UHGV virus genome: UHGV-0465656 | Direction: 5' to 3' (one strand) | Origin: a virus | Length of the DNA stretch: 39,758 nt | Shown: positions 1 through 39,758 of the stretch, piece by piece | Numbering within the stretch: the stretch's first letter is position 1 | Layout of the letters: each line of letters begins with the position of its first letter | The notes under the pieces: model-generated | Seen by the model: only the letters and a program-made list of their open reading frames with translations | The model's database searches: none | Told to the model about the DNA's origin: nothing | Translations under genes and position numbers: made by a program

Positions 1-55
1 GCTCACCTGTCAGCGGGTCGCGGTAGATGAAGACTTTCTCCTTCTTCTCTTCTAC
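1..55. repeat. 55-bp inverted duplication: exact reverse complement of 1283..1337 (portal codons [19 protein letters not shown])
   Basis: Base-by-base comparison; identity stops at position 56 versus 1282. Confidence 0.9.
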
Positions 56-727
56 CTCGTAATACTCAGCGACGTAGACGACATCATTCGATACCCACGG
101 AAACAGCCATGTATCGTTCGGATTCTGGAAAGATGGCAAGGTATCCGGATCAATACCGTAATCCTCTGCGAACTCTTTCCAGCCATTGCGTGACAAGGCG
201 TTAATCACCGTGCAGTGCTTAGCGTCGCTCTTATCCATCTGCTTGCTGTTGGCGTCCCATATGACGTGTGAGCAGGCTTCATGGATTGGAAGGCGTCGGA
301 TTACCTGATTGTTGCTTGTTGGGTCGTTGTCTTCGTACTGCGTGACCAGACGCCATGCGCCAACGCCAGACTCTATCTGCTCACGAACGCCAACGTTAAC
401 GGCAATTTTTGCCGTGTTATGGCGCATATCAGTACGATACATCCCCATCAGCACATCGGCAGCATCAGGATTAGCTCCGTCTTTTGGTCTGAATAGAACG
501 TCGATAGGGTTCCGGCGCATCTCTGCGACCAGCTTCCTGACCACCGGGCGAACAACATCAAATTGTCCGCGATATTGCAGGGTGGTGTAGTTTGATAGCC
601 AGTCATCCCATTGCGACACTCGGCTAAAATACAGGTCATTTGTCGCCTCGGTTCTGGCTTCATCGCTCGCCATCCAGTCTGCGTCAAACTTACACAGAAT
701 GGAATTGAGTCTGTTTTCGTCGGCCAT
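1..727 (-). CDS. Portal protein, N-terminal segment (aa 1-242), inverted relative to its continuation at 1338..2764; runs off window start
   Basis: Reverse-complement translation from ATG at 727-725: [43 protein letters not shown]..., matching recalled P22 gp1 N-terminus; absent from ORF track because no stop in window. Confidence 0.85.
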
Positions 728-1289
728 TTAAGTTCTCCGTGCGATGGGCCTGATTGGGGCTGGTATCTTTTTCTCTTTTGGTTTTTTGATGTCGCGCATC
801 ATTTTTGCGAAGCGGCGCATCATGTATGCATAGCGAACGGCGGATAGCACGTCGTCGTTAAGCTTGACGATTTTCCCGTTTTCATCACGGTGATAGAGGC
901 GGAACTCCTCAAAGAATGGCTCACAGGTGTTGAATACTTTGAAGCGACCATCAAGCATCATGTCGCGCAATTCAGTGATTCCAGGCTCAACAGCATTACC
1001 GCCATCAGGCCATGTCGCATGATCCTGCAACATCATAAATCCAGCGTCTGCATACTGCCCTTTGAGCTGCTCACCGCCGCCCTTCTCGTGCTGGTTTCCG
1101 TCATGAGGCCATGCGGTTGGCACTTTATGCGCCCATGATTTAACAGCTCCCCATGCCTGAACAGCTGTTTTTTCTTTCGCCTTCCACACGCGTGAAACGT
1201 AGATTGTGTCTGCGTCCTTATCCCACCAAAGCTGAACCTGCGCCTGTGGGTGATCCCATCCGAAATCCATCCCGCCAATTACGTAGAAG
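728..1289 (-). CDS. Terminase large subunit, C-terminal segment (..[31 protein letters not shown].. to stop at 730-728)
   Basis: In-frame part of ORF 728..1501(-); continues the TerL N-terminal part that ends at the window end; N part 331 aa + C part 168 aa = 499 aa, the recalled length of P22 gp2. Confidence 0.85.
1235..1289. repeat. 55-bp inverted duplication: exact reverse complement of window end 39704..39758 (terL codons [17 protein letters not shown])
   Basis: Base-by-base comparison; identity stops at 1290 versus 39703. Confidence 0.9.
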
Positions 1290-2764
1290 AGAAGAAGGAG
1301 AAAGTCTTCATCTACCGCGACCCGCTGACAGGTGAGCCGGTCAGCTATTACCAGCAGGATATCAAAGACGTCATCGACGACCTGGCTAATCGTGGATTCA
1401 TTAAGGTAGCAGAGCGCAAGGTGAAGCGTCGGCGTGTGTATAAGTCGATCATCACCTGCACGCAGATACTGAAAGACCGCGAGAAGATAGCTGGAGAGCA
1501 TATCCCAATCGTTCCTGTGTACGGCGAATGGTCATTCGCTGGTGACAAGGAGTGCTACGAGGGCGTGGTAAGGCTGACGAAAGACGGTCAACGCCTTCGT
1601 AACATGATCATGTCGTTCAACGCCGATATTGTTGCTCGTTCACCGAAGAAGAAACCGACCTTCTTCCCTGAGCAAATCGAAGGCTACGAATACATGTACG
1701 GTGGAAATGATGACTATCCGTACTATCTGCAGAACAGGACCGATGAAAACGGTAACGACCTGCCGATTGGTCCAATCTCCTACATGGAAAACCCTGAAGT
1801 GCCGCAAGCCAACGCTTACATGCTTGAGGCTGCCACCAACGCAGTGAAAGAGGTGGCTAGTCTTGGTGTGGATGCGCAGGCAGCAAACGGTCAGGTCGCT
1901 TTCGATACCGTCAATCAACTGAACATGCGGGCAGACCTTGAGACATACGTGTTTCAGGATAACCTGGCTACCGCAATGCGACGTGATGGCGAGATTTATG
2001 CCTCAATGGTCAACGATATTTATGACGTTCCTCGCCATGTAACGCTGACTCTTGAAGACGGAAGCGAGAAAGACGTTCAACTCTACGCGCAAGTTGTAGA
2101 TTACCAGTCCGGCAATGTGGTCACACTCAACGACATTCGCGGTCGCTATGAGTGCTATACGGACGTTGGGCCATCCTTCCAGAGCATGAAGGAACAGAAC
2201 CGCGCAGAGATTCAGGAGTTACTTACCAAGGTTCCGCAAGGTACTCCAGAGTTCCAGATGCTGATGCTGCAATACTTCACGCTGCTTGACGGTAAAGGCG
2301 TCGAGATGATGCGAGAGTACGCGAACAAGCAACTGGTGATGATGGGGCTGAAGAAACCAGAAACACCTGAAGAGATGGAGATGGTACAACAGGCACAACA
2401 ACAGCCGCAGCAGCCATCAGCAGAGCAAATTCAGGCGCAGGGCATCCTTCTGCAAGGTCAGGCTGAATTGCTCAAGGCAGAGAACCAACAGGCGCAGATT
2501 CAGGTTGAGGCCGCCAAGGTTGAAGCCCAAAACCAACTCAACGCCGCGAAGATCGCAGAGATCTTCAACAATATGGACCTCGACAAGCAGGCAGAACTGC
2601 GTGAGTACCTCAAGCTCGTAGGTCAATTCCAGCAACAGCGCAGCAAAGATGCTCGTGCTAACGCTGAGCTGCTTCTTAAAGATGCAGACCAGACTCATTC
2701 ACAACGCATGGATTTCGCGAATCTTATGCGTCAAGTTCAAATCCCCTCCGGCGGAGTAGCCTAG
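1283..2764 (+). CDS. Portal protein, C-terminal part (P22 gp1-like); the M at 1250 in the ORF track is a junction artefact
   Basis: ORF 1250..2764: ..[47 protein letters not shown].. matches recalled P22 portal; joining 727..1 to 1338..2764 gives a 717-aa in-frame portal. Confidence 0.9.
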
Positions 2765-2789
2765 ACACCTCAATAAGAGAGAGTTAACC

Positions 2790-3701
2790 ATGGACCAAAC
2801 CACCGACATTCAGGCTTCTGAAGAATTAACCCTGCCCGGCAATCATGCAGCGGCATCTGCTGATGGCTTAGTTGTCGATAATGCCAACGACAACGCAGGT
2901 CAGGAAGAAGGCTTCGAGATTGTCCTGAAAGACGATGAGAAACCAAAACAAGACCCGGCAACTAATGCTGAATTTGCCCGTCGCCGCATCGAACGCAAAC
3001 GCCAGCGTGAGCTTGAGCAGCAGATGGAAGCGGTTAAGCGTGGAGAGTTGCCGGAGCACCTGCGGGTGAACCCTGAGTTACCAAAACAACCAGACCCTAA
3101 CGATTATCTTTCCGAAGATGCACTGGCTAAGTACGACTATGACCAGAGCCGCGCACTGGCTGCCTTCCAGCAGGCAAACAGTGAATGGCAGATCAAGGCT
3201 ATGGACGCACGAAGCCAGGCTGTAGCAGAGCAGGGCCGCAAAACTCAGGAGTTCACCCAGCAATCAGCGCAATACGTCGAGGCAGCCCGTAAGCACTACG
3301 ACGCAGCGGAAAAGCTCAACATCCCTGACTATCAGGAGAAAGAGGATGCATTCATGCAACTGGTGCCGCCAGCAGTCGGTGCCGACATCATGCGCCTCTT
3401 CCCGGAGAAATCCGCTGCTCTCATGTATCACCTTGGTGCTAATCCTGAGAAAACACGCCAGTTGCTGGCGATGGACGGGCAATCCGCGCTGATTGAACTC
3501 ACTCGACTGTCAGAACGTTTAACTCTCAAGCCTCGAGCCAAGCCTGTTTCAGAAGCCCCGTTACCTGATGAACCAATTCAGGGACACGCTGTTGCTGCAA
3601 ATATCTCTGCGATTGAAAAGCAGATGGAAGCGGCAGCAAACAAAGGGGATGTAGAGACATACCGCAAGCTCAAGGCGCAACTGAATAAAGGAATTCGATA
3701 A
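2790..3701 (+). CDS. Scaffolding protein (P22 gp8-like, 303 aa)
   Basis: Position between portal and coat; length identical to P22 gp8; conserved block [42 protein letters not shown]. Confidence 0.9.
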
Positions 3702-4223
3702 TTATTTCGATATCGTGATGTTGTTTTCCTCGTCAAACTTTCTGATTACTTCTTTCGCCTCTTCGAATGAAGAACATACTTTTTGCACTCTTGCATTAAG
3801 CAGTCGCTTATGAGCGATCCATCTTTTCCGCGTGTTGCAAAAGTAAACTCCAGATATTCCGCTGGAGTTATTTTTAGATAGTTTGATTCTATTCCTTTGG
3901 TTTGCTGATTTTTTCACAAGACGAAGATTTTCAATTCTGTTGTCGTGGCGAATCCCATTTATATGGTCAATTTCCATGCCTTCTGGAATATCTCCGTTAA
4001 ACATTACCCATACGATGCGGTGTGCTAGCCACTTAATGCCGTTAATTCTTATGCGGATATATCCATTGCTTTCTAAAAGACCAGCAACTTTCCCAGCGTG
4101 TTTTGCATTCCAAACGTTGTGATAGTTGCGATTCTTTTTGTTGTTGAAAAATTCAGAGCTTCTGGCTTTCCAAACCAAAGAACCATCGCGGTATTCGAAG
4201 TATTCATTCAGTTCCATGCTCAT
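3702..4223 (-). CDS. HNH homing endonuclease with AP2-like DNA-binding domain
   Basis: Motif EIDHINGIRHDNRIENLRLV (HNH) plus SGISGVYFCNTRKRWIAH (AP2-like); opposite strand to flanking scaffold/coat genes; visibly AT-rich. Confidence 0.8.
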   Translation of the reverse strand: MSMELNEYFEYRDGSLVWKARSSEFFNNKKNRNYHNVWNAKHAGKVAGLLESNGYIRIRINGIKWLAHRIVWVMFNGDIPEGMEIDHINGIRHDNRIENLRLVKKSANQRNRIKLSKNNSSGISGVYFCNTRKRWIAHKRLLNARVQKVCSSFEEAKEVIRKFDEENNITISK

Positions 4224-4290
4224 AACCCTAATGCGCTATATGTTGATATAACAATAGTATAGCACATAAAGAAAGTAAGGTATTCAATAT

Positions 4291-5586
4291 ATGACTCTCA
4301 AAGAAGGGCAGTTAGTTACTTACGCTATCGATGAAATCATCGAAACCGTCCAGAACCTGACGCCAATGGCGTCCAAAGTGACAAAATACACCCCTCCGGC
4401 AGAATCCATGCAGCGTTCAAGCAACACCGTGTGGATGCCTGTTGAGCAGGAAGCGCCAACGCAGACTGGCTGGGATTTAACTGGCAACGCAACTGGGATT
4501 CTGGAGCTGTCCGTGAAATGCAACATGGGCGATCCGGATAACGATTTCTTCGAGCTTCGTGCAGATGACCTGCGTGATGAGCGTTCTTACCGTCGCCGCA
4601 TCCAGGCATCCGCCAAAAAACTGGCGAATAACATTGAGTCAGCAATTGCCAAACAGGCAACTGAAATGGGCTCGCTTGTTGTTCACGATACCCGCGCAAT
4701 TGGTCCATCTACTGGCCTGTCTGGCTGGGATTTTGTGTCTGATGCAGAGCGCCTGATGTTCTCCCGTGAGCTAAACCGCGATATGGGCATCAGTTACTTC
4801 CTGAACCCTGACGATTACCGTAAAGCAGGCCGCAACCTGGTAGATGGTGACATCTTTGGGCGCGTTCCTGAAGAAGCGTATCGCAACGGTACTATTCAGC
4901 GTCAGATTGCTGGCTTTGATGAAATTCTTCGCTCACCGAAACTTCCGGCAGTTACCAAGTCAACCGCTACTGGTGTAACTGTTTCTGGTGCGCAGAAGTT
5001 TAAGCCGCAGGCATACACCCTTGATACCGATGGTAACAAAGAGAACGTCGACAACCGTGTTGCAACGGTGACCGTATCCTCCACCACCGGATTTAAGCGC
5101 GGCGACAAAATCAGTTTCACCGGTGTGAAATTCCTGTCTCAGATGGCGAAGAACGTGCTAACTGATGATGCGACTTTCTCAATCACCCGTGTGATCGATG
5201 GTACTCACATCGAAATCACGCCGAAACCGATTGCACTGGATGACGCGTCACTGACAAAAGAAGAGAAGGCTTACGCTAACGTAAACACCTCTCTTGCTGA
5301 TACCACTCCGGTAAACGTTCTGAACGTGGCAACAACCACCGCTAACGTGTTCTGGGCTGATGACTCAATCCGCCTGCTGTCTCAGCCGATTCCGGTAACC
5401 CATGAACTGTTTGCTGGCATGAAAACGTCTTCCTTCAGCATTCCAGGCATTGGTGTTAACGGCATCTTCGCAACGCAGGGTGATATCAACACTCTGTCTG
5501 GTAAGTGCCGTATTGCTGTGTGGTATTCAGCATGTGCTGTACGACCAGAGGCAATTGGTGTTGGTCTGCCTAACCAGACTGCGTGA
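4291..5586 (+). CDS. Major coat protein (P22 gp5-like, 431 aa)
   Basis: Near-colinear with recalled P22 coat: ..[64 protein letters not shown]. Confidence 0.92.
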
Positions 5587-5592
5587 TAACCA

Positions 5593-5617
5593 GAGGGAGC
5601 TTCGGCTCCCTTTTTTA
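5593..5617 (+). terminator. Rho-independent terminator after coat gene (GGGAGC-TTCG-GCTCCC + T6)
   Basis: Perfect 6-bp stem with TTCG tetraloop followed by TTTTTTA. Confidence 0.8.
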
Positions 5618-5630
5618 TCTGGAGACAAGC

Positions 5631-5855
5631 ATGACACACATGATCTTTCGTCATGGCGACATGAAGAAGTGGAAAGGCGTTAGCTACGACTTTGAAATCG
5701 TGAAAGCCGAAGAGCTTCAGGAATATCTGGATGCTGGCTGGTTTTCACATCCTGATGACCTTTTGAAGGATGTTGCAGAGCCAGAAGAAAAACAGCGTAA
5801 AAAGCCCGGTCGAAAACCTAAGGCGGCAGCAGATGAACCTGACAACGAAGGGTGA
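5631..5855 (+). CDS. Small hypothetical protein (74 aa, charged C-terminus)
   Basis: ATG at 5631 preceded by GGAGA; in-frame part of ORF 5583..5855; overlaps gp4 start by 23 nt. Confidence 0.4.
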
Positions 5856-6333
5856 TTTAGTTCTTGCGGCATTACGTAAGCTCGGTGTGGCATCAAATGC
5901 CACGTTAACCGATGTCGAACCGCAGTCTATGGAAGATGGCGTCAACGACCTTGAAATGATGATGGCTGAATGGCTTGGCGGTGATGCGTCACCAGGTATC
6001 AACGTTGGCTACATTTTCGCTGATGCAGATGTCGCTCCAGATCCTGGCGATGAACACGGTTTATCAAATAACGCTATCAATGCCGTCATTTTCAACCTTG
6101 CCTGCCGCATTGCTCCGGATTATGCGCTGGAAGCGTCAGCAAAACTTATAACCACTGCCAGATACGGGAAAGAGCGACTCGTCAAACTGTCTGCAATGGA
6201 CAGAGCAAAAGCCGCTAAATGTAAGTCCGGTTATCCAAACCGTATGCCTGTTGGCAGTGGAAACCAGTTGGCGAAGTGGAACGGTTGGAATTACTTCCAC
6301 CGAAAGGAACCTTGCGATAATGGGAGCGAATAA
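5833..6333 (+). CDS. Head completion / tail accessory protein gp4-like
   Basis: From ATG 5833: [33 protein letters not shown].., matching recalled P22 gp4 N-terminus; gene order. Confidence 0.8.
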
Positions 6334-7751
6334 TGCCGATTCAGCAACTTCCGCTTATGAAAGGTGTCGGCAAAGACTTTAGAAACGCTGACTATATCGA
6401 CTATCTGCCAGTGAATATGTTGGCTACACCCAAAGAAATCCTCAACAGCAGCGGATATCTTCGCTCATTCCCGGGCATTGCCAAACGTTCTGATGTGAAC
6501 GGCGTATCGCGAGGCGTCGAGTACAACATGGCGCAGAATGCTGTTTATCGCGTGTGTGGTGGCAAGCTGTATAAGGGCGAAAGCGAGGTTGGTGATGTTG
6601 CCGGAAGTGGTCGCGTATCAATGGCGCATGGTCGAACATCACAGGCGGTAGGCGTTAATGGTCAACTGGTCGAGTATCGCTATGATGGCACGGTTAAAAC
6701 CGTCTCAAACTGGCCTACAGACAGCGGATTCACACAGTACGAGTTAGGTTCAGTTCGCGACATTACGCGCTTACGTGGGCGTTATGCGTGGTCAAAAGAC
6801 GGAAATGATTCATGGTTTATCACTGACCTTGAAGACGAATCGCATCCTGACCGATACAGCGCACAATATCGTGCAGAGTCGCAGCCTGACGGCATCATCG
6901 GTATCGGCACATGGCGAGACTTCATCGTCTGCTTTGGTTCATCGACGATTGAATATTTCTCCCTGACTGGCGCAACCACCGTTGGTGCTGCTTTGTATGT
7001 CGCACAGCCATCACTAATGGTGCAAAAAGGCATCGCCGGAACTTACTGCAAAACGCCGTTTGCTGATTCCTATGCGTTTATCAGCAATCCGGCAACAGGT
7101 GCTCCGTCTGTGTATATCATCGGCTCCGGTCAGGTATCACCAATAGCCAGCGCGAGCATTGAGAAAATTCTCCGCTCCTACACTGCTGATGAACTGGCTG
7201 ATGGTGTGATGGAGTCTCTGCGATTTGATGCGCATGAGCTGCTGATTATCCATCTTCCGCGCCATGTTCTCGTGTACGACGCATCTTCAAGCGCCAATGG
7301 TCCGCAATGGTGTGTGCTGAAAACAGGCCTGTATGACGATGTGTACCGCGCTATCGACTTCATTTACGAAGGCAATCAGATAACGTGTGGCGATAAGCTG
7401 GAATCGGTTATCGGCAAATTGCAGTTCGATATCAGCAGCCAGTACGACAAGCAACAGGAACACCTGTTGTTTACTCCGTTGTTCAAAGCGGATAACGCAA
7501 GAGTGTTCGACCTTGAGGTTGAATCTTCAACTGGCGTTGCGCAGTACGCTGACCGCCTGTTCCTCTCTGCAACCACTGACGGAATCAATTACGGACGTGA
7601 GCAGATGATTGAACAGAATGAACCGTTCGTTTACGACAAACGTGTTTTGTGGAAGCGAGTCGGGCGCATCAGGAAAAATGTCGGCTTCAAATTGCGCGTT
7701 ATCACGAAGTCACCTGTCACTCTGTCTGGCGCTCAGATAAGGATTGAGTAA
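6333..7751 (+). CDS. Tail hub / head completion protein gp10-like (472 aa)
   Basis: Same length as P22 gp10; position after gp4; start overlaps gp4 stop. Confidence 0.8.
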
Positions 7752-8599
7752 TGGCGGATTCGAATCTCAATGTGCCGGTAATCATTCAGGCTACACGGCT
7801 CGACACATCAGTCCTTCCACGCAATATCTTCTCGCAGTCGTATCTGCTTTACGTTATCGCACAGGGCACTGATGTTGGTAACGTGGCTAACAAGGCCAAC
7901 GAGGCCGGACAGGGCGCTTATGATGCACAAGTCAGGAACGATGAGCAGGATGTGATTCTCGCTGACCATGAGCAGCGAATTTCTGCTGCAGAAGCAACGC
8001 TTGTTAATCATGAGGAGCGAATCAGCCAGGCAGAATCAACTCTTCAGGAACATGAAACACGAATCACTCAGAATGAAAGCGATATTGCGTCGCTTGATAC
8101 CAGAGTTCAGTCGCTGGAGTCGCAGGTTTCAGACCATGAAACGCGCATTGATGCTCTGGAGTATGCAACCACACGCAAGAAGTCAGAGGTTGTTTACTCT
8201 GGCGTATCAGTAACCATCCCGACAGCGCCGACCAACCTTGTTAGCCTGCTGAAAACGCTCACGCCGTCATCCGGGACGTTGGCACCATTCTTCGACACTG
8301 TTAACAACAAGATGGTTGTGTTCAACGAGAACAAAACCTTGTTCTTCAAGTTGTCGATTGTCGGGACGTGGCCCAGTGAAACCGCCAACAGGTCAATGCA
8401 ACTAACATTTTCCGGTTCTGTTCCTGACACACTGGTAAGCAGTCGCAACTCGGCGACAACAACCGATAACATCTTGTTAGCTACGTTCTTCAGCGTGGAT
8501 AAAGACGGCTTTCTTGCCACAAATGGCAGCACGTTAACCATTCAGTCAAATGGTGCGGCGTTTACTGCCACAACCATCAAGATAATCGCGGAGCAGTAA
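7751..8599 (+). CDS. Tail needle protein (gp26-like N-terminus, heptad coiled coil, C-terminal knob-type extension)
   Basis: N-terminus [43 protein letters not shown] matches recalled P22 gp26; repeated HE.RI heptads; 282 aa versus 233 in P22. Confidence 0.85.
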
Positions 8600-9054
8600 T
8601 GATTCAGTTCAAACCAACGCGAAACATCGACCTGATCGAAGCAGTCGGAAATCACCCTGACATTATTGCCGGGAGCAACAACGGTGATGGATACGACTAC
8701 AAACCTGATTGCCGTTACTTTGAGGTGAACGTGCACGGGCAGTTCGGCGGCATTGTTTACTATCAGGAGATTCAGCCGCTTACATTCGATTGCCACGCCA
8801 TGTACCTGCCAGAGATTCGCGGATTCAGCAAGGAAATCGGGCTGGCGTTCTGGCGATACATTCTGACTAACACCACCGTTCAGTGCGTCACATCGTTCGC
8901 TGCACGCAAATTCCGCCACGGGCAGATGTACTGCGCAATGATTGGCCTTAAGCGTGTAGGAACCATCAAGAAATACTTCAAAGGCGTGGATGACGTGACG
9001 TTTTACAGCGCCACACGCGAAGAACTAATCGACTTCCTGAATCACGGGAGATAG
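8599..9054 (+). CDS. gp14-like head-associated protein
   Basis: Position between tail needle and ejection proteins as in P22; 151 aa; assignment by synteny only. Confidence 0.5.
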   Translation: MIQFKPTRNIDLIEAVGNHPDIIAGSNNGDGYDYKPDCRYFEVNVHGQFGGIVYYQEIQPLTFDCHAMYLPEIRGFSKEIGLAFWRYILTNTTVQCVTSFAARKFRHGQMYCAMIGLKRVGTIKKYFKGVDDVTFYSATREELIDFLNHGR

Positions 9055-9056
9055 CC

Positions 9057-9749
9057 ATGTTATATGCATTTAAGCTGGGCAGAAAACTGCGCGGCGAGGA
9101 ACCTTATTGCCCTGAAAAGGGTGGGAAAGGTGGCAGTTCTGATAAAAGCGCAAAGTATGCCGCAGAAGCTCAGAAGTATGCAGCAGACCTGCAAAATCAG
9201 CAGTGGCAGACGATCATGAAAAACCTTGCTCCGTTCACGCCTCTTGCGGAGCAGTATGTTAACCAGTTGCAGAATCTTTCCAGTTTAGAAGGTCAGGGGC
9301 AGGCACTTAATCAGTATTACAACTCTCAGCAGTATAAAGACCTTGCAGGTCAGGCGCGTTACCAGAGTCTTGCTGCTGCGGAGGCGACGGGTGGACTTGG
9401 TTCGACAGCCACAAGCAATCAACTGGCTACGATCGCGCCGACACTCGGTCAGTCTTGGTTATCAAACCAGATGAGCAATTACAACAATCTGGCAAACGTT
9501 GGGCTTGGTGCGCTGCAAGGTCAGGCAAACGCCGGGCAGACGTACGCCAACAACATGAGCAGCATTGCACAGCAAAGCGCAGCACTTGCCGCTGCTAATG
9601 CCAATAAACCATCAAGTCTTCAGACTGCAATTAGCGGTGGCACGTCTGGTGCGATTGCCGGTGCAGGTCTTGCCAGCCTTTTGGGAACATCAACGCCTTG
9701 GGGCGCTGGCATTGGTGCTGGTATCGGATTGCTTGGCTCGTTGTTTTAA
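9057..9749 (+). CDS. Ejection (internal virion) protein gp7-like
   Basis: N-terminus MLYAFKLGRKLRGEEPYCPEKGGKGGSS resembles recalled P22 gp7; 230 aa; Gly/Ala-rich C-terminus. Confidence 0.7.
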   Translation: MLYAFKLGRKLRGEEPYCPEKGGKGGSSDKSAKYAAEAQKYAADLQNQQWQTIMKNLAPFTPLAEQYVNQLQNLSSLEGQGQALNQYYNSQQYKDLAGQARYQSLAAAEATGGLGSTATSNQLATIAPTLGQSWLSNQMSNYNNLANVGLGALQGQANAGQTYANNMSSIAQQSAALAAANANKPSSLQTAISGGTSGAIAGAGLASLLGTSTPWGAGIGAGIGLLGSLF

Positions 9750-9758
9750 GGGGTAATC

Positions 9759-11090
9759 ATGGCTACTTGGCAAGGAACAAACGGCGGATTGTTGGCTGGT
9801 ATCGGCGGCGTCAACTCAAACGCTCCGAGCGTAAATGACATCGGCAATACGCTTCAGCTTATCAGGCAGAACAATGATATTGAGCGTTCAGGCGCTAACA
9901 ATGTTGGGCTGACTGCTTTGCAAGGCCTTTCAGGTATTGCGGGGGTGTTTCAGCAGGAAAAGCAGGCTCAGCGGCAGAAAGAATTTCAGCAGGCATACGC
10001 TAATGCTTATGCGTCTGGTGATCGCGGTGCTTTGCGTCAGTTGGCTACTCAATATCCAGAACAGATTGAATCCGTTCGTAAAGGCATGGGATTCATTGAT
10101 GAAGATCAGCGTAATTCTATCGGCACCTTAGCGGCTGGCGCACGCCTTGCGTCATCGTCTCCAGAAGCAATGCAATCATGGCTGCAAAACAACGCCGGTG
10201 AGTTAGCTCGTGTTGGCGTTAATCCTCAGGACGTCGCTCAGATGTACCAACAGAACCCGCGGCAGTTCGGCGAATTTGTCGATCACCTGGGGATGAACAG
10301 TCTCGGACCCGAAAAATACTTTGACCTACAGGATAAAATGCAGGGTCGCCAGGTTACCATGCGCGGTCAGGATCTGGATTCGCAAACCGCCGCTCGGAAT
10401 CAGGCAATCACAATGCGCGGGCAAGATATCCAGGCGAATTTAGGTCAGCAGCGCATTAATCTGGACGCAGAAACAAACCGCATTAACAACGAAAATAAGC
10501 GCCTTGACCGGATGCTATCAGCAGAAACTAACGACCTGAAGCGCCAGGAAATACAGAGCCGCATAGCAGCCAACAACCAGCAGTTGCAGCAGAAGCAGCA
10601 AGCGCTAAATGATGGCTACAAAGACGGCATCAACACCCTCACAACCAGCATGTTCACTCTGAACGATATCGTTAGTTCTCCTTCACTTAAGAGCATTACA
10701 GGCTTACGTGGAGTAATCCCCAACGTTCCAGGCTCACAGGCTGCAGACACTCAGGCACGACTTGATACCTTTAAATCCCAAGCATACCTGACAGCGGTTC
10801 AGGCCATGCGAGGCATGGGCGCACTTTCTGATGCCGAGGGCAAAAAGCTCGACCAGGCTGTTGGTTCGCTGCAGAACTCGCAGAGCGAGGAGTCCTTTCG
10901 TCGCAACGCTGGCGTCATCCTGAACACGCTCAACCAGAAGCGTAATGAGGCGGTTGGTAAGTACGTTCAGCAAAACGGTATCAAGCGAGTGGAAGCTCCT
11001 CAGGCTTCTATAGATTACCTGAAGCAGCACCCCGAGCTGTCAATCGACTTCATTAATCGCTACGGATATCTTCCATCTTTGGGGCAGTAA
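9759..11090 (+). CDS. Ejection protein gp20-like
   Basis: Synteny (second of three ejection-protein genes); Q-rich coiled-coil composition. Confidence 0.65.
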   Translation: MATWQGTNGGLLAGIGGVNSNAPSVNDIGNTLQLIRQNNDIERSGANNVGLTALQGLSGIAGVFQQEKQAQRQKEFQQAYANAYASGDRGALRQLATQYPEQIESVRKGMGFIDEDQRNSIGTLAAGARLASSSPEAMQSWLQNNAGELARVGVNPQDVAQMYQQNPRQFGEFVDHLGMNSLGPEKYFDLQDKMQGRQVTMRGQDLDSQTAARNQAITMRGQDIQANLGQQRINLDAETNRINNENKRLDRMLSAETNDLKRQEIQSRIAANNQQLQQKQQALNDGYKDGINTLTTSMFTLNDIVSSPSLKSITGLRGVIPNVPGSQAADTQARLDTFKSQAYLTAVQAMRGMGALSDAEGKKLDQAVGSLQNSQSEESFRRNAGVILNTLNQKRNEAVGKYVQQNGIKRVEAPQASIDYLKQHPELSIDFINRYGYLPSLGQ

Positions 11091-13721
11091 ATGGCTAATT
11101 ACCGTGATTTGTTAGAGCAGGCTGGCGCACGTTACGGTGTGCCAGAAGGGTTGATGACTGCACTGGGTGCCAAGGAGTCTTCTTACAACCCTGCCGCAGT
11201 AAGCTCCGCCGGGGCTGTAGGATTGACTCAGGTCATGCCTGGGACATGGCGTGATATGGGTTATACCGATGAGCAAATGCAAAACCCCGAATATCAGGCT
11301 GACGCTGGCGCGCGCTATCTGGCAAAGATGTACCAGCAGTTTGGTAACTGGCGTGACGCTCTTCAGGCTTATCACGACGGTCCCGGCAACGTTATGAAGG
11401 CAAAGCGTGGTGAATATACGCCAGGACCTGAAGGCCGCGGTTACGTTGATGATCGCTTTGCTCAATGGGCGGGTGACCCGGTGACAGACTCAACAGTCGA
11501 ACAGCGCGCCACCTCTGCAAAGGTACATCCTCAGCAAGACCCTAACAACCCGTTTGCACAACTGGAAGTACAGTCATCCGAACAAGTATCGGCATCAGGT
11601 GTGCAGTCAGACCCAAATAATCCATTTGCTCAGATTGAGCAGCAGGCAGCCAGTCAGCAGCCACCTCAACCCGTAAGTTCTGTCGCACCGAAACCTGTTC
11701 AGCAACAAACAGTTAATCAGGCCAATAATGAACCAGCACGTGAAGAACCATCATTGATGCAACAAGCTGGCGATTGGCTCACAGGTGGTCAAAGTGCAGG
11801 GCAAATTGCAGAGCAGGCTGGTCGTGGTCTGGTAAACATACCATTCGACGTATTACAGGGCGGCGCAAGCCTGATTAATGCAATCAGTCAGGGGCTTGGT
11901 GGCCACAAGGTTTTGGATGATGTTTATCGCCCTGTCGATCGACCGACAGACCCTTACGCACAAGCCGGTGAAACAATTGGTGGGTATCTCCTGCCAATTG
12001 GCACAGCGGCAAAAGCTGCTGGAGCGACAGCAAAGCTCGCAGGAGACATCGGTTCCGCAGGAAACATGATTGCCGGTTCTCTTGCTGATGCTGCAAATCA
12101 GGAGGGTGATTTTGCACAAAATGCTGCCATTAACGGTGGTATCAATATTGGTGCTCAAGGCGTTATTTCAGGTGTCGGGCGCGTTATTGCGCCAAGGGTT
12201 TCACAGGCTCTTGGTGGTGCAGCACTGAATTCTGCTAATGATGTTTCCAGGATGGCAAAGTCAGGTGCTGGGCGTCAGTCAATTGCCAGTCAGGCCGCTA
12301 ATGTGTCCGAAGATGTAGCAAAAGCGGCTGAGTCTGCTGGAATTGATATAAACGCATTAACACCAGGAATGCGATCTGGAAGTCGTGGAATTGCACAAGC
12401 CGAAGGGATATTGGCATCCGAACCAGGAATTGTTCAGGATGCACATACTAGGGCTTTTAGTGAAATACAGTCGAAATTCCACTCAGCACTTGATGAACTT
12501 GGTGCTGAGGCTGGATCTGCATCAGAAAAAAGTGCAGCCATAAAACAAAGGGTTTTAGCAAGTATTGATAAAATGAAGAACTCAGAAAAGGCAGCATGGG
12601 ATAGCGTCCGCTCCACGATGCCTGACGCAAAGGCCAGAATGTCAAACCTGAACGCTACAATTCAGGGTGATATTTTGGCTGGCATGCCGCTAACTCCTGA
12701 GATGAAACAATTTGCATCTGCTTATGCTAAAACTGGTAAAAAAGGAATCACGTTTGATGCCATGAAGGCATGGCGAAGTAAACTTGCTGACGCTGAGCAG
12801 AAGTATATAAGGTCTGGTGAGGCAAATACGGCAAGGCGCATGGCGGAGCTTCGTGATGCAGCAACGGAAGATATGCGCATAATGGCTCAAAATGGCGGTT
12901 TTCTTGATGACTGGCAAAAAGCTAATGATCTATCAAAAGCAAGATTTACAGCACAAGAACAGGCTGAAGCAGCGTTTAGAAACCTTGCAACTGATCAGTT
13001 AGTCACTGATGGTATTAAAGCCTTGCAAAATTCATCAAAAAGTGGGACAGGAAAGTTTCATCAGATTATTGGCGCACTGCCAGAGTCTGAGCGATCTCCA
13101 GCAATTGCATCAATATTACAAGATGCGGTATCGCAAGGGGTGCGTGGCGGTAAATCAGAGTCTGCTGGCGTATTCCATATAGCGTCGATCCTTACGCCGC
13201 AGAACATTGCTGCCATTAGCAGGCACTCGCCAGAAATGGGTAAGATTGCTAGGGCATACAGCGACCTTGCCAGAGCAGCAACCAGACCACTGCGATATGT
13301 AGAGCATACGGGACGCTCTATACCGGCAATTAACTCTCTTGAGCAAGGACTGCCAAAAGCTGTCATGACAGTACTCAATGCAATAGGCAATTCAACATCA
13401 GGGGCTATTGTTGGTACCACTGGTGGAGGGATTGTTGGCGGTGTTGTGGGGGCTGTTTCTGGATCTATAGCTAAAGGGACGATAGAAAAGTTAGCTGCAT
13501 CCCGCAGTGGTCGTTACGCTATTGAAAAGGCTGTTCAAGAGGCAACAAAGGCAGTTAAGGTTGGGGCAAGTGATGGTGCATTAGCGGCGGCTGAACGCAG
13601 ATTTATGGCAAATAAGGCCGCCGTAAAAGCAATACGCGATGCAGTTGGAAACGAAGAGTTCCAGCGTTTGTCGAGGGCTGGGATTGTCGCCTCGTTAAGC
13701 GGTATGAATGAATATGAATAG
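11091..13721 (+). CDS. Ejection protein (gp16 position) with N-terminal lytic transglycosylase (SLT) domain; 876 aa
   Basis: N-terminal SLT signature [34 protein letters not shown]; DPNNPFAQ duplicated; internal AT-rich segment ~12300..13560. Confidence 0.75.
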
Positions 13722-13723
13722 CT

Positions 13724-14209
13724 TTATCTAATGTTGCTGCTACTGTTGCATGTGACGGTGTTTCCAAATCCTGAATTGCAGTTTGTATATGTGTCAACGC
13801 GTGTTGGGTAAGGTTGAGTTATAACAGGCTGGCGCGCTTTTTGCTCGATCGCTTGCATTGTGTTTACAGCCTGATAATTCAATAAAGCCTGCTGGAATGC
13901 TTGGCTTTGCGCTATTTGTTGGGCTTGTTCTTGGCTTTGTAATTGAACATAAAGATTCTGAAGCTCAAGTCTTGCCTGTGCGTCACTTATCTTGCCTTCA
14001 TCGACACCTTGCCCGAGCATCTTCGCAGCAAGGACATACAGCTTAGGTGTTGGTGCTGATGCCATGCGTGAGTCGTTCTTCACGCTGGCATCAAGGCAAT
14101 TAGCCATATCACTAAGCTTTGGATAGCGTTGTTCGCAACTTGCTTGGTAGTCACTTACTTTTGCGCATCCAGCCAGCAGAAGCGGGATAATTAACAGTGA
14201 TTTTTTCAT
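13724..14209 (-). CDS. Lipoprotein (signal peptide + lipobox LLAGC), Q-rich coiled-coil, unknown function
   Basis: MKKSLLIIPLLLAGCAK..; last gene of the mnt operon; convergent with the ejection-protein gene stop 2 bp away. Confidence 0.7.
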   Translation of the reverse strand: MKKSLLIIPLLLAGCAKVSDYQASCEQRYPKLSDMANCLDASVKNDSRMASAPTPKLYVLAAKMLGQGVDEGKISDAQARLELQNLYVQLQSQEQAQQIAQSQAFQQALLNYQAVNTMQAIEQKARQPVITQPYPTRVDTYTNCNSGFGNTVTCNSSSNIR

Positions 14210-14213
14210 ATGG

Positions 14214-14459
14214 TTAACTCTCCTTAGTTTTGCTCATGATCCCATTCATGTCTTTTGGTAGATACTTATGAATTGGCCAATCCATGAACGCAAGTGCTAG
14301 CCACGCAACCACGTTGAATCCAGGGATTGTTAAACATACCGCCATCTTCCAGTCAAAACCAGCTTTCTTAGATATTTTTAAAGCAGGTATAAAAAAGATG
14401 AAAACGAAAAAAATCACCATAATAATCAATGATAATGGCGACCCTTGTTGTTGCTCCAT
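14214..14459 (-). CDS. Small membrane protein (two predicted TM helices), unknown function
   Basis: Hydrophobic stretches LSLIIMVIFFVFIFFIPAL and VVAWLALAFMDW; AT-rich; immediately follows mnt. Confidence 0.6.
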   Translation of the reverse strand: MEQQQGSPLSLIIMVIFFVFIFFIPALKISKKAGFDWKMAVCLTIPGFNVVAWLALAFMDWPIHKYLPKDMNGIMSKTKES

Positions 14460-14461
14460 GG

Positions 14462-14704
14462 TTATCCTCCATCTCTTACACGTTTTAACACATCAATAGC
14501 TACATCAAACGCCTCTTGCTCAGACTTTGTCAGGATTCGACTACTTGAAGGTATTAGCTGCCCTTTATGAATTTTTATCCATAGTTCGATAGCTGAAATA
14601 ATCTCTGCGTTTATCGAGCGGCGATTTGTTGCAGCAATATGCGTAAGTTGCTGTTTTATCTCATCAGGCATTCTTACGTTGAATTGTGGATCATTTCTAG
14701 CCAC
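14462..14704 (-). CDS. mnt: Mnt-like ribbon-helix-helix repressor (GTG start)
   Basis: (M)ARNDPQFNVRMPDEIKQQL..NRRSINAEII resembles recalled P22 Mnt; AGGAG 6 nt upstream of GTG. Confidence 0.8.
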   Translation of the reverse strand: MARNDPQFNVRMPDEIKQQLTHIAATNRRSINAEIISAIELWIKIHKGQLIPSSSRILTKSEQEAFDVAIDVLKRVRDGG

Positions 14705-14723
14705 GTCGTTCTCCTTTTGTTTG

Positions 14724-14766
14724 TTGACATGCTAGAACGGTAGTAGTACACTTTCAATAGTAGTAC
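14724..14766 (+). promoter_or_regulatory. Pant-like promoter (-35 TTGACA 14724..14729, 17-bp spacer, -10 TACACT 14747..14752) overlapped by two direct TAGTAGTAC repeats (14741..14749, 14758..14766)
   Basis: Divergent intergenic region between mnt and arc; repeats overlap -10 and start region. Confidence 0.55.
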
Positions 14767-14797
14767 GGTACTATCAACGAGTGAAATGGAGTTGAAT

Positions 14798-14956
14798 ATG
14801 CAAGGTGCAAGAAAAATGCCTCAGTTCAATTTGCGGTGGCCTAAAGAAGTATTGGATTTGGTGCGCAAGGTAGCTGAAGAGAACGGGCGATCTGTTAACT
14901 CTGAGATTTACAAGCGAGTGTTGGACAGCCTGAAGAGAGAAGGGATAACGGTATGA
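14798..14956 (+). CDS. arc: Arc repressor (52 aa)
   Basis: MQGARKMPQFNLRWPKEVLDLVRKVAEENGRSVNSEIYKRVLDSLKREGITV, near-identical to recalled P22 Arc; below ORF-track size cutoff. Confidence 0.9.
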   Translation: MQGARKMPQFNLRWPKEVLDLVRKVAEENGRSVNSEIYKRVLDSLKREGITV

Positions 14957-15174
14957 GGTTTATTGAGGTTGATGAGATTGGCTATGAGAATGCACTTGGT
15001 AGAGGTAAATCTTTAGTTAACATTGATGGCATTGAATCGATAAGGAGTGGTGAATTTACGGAGATCAGAATGATGTCAGGCGGAATCATTCCTTGCCGTG
15101 ACTCAGTAGAGTCAATCAAATCAAAAATGAGTGGTCAGTGGCTTTATAGCTACAGTGACTTACAAAAACAGTGA
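14953..15174 (+). CDS. Hypothetical protein (73 aa) between arc and ant
   Basis: ATGA overlap with arc stop; no recognisable motif. Confidence 0.4.
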   Translation: MRFIEVDEIGYENALGRGKSLVNIDGIESIRSGEFTEIRMMSGGIIPCRDSVESIKSKMSGQWLYSYSDLQKQ

Positions 15175-15204
15175 AGCCCCAACTGCGGTAACAGTCAGGG
15201 CTTC
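15173..15204 (-). terminator. Candidate terminator hairpin for an antisense (sar-like) RNA in the orf73-ant junction
   Basis: Stem GAAGCCC/GGGCTTC with inner ACTG/CAGT; on minus strand followed by ACUGUUUUUG. Confidence 0.3.
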
Positions 15205-15236
15205 GGTATCAACAAAACTTACGAGGTATTATTGAT

Positions 15237-16127
15237 ATGTCAAGCTTAGCAAAGTCAACTGTAAATTGCACTAATAGCATCATCATTTCCGACGTCAAGA
15301 TTCATATGGATTCAGAGGGGCGTTACTCGCTTAATGACCTTCATGTAGCGTCTGGGAAGGAGGAAAAACATCAGCCAGCTTTCTTCATGCGTAGAAATGA
15401 AACTATTGAATTGATTAATGAAATTTTTAATTCTGCGAATATGCAGAATAAGAATCCCGTCATTTCTAAGAAAGGTCGATATGGTGGAACCTATGTGTGC
15501 AAGGAGCTTGTTTACTCCTACGCCATGTGGATTAGCGCAGCATTTGCGCTGAAGGTTATCCGTGCATATGACGCAATGGTTACTGCCACACAGGAGAGGA
15601 AGACTATTGGCGGTAAAACTTCAGTAGCTGAACGCACACCGCTACGCGATGCAGTAAACATGCTGGTAGGAAAGAAAGGACTTCGCTATGACGATGCATA
15701 CAATATGGTTCATCAGCGTTTTGGTATTGACAGCATTGATGAACTTTCAATTGAACAAATCCCGCTGGCCGTAGAGTACATCCACAGGGTAGTGCTTGAA
15801 GGTGAGTTCATCGGCAAACAAGAGAAGAAAGCAAACGAGCTTTCTGCAAAAGAAGCAAACAGCCTTGTATGGTTATGGGATTATGCCAACCGTTCACAGG
15901 CATTATTCCGCGAACTGTATCCGGCGCTAAAACAAATTCAATCGAACTATTCCGGCAGATGCTACGACTACGGTCATGAATTCTCGTATGTTATCGGAAT
16001 GGCGAGAGACGTTTTAATCAATCACACACGAGATGTTGATATTAATGAGCCAGACGGACCAACGAATCTTTCCGCATGGATGAGACTTAAGAATAAAGAA
16101 TTACCTCCTTCAGTACATAACTACTGA
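15237..16127 (+). CDS. Antirepressor-like protein with KilA-N-type N-terminal domain
   Basis: Position after arc as P22 ant; 296 aa; N-terminal [33 protein letters not shown]. Confidence 0.6.
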
Positions 16128-16146
16128 CAGATAACCAACGCAACGA

Positions 16147-16170
16147 CCCAGCTTCGGCTGGGTTTTTTTA
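16147..16170 (+). terminator. Rho-independent terminator (CCCAGC-TTCG-GCTGGG + T7)
   Basis: Perfect stem, TTCG tetraloop, TTTTTTTA; downstream of ant-like gene. Confidence 0.8.
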
Positions 16171-16227
16171 TGCCCAAAATTCACCGTAGCCACGCTGCGG
16201 CGATTCCTTGCATCTGGAGCAAATTAA

Positions 16228-18144
16228 ATGACAGACATTACAGCTAATGTGATTGTATCGATGCCTTCGCAACTCTTCACTATGGCTCGTTCTTTTAAAG
16301 CCGTAGCCAATGGAAAAATTTATATCGGTAAAATTGACACTGACCCGGTAAATCCCGAAAACCAGATTCAGGTTTATGTGGAGAACGAAGACGGCTCTCA
16401 CGTTCCTGTTTCGCAACCAATCATCATTAACGCTGCTGGTTACCCGGTATATAACGGACAGATTGCTAAGTTCGTAACTGTGCAATGCCATTCTATGGCT
16501 GTTTATGATGCGTATGGATCGCAGCAGTTCTATTTCCCTAATGTGCTGAAGTATGACCCTGATCAACTTTCTTCGCGCTTATCATCTGATGATGGTGCTT
16601 CTTATATTTCATTTAAGAAGCCTTATGCTGATGCTGCAACCAGAAAAGCATCTGACTACTTTAATCAGGAAATTAATGTAGATGACTTTGGTGCGTATGG
16701 CGATGCCTACTTATTGAACGGAGAAGATAACCTAAGCAAGCATGACGACACACACGCATTTCAGGCCGCTCTGATTGCTGCGTGGCGTGCAGGTGGTGTT
16801 AAAGTAGTAGCCACTCCGTGGAAAAGCTATTACATCGCCGGTAAAGTTTATGTGTTGGCTTCAGAATCTCCATCTGACATTGAAGAAACTAATTTCCCTA
16901 ATCGTCGGGTGCAAGTGATCGATTTTCAGGGCGCTCGCATCGTAGGCCGCGACGATACTTCCGACGAAAATAACGTATTCATTGAGACTGGTTATATAGC
17001 TTCTAGTGGTGCTATATCTTCTGTATTTGGAAAGTCTGGTGAAGAGTATCTAACCATAGGAACAATAATTCGCAATGCCACACTGATTAATTTCTATCAG
17101 GGGTTACGTTTGCGGAATCATGTATTTGGATGCGAGGTTACAGATATTGTTGGAGTAAATGTCCAGCAGTTGGTTTACACTCAGCGCTGCTTTTACTCTT
17201 TATTTCGCAATCTTCAGTGCAATGGTACATATACTACTGGTCTGCATCGCTATCACTTTACTGATGAATGCAACATTCAGCCATTAGTATCGGTTCACAC
17301 AGGAGAGTGTGATGTAGGTTTTAAGTTTGAAGGTGCGGTAGAGGCACTTACGCTGTTCAACTGTGGTATTGAAAGTTTTCGTACTCACGGTGTTTGGATT
17401 GCAGGTGCATATAACATCAAGTTTGATTCATGCTACATAGAGTCAAACGAAAGCAATGTGTATGGGGTTATAGCAACGAGCGCAAATAACATTACGCTGG
17501 ATAACTGCTGGATTTACGGTAGCAGTATGAAAATGTTTGGTGCATTCGACGACAATACCAACGTAAGAATTATGCCTAATAACCGTATTGGAGGAGGGGC
17601 AGTTTGGTGGGACCTTAACGAAGGGTCTCCGTACAACCTTTCCGACATTCACTGGCAAACAGATATAAAACCAGGCGGTACAACACTACCTGCTGCATCC
17701 GCTAAAGAGGCCAGCACAGTAGACCAGACTATAGTTTTCTACCACCCGGATTTAGGACTTAGTTCAGTTGTAGGGAAAGCCAAACAGACCAGTAAATACC
17801 ACCCGCAGCTTGTTAACGGCAAAATGAGTAACGGTAGCTCTGCTGCACATACAGTTGGCGCAAGTGTCTCTACAGAGGTTTCAGGTTCAGACACTAGAGC
17901 AAAATGGACAACGCAAATACAATACTCTGATACACAGCTTATTTTTTTAGCATTGAAGATAGATCATAACTTGGGGACATGGTTTTGGTTAGGTGTTGTG
18001 GCAGGAGATAAAGCGATGGTTATTTCAACATCTGATGAATCAAAGACTCCGGTTATAAGTAATGAAAATGGGTTTGTCGTAGTAGAGAGTCCGCTTCTTA
18101 TGACGCCAATAAATGTTCATGGTGGAGAAATAAGATTGCTATAG
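16228..18144 (+). CDS. Tailspike protein: conserved P22-type head-binding domain (aa 1-~110) fused to a divergent receptor-binding domain
   Basis: N-terminus [60 protein letters not shown] matches recalled P22 gp9; remainder unlike P22 and AT-richer. Confidence 0.9.
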
Positions 18145-18272
18145 TTGACAAAACTATCATCAAATTCTTAATCGATCGATGACTTACTGTGGTTGATGAG
18201 ACAAAACTGATGAACACAAAGCTTTGTACTGGACTGCAAGGCTTTGTGCTATTCGATAGTTGTTAAGGTCGC

Positions 18273-19430
18273 TCACTCTACCTTTTCATCAATCCAGTCC
18301 GCCCACCACTGCATCATTTCTCTGCGCTTATCTAGATACTGAGCATGGTTGTAAATCCCACGCACAGATCCGCCGTTGGCATGTGCCAGTTGCACTTCAA
18401 TAGCATCAGCAGGCCATTCGTGCTCGTTCATAATCGTGCTGAATTCATGCCTGAATCCGTGACCGCTTTCCAGACCTTCATAGCCGATTTGTTTGATCAC
18501 AAGCAATACCGCGTTCTCGCAGATTGGCTTCTTCTTATCGTTGCGCCCGGCAAAAACAAACTCTGATACTGGTTTAGTGATGGAGCTTAGCGTAGTGAGA
18601 AGTTCAACCACCTGGTCTGACATAGGAACAACATGAATCTTGCGTCCCTTCATCACACTGGCGTCGATAGTGATAATCCTGTTTTCAAAATCGACGTTCT
18701 TCCATTGCATGGAACGAAGCTCTTTCGTTCTTAGGGCTGTGTAGCGTAAAACTTTGGTCGCAATGAGCGATACGATGCTTCCTGAAAATGTTGCCAGTGC
18801 TTTGTTGAATGCAGGGATCTGGTCTGCTGGAAGAAACGGGAAGTTCTTCTTGCGGTATCCTTTCATGGCGTCTGCAAGGTCAGGTGCCGGGTTATATTTA
18901 GCCCTTCCGGTGACAATAGCGTAACGGAAAACCTCGCCGCATCTTCTGCGGGCTTTGTTGGCTCGCTCCATTGCACCGCGATCTTCAAATCTGCGGATTA
19001 CTTCCAACAGTTGCATCGGCTCAATATCCTGAATCTCAAGACCGCCGATGATGGGTAAAATGTCGTCATCAAACATTTTTGCAAGTTCATTTGCATAGCC
19101 TACTGACCAGACTTGCTTCTTGTGCTCGTACCATTCCTTGTAAATGGCGCTAAAGGAATTGTTGTTAGACGAAGCCTTTTTCGCTTTTACCGGATCGATG
19201 CCAACCGAGATATCTTTCCTCGCGGTCCATGCTTTATCCCTTGCCTCCTGCAAAGTCATAAGTGGATATTTTCCGACGGTCAGGATTTTCTCCTTACCGT
19301 CAATCTTGTAGCGAAGCTGCCATACCTTTTTCCCGGATACAGGGACATAAAGGTACAGGCCATTACCATCGAGAAGGCGGTATGGTTTTTCTTTCGGCTT
19401 TGCTGCTTCAATCTGCTTAACGGTGAGCAT
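18273..19430 (-). CDS. int: Tyrosine integrase, P4-type
   Basis: N-terminus MLTVKQIEAAKPKEKPYRLLDGNGLYLYVPVSGKKVWQLRYKIDGKEK typical of P4-family integrases; start at second in-frame ATG (19430). Confidence 0.85.
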   Translation of the reverse strand: MLTVKQIEAAKPKEKPYRLLDGNGLYLYVPVSGKKVWQLRYKIDGKEKILTVGKYPLMTLQEARDKAWTARKDISVGIDPVKAKKASSNNNSFSAIYKEWYEHKKQVWSVGYANELAKMFDDDILPIIGGLEIQDIEPMQLLEVIRRFEDRGAMERANKARRRCGEVFRYAIVTGRAKYNPAPDLADAMKGYRKKNFPFLPADQIPAFNKALATFSGSIVSLIATKVLRYTALRTKELRSMQWKNVDFENRIITIDASVMKGRKIHVVPMSDQVVELLTTLSSITKPVSEFVFAGRNDKKKPICENAVLLVIKQIGYEGLESGHGFRHEFSTIMNEHEWPADAIEVQLAHANGGSVRGIYNHAQYLDKRREMMQWWADWIDEKVE

Positions 19431-19475
19431 GGGTAAAAATCCGGTGGGTAAAATTATTTTATCCACTTTTTACCC
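19431..19475. repeat. Arm-type repeats GGGTAAAA (19431..19438, 19446..19453) and TTTTACCC (19468..19475); further TTTTACCC copies at 19666..19673 and 19678..19685
   Basis: Five copies of an 8-mer or its reverse complement flanking the candidate att core. Confidence 0.5.
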
Positions 19476-19591
19476 GTCATGGAGTGCGGCTGTCAACGAT
19501 CTGACGCGAACCATTACGAACTGTGAATCTACGGAAGGCTTGATATTCAGGGGATTTTGCGGACTGGTACGGATGGGAGCGAACTGATAAA

Positions 19592-19606
19592 TGGTGTCCC
19601 CTGCAG
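19592..19606 (-). other. Candidate attP core: reverse complement CTGCAGGGGACACCA, matching the 3'-terminal 15 nt of tRNA-Arg (argW) as recalled
   Basis: Exact 15-mer in int-xis intergenic region flanked by arm-type repeats; argW sequence is from memory. Confidence 0.6.
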
Positions 19607-19679
19607 ACATCTACTTGAAGCGGCAGGGGATTGATTGGAATGGTGTTTTTTAGATGTGAGAAATATTTTACCCGCTATT

Positions 19680-19880
19680 TTACCCATTGGCGCGGCTTAA
19701 GAGCTTATTTTTGAATTCACAATGGTCACGATATAACCATCTTGCTCGCCCGTGGATAACTTTGGCTTTTGGCAGGTCGCCGGACTTAATCCTGTCATAG
19801 ATGAAGGTTTTACCGAAGCCAGTATCAGCCATGATGAATTTCAAATCAACCAGTGAATCAGGTTGTAGTTCGTGTTGCAT
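19680..19880 (-). CDS. xis: Excisionase / AlpA-family DNA-binding protein
   Basis: ..MADTGFGKTFIYDRIKSGDLPKAKVIHGRARW.. AlpA-like helix-turn-helix; upstream of int on same strand; GGAGA ahead of ATG. Confidence 0.7.
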   Translation of the reverse strand: MQHELQPDSLVDLKFIMADTGFGKTFIYDRIKSGDLPKAKVIHGRARWLYRDHCEFKNKLLSRANG

Positions 19881-19899
19881 GAGTGCTATCTCCGAATAG

Positions 19900-19915
19900 G
19901 GAATCGAACCTGCAA
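19900..19915 (-). other. tRNA-like T-arm fragment: reverse complement TTGCAGGTTCGATTCC
   Basis: 16-mer with canonical GGTTCGATTCC T-loop, immediately upstream of xis; not a complete tRNA. Confidence 0.5.
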
Positions 19916-19922
19916 ATCAGGT

Positions 19923-19945
19923 AATAAAAAACCGCCATCAGGCGG
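19923..19945 (-). terminator. Rho-independent terminator on minus strand (stem CCGCC/GGCGG, then U-run)
   Basis: Plus strand shows A6 then CCGCC-ATCA-GGCGG; stop codon of the small ORF lies in the loop. Confidence 0.65.
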
Positions 19946-20105
19946 CTTGGTGTTCTTTCAGTTCTTCAATTCGAATATTGGTTACGTCTGCATGTGCTAT
20001 CTGTGCCCATATCATCCAGTGGTCATAGCAGTCGTTGATGTCCTCTGCTTCGATAACTCTGTTGAATGGTTCTCCATTCCATTCTCCTGTGACTCGGAAG
20101 TGCAT
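19938..20105 (-). CDS. Small hypothetical protein (55 aa)
   Basis: Reverse-complement translation MHFRVTGEWNGEPFNRVIEAEDINDCYDHWMIWAQIAHADVTNIRIEELKEHQAA; below ORF-track cutoff. Confidence 0.4.
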   Translation of the reverse strand: MHFRVTGEWNGEPFNRVIEAEDINDCYDHWMIWAQIAHADVTNIRIEELKEHQAA

Positions 20106-20185
20106 TTATCATCTCCATAAAACAAAACTCGCCGTAGCGAGTTCAGATAAAAGAAATCCATCAATTGGTTAGGGTTTTTGTAATT

Positions 20186-20377
20186 CTACGAATTATGTTG
20201 TTTTTTAGCTTCATCTTTCCATTCATCAAAGGCAGTGTCTTTGTTCATGGTGCTGATATTGATCTTACGGTCAATATCATATACACGCCACTCACCGTTA
20301 GGCCTCTCTTCGCATCTAACTAAGTATGAATTGCCATTAATATCTATGCGTCTGTCTATTTGCATGAACATTTTCAA
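20186..20377 (-). CDS. Hypothetical protein (63 aa), AT-rich
   Basis: ORF track; no motif recognised. Confidence 0.4.
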   Translation of the reverse strand: MKMFMQIDRRIDINGNSYLVRCEERPNGEWRVYDIDRKINISTMNKDTAFDEWKDEAKKQHNS

Positions 20378-20487
20378 TTTTCGAATCCTCTTTAATATGC
20401 ATTTTTGCTATTTCAGTAGTTTACTATTGATGAGGCGTTATTATACACACTTCATTAATGCAAGCATCTTTATGCTATGCTACTAAT

Positions 20488-20769
20488 TTAGCAATTGATA
20501 TTCACCTTTATCGCGTATACCTTTACCGGCTTATCACCGAAGTGGGGGTGTGTGATTGTTTTCACTTCATATCCTCCATACGGAACATCAATTCTGCGAC
20601 TGGAGTCGTCGCGCTTCGGATATCCCTTTGTGATAATCAGGCGGTCATACTCCCGGAACATAATTCGCTTATTCCAATAGTCATTACACAGGCGATACTC
20701 TTCCGTTTTCTCTCCTCGAATCATGGCATCGAAGTATTCACCTTTGACGGCAAGTTGCAGGTTAGCCAT
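20488..20769 (-). CDS. Hypothetical protein (93 aa)
   Basis: ORF track; overlaps upstream gene stop. Confidence 0.45.
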   Translation of the reverse strand: MANLQLAVKGEYFDAMIRGEKTEEYRLCNDYWNKRIMFREYDRLIITKGYPKRDDSSRRIDVPYGGYEVKTITHPHFGDKPVKVYAIKVNINC

Positions 20770-21064
20770 GGTTAACCTCCTGCGGAGTAGCCTTTACAAG
20801 CACTGGTGTAAATCCATCTTCATTAAGGTTATGAATATAGACTTCCGTTCTCCTGCGCTCTTCAGCGTTTAATATGGTTTCTGGATCATAAACCCATACT
20901 TTCATTCGACTATTCCATGAAGAAATCGCTTCAGATTTAGTTCGTTTTTCTGGTCCTTGGGCACCACATTTGCATGACACATAGCGCATTTCCCCTCTGA
21001 TACTGAATGAGTATCCGATGTTAAGCACAGTGGAACCACAGAATGGGCAGCGATATAGATTCAT
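20762..21064 (-). CDS. Lar-family-like zinc-ribbon protein (putative restriction alleviation)
   Basis: N-terminus MNLYRCPFCGSTV..CKCG..SSWNSR, the CPFCG..C.CG pattern recalled for the Lar family. Confidence 0.55.
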   Translation of the reverse strand: MNLYRCPFCGSTVLNIGYSFSIRGEMRYVSCKCGAQGPEKRTKSEAISSWNSRMKVWVYDPETILNAEERRRTEVYIHNLNEDGFTPVLVKATPQEVNHG

Positions 21065-21837
21065 AAATCATCCACCTTAGGCGCAGCTGAGACAGCAACA
21101 TTCCAGAACTCAGAAAACATAATGTATGCACCAGATAGATTGGAAGTGGCATACCCTCCAAGCTCACTTCTAATCTGAACGGCTCTCATCATTTCCGGGG
21201 TTAACTCCTTCGGCACTATAACCCAACCATCCGGAGTTACCGGAGAGTTGCCAGCCTGAACAGTAGGCATATCCGGACCTTTGCGAATCGACCTGGCAAG
21301 ATCGATTGGGTCGTCGTATAACCAGTCACCTGTTTGCGGATGATTGGCTTCTGCCAATTGTGCAGCCCACTCCAGGCCGTCTTTGTGTCCTTGCAGATAG
21401 TCCAGCGGTAACTCATCACTATTACTTACAGGTTCGGCCTGAAGCATGGCGGCGCGATAGGCGTTCCAGCCGACAGCTTTTCCGTGTTCAAACGCGCTGT
21501 CAAAGTCATCATCAATTTCCATCGCAGCGGGCACAGATACCGGCGCTGGCTGGGCGGTGTAGAGCGGCATTACCTCAATATTGAAGATATCCCCCTCGCT
21601 TGGACACGCCTCTGCGCTACCGTAAACCCAATGGTGAACGACTCCGTTACGCTTGTTGATTAATCTGTGCGCCCACGCCACAGGCTCCGCTTCGAGCGAT
21701 GCCAGCGCGATACGCGCATTATTAATCAGGAGGATATCAGCAGGAAATAAAACAACATGAGCGTTTCCCTCCGCATCAATTTCAGAATTCGTAATTTTTC
21801 TGAACAGCTTTGCCAGTTCTTTGGTAATAGTGCTCAT
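21061..21837 (-). CDS. Hypothetical protein (258 aa from ATG 21837)
   Basis: ORF 21061..21876; start chosen at MSTITKELAKL with ATGA overlap to upstream stop. Confidence 0.5.
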   Translation of the reverse strand: MSTITKELAKLFRKITNSEIDAEGNAHVVLFPADILLINNARIALASLEAEPVAWAHRLINKRNGVVHHWVYGSAEACPSEGDIFNIEVMPLYTAQPAPVSVPAAMEIDDDFDSAFEHGKAVGWNAYRAAMLQAEPVSNSDELPLDYLQGHKDGLEWAAQLAEANHPQTGDWLYDDPIDLARSIRKGPDMPTVQAGNSPVTPDGWVIVPKELTPEMMRAVQIRSELGGYATSNLSGAYIMFSEFWNVAVSAAPKVDDL

Positions 21838-22079
21838 GACTGCATTCCCTCCACGCGAGCTTCTATCATGCCCCACACAACTTCGTGCTCAGGCCAGTCG
21901 CTTTCAACAACGACACATGACAGTTCGTCTTTACCGCGCTGCTGCCGAACTTGTTTTACTGCAAGCGCAGCATTTTCCAGCCCGTCCAGCGTTTCAGGAG
22001 AGATCAAACCAGTTTGAAAGGCAGCCTCAATGTCAGAAACCTTCAGAACGAAATAACGATTTTCTCTTTTCACGTTCAC
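21834..22079 (-). CDS. Hypothetical protein (81 aa)
   Basis: ORF track; translationally coupled chain. Confidence 0.45.
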   Translation of the reverse strand: MNVKRENRYFVLKVSDIEAAFQTGLISPETLDGLENAALAVKQVRQQRGKDELSCVVVESDWPEHEVVWGMIEARVEGMQS

Positions 22080-22369
22080 TCTCCTTTACCGGCTGCGGCG
22101 GCCGACTCTTCATAGGCGCGTTTGGATGCATTCATAATGGCCGCCAGCGGTGAGTAAGCCCCTCCACCTGTGATAGTGTTGTGAATGGCAGCCATTGCCT
22201 CGCGCAGATTTCCGTGGCTCGCCTCCAGCTCAGCAATCCTCTTCTCTGCGGCCTCCAGCTCATCCAGCAGCGCCAGAACGGTTTGTGAATGTATATCCAT
22301 GTTGAACACGCCATGCTCTTGAGCTTTCTCTGCTGTTTTGCGCAGCGCCTGTTTGTCGATGTTGCTCAT
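22076..22369 (-). CDS. Hypothetical coiled-coil protein (97 aa)
   Basis: Start MSNIDKQALRK at 22369 (ATGA overlap); shares N-terminal pattern with the next gene. Confidence 0.5.
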   Translation of the reverse strand: MSNIDKQALRKTAEKAQEHGVFNMDIHSQTVLALLDELEAAEKRIAELEASHGNLREAMAAIHNTITGGGAYSPLAAIMNASKRAYEESAAAAGKGE

Positions 22370-23058
22370 TGGGCGGCCTCCTTGCGAAGTTGGGCGGCGC
22401 GAATTGCTTTCCACTGCGACCACATTCCGTTGTAATCAGTACCGGAAAGAGTTGAGTTGCGGTAGCCGTCATCAGTGCGCAAACCTTCTAGCGTGGTCTT
22501 AGAGATGAATATCTTCTCCATTACCCATTCTTCGAATAAATCACGCTCCGTCGCTTCATCTGGAATAGCACTTGCCCGTACTTCAGCCAGGAAAGCGTCG
22601 GTGGCTGGGGTTTTGTTATCTGACTCCAGCCACTGGTTGTAGTAATAATCGAACATGCCAGTAGGATAACCACATCCGCTGTGCACGTGGTCTTTCATAG
22701 CAGAACCACACATGCAGTAGTCATTGTCAGTATTACTAATGATGTCGATAAGTTGCTGTGTCCGTTGCTTCAACATCGCACTCTCCGCCGCCAGCGCCGA
22801 AAACTTCTCGTGTGCCAACTTAACAGCTGCATCAGCCTGCTTAATTGACTCAGTCGCTTTCTGGTGGTCTTCGGCCAGCCCTGCTAAATCAGCCTCCAGT
22901 TCGGCTAGGCGTTCATTTAATGCATCTCGTTCATCCAGTAGAGCCAGCACAACCTGAGGTGTGACTTTCATACGAAATGCCAGCAATTTTTGAGGTGTTG
23001 CTACTGTTTCAATTGCTACTGCTGCCTCACGCAGTGCCTGATAGTTAATTTTGCTCAC
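22366..23058 (-). CDS. Hypothetical protein (230 aa, GTG start), N-terminal coiled coil, Cys/His-containing C-terminal domain
   Basis: (M)[16 protein letters not shown]..; paralogous N-terminus to the 22076..22369 product. Confidence 0.5.
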   Translation of the reverse strand: MSKINYQALREAAVAIETVATPQKLLAFRMKVTPQVVLALLDERDALNERLAELEADLAGLAEDHQKATESIKQADAAVKLAHEKFSALAAESAMLKQRTQQLIDIISNTDNDYCMCGSAMKDHVHSGCGYPTGMFDYYYNQWLESDNKTPATDAFLAEVRASAIPDEATERDLFEEWVMEKIFISKTTLEGLRTDDGYRNSTLSGTDYNGMWSQWKAIRAAQLRKEAAQ

Positions 23059-23636
23059 TGGTTGCCTCCTTTGCGAAGCTGGGCGGCGATATCTTCGAGA
23101 ACGCCATCAGAGAATGAGCGGTCAAAATCTCCTTCCGGTGCATTAGCCATAAACTCAGTTGAGGTAAGAATCATCCGGGCAATATCCGCTGCGTTCTTCG
23201 CAGTATCATCAATAAAACCAGCTTCCCAGGCAGCCAGCATTCTGTTCGCCACAAAGTAAGCGCCTTCCTTGCGTGCTTCAGTCTTCACTTCATCCCAAAA
23301 AGCGTCGGTGACTTGGGTTTGCGGCATCCTTCCGTCTATTGCGCAGATATACGCATCAGATAGTTCACCCTGCTCGCCGTCAAACACGTAGCAACTCTGT
23401 ACGATAAATTTATTCAGCCACGCATTCTCCACAGCCAGCGCCGCGCACTTGGCCTCAAGGTTATCAATCGTGATTCCAGCAGAACGACACTCCCGCAACG
23501 CCGTTTCCAGTTTTGATTCAAGTTCACCGAACTTACGGACAAGGTATTCAGCGTTTGTTTCGTTAACCTTTAAATCTCGTGGGATGCATTTACCTTTCAG
23601 AAAACCATCCATCTCAATTAGTGACATTTGTTTCAT
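23055..23636 (-). CDS. Hypothetical protein (193 aa)
   Basis: ORF track; C-terminus ..[10 protein letters not shown] overlaps next start with the conserved junction motif. Confidence 0.5.
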
Positions 23637-23830
23637 TTTTTCCCACTCCGAAACATCGCATTCAGATATTTGTTGTCATTAACAGAACCGAAACTCTTTC
23701 TCTTAAGCAATTCCTCTCTCGATAGCATTGGCTTTACGCGTTGGCGAATAATCATTTCTGCCGGAAGAATGCCGGGATTGTATGCAAGTCCTCTCATGGT
23801 AAATTCCTCAGTCATTACTGATAGCGCCAT
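23633..23830 (-). CDS. Hypothetical protein (65 aa)
   Basis: ORF track. Confidence 0.4.
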
Positions 23831-24104
23831 AGCGTGAGCGGTAATTACGCAGGCGCGGGTCGATATATTCAGGGAATTTGTCTATTGTCGCTTTTCGCAA
23901 CGGTCGCATTGCTGTTTCGTTTGTTCGGTCCCTCTCATCTTTTAACGCGAGCTGTATATCGCGTCGGTACATCCGTTCTGCTTTTGTTTCTGGTGGCAGA
24001 GCAAGAAACGCGTCGAAAATGTTTTTGATATTTTCCAGCACCTCCGACTTGGAGCTACCGGAGCAGTTGCGCGCGTCGTCCGCACCATACAGAGGCGCTG
24101 GCAT
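23808..24104 (-). CDS. Hypothetical protein (98 aa)
   Basis: ORF track. Confidence 0.4.
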
Positions 24105-24127
24105 AATGGAATCCTTATGTTGCTACT

Positions 24128-24511
24128 TTAGAAGGGAATTGAATCGTCGTATTCAGGATGATTTTGATGATTGCTACTTTGCTGCTGTTGGCTGTTTCCT
24201 GAGGTTGCAAATCCAATCTTTGCATTCAGTAATTCAAGAGTGATTGATTGACCATTTTGCCCCTGATAAACATCAACCCTGATGTTTTCTCCGGTAATTT
24301 CCACAATGCCACCTTCAACAAGAACACTACGGTAGTAATCCGCTTGCGCTCCCGGCTTGGCAAATACAACGGCGCTGTAGTTTGTCCATTCTTTCTTTTT
24401 TGTCTGGCGATCGTAATACTGAACGCCAGCACGGATGTTGAATCCGATATTTTCCCCGGCCTGAAACTCTCTTGCTGGCTTGTTTAGTCTTACAGTAATC
24501 GAATGTGCCAT
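24128..24511 (-). CDS. SSB-like single-stranded DNA-binding protein (127 aa) with acidic C-terminal tail ..EYDDSIPF
   Basis: Start MAHSITVRLNK at 24511; C-terminal DDSIPF resembles the bacterial SSB DDDIPF tail; directly downstream of erf. Confidence 0.6.
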   Translation of the reverse strand: MAHSITVRLNKPAREFQAGENIGFNIRAGVQYYDRQTKKKEWTNYSAVVFAKPGAQADYYRSVLVEGGIVEITGENIRVDVYQGQNGQSITLELLNAKIGFATSGNSQQQQSSNHQNHPEYDDSIPF

Positions 24512-25116
24512 TAAGCAGCCGCTCCTTCTAATTCGTCTCGTCTGATGTTGTAAACGTCCTGCGCTTTGTGCTGCTCCGGTGTGCCTTCGAGCATCTTCCA
24601 CGCTTTGGCGAACGCCTGTTTAAGCTCTTCTACGGTGTTTTTCTGCATTGCTGCGTCAGTGAATGCTTTTAGAACCTGTTCAGGTGTAGGTGATGGTTTT
24701 GATTGCTTTGCTGCTGCGTTCTGCTGATGTTTATGCTCGTCTGTATCTGCATCTTTCGCATCATCAATGCCGAACAAACCATTGAGGCAATACTTGCGCG
24801 CATAAGAACTTGTAGCTCCAGTAACTTGTGCAGAATCCATTCCTTTCTTGCTTTCTTCCTCTCGTGCAAGAGCGGTTGCCGTATGACTGTTTTCGCCATC
24901 GGTAATAGTTGCCGTAGCTTTCACGTAATACCGATCACCAATCAACACAACTTCATCGCTGATTGATAAAAACAGGCCATTCAGTAACGGCTTAACGCCT
25001 TCAAGAATGTCTTCGCAGCTTCTGTATTTATATTTGCCGAATGAGTTGTACTGATTCTTTGGCGCGTTCAGATTCTCCTGAATAGCTGCCAGTCTTGCGT
25101 AAAATTCTTTGCTCAT
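24511..25116 (-). CDS. erf: Erf recombination protein (single-strand annealing)
   Basis: MSKEFYARLAAIQENLNAPKNQYNSFGKYKYRSCEDILEGVKPLL..ATATITDGENSH..GATSSYARKYCLNGLFGIDDAKD, near-identical to recalled P22 Erf. Confidence 0.9.
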   Translation of the reverse strand: MSKEFYARLAAIQENLNAPKNQYNSFGKYKYRSCEDILEGVKPLLNGLFLSISDEVVLIGDRYYVKATATITDGENSHTATALAREEESKKGMDSAQVTGATSSYARKYCLNGLFGIDDAKDADTDEHKHQQNAAAKQSKPSPTPEQVLKAFTDAAMQKNTVEELKQAFAKAWKMLEGTPEQHKAQDVYNIRRDELEGAAA

Positions 25117-25217
25117 ATGATTGTTCTCAGAATGGACACGGCCCAAGGAAATAACGCTGATTTAATACTTCGACTCGTGACAAATTAAGGCATACCCGCA
25201 TTCCTTCGCGGTCGCCA

Positions 25218-25376
25218 TTATGGCGATACCAGAGAGCTTTCTGCGTGTACATGCGTCTCTGTAACTTGCTCTCCTTCACTGTGGTTGCAAGTGACATGAA
25301 TATCTCCTTCGTTACCGATTAAATCTTTCATCTGACGAATGAATTCTTCGTCTGACCAGTTATCTGTAAAACTCAT
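25218..25376 (-). CDS. Hypothetical small protein (52 aa)
   Basis: MSFTDNWSDEEFIRQMKDL..; ATGA overlap with cIII-like stop. Confidence 0.4.
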   Translation of the reverse strand: MSFTDNWSDEEFIRQMKDLIGNEGDIHVTCNHSEGEQVTETHVHAESSLVSP

Positions 25377-25543
25377 GGGCGGCCTTGTTGTTTCAAAATA
25401 TCCCAAAGCTTTTCGAGCAAGCTTTTCATTCTTGGTTGTTTAAAGTCTGCTCCGGTTAAAATATTTTTTCGTGAATGCTGTACCGATAAAATCGGGTTGA
25501 AAGGGCGAACCGATGCCGCCCCTGCAATAGCGAACTGTTGCAT
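25373..25543 (-). CDS. cIII: cIII-like protein (56 aa; FtsH-inhibitor family)
   Basis: MQQFAIAG..KSLLEKLWDILKQQGRP versus recalled lambda CIII MQYAIAG..ESLLERITRKLR..ILNQPGVP; AGGAG upstream. Confidence 0.6.
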   Translation of the reverse strand: MQQFAIAGAASVRPFNPILSVQHSRKNILTGADFKQPRMKSLLEKLWDILKQQGRP

Positions 25544-25776
25544 AGGATGCTCCTTCTGTTTTATTGCATAACGAAAACGCCTCGAATGAAGCGTTATTGG
25601 TATGCATATAAAAAGGCCCTCACACTGGAGGGCAAAGAAGATTTCCAATAATCAGAACAAGTCGGCTCCTGTTTAGTTACGAGCGACATTGCTCCGTGTA
25701 TTCACTCGTTGGAATGAATACACAATGCAGTATTTATTCTGTTGTTTATGCCAAAAATAAAGGCCGACTATGCTTC

Positions 25777-26247
25777 CTAGTAGAATACCCAATTTTCTGT
25801 TTCTTGGTTGTGTCCAAAGTTATATTCAATATCTGGTGTTGATGTATCAATATTCTTCATCCCATCAACAAGAGTTGATACAACAGCCAAATCTTGTTTG
25901 ATTCTCATTAAATGGTATTTCTTCCGGCGCAATAAACTCTCAATGGCAAGTTTCTTCGTTGGGAATGCAAAAGATCTTTCTGCATTTTTTGCTACTTTCT
26001 TAATTGCATATCTATTTCTCCTTTGTTTCCATTCCTGTAACCACTGATTTGGTGCTGGTTTAAAATCAACAATCCAATGCGCAGGAACCAACCATGCATA
26101 ATGCTCTGTCTGATGAAAAGCTATATATTGAAGTGCGAATATTTTGATTCCATCTTCTTCAACTGTCGCTTGGAATCTCCAGAAAACAGGCATTCCATCA
26201 TGTTCAGTTTCTGATTCAGGAAAAGGTACGCTCCATGATTTTGTCAT
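25777..26247 (-). CDS. Hypothetical protein (156 aa), AT-rich, in the ral/sieB position downstream of N
   Basis: ORF track; 8-bp gap after N; composition contrasts with flanking genes. Confidence 0.55.
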   Translation of the reverse strand: MTKSWSVPFPESETEHDGMPVFWRFQATVEEDGIKIFALQYIAFHQTEHYAWLVPAHWIVDFKPAPNQWLQEWKQRRNRYAIKKVAKNAERSFAFPTKKLAIESLLRRKKYHLMRIKQDLAVVSTLVDGMKNIDTSTPDIEYNFGHNQETENWVFY

Positions 26248-26255
26248 ATCTCACC

Positions 26256-26582
26256 TCAAATAAGTGGCTTGCTGCCTAATTTCATTTTCTGGCGACCAAC
26301 ACAAGTCACACCCATTTCACTGCGTGGCTTGCTGTACCATGTGCGCTGATTCTTGCGCTCAATACGTTGCAGGTTGCTTTCAATCTGTTCGTGGTATTCA
26401 GCCAGCACTGTAAGGTCTATCGGATTCAGTGCGCTTTCTACTCGTGATTTCGGTTTGCGATTCAGCGAGAGAATTGGGCGGTTAACTGGTTTTGCGCTTA
26501 CCCCAACCAACAGGGGATTTGCTGCTTTCCATTGAGCCTGTTTCTCTGCGCGACGTTCGCGGCGGCGTGTTTGTGCATCCAT
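26256..26582 (-). CDS. N: Antitermination protein N (lambda type)
   Basis: MDAQTRRRERRAEKQAQWKAANPLLVGVSAKPVNRPILSLNRKPKSRVESALNPIDLTVLAEYHEQIESNLQRIERKNQRTWYSKP.., almost identical to recalled lambda N. Confidence 0.92.
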   Translation of the reverse strand: MDAQTRRRERRAEKQAQWKAANPLLVGVSAKPVNRPILSLNRKPKSRVESALNPIDLTVLAEYHEQIESNLQRIERKNQRTWYSKPRSEMGVTCVGRQKMKLGSKPLI

Positions 26583-26850
26583 CTGGATTCTCCTGTCAGT
26601 TAGCTTTGGTGGTGTGGTGGCTGGTAGTCTAGCTCCAGCTTGTTGAGTCTCATTCGGAGGGGTATAACCGGCACCCCAGCGATTTTTCCATGCGACAACG
26701 TGCGCGTTATGGCGGCCTTATCGCCCGCGGCTCCCCATCTCGTCCACGCTATTGCTAGCGTTGGGAGTGCTTCACCGCTCAACAGTAGGTAAGCACTTGC
26801 CAGTGACTAGCTGGCTTCACCACACCCCAAAGCCTTCTGCTTTGAATGCT

Positions 26851-26881
26851 GCCCTTCTTCAGGGCTTAATTTTTAAGAGCG
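26851..26881 (-). promoter_or_regulatory. nutL (boxA CGCTCTTA and boxB GCCCTGAAGAAGGGC on minus strand)
   Basis: Reverse complement of 26851..26881 is CGCTCTTAAAAATTAAGCCCTGAAGAAGGGC, the lambda nutL arrangement. Confidence 0.9.
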
Positions 26882-26925
26882 TCACCTTCATGGTGGTCAG
26901 TGCGTCCTGCTGATGGCTTAAAATT

Positions 26926-26993
26926 ACAAGAAAGATTGTATGTTGTAAACAAGAAATATTGTAAAAAGGGGCATGAAAAACAAACTCCATTGT
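26926..26993 (-). promoter_or_regulatory. OL/PL region with three 434-type 14-bp operators (ACAAGAAAGATTGT 26926..26939, ACAAGAAATATTGT 26949..26962, ACAAACTCCATTGT 26980..26993)
   Basis: ACAA-N6-TTGT operators read directly, upstream of nutL. Confidence 0.7.
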
Positions 26994-27042
26994 TTTTAAA
27001 TGAAAAATAGTTTGTTTTTGGTTATCGAGATTGAGGTGGGGA

Positions 27043-28395
<1,353 letters not shown>

Positions 28396-28403
28396 GACAT
28401 TCC

Positions 28404-28435
28404 CGCTCTTACACATCACCGCCCTGAAAAAGGGC
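28404..28435 (+). promoter_or_regulatory. nutR (boxA CGCTCTTA 28404..28411, boxB GCCCTGAAAAAGGGC 28421..28435)
   Basis: Direct read; identical in form to lambda nutR. Confidence 0.9.
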
Positions 28436-28510
28436 ATTACCAGAAACAAATCCTATGGTTTTGCGTTTCTTTGCAAAGCCAACTCTATCTAATCATTAAG
28501 GAAATTATCT

Positions 28511-28792
28511 ATGGGTACTATTGCAACTAAAAGCAAGAAAGCGGCTCGCATCGAGTCAGCCTTGCTGAACAAACTGGCACTGATGGGGCAGAAGACATTC
28601 GCTCGAGCGATTGGTGTTCCTGAATATCAGGTAAGCCGATGGAAGAATGGTTTCTTCTCGCAGGTAAGCATGATGCTGGCTGTTCTGGAATACGGAATCG
28701 AAGACGATGAAATGGCTGAGCTGACTAAGCGGCTTGCCAATTACCTGACAAAAGAAAAAGCCCCGAAGAACGGCGAATTCTTCGAGGCCTGA
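28511..28792 (+). CDS. cII: CII-like transcriptional activator
   Basis: ..RIESALLNKLALMG..SRWK..MMLAVLEYGIEDDEMAEL.. parallels recalled lambda CII. Confidence 0.75.
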   Translation: MGTIATKSKKAARIESALLNKLALMGQKTFARAIGVPEYQVSRWKNGFFSQVSMMLAVLEYGIEDDEMAELTKRLANYLTKEKAPKNGEFFEA

Positions 28793-28826
28793 TGTAGAAA
28801 GACTGGATCAATCCACAGGAGTAATT

Positions 28827-28988
28827 ATGACAAAACGTCGTAAGAAATACCAGGAAAAAGAAGAGATTCGACACCCTGATTCACCTGAGGGATTAGTGGT
28901 AGCCGCAGCAAATAACAGGGCGTTCGCAGAGCGCCTTGTTGGTGTTTACAGACTAGCCAAAGCAGGAGTGAAACATGGGCGTCGTTAA
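28827..28988 (+). CDS. Small hypothetical protein (53 aa)
   Basis: ATG at 28827 after AGGAG; [53 protein letters not shown]; overlaps O-like start. Confidence 0.35.
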   Translation: MTKRRKKYQEKEEIRHPDSPEGLVVAAANNRAFAERLVGVYRLAKAGVKHGRR

Positions 28989-29796
28989 GTTAGCTGATTA
29001 CAGGCCTCAACTGGAGGTCGTGGAGCATCGCGTGGCAGATACCGAAGATGGTTTCATGCGCGTTGCTAACGAGATTACCGACAGTCTGCTGATGGCTGAT
29101 TTAACCGTCCGGCAGCTGAAGGTGATGCTCGCTATCATGCGCAAGACATACGGATTCAATAAGCCGATGGATCGACTCACAAACACGCAGATAGCAGCCA
29201 TGACAGGTATTCATCACACTCATGTTTGCGCTGCCAAGCGCCAGCTTATCGAGCGTAAATTCCTCATTGCTGATGGCGTGAAAATCGGAGTGAACAAGGT
29301 GGTTTCTCAGTGGATTAGCCAGGACAGCTTAACATTAGCTAAAACAGCTAATAAAACATTAGCCAAGTCGGCTAATGGGTATAAGCCAAGTCAGCTAAAC
29401 ACAAAAGACAATATACAAAAGACAATAAATACAAATACCCCCTTACCCCCTAACGGGGGCGGCGATGGGCAGGTTAAACCTGAACGTCGCAAGGCAGAAC
29501 GAATCGACTACGAATCCTTCCTGAACGCTTACAACACCGAAGTCGGTGACAGACTGCCACACGCTGTTGCGGTCAACGAGAAACGCAAACGCCGCCTGAA
29601 GAAAATCATCCCGCAACTGAAAACGCCAAACGTGGACGGTTTCAGAGCGTATGTCAGGGCGTTTGTGCATCAGGCCAAGCCGTTTTACTTCGGAGACAAC
29701 GACACGGGCTGGACAGCTGATTTTGATTACCTGCTGAGGGAAGATTCGTTAACGGGAGTTCGGGAAGGGAAGTTTGCAGACAGGGGGATTGCATGA
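28975..29796 (+). CDS. Replication initiation protein (O-like; P22 gene 18 position)
   Basis: Position before DnaB-like helicase; HTH segment [23 protein letters not shown]; internal iterons and AT-rich tract. Confidence 0.7.
29325..29450 (+). promoter_or_regulatory. Candidate origin: degenerate TAGC(T/C)AA iterons (29325..29400) followed by AT-rich tract (29401..29450), inside the O-like gene
   Basis: Repeated ..ACATTAGCTAAAACAGCTAATAAAACATTAGCCAAGTCGGCTAATGG..AGCCAAGTCAGCTAAAC then ACAAAAGACAATATACAAAAGACAATAAATACAAATA. Confidence 0.55.
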
Positions 29797-31169
29797 AACA
29801 GGATATCGAAGCGAGCGTTATCGGTGGCCTGCTGATTGGTGGATTAACACCAACTGCCAGTGACGTTCTGGCAACGCTGGAGCCGGAAGCGTTTTCAATT
29901 CCGCTCTACCGGAAAGCCTTCGAGGTTATCCGGAAGCAGGCGAGAAACAGAAACCTAATCGACGCGCTGATGGTTGCCGAGGCGTGCGGAGAGGAGCATT
30001 TCACGTCAATCCTGATGACCAGTAAGAACTGCCCGAGTGCCGCAAACCTGAAGGGATATGCCGGAATGGTCGCGGATAACTATCACCGTCGTCTGGTGCT
30101 GGAAATCATGGATGAAATGCGTGAACCAATTCAGAGCGGAACCATCGATACATCGAGTCAGGCGATGGACGAGCTTGTAAAGCGTCTCTCAGCCATCAGA
30201 AAGCCCCGTGACGAGGTTAAACCTGTACGGTTAGGGGAAATCATCACTGACTACACTGACACGCTTGACAGGCGCCTGAGGAACGGAGAAGAGTCAGATA
30301 CCCTGAAGACCGGAATCGAAGAACTTGATGCCATCACCGGAGGGATGAACGCGGAAGACCTGGTGATAATCGCTGCTCGTCCTGGTATGGGGAAAACCGA
30401 ACTGGCTCTGAAGATTGCCGAAGGCGTTGCAAGCCGCGTTATTCCTGGTTCTGACGTCCGGCGCGGGGTATTGATTTTCTCAATGGAAATGAGCGCATTG
30501 CAGATTGCAGAGCGAAGCATTGCCAACGCCGGGAGGATGTCGGTTAGTGTTCTGCGAAATCCTGCATCGATGGATGACGAAGGCTGGGCACGTGTTGCTA
30601 ACGGTATGAGTCAGCTTGCAGATTTGGATGTATGGGTTGTCGATGCCTCGCGGTTATCGGTCGAAGAAATACGCTCAATCGCAGAACGGCACAAACAGGA
30701 AAACCCAAACCTGTCACTCATCATGGCGGATTATCTTGGCCTGATTGAGAAGCCGAAAGCAGACCGCAACGACCTTGCAATTGCTCACATCTCCGGAAGC
30801 CTGAAGGCGATGGCGAAGGACCTGAAAACGCCTGTTATCTCCCTAAGTCAGCTTTCGCGCGATGTTGAGAAGCGACCAAACAAACGCCCGACAAACGCAG
30901 ATTTGCGTGATTCAGGAAGCATTGAGCAGGACGCAGACTCAATCATCATGCTCTATCGGGAAGCGGTATATGACGAGAGCAGTAGCGCCGCGCCATTTGC
31001 TGAAATCATCGTGACGAAAAACCGTTTTGGCTCGCTTGGTACGGTTTACCAGCGGTTCTGCAACGGACACTTTGTTGCATGTGACCAGGATGAAGCCAGA
31101 CAGATTTGCACAGCATCAAATGCGCCGAAGTCTTCCGGCAAGCGCTACGCGAAAGGGGCTGACGTATGA
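29793..31169 (+). CDS. Replicative DNA helicase (DnaB-like; P22 gene 12 position)
   Basis: Walker A in [17 protein letters not shown]; DnaB-like N-terminal domain; 458 aa. Confidence 0.85.
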
Positions 31170-31459
31170 ACACTTACCTGATGGCGTCAGGCATCGCTCT
31201 TAATGCACTGTTGACGATATTTATCCTGTTCATAGCATGGGTCTGGTTCATCTGGCCTGCTGTCGAAGCGTGGAGCATGACGCGCTGGTACAGGGAGATA
31301 AATAGCAGACATCCGCAAGTTAAACCTCAAAAGACGTGGCTTCATGTTTTCCTGTTTTGCTATGAGGTTTTTGGCAGGAGCTATGACGCGACGAGCAACA
31401 GATACGGTCGATGGGAAGGCGTCGGAAAATGGACGGTCTTCACAGGCGAAGAAGATTAA
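31166..31459 (+). CDS. Hypothetical membrane protein (97 aa)
   Basis: Hydrophobic [19 protein letters not shown]; ATGA overlap with helicase stop. Confidence 0.45.
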
Positions 31460-31461
31460 CA

Positions 31462-31487
31462 GGGCCACTTACACAGTGGCCTTTTTA
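31462..31487 (+). terminator. Rho-independent terminator (GGGCCACT-TACAC-AGTGGCC + T5), tR2-like position
   Basis: 7-8 bp GC-rich stem followed by TTTTTA, between replication and nin genes. Confidence 0.7.
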
Positions 31488-31502
31488 TTTGAGGATAGAG
31501 AT

Positions 31503-31760
31503 ATGCCAAAGAAATATGACATGTATGACTTGAGACAAATTCTTGAAGAAATGCGCGCCTACAACCCAAAGGCAGATGAGTATGGTGGGAAACACATTAT
31601 ACCCGGCTGGGCTGATCGTATCGAAGTTGCACTGAATCGGATGAATGCTGGCACATGCCAAAGATGCAACGGAACCGGAATGGAAGATAGCGGCGGAGTC
31701 CAACCATGGGGCGAGCCAATTCTTATTGAGTGTCAGTGTTGCGGAGGGAATCAATCGTGA
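31503..31760 (+). CDS. Hypothetical protein with C-terminal Cys cluster (C-x2-C .. CQCCGG)
   Basis: ATG 31503 after GAGGATAGAG; in-frame part of ORF 31344..31760. Confidence 0.5.
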   Translation: MPKKYDMYDLRQILEEMRAYNPKADEYGGKHIIPGWADRIEVALNRMNAGTCQRCNGTGMEDSGGVQPWGEPILIECQCCGGNQS

Positions 31761-31972
31761 AAGTTAAAACAGCAGAGCTGAGCGAAAAGCAATCAAAACA
31801 TCTTTTTGAGCAATGGTTTGAAAGAACATTTCGTACGCACATTAAAGAAAGAGCGCTACCTGCGATTGAACAACGCAAGCTGATGACCATGGCATGGTTC
31901 GGGTGGAGTGAAAGAAGCCTGTTGGGCGATGAGGTAGACATTCCCGATGAGCTGATGGAGGTGGGAGAGTGA
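31757..31972 (+). CDS. Hypothetical protein (GTG start; alternative GTG at 31730)
   Basis: ORF track 31730..31972; start ambiguous. Confidence 0.4.
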   Translation: MKVKTAELSEKQSKHLFEQWFERTFRTHIKERALPAIEQRKLMTMAWFGWSERSLLGDEVDIPDELMEVGE

Positions 31973-32187
31973 CTTGCATCAGAATACCTGGCGGAATTAT
32001 TACTCTGAATGATTCCTACCGACTGCGCCTTGAAGATGGAACTTGTGTCTTTATGAGTTGGCATCATTACTGCGGTCCTGAGTTTTACAGAGACAGAAGC
32101 GAGCGCAGATATATCGATGAGTGGTGGGAAAATCCGCTAATTGTCAAAGCACTCGATTGGTTTGTTGGTCGCGGTGAAAAAGCATAG
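31969..32187 (+). CDS. Hypothetical protein (72 aa, GTG start)
   Basis: ORF track. Confidence 0.4.
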   Translation: MTCIRIPGGIITLNDSYRLRLEDGTCVFMSWHHYCGPEFYRDRSERRYIDEWWENPLIVKALDWFVGRGEKA

Positions 32188-32217
32188 CAGCCAGCCTTCT
32201 GGCATGTGGAGGGGAAT

Positions 32218-32496
32218 ATGGAAGAGTCACGGAAACAGTTTGAGCAGGAGATTAACAAAAAGTTTGGCGACCTTATCGACCAGCGTATCTGCAAAAATAG
32301 CGATGGCGATTATATGGCGTGGGATATGCAGGTAGCATGGTGGGCATGGCAGGCAAGCAGGCGGGCTATTGCGGTAAACCTCGGAAAGCCGATTTATGTG
32401 AAGCATAACGGTGACTATATCCATGCATGGCCAGCTTATAACGTTGATATAGCCATACGCGCCGCTGGTCTTACAGTAAAAGGGGACAGCAAGTGA
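32218..32496 (+). CDS. Hypothetical protein (92 aa)
   Basis: ATG 32218 within ORF 32206..32496. Confidence 0.45.
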   Translation: MEESRKQFEQEINKKFGDLIDQRICKNSDGDYMAWDMQVAWWAWQASRRAIAVNLGKPIYVKHNGDYIHAWPAYNVDIAIRAAGLTVKGDSK

Positions 32497-32744
32497 GCGA
32501 GTTGAAACCTTGTCCGTTTTGTGGGAGCTCTGTGAAATGGTGTGGTGAGCATGAGCATGACCCATCAGATAATCATCTTTGCGATCATATTCAATGCACA
32601 AATGAACATTGCAGGGCTGATTTTAGCTTTATCTATGGGAATGATCTTCTTCCAGATGACTGCGAAGATATGTCACCAGAAGAGATGATGGATATTTTTC
32701 GCAAAAAAAGCAGTTGGTTTGTACAACCAAAGGTCCAGCCATGA
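32493..32744 (+). CDS. Lar-family-like zinc-ribbon protein (second copy)
   Basis: MSELKPCPFCGSSVKWCGEHEH..; same CPFCG N-terminal signature as 20762..21064. Confidence 0.55.
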   Translation: MSELKPCPFCGSSVKWCGEHEHDPSDNHLCDHIQCTNEHCRADFSFIYGNDLLPDDCEDMSPEEMMDIFRKKSSWFVQPKVQP

Positions 32745-33151
32745 AACAAACAATCTTCCTTCGAAGTAAGCAACAACAGCAAGCTGCAATAAATGCCATC
32801 CTCGCAACACCACTCGATAAAGACAAGCCAGTCACCATCCGCATTACTGACTACAAGCGCAACCTTGACCAGAACGCAAAATTTCACGCGATGCTGGCGG
32901 ATATCGCTCGTCAGGTTCAATGGTGCGGAAAATGGTTAAAACCGGAACAATGGAAGGTTTTGTTGATCAGCGGTCATGCAGTGGCAACAAAACAGGAAGC
33001 TGATGTTTTGCCCGGGCTTGAAGGCGAATACGTCAACATTCGCGAAAGCAGCGCGCAGATGAGCGTGAAGCGTATGGCAAGTCTGATTGAGTACACGACA
33101 GCATGGGCTATTGGTCAGGGTGTCAGATTTACCAACAGGAGGTACGAATGA
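32741..33151 (+). CDS. ninB: NinB (Orf-family recombination mediator)
   Basis: ..[53 protein letters not shown].. parallels recalled lambda NinB. Confidence 0.8.
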
Positions 33152-33330
33152 GACGACAGCGACGAAGTTTCACCGACATCATCTGCGAAAACTGCAAATA
33201 CCTTCCAACGAAACTCTCCAGAAATAAACCCAAGCCAATCCCAAAAGAATCTGACGTAAAAACCTTCAACTACACGGCTCACCTGTGGGATATCCGGTGG
33301 CTTAGAGAACGTGCGAGGAAAACAAGGTGA
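33148..33330 (+). CDS. ninE: NinE
   Basis: [60 protein letters not shown], near-identical to recalled lambda NinE. Confidence 0.88.
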
Positions 33331-33497
33331 TTGACCAAAATCGAAGTTACGAACAAGGAAGTGTCGAGCGAGCTTTAACGTGCGCTAACTGCGGTCAGAA
33401 GCTGCATGTGCTGGAAGTTCACGTGTGTGAGCACTGCTGTGCAGAACTGATGAGCGATCCGAATAGCTCAATGTACGAGGAAGAAGACGATGAGTGA
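33327..33497 (+). CDS. ninF: NinF (GTG start, 56 aa)
   Basis: (M)[55 protein letters not shown] matches recalled lambda NinF. Confidence 0.85.
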
Positions 33498-33702
33498 TTA
33501 CCTGAAATGGTATCTCTGTTACCGCTGGTTAATTAAGTTTGCTGTAAAAGACTGGATGACAGCGGATGCCAACAAACTTAAGCAAAGAAAGGACTATTAC
33601 TACGCCAGAATGAAGGAAAACTACTGCTCAATTCGCACTCGCATATTTATTAAAAAAGACCTTCAGTCAATTCTTCAATTGCGAGGGAAGGTAAATGGCT
33701 AA
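33490..33702 (+). CDS. Hypothetical protein (70 aa), AT-rich
   Basis: ORF track. Confidence 0.4.
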   Translation: MSDYLKWYLCYRWLIKFAVKDWMTADANKLKQRKDYYYARMKENYCSIRTRIFIKKDLQSILQLRGKVNG

Positions 33703-33985
33703 TCTACGCAAAGAAGCACGTGGCAGAGAATGCCAGGTACGTATTTACGGCGTATGCAATGGCAATCCTGAAACTACAGTTCTGGCGCATTACCGGATGG
33801 CTGGAATTTGCGGAACGGGAATGAAGCCTGCCGACCTGATCGGCGCATGGGCTTGTAGCGCGTGTCACGATGAAATCGACCGACGTACCCATAACCTCGA
33901 CAACAAAGACGCCAGACTTTACCACCTCGAAGGCGTGATCAGGACGCAGGCGATACTGCTGAAGGAGGGGAAGATTAAACCATGA
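33695..33985 (+). CDS. Cys-rich protein upstream of rusA (YbcO/DUF1364-like)
   Basis: CQVRIYGVCNG..CGTGMKP..WACSACHDEIDRR; same size and position as the recalled E. coli DLP12 ybcO next to rusA. Confidence 0.55.
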   Translation: MANLRKEARGRECQVRIYGVCNGNPETTVLAHYRMAGICGTGMKPADLIGAWACSACHDEIDRRTHNLDNKDARLYHLEGVIRTQAILLKEGKIKP

Positions 33986-34344
33986 ACGAATATCAGTTTG
34001 TGCTTCCATACCCGCCGTCGCTGAACACCTACTGGCGAAGACGGGGAAGCCAATACTACATCAGCGATAAAGGCCAGAAATACCGAAAAGACGTTCAGCA
34101 AATCATCCGCCAACTTAAGTTAGACATTTTCACCAAATCACGACTCTGCATCAAAGTCATCGCAGACGTTCCAGACTCCCGCCGCCGCGACCTCGACAAC
34201 ATCCTGAAAGGTTTACTCGACTCCCTTATCCACGCCGGATTTGCGGAAGACGACGAGCAATTCGATGACATTCGCGTAATTCGTGGCGTGAAAGTACCAG
34301 GCGGAAGGCTTGGAATAAAAATCACCGAACTGGAGAACGCATGA
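33982..34344 (+). CDS. rusA: RusA-family Holliday junction resolvase
   Basis: 120 aa; ..RRRDLDNILKGLLDSLIHAGFAEDDEQFDDIRVIR.. acidic catalytic motif; nin-region position. Confidence 0.85.
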   Translation: MNEYQFVLPYPPSLNTYWRRRGSQYYISDKGQKYRKDVQQIIRQLKLDIFTKSRLCIKVIADVPDSRRRDLDNILKGLLDSLIHAGFAEDDEQFDDIRVIRGVKVPGGRLGIKITELENA

Positions 34345-34529
34345 ACGCCACAATTCAAACGATACCAGAGCTTCTTATCCAGACACGAGGCAATCAGACC
34401 GAAGTGGCAAGGATGCTTTCCTGCGCAAGAGGAACAGTGCTCAAGTACAACCGAGACAGCAAAGGCGAGCGTCACGTAATAGTTAACGGCGTCCTGATGG
34501 TCAAACAGGGCAAAAGGGGAAGGCCATGA
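34341..34529 (+). CDS. ninH: NinH-like DNA-binding protein
   Basis: TIPELLIQTRGNQTEVARMLSCARGTVLKY..VIVNGVLMV parallels recalled lambda NinH. Confidence 0.8.
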   Translation: MNATIQTIPELLIQTRGNQTEVARMLSCARGTVLKYNRDSKGERHVIVNGVLMVKQGKRGRP

Positions 34530-35149
34530 GACTCGAAAGCGTAGCTAAATTTCATTCGCCAAAAAGCCCGATGATGAGCGACTCACCACGGGCCACGGCT
34601 TCTGACTCCCTTTCCGGTACTGATGTGATGGCTGCTATGGGGATGGCGCAATCACAAGCCGGATTCGGTATGGCTGCATTCTGCGGTAAGCACGAACTCA
34701 GCCAGAACGACAAACAAAAGGCTATCAACTATCTGATGCAATTTGCACACAAGGTATCGGGGAAATACCGTGGTGTGGCAAAGCTTGAAGGAAATACTAA
34801 GGCAAAGGTACTGCAAGTTCTCGCAACATTCGCTTATGCGGATTATTGCCGTAGTGCCGCGACGCCGGGCGCAAGATGCAGAGATTGTCACGGTACTGGC
34901 CGGGCCGTTGATATTGCCAAAACAGAACGGTGGGGGAGAGTTGTCGAGAAAGAGTGCGGAAGATGCAAAGGCGTCGGCTATTCAAGGATGCCAGCAAGCG
35001 CCGCATATCGCGCTGTGACGATGCTAATCCCAAATCTTACCCAACCCACCTGGTCACGCACTGTTAAGCCGCTGTATGACGCTCTGGTGGTGCAATGCCA
35101 CAAAGAAGAGTCAATCGCAGACAACATTTTGAATGCGGTCACACGTTAG
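34526..35149 (+). CDS. Q: Late antiterminator Q (lambda type, 207 aa)
   Basis: MRLESVAKFHSPKSPMMSDSPRATASDSLSGTDVMAAMGMAQSQAGFG..CRDCHGTGRAVDIAKTERWGRVVEKECGRCKGVGY.. matches recalled lambda Q. Confidence 0.92.
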   Translation: MRLESVAKFHSPKSPMMSDSPRATASDSLSGTDVMAAMGMAQSQAGFGMAAFCGKHELSQNDKQKAINYLMQFAHKVSGKYRGVAKLEGNTKAKVLQVLATFAYADYCRSAATPGARCRDCHGTGRAVDIAKTERWGRVVEKECGRCKGVGYSRMPASAAYRAVTMLIPNLTQPTWSRTVKPLYDALVVQCHKEESIADNILNAVTR

Positions 35150-35191
35150 CAGCATGATTGCCACGGATGGCAACATATTAACGGCATGATA

Positions 35192-35220
35192 TTGACTTTT
35201 TGAATAAAGTTGGGTAAATT
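35192..35220 (+). promoter_or_regulatory. Late promoter PR' (-35 TTGACT 35192..35197, 17-bp spacer, -10 TAAATT 35215..35220) with expected qut element
   Basis: TTGACTTTTTGAATAAAGTTGGGTAAATTTGAC resembles recalled lambda PR'. Confidence 0.8.
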
Positions 35221-35255
35221 TGACCCAACGATGGATAAATGCACTCGTTAAATAA

Positions 35256-35290
35256 AGCCCTGAGTTAATAGCTCGGGGCTTTTTGCGTTT
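35256..35290 (+). terminator. tR'-like intrinsic terminator ~35 nt downstream of PR' start region
   Basis: AGCCCTGAG-TTAATAG-CTCGGGGCT followed by TTTTGCGTTTT. Confidence 0.65.
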
Positions 35291-35582
35291 TAAGCACGGC
35301 CTTTCTGAAAGCACATCAAACCAAATACCAGACAGACAAAAATAATCACCTTATCCGCTGTGGCTACGGTGCGGTGTGCTTTGCATAAAAGAAAACCAGC
35401 GCAATGGCTGGCTTCGTGAAAGCGGGTGGCAGGAGGTTGCGCTAACAACCTCCTGCCGTTTTGCCCGTGCATATCGGTCACGAACAAATCTGATTACTAA
35501 ACACAGTAGCCTGGATTTGTTCTATCAGTAATCGACCTTATTCCTAATTAAATAGAGCAAATCCCCTTATTGGGGGTAAGAC

Positions 35583-35906
35583 ATGAAGATGCCAGAAAAA
35601 CATGACCTGTTAGCCGCTATTCTCGCGGCAAAGGAACAAGGCATCGGGGCAATCCTTGCGTTTGCAATGGCGTACCTTCGCGGCAGGTATAATGGCGGTG
35701 CGTTTACAAAAACAGTAATCGACGCAACGATGTGCGCCATTATCGCCTGGTTCATTCGTGACCTTCTCGACTTCGCCGGACTAAGTAGCAATCTCGCTTA
35801 TATAACGAGCGTGTTCATCGGCTACATCGGTACTGACTCGATTGGTTCGCTTATCAAACGCTTCGCTGCTAAAAAAGCCGGAGTAGAAGATGGTGGAAAT
35901 CAATAA
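35583..35906 (+). CDS. S: Holin S (lambda type, dual-start S107/S105)
   Basis: [107 protein letters not shown] matches recalled lambda S. Confidence 0.95.
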
Positions 35907-36366
35907 TCAACGTAAGGCGTTCCTCGATATGCTGGCGTGGTCGGAGGGAACAGATAACGGACGTCAGAAAACCAGAAATCATGGTTATGACGTCATTGTA
36001 GGCGGAGAGCTATTCACTGATTACTCCGATCACCCTCGCAAACTTGTCACGCTAAACCCAAAGCTCAAATCAACAGCAGCCGGACGTTACCAGCTTCTTT
36101 CCCGTTGGTGGGATGCCTATCGTAAGCAGCTTGGCCTGAAAGACTTCTCTCCCAAAAGCCAGGACGCTGTTGCGCTGCAGCAGATTAAGGAACGTGGCGC
36201 TTTGCCGATGATTGATCGCGGTGATATCCGTCAGGCTATCGACCGTTGTAGCAATATCTGGGCTTCACTGCCGGGTGCTGGTTATGGCCAGTTCGAGCAT
36301 AAGGCTGACAGCCTGATTGCAAAATTCAAAGAGGCTGGCGGAGCGGTCAGAGAGATTGAGGTATGA
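35890..36366 (+). CDS. R: Endolysin R (lambda-type lytic transglycosylase)
   Basis: [53 protein letters not shown].. matches recalled lambda R. Confidence 0.95.
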
Positions 36367-36800
36367 GCAGAGTAACCGCGATTATCTCCGCTCTGGTTAT
36401 CTGCATCATCGTTTGCCTGTCATGGGCTGTTAATCATTACCGTGATAACGCCATCGCCTATAAAGAACAGCGCGATAAGGCCACATCCACAATCGCTGAC
36501 ATGCAGAAGCGTCAACGTGATGTAGCAGAACTTGACGCCAGATACACAAAGGAGCTTGCTGATGCTAACGCGACTATTGAAAGTCTCCGTGCTGATGTTT
36601 CTGCTGGGCGTAAGCGCCTGCAAGTCGCCGCCACCTGTGCAAAGTCAACGACCGGAGCCAGCGGCATGGGCGATGGAGAAAGCCCAGGACTTACAGCAGA
36701 TGCTGAACTCAATTATTACCGTCTCCGAAGTGGAATCGACAAGATAACCGCGCAGGTTAACTACCTGCAGGAATATATCAACACGCAGTGCCTGAAATGA
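36363..36800 (+). CDS. Rz: Rz i-spanin (lambda-like N-terminus, divergent C-terminal half)
   Basis: [31 protein letters not shown].. as recalled for lambda Rz, then diverges. Confidence 0.88.
36562..36747 (+). CDS. Rz1: Rz1 o-spanin lipoprotein embedded in +1 frame of Rz
   Basis: [36 protein letters not shown]..: signal peptide, lipobox Cys, Pro-rich. Confidence 0.8.
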
Positions 36801-36850
36801 ACAATCATAGCCTCGTAATAGCGAGGCTTTTTACTAACCGAGGGTAAATA

Positions 36851-37039
36851 ATGTCATCTCCAATCATGAAGTATTTCGCTTATCAACACCTCCCCGCGCA
36901 TCTGCAGGAAGTAAGTAAGCCAATCGGTAACCTTGCGACACTGATGGATGAATCACTGCCTGACAGTGCTGAAAAGTCAGCAGGTCTCCGCAAGCTGCTC
37001 GAAGCTAAAGATGCACTGGTGCGAGCAAAGCTGGGGTAA
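36851..37039 (+). CDS. Hypothetical protein (62 aa)
   Basis: ORF track; followed by strong hairpin at 37040..37062. Confidence 0.4.
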   Translation: MSSPIMKYFAYQHLPAHLQEVSKPIGNLATLMDESLPDSAEKSAGLRKLLEAKDALVRAKLG

Positions 37040-37393
37040 GTCATTACAAAGCCCATCTACGGGTGGGCTTGATAATGAAACCGTGATTTACATCCCCACA
37101 ATCCGGGTATGTAAAAGATAGTTCAGGCGAGAACAGATTTAACTAAATCTGTGCACCACCAGTTAACGGCAGTACCGCGAAACAACCCAAGCCAGTAAGT
37201 GGGGAAATAACACTGGCAGCCACTGAAAGATGAACCTCCAGCCTTATGGCAAAAAATATTCTTTGTGGTGGCGGACTGATGGAAAGACATCGGTTATTGC
37301 AGAGGCCATTCAATGAGTGGTCTCGACAATGGCTTATACCCTACACGGGATAACTTAACTGATATCCCTTTTAACGGATAAACGGAGCCAACA

Positions 37394-37636
37394 ATGGCAG
37401 AGATTATTTCCATGACTGAAGAACAGAAATTCCAGTTAGAGATTTACAAACTGGTCATGAACCAGAACGCAGCCGCAGAGGAAGCATTTCATTTCATTGG
37501 CACTGACGAGCTGAAGCTTGAGCTATTCAAAATTCACTTCCAGTCAGGCGGCGCTAATTCAGATATCACGACCCGCACTATCGAAGCGGTGCGTAAATCG
37601 AAGGAAGCGTTAGACCTGTTCACCGCTGGAGTGTGA
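37394..37636 (+). CDS. Hypothetical protein (80 aa)
   Basis: ORF track; tightly coupled to next gene. Confidence 0.45.
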   Translation: MAEIISMTEEQKFQLEIYKLVMNQNAAAEEAFHFIGTDELKLELFKIHFQSGGANSDITTRTIEAVRKSKEALDLFTAGV

Positions 37637-37637
37637 T

Positions 37638-38027
37638 ATGGCTAAGGCCAAATGGCACAAACTCCCGGCGTTCACCATTCCGCTGTTTCAAAGTGCACAT
37701 GTCTACCTCGCAACAACCAGAGAACAGTTTCAGCACGCTGATAAATTCCTTGGCGGCAGCGGGGATGAGAAGCCATTCAATCTTGGGTTTGCAAGCAACT
37801 ATGAAAACACTGATACGGGTGAGCGATGCTATCTGATTGGAGTATTCGATCAGCAGATCGCTACGCTCGTTCATGAGTGCGCCCACGTCTGCTTTTACGT
37901 TTGCTCTGATGTCGGCGTGACGACAAGGCCTGAAGATGCCAACGAGACGTACTGTTACATGCTGGACAGGATGGTTAATCACTTCCTGCCATTCATTCAG
38001 GAGAAACAAGATGTATCACTGGAATAA
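37638..38027 (+). CDS. Hypothetical protein with HExxH motif (HECAH), possible zinc metallopeptidase-like
   Basis: ..QQIATLVHECAHVCFYVC..; 129 aa; upstream of terS. Confidence 0.5.
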   Translation: MAKAKWHKLPAFTIPLFQSAHVYLATTREQFQHADKFLGGSGDEKPFNLGFASNYENTDTGERCYLIGVFDQQIATLVHECAHVCFYVCSDVGVTTRPEDANETYCYMLDRMVNHFLPFIQEKQDVSLE

Positions 38028-38205
38028 TCAATCCCCTTATTGCCAATGCCAACGCTGCCCGTGCTGCGGGAAGATTGTTAACCAATTTACTGGCAAAAAT
38101 TTCTTCAAGACTGGTTATGGATATGGTGTTGCGGGTAGCGTTAATTGCTCTGGGGCTGCTGCTGAAACGACATCAAACACAGGCAAGCAGAAAGGAGCTA
38201 AGTAA
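38011..38205 (+). CDS. Small Cys-rich protein (64 aa; CQCQRCPCCGK)
   Basis: ATG 38011 after GAGAAA; in-frame part of ORF 37936..38205. Confidence 0.4.
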   Translation: MYHWNNQSPYCQCQRCPCCGKIVNQFTGKNFFKTGYGYGVAGSVNCSGAAAETTSNTGKQKGAK

Positions 38206-38299
38206 TGGTAATCAAAGTTTGTTCAGGCTCTCAGGGCTTCGACAACCCATCCAAATTCCGCGATGAATGGGATAAGCAAGCAGAAGGGAAATAATCAAT

Positions 38300-38788
38300 A
38301 TGGCAGCACCAAAGGGCAACCGATTTTGGGAGGCCCGCAGTAGTCATGGGCGAAATCCTAAATTCGAATCGCCTGAGGCGCTGTGGGCTGCTTGTTGTGA
38401 ATACTTCGAGTGGGCTGATGATAACCCGCTATGGGAGGGTAAGGTATTTTCATATCAGGGAGAAATAATTAAGGCTAATGTCCCTAAGATGCGAGCCATG
38501 ACTATTTCAGGATTGTGTACCTTCCTTGATATCACCAGGCAAACGTGGGGAACCTTCCGGTCAATGGAAGGTTTTTCTGACGTCACATCACGAGCGGAAG
38601 ACATCATCTACGACCAGAAATTTTCTGGCGCAGCCGCTGACCTTCTCAACGCTAACATCATCGCCCGTGATTTGGGCCTCAAAGAGCAGTCGCAAGTTGA
38701 AGACGTGACACCTGATAAGGGAGATCGCGATAAGCGACGCTCTCGTATCAAGGAGCTATTCAACCGTGGAACTGGACGCGATTCTTGA
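38300..38788 (+). CDS. Terminase small subunit (P22 gp3-like, 162 aa); pac site expected inside
   Basis: [99 protein letters not shown] matches recalled P22 gp3. Confidence 0.92.
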
Positions 38789-39758
38789 TAACCTGAGCGA
38801 CGAAGAGCAAATCGAGTTGCTCGAGCTACTCGAAGAAGAAGAGAACTACCGGAACACACACCTGCTATATGAATTTACGCCATACAGCAAACAGCGTGAG
38901 TTCATCGACGCCGGGCATGACTATCCAGAGCGCTGTTTTATGGCTGGTAACCAGCTTGGTAAGTCATTTACCGGTGCTGCCGAAGTCGCGTTTCACCTTA
39001 CAGGGCGTTATCCGGGCACAAAAGGCTATCCTGCTGATGGTAAATATGGCGGTGAGTGGAAAGGTAAGCGTTTCTATGAGCCTGTTGTCTTCTGGATTGG
39101 CGGCGAGACAAACGAGACGGTAACCAAAACGACTCAACGCATCCTGTGCGGTCGTATCGAAGAGAATGACGAGCCAGGCTACGGTTCCATACCGAAAGAA
39201 GACATCATTAGCTGGAAGAAGTCTCCTTTCTTTCCGAACCTTGTTGATCATCTTCTGGTTAAGCATCACACGGCTGATGGCGTTGAAGATGGCATTTCAA
39301 TCTGCTACTTCAAACCATACTCGCAAGGCCGTGCTCGCTGGCAGGGTGACACAATCCACGGCGTGTGGTTTGACGAAGAGCCACCATACAGCATTTATGG
39401 TGAAGGTCTTACCCGTACCAACAAATACGGGCAATTCTCAATTCTGACGTTTACCCCGCTTATGGGGATGTCTGACGTTGTTACCAAGTTCCTGAAGAAT
39501 CCCAGCAAGTCTCAGAAAGTGGTCAACATGACCATCTATGACGCTGAGCACTACACCGACGAGCAGAAAGAGCAAATCATCGCATCCTATCCTGAGCATG
39601 AGAGAGAGGCGCGTGCTCGCGGTATTCCTACGATGGGTAGTGGTCGAATCTTCCAGATACCGGAAGAGACGATTAAGTGTCAGCCGTTCGAGTGCCCTGA
39701 TCACTTCTACGTAATTGGCGGGATGGATTTCGGATGGGATCACCCACAGGCGCAGGTT
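38766..39758 (+). CDS. Terminase large subunit, N-terminal part (GTG start; aa 1-331), truncated by window end; continuation is the inverted segment 1234..728
   Basis: (M)[73 protein letters not shown].. matches recalled P22 gp2; absent from ORF track because it lacks an in-window stop. Confidence 0.9.

Follow-up and report, generated by a model that had tools for sequence, protein, structure and literature searches.

The label 'restriction alleviation' that Lar proteins carry reportedly originates from a genetic study of Lar of the Rac prophage by King & Murray in 1995. Lar has been described as acting in the manner of Ral: expressed from the leftward early operon, it alleviates restriction by the EcoKI family (Type IA) and enhances modification (PMC12707154; PMC4041452). 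[quoted passage not shown] Restriction alleviation by Rac Lar was contradicted by Guo et al. (2014), who reported for the protein, under the name RalR, toxicity as well as a Mg/Ca-dependent cleavage of DNA in vitro, a K52Q variant being inactive (PMC4041452). RalR (b1348, 64 aa; PF14354, TIGR03655, NF007260) combines a K-P-CPFCG knuckle with a second Cys pair and a helix ending in W-N-x-R, and its gene is flanked by recT and xisR/intR. A search of the newer literature for the mechanism of Lar-like proteins yielded only annotation-level mentions and a note on conditional essentiality in PhageMaP.

Here we analysed a stretch of 39,758 nucleotides (UHGV virus genome UHGV-0465656, hereafter the window), which by its sequence is the complete genome of a temperate E. 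coli phage, mosaic and P22/Sf6-like (Lederbergvirus-type). When the first 25 kb and both target regions were searched by megablast, Dewey, CurroJimenez_Bas106, Louie, IME10 and Sf6 came out as the nearest relatives. The two Lar-like ORFs proposed in a first-pass annotation were both present, ORF A at 20762..21064 on the minus strand and ORF B at 32493..32744 on the plus strand, and their placement in different operons held. ORF A lies distally in the leftward early operon, which on the minus strand runs from N (26256..26582) through Erf, Abc2 and three Ea22-like genes to ORF A, a 93-aa gene, xis and int, and thus takes the same relative place next to xis/int as ralR. ORF B is situated between the genes for a DnaB-type helicase and NinB in the rightward operon, which has the order cro/cII, O, DnaB-type helicase, a block of small genes, ORF B, ninB-ninH and Q.

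The DNA pattern encoding C-P-F-C-G (TGYCCNTTYTGYGG) occurred exactly twice in the window, at 21036-21049 (minus) inside ORF A and at 32511-32524 (plus) inside ORF B, and had no match in 100 dinucleotide-preserving shuffles, while a six-frame regex scan of the window gave no third Lar-like ORF. A K/RxCPFCG start had been ascribed to both proteins; CPFCG is indeed found in both, and ORF B reads K-P-CPFCG as does RalR, but in ORF A the R directly precedes CPFCG (R-CPFCG). ORF A shares an ATGA with the Ea22-like gene before it and 8 nt with the gene after it, and ORF B shares a GTGA with its upstream gene and an ATGA with ninB; both therefore look like real genes that are translationally coupled to their neighbours. 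The only local match between the two proteins spans eight residues, indicating that they are not recent duplicates; they probably separated long ago within the Lar (PF14354) zinc-ribbon family and are carried as independent mosaic modules.

ORF A (100 aa, ATG start) is a homolog of Sf6 gp20 and almost certainly belongs to the Lar family. It scored 36.2 bits against PF14354 over model positions 2-57 (gathering threshold 28.6) and 59.7 bits against TIGR03655 (cut-off 39.6), on which Rac Lar/RalR itself scored lower (55.3 bits), and it matched phrog_599, 'Lar-like restriction alleviation protein', with E = 2.4e-18. Alignment with RalR by hhalign covered 42 columns at 90.5% probability, extending from the knuckle through the W-N-x-R ending. 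The Lar zinc-ribbon domain of ORF A comprises residues 1-54 (20903-21064, minus), with a second Cys pair C31-x-C33 that would complete a putative zinc ribbon and a helix ending W50-N51-S52-R53 that is invariant across its family. Residues 55-100 (20765-20902, minus) form a C-terminal extension of about 45 aa that is conserved family-wide and constitutes an added domain relative to RalR. In the AF2 model this extension was predicted with moderate confidence (pLDDT about 80) as strand-helix-strand (E57-59/H67-83/E88-90), whereas the zinc ribbon had a pLDDT < 50 and is thus unreliable and too poor for a fold search.

At the DNA level, ORF A is 98.7% identical to gene 20 of Sf6 (NP_958196.1, 'Lar-like restriction alleviation protein'). 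Both genes are 303 nt long and preceded by an Ea22-like gene, and we found no difference of note between them; a literature search gave no experimental characterisation of Sf6 gp20. The ORF A gene was found in 154 of 5,426 complete E. coli genomes, and among the matches listed its PGAP name is 'Lar family restriction alleviation protein'. ORF A is in other words an ordinary, already-annotated Lar gene. The gene downstream of it (93 aa, 20488..20769, minus), which overlaps the ORF A stop, matched phrog_625 with E = 3.8e-50 and is labelled 'ASCH domain-containing protein' in related phage and genome records.

The affiliation of ORF B (83 aa, GTG start) is less straightforward. While ORF A passed both curated models, ORF B passed PF14354 marginally (30.1 bits, threshold 28.6) and partially (model positions 2-35 of 58), and failed TIGR03655 with 17.1 bits against the cut-off of 39.6. 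It belongs to a group of proteins, here called the WCGE clade, none of whose tested members reached the TIGR03655 cut-off (best 36.2 bits). The clade follows the pattern C-x2-C-x(4-7)-W-C-x(5-16)-H-x-C-(H/Q region)-I-x-C-x(2-5)-C, which was complete in 56 of 63 WC-type proteins, and a [WFY]-N-x-R motif was kept in 59 of the 63 (94%). It is thus characterised by eight conserved Cys/His, from which we infer two zinc sites, by an acidic spacer and by a terminal helix with an invariant N-x-R. In ORF B the second Cys pair is C35-x4-C40, and C17, H28, C30 and H32 are additional putative zinc ligands. Both the knuckle and the N-x-R ending of RalR are preserved in the intact ORF-B type, which has four more conserved Cys/His in addition to the acidic spacer, whereas the C-terminal motif is missing in the copy of the window.

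These data could be taken to mean that a generic CPFCG knuckle is all that ORF B, as an unrelated zinc ribbon, has in common with Lar, as its Pfam match ends at model position 35, its TIGR03655 score is far from the cut-off, and hhalign of its clade with the family of ORF A or with RalR covered no more than 12-16 columns, restricted to the first zinc knuckle. However, the clade members with a short spacer (P0028, P0034, P0040 and P0041) matched PF14354 end to end (2-57/58) above threshold with 30.5-38.7 bits, including the C-terminal WNxR, and therefore bridge the WCGE clade to the Lar family. Moreover, the clade shares the (W/F/Y)-N-x-R ending with canonical Lar proteins, and one of these, from a Providencia phage that encodes it in tandem with an ORF-B-type gene, has 50% identity to ORF B over 38 aa. 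An AF2 model of the intact form (P0001; mean pLDDT 87.4, terminal helix at residues 62-81) had a 64-aa 'restriction alleviation protein' as its best viral fold match, with a probability of 0.96 but E = 0.07. We therefore regard an unrelated ribbon as very unlikely, and ORF B very probably represents a rare, divergent WCGE branch of the Lar family. The domain searches thus placed neither ORF in an unrelated zinc-ribbon family, and the family assignment of the first-pass annotation stands in full for ORF A and with the above qualification for ORF B.

ORF B is a database-known but rare relative. Of the 5,426 complete E. coli genomes a single one had it, ET479, which carries no annotation for the gene. 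Two phages on record, Proteus Pm34 and Providencia PSTNGR2lys, have its type at 65% amino-acid identity. A word-indexed search of 5.8 billion proteins gave three clusters, and an exhaustive profile search of 1.84 billion representatives gave 57 proteins of the clade at E <= 1e-3. In PSTNGR2lys (L003, 3314-3755) a canonical 64-aa Lar (43.4 bits on TIGR03655) and a WCGE-type Lar are encoded in tandem with overlapping stop and start codons, and both proteins start with M-(S/N)-E-L-K-K-C-P-F-C-G-S and end with N-R-R-A-N-(D/S)-E. The likeness of these starts and ends suggests that the WCGE type arose through duplication and insertion. Another WCGE-type protein, P0024 of Providencia sp. (101 aa), continues after the acidic spacer with a different sequence (…KQLDERLDELHRVIDYLNESRRELINRHNLNKERL) that lacks N-x-R, and may represent a second natural C-terminal replacement in the clade besides that of the window.

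The C-terminus of ORF B is frameshifted relative to its family over the last 11 codons, a shift that the first-pass annotation had missed. The gene contains an A7 homopolymer at 32703..32709 (plus), which is also found in two other loci (L006 and L007), while nine others (L001 and L008-L015) have A6. Residues 1-72 are identical to P0001, and both P0001 and P0002 part from ORF B exactly after F-R-K-K; removing one A from the tract gives the exact P0001 sequence, i.e. the 91-aa form. From residue 73 onwards, the last 19 residues of the ancestral protein are replaced by an unrelated 11-residue tail, and the ancestral C-terminus persists as an out-of-frame remnant (32710..32769, plus) that is readable only with A6 or after a +1 shift. 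The A6 allele has the (W/F/Y)-N-x-R motif as Y77-N78-Q79-R80, which the copy of the window lacks; an alignment of 24 sequences shows N78 and R80 to be invariant, both are lost here, and the predicted terminal helix is interrupted. A sequencing error was considered and ruled out, as the exact 83-aa protein is on record on three contigs, and since L006 and L007 carry different immunity regions, A7 is a true allele in circulation rather than an error of the window sequence. A -1 shift on the same run (frames around 32660-32770) would lead into the frame of ninB, open from about 32660, with an ORF B-NinB fusion as the predicted product, while a +1 shift would restore the ancestral Lar C-terminus.

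Mutations that reduce the toxicity of RalR map to residues 14, 37, 39, 49, 51 and 52 (PMC4041452), and by direct numbering the homologous motif in the RalR translation is R49-W50-N51-K52-R53. The N-x-R of the ORF-B type thus aligns with RalR residues that are needed for activity. Because this motif is lost and the helix cut, we consider it fairly likely that ORF B of the window is functionally impaired, in which case the phage would probably have one intact Lar-type gene in effect. Alternatively, the A7 product could still work, either because the zinc module suffices or because +1 ribosomal or transcriptional slippage yields full-length protein, thus giving the phage two working Lar genes. 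Such slippage would give exactly the A6 product (…FRKKAVGLYNQR…), and the allele may be tolerated or even functional, since it persists in at least two prophage backgrounds and meets ninB (32741..33151, plus) at a neat ATGA, where the ninB start overlaps the ORF B stop, compared to an overlap of 29 nt for A6. However, N78 and R80 are invariant in the clade, the motif was kept in nearly all WC-type proteins, and the equivalent residues of RalR are required. In addition, over the 210 nt that precede the tract all copies except L001 (one mismatch) are 100% identical, indicating that the allele is very recent and perhaps an as yet unpurged mutation. We therefore find a functional A7 allele unlikely.

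The first-pass annotation had suggested that two divergent copies may reflect anti-restriction capacity against different host systems or with different timing. The genetic context does not point to different timing. No promoter-like site above chance was found for ORF A or ORF B, which could have marked either gene as a moron with its own promoter. Since both genes appear promoter-less and lie several kb into N-dependent early operons, with a terminator-like hairpin (9-bp stem and T-run, 31461..31483, plus; from a consensus scan only) preceding the nin cluster in a tR2-like position, both should be delayed-early. A paired capacity is also difficult to reconcile with the distribution of the two types, which assort independently: the prophage of ET479 carries an intact A6 form of ORF B (L001, 4593-4868), without PGAP annotation, and lacks the ORF A type. 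A lambda-type 'antirestriction Ral family protein' is encoded by the same prophage (L016, 14062-14262). Many prophage genes in this assembly are frameshifted. Likewise, none of 80 Ea22-like loci from IMG/VR had the ORF-A type within 5 kb. In view of these observations, of the frameshift, which deprives ORF B of the clade-invariant N-x-R, and of the dispute over restriction alleviation by the founder (PMC4041452), the idea of two working anti-restriction genes with different host targets or timing is not supported.

One or both Lar-type proteins of this phage could be non-specific DNase toxins like RalR, possibly as part of a toxin-antitoxin module, as the reported toxicity and DNA cleavage of RalR would suggest, and as ORF A has the whole domain in common with it. 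However, neither ORF matched NF007260 at E <= 1 (cut-off 113 bits, RalR 166), showing that neither is a RalR ortholog. The RalR system includes the antitoxin sRNA RalA (RF02694), which was not found in the window by an Rfam search that recovers Rac RalA with 225 bits, and DNA resembling the Rac ralR region was likewise missing from the window, as were antisense 14-mers. In place of K52, ORF A has Ser52 and the intact ORF-B type Gln79, the latter corresponding to the inactivating K52Q state, and ORF B of the window lacks this position altogether. As both genes are furthermore translationally coupled inside lytic early operons, we consider DNase toxins improbable. Pfam searches of ORF A, ORF B and the other early-left ORFs tested gave no match to the Ral family at E <= 1.

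A different possibility is that Lar-type modules, and especially the WCGE module, are portable binding cassettes for a host target other than Type IA restriction-modification, for instance a different defence system, or a protein or nucleic acid with which Ea22-like mosaic proteins interact. WCGE modules were also found inside Ead/Ea22-like mosaic proteins of 230-380 aa (e.g. P0020-P0030), as internal cassettes adjoining those of PF04447 (dATP/dGTP pyrophosphohydrolase) or DUF551. The embedded module is the same domain as in ORF B (E = 1e-27 to 1e-35), with the eight Cys/His and F-N-x-R, while ORF B of the window is stand-alone and frameshifted. Such fusions were found in five IMG/VR loci (L017-L021). 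Four of these (L017-L020) have the fusion gene on the same strand as O or DnaB and downstream of it; two of the four, L019 and L020, additionally have NinB downstream of the fusion, which thus takes the slot held by ORF B in the window. The N-terminal module had suggested an early-left location for all fusions, which was rejected on the basis of these four of the five loci; only the fusion gene of L021 appears early-left. A target other than Type IA is also in line with a Lar-like gene of Bas63, whose conditional importance was seen on strains lacking intact Type I systems and for which the authors suggested Type IV systems (PMC11482910), and with an unrelated 52-aa zinc-ribbon phage protein that inhibits AbiH and a retron (bioRxiv 10.1101/2024.06.14.598830). 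This evidence is circumstantial throughout, however, and fusions in highly mosaic proteins may represent recombination junctions rather than functional coupling, making portable cassettes a doubtful explanation at present. Still less probable is the extended proposal that WCGE is a two-zinc Lar-fold cassette directed against a non-Type-IA defence, in which A6/A7 serves as a reversible switch or tunes the dose of full-length protein by slippage.

Of the readings considered, we favour with moderate confidence that the phage carries two independent Lar modules, of which ORF A is orthodox and ORF B a frameshifted WCGE type, with Type IA restriction alleviation as the most likely mechanism. ORF A would thereby contribute a CPFCG knuckle, a second Cys pair and a W-N-S-R helix together with the conserved alpha/beta tail of 45 aa, and ORF B a rare WCGE branch situated in the nin slot, with the A7 copy probably impaired. 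By analogy with the founder, such a small delayed-early protein would bind the host Type IA restriction-modification complex via the surface formed by the helix and N-x-R, and the bound complex would shift from cutting to methylating unmodified phage DNA. For ORF A we tentatively consider this the single most likely mechanism, another target being the main alternative, and genuine restriction alleviation by ORF A is possible at somewhat less than even chances, whereas it appears unlikely for the ORF-B type.

As it stands the weight of these findings is small, since ORF A is routinely annotated and ORF B is rare but known, and their value is mainly cautionary. The label 'Lar family restriction alleviation protein' has spread from a single genetic result of 1995 that was contradicted by the study of 2014, and because it rests on this disputed result, counting Lar genes as anti-restriction capacity is unsafe. 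In the present phage the apparent redundancy of two Lar genes is probably not functional, as the second copy is a frameshift allele. On the other hand, the WCGE clade, with its eight ligands, invariant N-x-R, A6 and A7 alleles and stand-alone and fused forms, constitutes a natural allelic series for testing Lar function.

The neighbours of the two genes show further signs of mosaicism. The Ea22-like mosaic gene that is ATGA-coupled to ORF A (271 aa, 21061..21876, minus) matched phrog_60/phrog_660, and its product has the N-terminal module (ARIALASLEAEPV) as well as the DELPLDYLQGHKDGLEWAAQLAEANHPQTGDWLYDDP block and the GNSP.(I/T)PDG linker in common with P0020-P0030. It is the last of three Ea22-like genes clustered on the minus strand (22366..23058, 22076..22423 and 21061..21876; region 21061-23058), among which a small ORF of 81 aa (21834..22079, minus) is interspersed. 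Upstream of ORF B lies a phiTE_015-like gene (about 92-96 aa, 32206..32496, plus; phrog_343, E = 6.6e-21), which carries a PF26207 annotation and adjoins ORF B in every E. coli prophage copy examined. The weak match of its product to phrog_660 (E = 2.3e-6), a module of the 271-aa Ea22-like protein, hints that cassette exchange with Ea22-like proteins extends to other genes of the nin slot. A Pfam search of the neighbouring small ORFs gave nothing informative. The sole Rfam match in the window was a sar RNA (RF00262, 62.8 bits; Rfam gene family 'antisense') at 15170-15235 on the minus strand, which we take to be the antisense RNA of the P22 immI/ant region.

Follow-up and report, generated by a model that had tools for sequence, protein, structure and literature searches.

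The window analysed here is the whole 39,758-nt stretch of the virus genome UHGV-0465656. The region of interest lies on its minus strand, where the genes follow one another in the order erf, an SSB-like gene, abc2, a DUF2737 gene, and three small genes that we call A, B, and C (Table 1). The early-left operon setting, previously proposed from the letters alone, is borne out by Abc2, the DUF2737 protein, and Erf, all encoded on the minus strand, and the locus is the "ea" part of this operon in a P22-like phage. Sf6 and HK620 present a matching gene layout downstream of abc2 in the pL operon. A whole-window scan gave a sar RNA at 15170-15235 as the sole Rfam match, which marks a P22-type immI region. 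Of the phages in the database, those most closely related to the window infect E. coli (Dewey, CurroJimenez_Bas106, Louie, and IME10), and each covers less than 80% of it. Erf is encoded about 1.5 kb upstream of the patch at the A/B junction, in the same operon.

Table 1. Genes and junction elements of the ea region, in the direction of the genes; junction 1 joins A to B and junction 2 joins B to C.
Feature	Positions	Strand	Description
Erf, single-strand annealing recombinase (Rad52-like)	24511-25116	minus	Pfam PF04404, 2.1e-44
abc2 (Abc2 anti-RecBCD)	23808-24104	minus	Pfam
DUF2737 gene	23633-23830	minus	Pfam
Gene A	23055-23636	minus	193 aa, P22 EaE-like; module upstream of junction 1; ORF list
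Junction 1 tail extension	23076-23089	minus	encodes ...AAQL; outer half of the motif first noted; falling locus coverage
Junction 1 "tail"	23059-23075	minus	A's last codons R-K-G-G-N-Q = Shine-Dalgarno AAAGGAGG; 6 nt before B's GTG
Junction 1 "head"	23026-23058	minus	first 11 codons of B; bsq3-type; linkage-switch zone
Gene B	22366-23058	minus	230 aa, Ead/Ea22-like; GTG start; end ...AAQLRKEAAQ-stop
Junction 2 "tail"	22370-22399	minus	...AAQLRKEAAQ, Shine-Dalgarno AAGGAGG; 7 nt before C's ATG
Junction 2 "head"	22323-22369	minus	about 15 first codons of C (ATGAGCAACATCGACAAACAGGCGCTGCGC...); P22 eaD-type boundary variant
Gene C	22076-22369	minus	97 aa, Ead/Ea22-like; ATG start; P22 EaD-type head MSNIDKQALR

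B and C are members of the Ead/Ea22-like family (PF13935; lambda Ea22, P22 EaD), scoring 40.9 and 40.6 bits against a gathering cut-off of 27, while A falls below every Pfam threshold and gave no Pfam match. A matches phrog_14548, phrog_614, and phrog_368 in PHROGs, and B matches phrog_368 (1.1e-43), such that all three proteins match phrog_368, phrog_614, or phrog_14548, with the kinship of A visible only at the PHROG level (phrog_614/368). The N-termini of B and C share 44% identity across 63 aa (E=3e-11), and this, together with their scores above the PF13935 threshold, is consistent with the shared N-terminal coiled-coil pattern that the sequence-only reading had predicted for the two downstream genes. 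A and B have in common only three short collinear DNA patches (D3, D7, and D1); their BLASTP match is not significant alone, and neither of them found a meaningful match among solved structures. Gene A is the counterpart of P22 EaE, and the 27 nt that encode its tail match the end of P22 eaE with 100% identity, while the head of C is identical to the P22 eaD head at 29 of 31 positions. Homology between neighboring genes therefore extends to the stretches in which the repeat described below lies, as expected of tandem paralogous duplication, and the motif occurs twice in the window because these neighbors are paralogues, with A and B sharing the tail and B and C sharing the head. Published Ea22 proteins begin with a short N-terminal domain, continue as a coiled coil, and have C-terminal domains that vary and close with a K/RGE motif (PMC10834534, PMC7093339), a domain plan that agrees with the mosaic proteins found downstream of the junction, although family membership describes the proteins and not the DNA joint between them.

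The A/B junction spans 23019-23089 and the B/C junction 22323-22399, and their sequences, written in the direction of the genes, are CGCCGCCCAGCTTCGCAAAGGAGGCAACCAGTGAGCAAAATTAACTATCAGGCACTGCGTGAG and CGCCGCCCAACTTCGCAAGGAGGCCGCCCAATGAGCAACATCGACAAACAGGCGCTGCGCAAA. At both, the stop codon of the upstream gene overlaps the start of the next, as GTGA at 23055-23058 (A/B) and ATGA at 22366-22369 (B/C), and a Shine-Dalgarno sequence lies inside the upstream coding sequence with the 5-9 nt spacing typical of coupled overlapping genes, an arrangement in which translational coupling would be expected. The sequence-only reading had described a motif of about 30 bp, repeated at these successive boundaries and comprising the end of one gene, the ribosome-binding site, and the start of the next with ATGA/GTGA overlaps, and reading the sequence upholds this composition. 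The 23-mer that it singled out, CCTCCTTGCGAAGYTGGGCGGCG, occurs in the window only at 22377-22399 (0 mismatches) and, in ungapped register, at 23066-23088, where a 1-nt indel gives rise to three mismatches; no match was found in 100 shuffles, and the sharing of the motif by the two boundaries thus stands. The motif is real, but its extent was understated, since the true repeat pairs 22330-22399 with 23019-23088 over 70 nt at 74% identity and reaches about 11-13 codons into the downstream gene, including heads such as MSNIDKQALRKTA. The indel lies just before GGAGG, with junction 2 deleted relative to junction 1, and the two tails are read in different frames, ending as ...RKGGNQ in A and ...RKEAAQ in B, whose terminus is IRAAQLRKEAAQ followed by the stop. 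AAGGAGG is kept despite this change of frame, indicating that it is conserved as DNA, namely as a Shine-Dalgarno sequence 6-7 nt before the start, and not as peptide. The ...AAQL extension corresponds to the conserved C-terminal end of EaE-like or "TDAFLAEVRA" proteins. The two heads are identical at 22 of 31 positions, and the junction 2 head is recovered by nhmmer with 25.8 bits (E=2.9e-6).

The element at these junctions is already known. The Sf6 RefSeq record carries a misc_feature "bsq3; boundary sequence" (TGAGCAAGATTGACTATCAGGCACTGCGTGA; NC_005344.1, 19844-19874) at the start of Sf6 gene 21, which maps to 23027-23057 with 29 of 31 positions identical, and the head of HK620 hkaG matches the junction 1 head equally well (29/31), the HK620 RefSeq record having no bsq features in the ea region. 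Sf6 has five further annotated boundary sequences, and the window contains full or near-full matches to four of them (bsq2, bsq4, bsq5, and bsq7). The lambdoid "boundary sequence" bsq3 was reportedly described in HK620 by Clark et al. in 2001 (J Mol Biol 311:657). The junction resembles bsq3 of Sf6 and HK620 in sequence, in its position after abc2, where an ead/Ea22-like gene begins, and in its mosaic behavior as a patch between reassorting modules. Thus, it is the boundary sequence bsq3 of lambdoid and P22-like phages, and our result is a confirmation rather than a discovery. One published account credits the concept to Clark et al. 2001, working on HK620, and to Susskind & Botstein 1978 (PMC3029335).

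The window nevertheless differs from the Sf6 annotation in two respects. While the Sf6 feature covers the 31-nt head only, the patch in the window reaches about 17 nt further upstream, through the Shine-Dalgarno sequence and the last codons of the upstream gene; this extension is also found in 38 of 55 distinct copies, and a subset adds a further 12 nt or so (AAQL), the part on which the sequence-only reading had focused. Besides, the window has another copy, which is diverged and belongs to the P22 eaD type. The element is widespread, as a 78-nt query across junction 1 found 530 places in 479 phage records, one of them at the 5' end of lambda ea22; the patch is present in 1038 of 5426 complete E. 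coli genomes (~19%), with about 1300 prophage copies in all. That bsq3 may act as a focus of homologous recombination is suggested indirectly by two features set out below, the linkage switch within +1 to +35 and the presence of the patch in both parents of an exchange, although homoplasy may also play a part.

How the junction behaves among related phages was assessed by local blastn of window positions 20000-25200 against 80 IMG/VR loci anchored on Abc2, the sample being the best 80 abc2 matches, which are related and not independent. Positions 23027-23075 form an island common to 51-60 of the 80 loci, with flanks on either side shared by only 4-6. Within this island, the head is common to 57-60 loci and the tail to 51-52, and coverage then falls across the tail extension from 46 to 28, 17, and 9 loci. 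Junction 2 shows a smaller island (22323-22389), present in 10-14 loci, with flanks in 0-2. The 88 nt of island edges contain 124 of 732 BLAST segment ends (17%, where 1.7% is expected), an enrichment for which a p-value is only indicative because the zones were chosen after viewing the data and the loci are related. Individual phages illustrate the same edges: Sf101 shares the stretch from A to abc2 with the window and breaks at 23067, while HK97, HK446, and HK544 break at 23020. The comparison with related phages that had been suggested as a check therefore places mosaic breakpoints at the junction; paralogy, named beforehand as the explanation that could undo the proposal, accounts for the two copies in the window, yet the breakpoints are strongly associated with the junction all the same.

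Head and tail are separable parts of this island. The inner tail (CGCAAAGGAGGCAACCA) accompanies 38 of the 55 distinct heads, leaving 17 heads without it, while 18 of 59 tails stand without a head; 13 of the 55 heads bear the AAQL extension, 12 of which also carry the tail, and the full 24-mer of the motif first noted is present at 19 of the 80 loci. That motif, consisting of AAQLRK and the Shine-Dalgarno sequence, travels mainly with the upstream gene. The tail is found on proteins that are unrelated to one another: the DUF2737 gene, for instance, ends in ...NAMWRKGGNQ when it precedes an Ead head and in ...NAMFRSGKK in this window, where it precedes gene A, and some upstream genes read the tail DNA in another frame (...KEAVSEQN). 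The transferable unit takes in about the last 17 nt of the upstream gene and, with them, the ribosome-binding site of the downstream gene. In this sense, the ...KGGNQ and ...KGE ends recur because they are largely in-frame readings of the Shine-Dalgarno sequence; a "K/RGE motif" of Ea22 proteins has been reported and offers a comparison for them (PMC7093339).

A profile search recovered 96 copies of the patch; 70 of 83 sequences carried it, 26 of them twice. Clustering of the 200-nt flanks of 68 distinct copies yielded 25 upstream and 19 downstream flank types, which occur in 47 combinations and form 13 four-gamete quartets. The upstream partners include unrelated genes, encoding DUF2737, EaE-like, Sf6 gp22-like, and DksA-like zinc-finger proteins, while the downstream genes almost all encode mosaic Ead/Ea22-like proteins. 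Sites up to the start codon (position 0) track the upstream flank type (AMI 0.2-0.7), sites from +39 onward track the downstream flank type (AMI 0.2-0.8, mostly >0.3), and sites from +4 to +33 track neither flank; linkage switches within ~35 nt at the beginning of the downstream gene (23026-23058). The same switch is visible in single comparisons. The window, in which A is joined to B, is near-identical to two loci joining A to other genes (L056 and L020) up to about +32, and near-identical to two loci joining the DUF2737 gene to B (L015 and L075) from -16 onward, and the interval common to all five is -16 to +32, that is, 23026-23074. The idea that the motif acts as an exchange patch is accordingly sustained as regards the breakpoints at the junction but not as regards their exact place, since the exchange zone is centered on the head of the downstream gene, mostly just outside the segment originally marked.

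Taken together, the junction is a three-layer gene joint of the P22-like "ea" region, and we consider it likely that homologous recombination within a short patch there reassorts neighboring genes. The first layer is formed by the upstream gene's final 6-10 codons (...[AAQL]RKGGNQ or ...RKEAAQ, each followed by the stop), in which AAGGAGG doubles as the Shine-Dalgarno sequence of the next gene. It is followed by the GTGA/ATGA stop-start overlap, with the coupling of translation expected from it, and by the roughly 11 first codons (MSKI[D/N]YQALRE) of the Ead/Ea22-like gene, corresponding to bsq3. The ~50-nt patch at 23026-23074 would then be the site of homologous recombination during co-infection or infection of lysogens, with phage Rad52-like annealing recombinases such as Erf, or host RecA, as candidate catalysts, and each exchange would swap whole genes in frame while leaving the ribosome-binding site and the start intact. 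Direct observation covers the anatomy of the joint, the fact that it is bsq3, the island, the reassortment, and the place where linkage switches, while homologous recombination as the cause of the exchanges, and Erf in particular, is suggested by this pattern and by published work on Rad52-like recombinases. Such recombinases, an Erf among them, recombined short or diverged homologies far better than RecA and have been linked to lambdoid mosaicism; for the Erf-family recombinase of phage D3, efficiency exceeded that of the RecA pathway on identical substrates and on those with 78% identity (PMC3945230). Within the window, the longest exact run shared by the two copies is 8 nt, so they are too diverged to recombine efficiently together. 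Divergence of this kind within a genome fits a recombination substrate and would guard the gene between the copies against deletion. Near-identical copies also occur, as at locus L042, where they share an exact run of 44 nt.

It has long been debated whether phages become mosaic through homologous exchange at short conserved linkers or through illegitimate recombination and subsequent selection, and in the model of Hendrix and Juhala, recombination is homology-independent and intact genes are then selected. Applied to this locus, that model would leave only paralogy and functional conservation behind the shared sequence, with the flanks assembled by illegitimate recombination under selection for intact genes and the patch a passenger rather than a substrate, an account that we regard as unlikely, although several observations agree with it. 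The N-termini of B and C are homologous, A and B share three collinear patches and PHROGs, and nearly all downstream genes are Ead/Ea22-like, such that the head could be a family signature. Diversity in the head is of the coding type, being highest at codon position 3 (0.31), followed by position 1 (0.20) and position 2 (0.14), which indicates that protein-level constraint on the N-terminal peptide contributes to the conservation of the island. Many pairs of head sites 2-10 nt apart show all four haplotypes, which suggests homoplasy; recurrent mutation explains such pairs equally well, so the unlinked core is no proof of exchange inside the head. Recombination scars were sought as an excess of mismatches in the island among pairs with homology to its left and right, and the difference in density was marginal (0.066 against 0.042/0.057, p=0.055). 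As head and tail are separable, some joints fall at the edges of the patch, as in P22, where the tail of eaE is present and an unrelated gene follows (eaE/orf45), and illegitimate recombination with selection would also give such joints. According to a published account, most mosaic joints in phages are without boundary sequences (PMC3029335).

Other features of the same island are hard to reconcile with paralogy and functional conservation alone. Upstream genes of unrelated families carry the same ~17-nt tail with its Shine-Dalgarno sequence, sometimes in a different frame, which shows that conservation acts on the DNA. In the head, the third positions of Ala, Leu, and Arg codons are 82-90% invariant, but the flanks are unalignable, indicating that the copies of the island are young relative to their flanks. 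Moreover, the 47 combinations and 13 four-gamete quartets would need many independent in-frame illegitimate events within the same ~50 nt, and both "parents" of each exchange deduced from the comparisons already carry the patch. Hyper-conservation of the head at the nucleotide level was also considered and was ruled out by a diversity of 0.21 in the island core versus 0.042 in abc2, together with the order of codon positions given above.

It is highly improbable that the conserved sequence is in essence an RNA-level element, such as a structure for translational coupling, a site targeted by an RNase or sRNA, or a regulatory signal within the pL transcript, to which recombination is incidental. 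The perfect AAGGAGG 6-7 nt before the start, the conservation of the overlaps, and the retention of the Shine-Dalgarno sequence across differing upstream reading frames would all suit such an element, but the Shine-Dalgarno sequence accounts for positions -15 to -5 and not for the conserved head from +1 to +32. Folding of the two junctions is no more stable than that of shuffled sequences (z = 0.19 and 0.98), and the whole-window Rfam scan gave no family at either of them, results on which an RNA element at the junctions was rejected; a promoter or terminator was rejected likewise, as matches stayed at background level. That the two junctions are alike by mere chance has a negligible probability: the shortness of the motif first noted is the only point in its favor, and it is opposed by the absence of matches in 100 shuffles, the 70-nt length of the repeat, and the hundreds of homologous copies in other phages.

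A more ambitious form of the preferred reading, homologous exchange at the patch, is that the head, the tail, and the internal patches (LALLDE, TDAFLAEVRA, and KGE/KGGNQ) make up a cassette-exchange system for polymorphic early accessory proteins, which we regard as doubtful. By analogy with the conserved N-termini of polymorphic toxin loci, the linkers might have been selected for rapid in-frame shuffling of effector domains, and same-genome copies might be kept diverged against self-deletion; these two propositions are the components of that doubtful whole. Its stronger version would be that the patch is an actively stimulated hotspot for the Erf/Abc2 machinery and not passive homology.

Two published frameworks bear closely on the locus. 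In the modular theory of Susskind and Botstein, interchangeable modules are separated by short shared sequences able to support homologous exchange, as they could be here, and the reassortment matrix is the outcome that the theory predicts. The linker in the window, however, is not intergenic but coding on both sides, through the tail and the head, and while the theory takes functional blocks as modules, those in the window are single small accessory genes. The relaxed recombination described by De Paepe et al. in 2014 (PMC3945230) resembles the present case in that a Rad52-like recombinase (Erf) is encoded in the operon and mosaic pieces are bounded by short or diverged homology, although the exchanges in that work were measured on substrates other than this ~50-nt patch and the Erf of this phage.

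Linkers have been proposed at few places, and this locus, with its bsq3, is among them. Current understanding is unchanged by our analysis, whose interest is low to moderate, and what it adds is largely quantitative: the patch is present in about 70% of the 80 related ea regions in addition to the complete E. coli genomes (~19%), gene combinations across it number in the dozens, and linkage switches within about 35 nt. The reusable unit also includes the downstream ribosome-binding site, spelled out by the final codons of whichever gene precedes it. Since the patch is a natural in-frame swap site, it is of use in the annotation and engineering of lambdoid and P22-like phages. A side observation concerns genomes with more than one copy, in which the longest exact run between copies of the same genome has a median of 8 nt, versus 21 nt between genomes (n=8, p=0.003).

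The architecture of the junctions between the chained ea genes, in which an upstream tail with its Shine-Dalgarno sequence is joined by a stop-start overlap to the next gene, is found at a third chained junction (22076-22095, minus strand), at the end of the Ead/Ea22-like gene C. This gene ends in ..GKGE* (GGT AAA GGA GAG TGA), with its stop codon overlapped by the GTG of the next gene (GTGA). The C-terminal KGE is a Shine-Dalgarno sequence read in frame, a possible reason for the "common K/RGE motif" described for Ea22 proteins (PMC7093339).

Additional short homology islands occur in 31-46 of the 80 related loci, with flanking sequence shared by few loci or none. Two of them, a "PATDAFLAEV" patch and a coiled-coil end, lie within the Ea-type genes A and B and recur between the two as repeats D7 and D3; another is formed by the opening ~38 codons of gene A, and one more straddles the joint of the Lar-like gene with the next gene. 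Taken together, these islands suggest domain-level shuffling inside Ead/EaE-like proteins. Besides bsq3, four "boundary sequences" of the Sf6 record are present in the window, bsq2, bsq4, bsq5, and bsq7, with identities of 98%, 100%, 97%, and 91%, respectively.

Coordinates of further features in the window
Feature	Position	Strand	Source
Further short islands	22574-22613, 23413-23456, 23523-23650, 21223-21252, 20730-20785, 20100-20159		Comparison with 80 related loci
Further Sf6-type boundary sequences (four)	19683-19921, 25616-25724, 28802-28834, 36432-36478		Sf6 record annotation
127-aa ORF between erf and abc2	24128-24511	-	ORF list
sar antisense RNA	15170-15235	-	Rfam RF00262, 62.8 bits

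The C-terminus of the DUF2737 protein (23633-23830, minus strand) varies with its downstream neighbor, ending in ..NAMFRSGKK* in the window, where gene A comes next, and in ..NAMWRKGGNQ* in the 19 distinct junction copies with DUF2737 upstream (cluster U0), usually followed by an Ead/Ea22 head.

Across the 80 loci and the window, copies of the junction that share a genome have usually diverged from each other: their longest uninterrupted identical stretch has a median of 8 nt, compared with 21 nt for copies from different genomes (n=8, p=0.003). The exception is locus L042, whose two copies (4897 and 5526), 98% identical and 629 nt apart, are predicted to be deletion-prone. In complete E. coli genomes, 293 of the 1298 genomic junction copies reside in plasmid records, presumably phage-plasmids.

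The 127-aa ORF, for which a Pfam search returned no match, ends in ..PEYDDSIPF, which is similar to the acidic tip at the C-terminus of bacterial SSB. At the corresponding position, the Sf6 record has an SSB as well as a protein that bears an SSB tail. Finally, the presence of the sar antisense RNA indicates that the phage carries a P22-type immI (ant/arc/mnt) region.

Follow-up and report, generated by a model that had tools for sequence, protein, structure and literature searches.

Among the described genes that lie close to N in lambdoid phages, ral of lambda lies beyond tL1 and needs N, and its product is a small soluble accessory protein (66 aa, Cys-rich) that is dispensable on permissive hosts. 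The gene sieB lies N-proximal in lambda and P22, and SieB, a membrane protein, is produced in lysogens from a promoter of its own. A functional point of comparison is T7 Ocr, an acidic DNA mimic that is encoded by a single gene, non-enzymatic and made first; such early-first expression is what would be anticipated for a counter-defence product. A gene named orf184, located in the ral accessory region, has been reported to trigger gop-beta-cII (Silas et al., bioRxiv 10.1101/2023.04.06.535777). The classical moron in the sense of Juhala et al. (2000) combines foreign composition with a promoter and a terminator of its own. Closest to the gene considered here are gp45 of HK97 and its counterparts in 933W, phi24B and H-19B, which share with it the protein length, the ribosome-binding junction, the downstream boundary and the position directly after N. 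Our literature search found no characterisation of HK97 gp45, vb_24B_11c of phi24B or phrog_1636.

The window analysed in this work is the whole stretch of 39,758 nt designated UHGV-0465656. Its best whole-sequence matches are HK446, HK544 and HK97, and by sequence comparison it is a mosaic HK97-like lambdoid phage. The features of the operator regions and the early left operon are given below, those of the operon in the direction of transcription.

28108-28166: oR, a matching trio of 434-type operators, exact pattern matches
26926..26993, no strand assigned: oL, three 434-type operator 14-mers (ACAA-N6-TTGT), exact pattern matches at 26926, 26949 and 26980
26851..26881, minus strand: nutL, with boxA CGCTCTTAA at 26881-26873 and the boxB hairpin GCCCTGAAGAAGGGC at 26865-26851, read from the sequence
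26256..26582, minus strand: N gene for a lambda-type antiterminator of 108 aa (Pfam PF11438, N36, E=1.5e-26)
26251..26257, minus strand: Shine-Dalgarno sequence GAGGTGA of the 156-aa ORF, overlapping the N stop, 3 nt 5' of the ATG
25777..26247, minus strand: 156-aa ORF with ATG start, from the ORF list, corresponding to HK97 gp45, 933W ST933Wp19 and phi24B vb_24B_11c (PHROG 1636)
25608..25772, minus strand: boundary sequence of about 165 nt, homologous to 'bsq4' of Sf6 and to the lambda stretch after ral; the left flank of the accessory slot
25696..25723, minus strand: hairpin with 12-nt arms, one mismatch and a 4-nt loop, within the boundary sequence
25607..25633, minus strand: intrinsic terminator GCCCTC-CAGTGT-GAGGGC (stem 25633..25616) plus T-run, homologous to lambda tL2a
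25576..25595, minus strand: second terminator-like hairpin, common to HK97 and not seen in lambda, Sf6 or 933W
25373..25543, minus strand: tentative cIII-like ORF of 56 aa, positioned as HK97 cIII, with weak similarity to lambda and HK446 CIII

The early left promoter pL lies inside the oL operators or adjoins them, and the cI and cro ORFs are, as we recognise them, of the phage 434 types. The boxA and boxB elements of nutL are of the lambda type; the boxB stem was also flagged in a hairpin scan. The assignment of the next ORF as lambda-type N is based on the Pfam N36 match, and its product begins MDAQTRRRERRAEKQAQWKAAN. The cIII-like ORF returned no Pfam match, and judged by its position it is probably the next gene of the operon after the 156-aa ORF, with its ATG at 25543. 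Elsewhere in the window, a Lar-family gene is found at 20762-21064 and another ORF is one that we take to be Abc2-like. No ral gene was detected anywhere in the window when lambda and Sf6 Ral were used as tblastn queries, which returned chance matches only (E > 1), none of them in the 156-aa ORF.

The protein encoded by the 156-aa ORF matched PHROG 1636 (function unknown) over its full length, with residues 1-156 aligned to profile positions 1-156 of 156 (E=7.2e-112). The tblastn identities over 156 aa were 98.7% to HK97 gp45 and 99.4% to 933W ST933Wp19; by these identities, the ORF is this phage's HK97 gene 45, and its sequence was already known. The same ORF was found by tblastn in 83 phage records, including phi24B, H-19B (where it is unannotated), BP-4795, Min27 and many Stx1 and Stx2 phages. 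Among 5426 complete E. coli genomes, 598 carry the ORF, with up to four copies each; it is annotated as "hypothetical protein" throughout and is intact in 593 of the 598. Homologues at 55-85% identity occur in Pectobacterium, Brenneria, Rosenbergiella, Cronobacter and one Salmonella phage. Across these several genera of Enterobacterales the protein is conserved over its full length (55-99% identity) with 40 invariant columns. A search for related loci with the close family yielded six at species level, whereas the alignments of distant members contain no stretch conserved enough for such a search. For every pair with unsaturated dS, dN/dS was 0.03-0.09, values which indicate that the ORF is under strong purifying selection.

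An AT-rich ORF immediately downstream of N had been pointed out in the original prediction, and both properties were confirmed. The N stop codon TGA (26258-26256) and the ATG of the ORF (26247-26245) are separated by 8 nt, and the junction made up of the N stop, the Shine-Dalgarno sequence and the ATG is identical in HK97 and 933W. The GC content of the ORF is 36.5% (GC3 28.7%) against a mean of 47.8% for the window (sd 4.0, 471-nt windows), and only 0.6% of the 471-nt windows are as AT-rich. The ORF thus has the foreign composition of a classical moron, but no promoter of its own was found, it abuts N, and the downstream terminator belongs to a shared boundary.

The N-dependent expression that had been proposed is not supported by the sequence. 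In a consensus scan of the minus strand from 25300 to 27100, intrinsic terminators were predicted only past the ORF and none before its stop; the tL2a-type terminator is the first intrinsic terminator predicted for the pL transcript. The ORF therefore precedes the first predicted terminator, in contrast to lambda ral beyond tL1. In the stretch from the oL operators through N to the ORF, no intrinsic terminator is predicted and there is no space for one. Given that no intrinsic terminator comes before the ORF stop and that the 8-nt junction leaves no room, expression together with N is expected. In our view, the ORF is more likely to be expressed jointly with N, ahead of any need for antitermination, than to be N-dependent, and it is probably coupled to N in translation as well. 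Its product would then be immediate-early, made with N ahead of the rest of the left arm once pL fires at infection or induction. No sigma-70-like site was found on the minus strand within N or upstream of the ORF in the consensus scan, which is insensitive and also missed pL. A Rho-dependent terminator upstream of the ORF or inside it may, alternatively, stop pL transcripts.

Lambda Ral resembles the product of this ORF in being a small soluble accessory protein, dispensable on permissive hosts and encoded between N and the bsq4/tL2a sequence, and the alignment of the window with lambda, Sf6, HK97 and HK446 delimits this slot on its far side. Homology to lambda and Sf6 starts about 5 nt past the ORF stop and runs through the hairpin to the intrinsic terminator. 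The matching boundary sequence follows ral in lambda and gene 34 in Sf6. In the Sf6 record it carries the labels 'bsq4; boundary sequence' and 'terminator, homology to phage lambda; tL2A', and a putative terminator is annotated at the same place in the HK97 record. A 136-nt core of the boundary was found in 327 phage records, four times the number with the ORF (83), and most of them are without it. The contents of the slot in the phages compared are as follows.

lambda (imm21 hybrid): ral
Sf6: gene 36, ral and gene 34
HK446, with immunity and N type as in the window: an unrelated gene on the opposite strand
the window: the 156-aa ORF alone

The placement of the ORF in a ral/sieB slot is borne out by the presence of ral in the same slot of lambda and Sf6. 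The comparison over related phages that had been suggested showed that the content of the slot varies even where immunity and N type are shared, as between HK446 and the window. Anti-restriction genes recur in or beside it: ral is one, and in HK446 the product of phrog_14587, annotated as 'anti-restriction protein', is encoded just beyond the terminator and adjoins the slot. Taken together, the alignments define a hypervariable, swap-prone slot reaching from the 3' end of N to the bsq4/tL2a boundary, with the 156-aa ORF as a one-gene, AT-rich cassette in this lambdoid early-left accessory slot.

The region between the ORF and the next gene had been described as a 128-bp gap with an imperfect 9-bp inverted repeat. 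That distance was measured to a mechanically called ORF with a TTG start; since the likely next gene is the cIII-like ORF, the intergenic region measures 233 nt up to its ATG. The inverted repeat lies at 25696..25723 as described, but its arms are 12 nt rather than 9 and it has no special tie to this ORF. The single mismatch is a G.U pair in the RNA of the minus strand, and the RNA fold of the hairpin region was better than that of shuffled sequences (z = -3.6 to -4.7, 0 of 200 shuffles as good). Because the boundary is found in 327 phage records, most of them ORF-less, the hairpin belongs to the module boundary and not to the ORF. We also considered the hairpin as an operator for the ORF product and rejected it: no further half-sites occur in the window above chance, the hairpin is not conserved beside the diverged homologues, and the boundary is common to phages without the ORF. 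A search of Rfam found no known RNA family in the intergenic region, and the prophage sRNAs AgvB/AsxR and PasA-D were rejected as candidates for an RNA encoded here as they are positioned elsewhere.

The encoded protein has a predicted mass of 18.6 kDa and a pI of 8.8, with acidic N- and C-terminal parts and a basic centre (residues 61-135, pI 10.5). It differs in this respect from the acidic T7 Ocr, to which its resemblance is a functional analogy only. No membrane segment was predicted (maximum 19-residue Kyte-Doolittle mean 0.56), and by this profile the protein is soluble. The absence of a recognised motif, noted from the sequence before, held in all family scans: Pfam-A (E <= 1) returned one chance zinc-finger match and no SieB family, NCBIfam returned nothing, and the sole match among the PADLOC-DB defence profiles, Cas1_II (E=0.018, 12.4 bits), was at chance level. 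When 1.84 billion cluster representatives were searched with a profile, 87 proteins were identified at E <= 1e-3, mostly of 130-155 aa; the large repetitive surface-type proteins P0059 and P0081 gave repeated weak profile matches, which were discarded as spurious. PHROG 1636 is matched by all 77 aligned family members, and phrogs 13631, 25384 and 28215 (function unknown) by many of them, while no credible Pfam domain was found in any aligned member of this wider family.

The AlphaFold prediction based on the 77-sequence alignment reached a pLDDT of 95.7 and a pTM of 0.83, with all five models above 91; an earlier run on 22 close homologues gave a pLDDT of 55 and was set aside. In the predicted topology, three long antiparallel strands (residues 19-55) are followed by two short helices and a short, basic hairpin region (83-95); the chain then forms a 33-residue helix (98-130) and ends in an ordered C-terminal tail. 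This predicted fold differs from that of the smaller Ral. When the model was compared with the PDB using Foldseek, the best E was 1.1, and profile searches of PDB sequences gave coiled-coil noise only. According to the model, the protein is of alpha/beta type, with a confidently predicted fold and no solved analogue. BFVD contained 12 fold relatives at E <= 1e-3 (query-normalised TM-scores 0.44-0.65), each an uncharacterised phage protein. They come from phages phiAxp-3, Delftia RG-2014 and Erwinia phiEa2809 and from Cellulophaga, Rhizobium and Sinorhizobium phages; phiEa2809 and the N4-like phiAxp-3 and Delftia RG-2014 are virulent phages. Further relatives in Pseudomonas and Vibrio phages were obtained by tblastn with a distant family member. 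The fold is thus phage-wide and extends beyond temperate phages, which favours a function during lytic growth.

Outside the close clade, the conserved positions comprise the hydrophobic core, Gly33, Glu/Thr at 46-47 and Ala101, together with basic residues at 24, 75, 76, 83, 84, 87, 92, 98, 108 and 109 and, more weakly, 117 and 118. The family alignment contains no conserved Asp/Glu/His set of the catalytic kind. Conserved basic residues with no catalytic-type set point to a binder rather than an enzyme, and the protein plausibly binds nucleic acid or a host complex that handles it. The stretch 'RFAFxTKEEA' raised suspicion of an AP2 or lambda Int N-terminal DNA-binding fold, which was rejected (hhalign probabilities <1% and no structural match), as was Sf6 gene 34 as a distant relative (hhalign probability 0.3%). 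The sequence and fold searches together gave no homology to any characterised defence, anti-defence or regulatory protein. A remote homology and structure search had been suggested with the original prediction, and the homology found here supports no specific function.

The homologues lie in early, co-oriented gene strings, and their position within these strings is variable. The gene adjoins N in E. coli phages. In the Pectobacterium and Brenneria prophages it lies just upstream of xis-int, with an intrinsic terminator before it. It heads an operon in E. coli phage Bas81 and Salmonella phage NX263, with a ParB-HTH gene next in line, and in Vibrio phage PvVp04 it precedes a gene for a Rha regulator. 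Several contigs carry distant homologues near Lar, MT-A70 or other DNA methylases, and the homologue of Pseudomonas phage Skulduggery is about 1.7 kb from a gene annotated as DarB-like antirestriction. A conserved partner gene was looked for and rejected, the ParB-HTH gene being confined to the NX263/Bas81 lineage and the remaining neighbours being unrelated. With no conserved partner gene, the ORF product is expected to act alone. A marine phage contig carries the homologue as a lone gene, on the strand opposite to the structural genes around it.

As a best guess, held at low confidence with a probability of roughly 30%, we propose that the ORF product serves early counter-defence as a non-enzymatic binder. 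The ORF would be transcribed and translated with N when pL fires, and its protein would bind nucleic acid, or a host complex handling nucleic acid, without catalysis. Such binding would neutralise a host barrier directed at phage DNA during the opening minutes of the lytic cycle. The ORF would in this way be a positional alternative to ral, and its product neither a Ral homologue nor a DNA mimic. We rank counter-defence first because of the timing, the patchy horizontal spread, the anti-restriction genes in the slot and in the surroundings of relatives, the stand-alone nature of the gene and its occurrence in both temperate and virulent phages. Its patchy distribution is seen in the 83 records with the ORF against 327 with the boundary, and the neighbours concerned are ral in the same slot of lambda and Sf6, phrog_14587 beside it in HK446, and the Lar, methylase and DarB-like genes near distant homologues. 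The argument from gene neighbourhood is weak, however, since methylases and the like are common in any early region. The protein is also basic, unlike the acidic DNA-mimic anti-restriction proteins; a dN/dS of 0.03-0.09 is conservative for an arms-race gene; and the phage already has a Lar-family gene and the presumed Abc2-like ORF. Moreover, the protein is not similar to any known anti-defence or defence protein, and nucleic-acid binding is deduced from conserved charge only. The ORF sequence is absent from the supplements of the screen of Silas et al. (bioRxiv 10.1101/2023.04.06.535777) and of PMC12373910; identity with orf184 of that screen was rejected, as the orf184 model starts MEALVVERSEDGYWT and is a different protein. 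For the family as a whole, we tentatively suggest that HK97 gp45 and PHROG 1636 could represent stand-alone effectors of the earliest stage of infection, with a new fold and an undescribed mechanism, for instance a basic protein that hides the phage's nucleic acid from an immune sensor of the host or blocks this sensor.

The same conserved basic surface and the co-expression with N would also suit a nucleic-acid-binding regulator, an immediate-early partner of N that tunes transcription, the lysis-lysogeny decision or replication, and the homologues that precede ParB-HTH genes (NX263, Bas81) or a Rha gene (PvVp04) agree with this. We nevertheless regard such a regulator as rather doubtful, given that the ORF is dispensable for the lambdoid programme (83 records with it against 327 with the flank), that the operon position varies up to adjacency with xis-int in the Pectobacterium and Brenneria prophages, that neither an HTH nor another known DNA-binding fold was found, that AP2/Int-N was rejected, and that the adjacent palindrome is not gene-specific and is not repeated elsewhere in the window. 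Similarly doubtful is a host-takeover factor, toxic when expressed alone, that would inhibit a replication, transcription, nucleoid or division machine by analogy with Kil or T7 Gp2. The immediate-early timing, the non-enzymatic binder profile and the fold relatives in virulent phages are in line with it, as is the finding of no own promoter for a gene behind oL/pL, a location from which the ORF is expected to be repressed in the lysogen. Yet the protein has no similarity to known host-shutoff proteins, lambdoid phages manage without the ORF, and its intactness in 593 of 598 E. coli genomes is easier to square with a harmless or useful gene.

Takeover, anti-defence and exclusion functions had all been put forward in the original prediction, and SieB-like exclusion is the least likely of the three because the protein has no membrane segment, no own promoter was found and relatives occur in virulent phages. 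A prophage exclusion or abortive-infection gene, that is, a sieB analogue expressed in the lysogen, would fit the N-proximal position shared with sieB, the moron-like AT-rich composition, the good preservation in E. coli prophages and the lone opposite-strand homologue of the marine contig. It is nonetheless an unlikely explanation: unlike SieB, the protein lacks a hydrophobic segment; neither a Pfam SieB nor a PADLOC match was obtained; no sigma-70-like promoter was found in N or upstream of the ORF; and the gene is co-oriented with N, abuts it translationally and stands behind repressor-controlled operators, with fold relatives in virulent phages. That the ORF has no function, being a chance ORF or a decaying remnant, would agree with an annotation that nowhere goes beyond 'hypothetical protein', but we consider it hardly credible and in practice excluded by the cross-genus homologues and the dN/dS of 0.03-0.09, to which the strong Shine-Dalgarno sequence, the family of 87 representatives and the confident, recurrent predicted fold may be added.

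The locus is of an ordinary type, a lambdoid accessory cassette, whereas its occupant is unusually widespread, apparently immediate-early and of unsolved fold. Few uncharacterised early genes of E. coli lambdoid prophages are as widespread as this ORF, which occurs in about 11% of complete genomes and is carried by the classic Stx phages 933W, H-19B and phi24B. If it is a counter-defence or takeover factor, it would offer a new protein fold and mechanism, with possible consequences for the induction biology and host range of Stx phages; without a phenotype, it would be another conserved phage gene of unknown function. A confident predicted structure and a clean one-gene cassette make it an easy experimental target. 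In addition, the definition of the slot, from the N 3' end to bsq4/tL2a, gives a place to find more accessory genes.

The junction on the N side also bears on the history of the cassette. HK97, 933W and H-19B have a different N type followed by a 58-nt relic, whereas the window has an intact lambda-type N. In HK97 and 933W this relic is the 3' end of a lambda-type N, lies before gp45 and is identical to the N 3' end of the window. The relic indicates that the original partner of the cassette was a lambda-type N, the arrangement seen in the window, and that recombination within the 3' end of N transferred the cassette. Past the ORF stop, the window retains 39 nt of boundary sequence that have been lost from HK97 and 933W.

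Immediately beyond the 156-aa ORF (the HK97 gp45 homologue) lies a sequence of about 165 nt, composed of Sf6 bsq4 and a tL2a-type terminator, which is 90-99% conserved across 327 phage records and is kept irrespective of the gene that precedes it. This sequence marks a recombination boundary. At the RNA level, it adopts a highly stable multi-hairpin fold (z = -4.7) with the terminator at its end; it matched no family in Rfam. The sequence could also give rise to a processed 3'-end RNA. A second junction was found on the N side of the slot in HK97 and 933W. The own N genes of these two phages are of a different type from lambda-type N. Both retain a 58-nt relic identical to the 3' end of the intact N in the window, a trace left when recombination moved the gp45 cassette.

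Window 25608-25772, minus strand: boundary sequence, also present in two further loci (L017, 2472-2640; L018, 2013-2134) and in HK97 (L001, 3472-3600)
HK97 (L001) 2943-3000 and 933W (L002) 2943-3000: 3'-terminal remnant of a lambda-type N, between own N and gp45
HK446 (L013) 2939-3933: slot region
Salmonella phage NX263 (L004) 3001-4298 and E. coli phage Bas81 (L014) 3441-4738: homologue with its neighbour gene
Pectobacterium odoriferum prophage (L010) 3945-4000: region upstream of the homologue

Although HK446 has the 434-type immunity region and lambda-type N in common with the window, its slot contains a 164-aa opposite-strand gene (phrog_1244, unknown function) in place of the 156-aa ORF, and directly beyond the terminator an 82-aa gene matches phrog_14587, "anti-restriction protein".

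In NX263 and Bas81, the homologue (63% identity) opens an operon divergent from the structural genes and is followed immediately by a gene encoding a ParB-HTH/KorB-domain protein, a lineage-specific pairing observed nowhere else. The P. odoriferum homologue is located directly upstream of xis-int; ahead of it come an intrinsic terminator of its own (GAGCCGC...GCGGCTTTTTTATT) and, after that, a Shine-Dalgarno sequence. Its expression in that lineage would depend on antitermination or on a promoter that escaped detection, in contrast to the situation in the window.

Elsewhere in the window, further features were recorded.

20186-20377, minus strand: 63-aa ORF, inside an AT-rich patch (20030-20500, about 35.5% GC) between the xis-like and Lar-like genes
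20762-21064, minus strand: Lar-family gene for restriction alleviation (PF14354 in Pfam, E=7e-9)
23808-24104, minus strand: Abc2-like ORF
27043-27450, minus strand: ORF occupying the rexAB position, following cI and preceding oL

Given the presence of the Lar-family gene, in the early-left operon close to its distal end, and the Abc2-like ORF, the phage already has candidate counter-defence genes. The patch at 20030-20500 is the only other stretch of the window that matches the 156-aa ORF in AT-richness and is possibly another foreign accessory insert; its 63-aa ORF had no match in Pfam. The ORF in the rexAB position matches phrog_2651 (unknown function), and its N-terminus resembles a signal peptide; its product is a candidate for a secreted protein or lipoprotein made in the lysogen.
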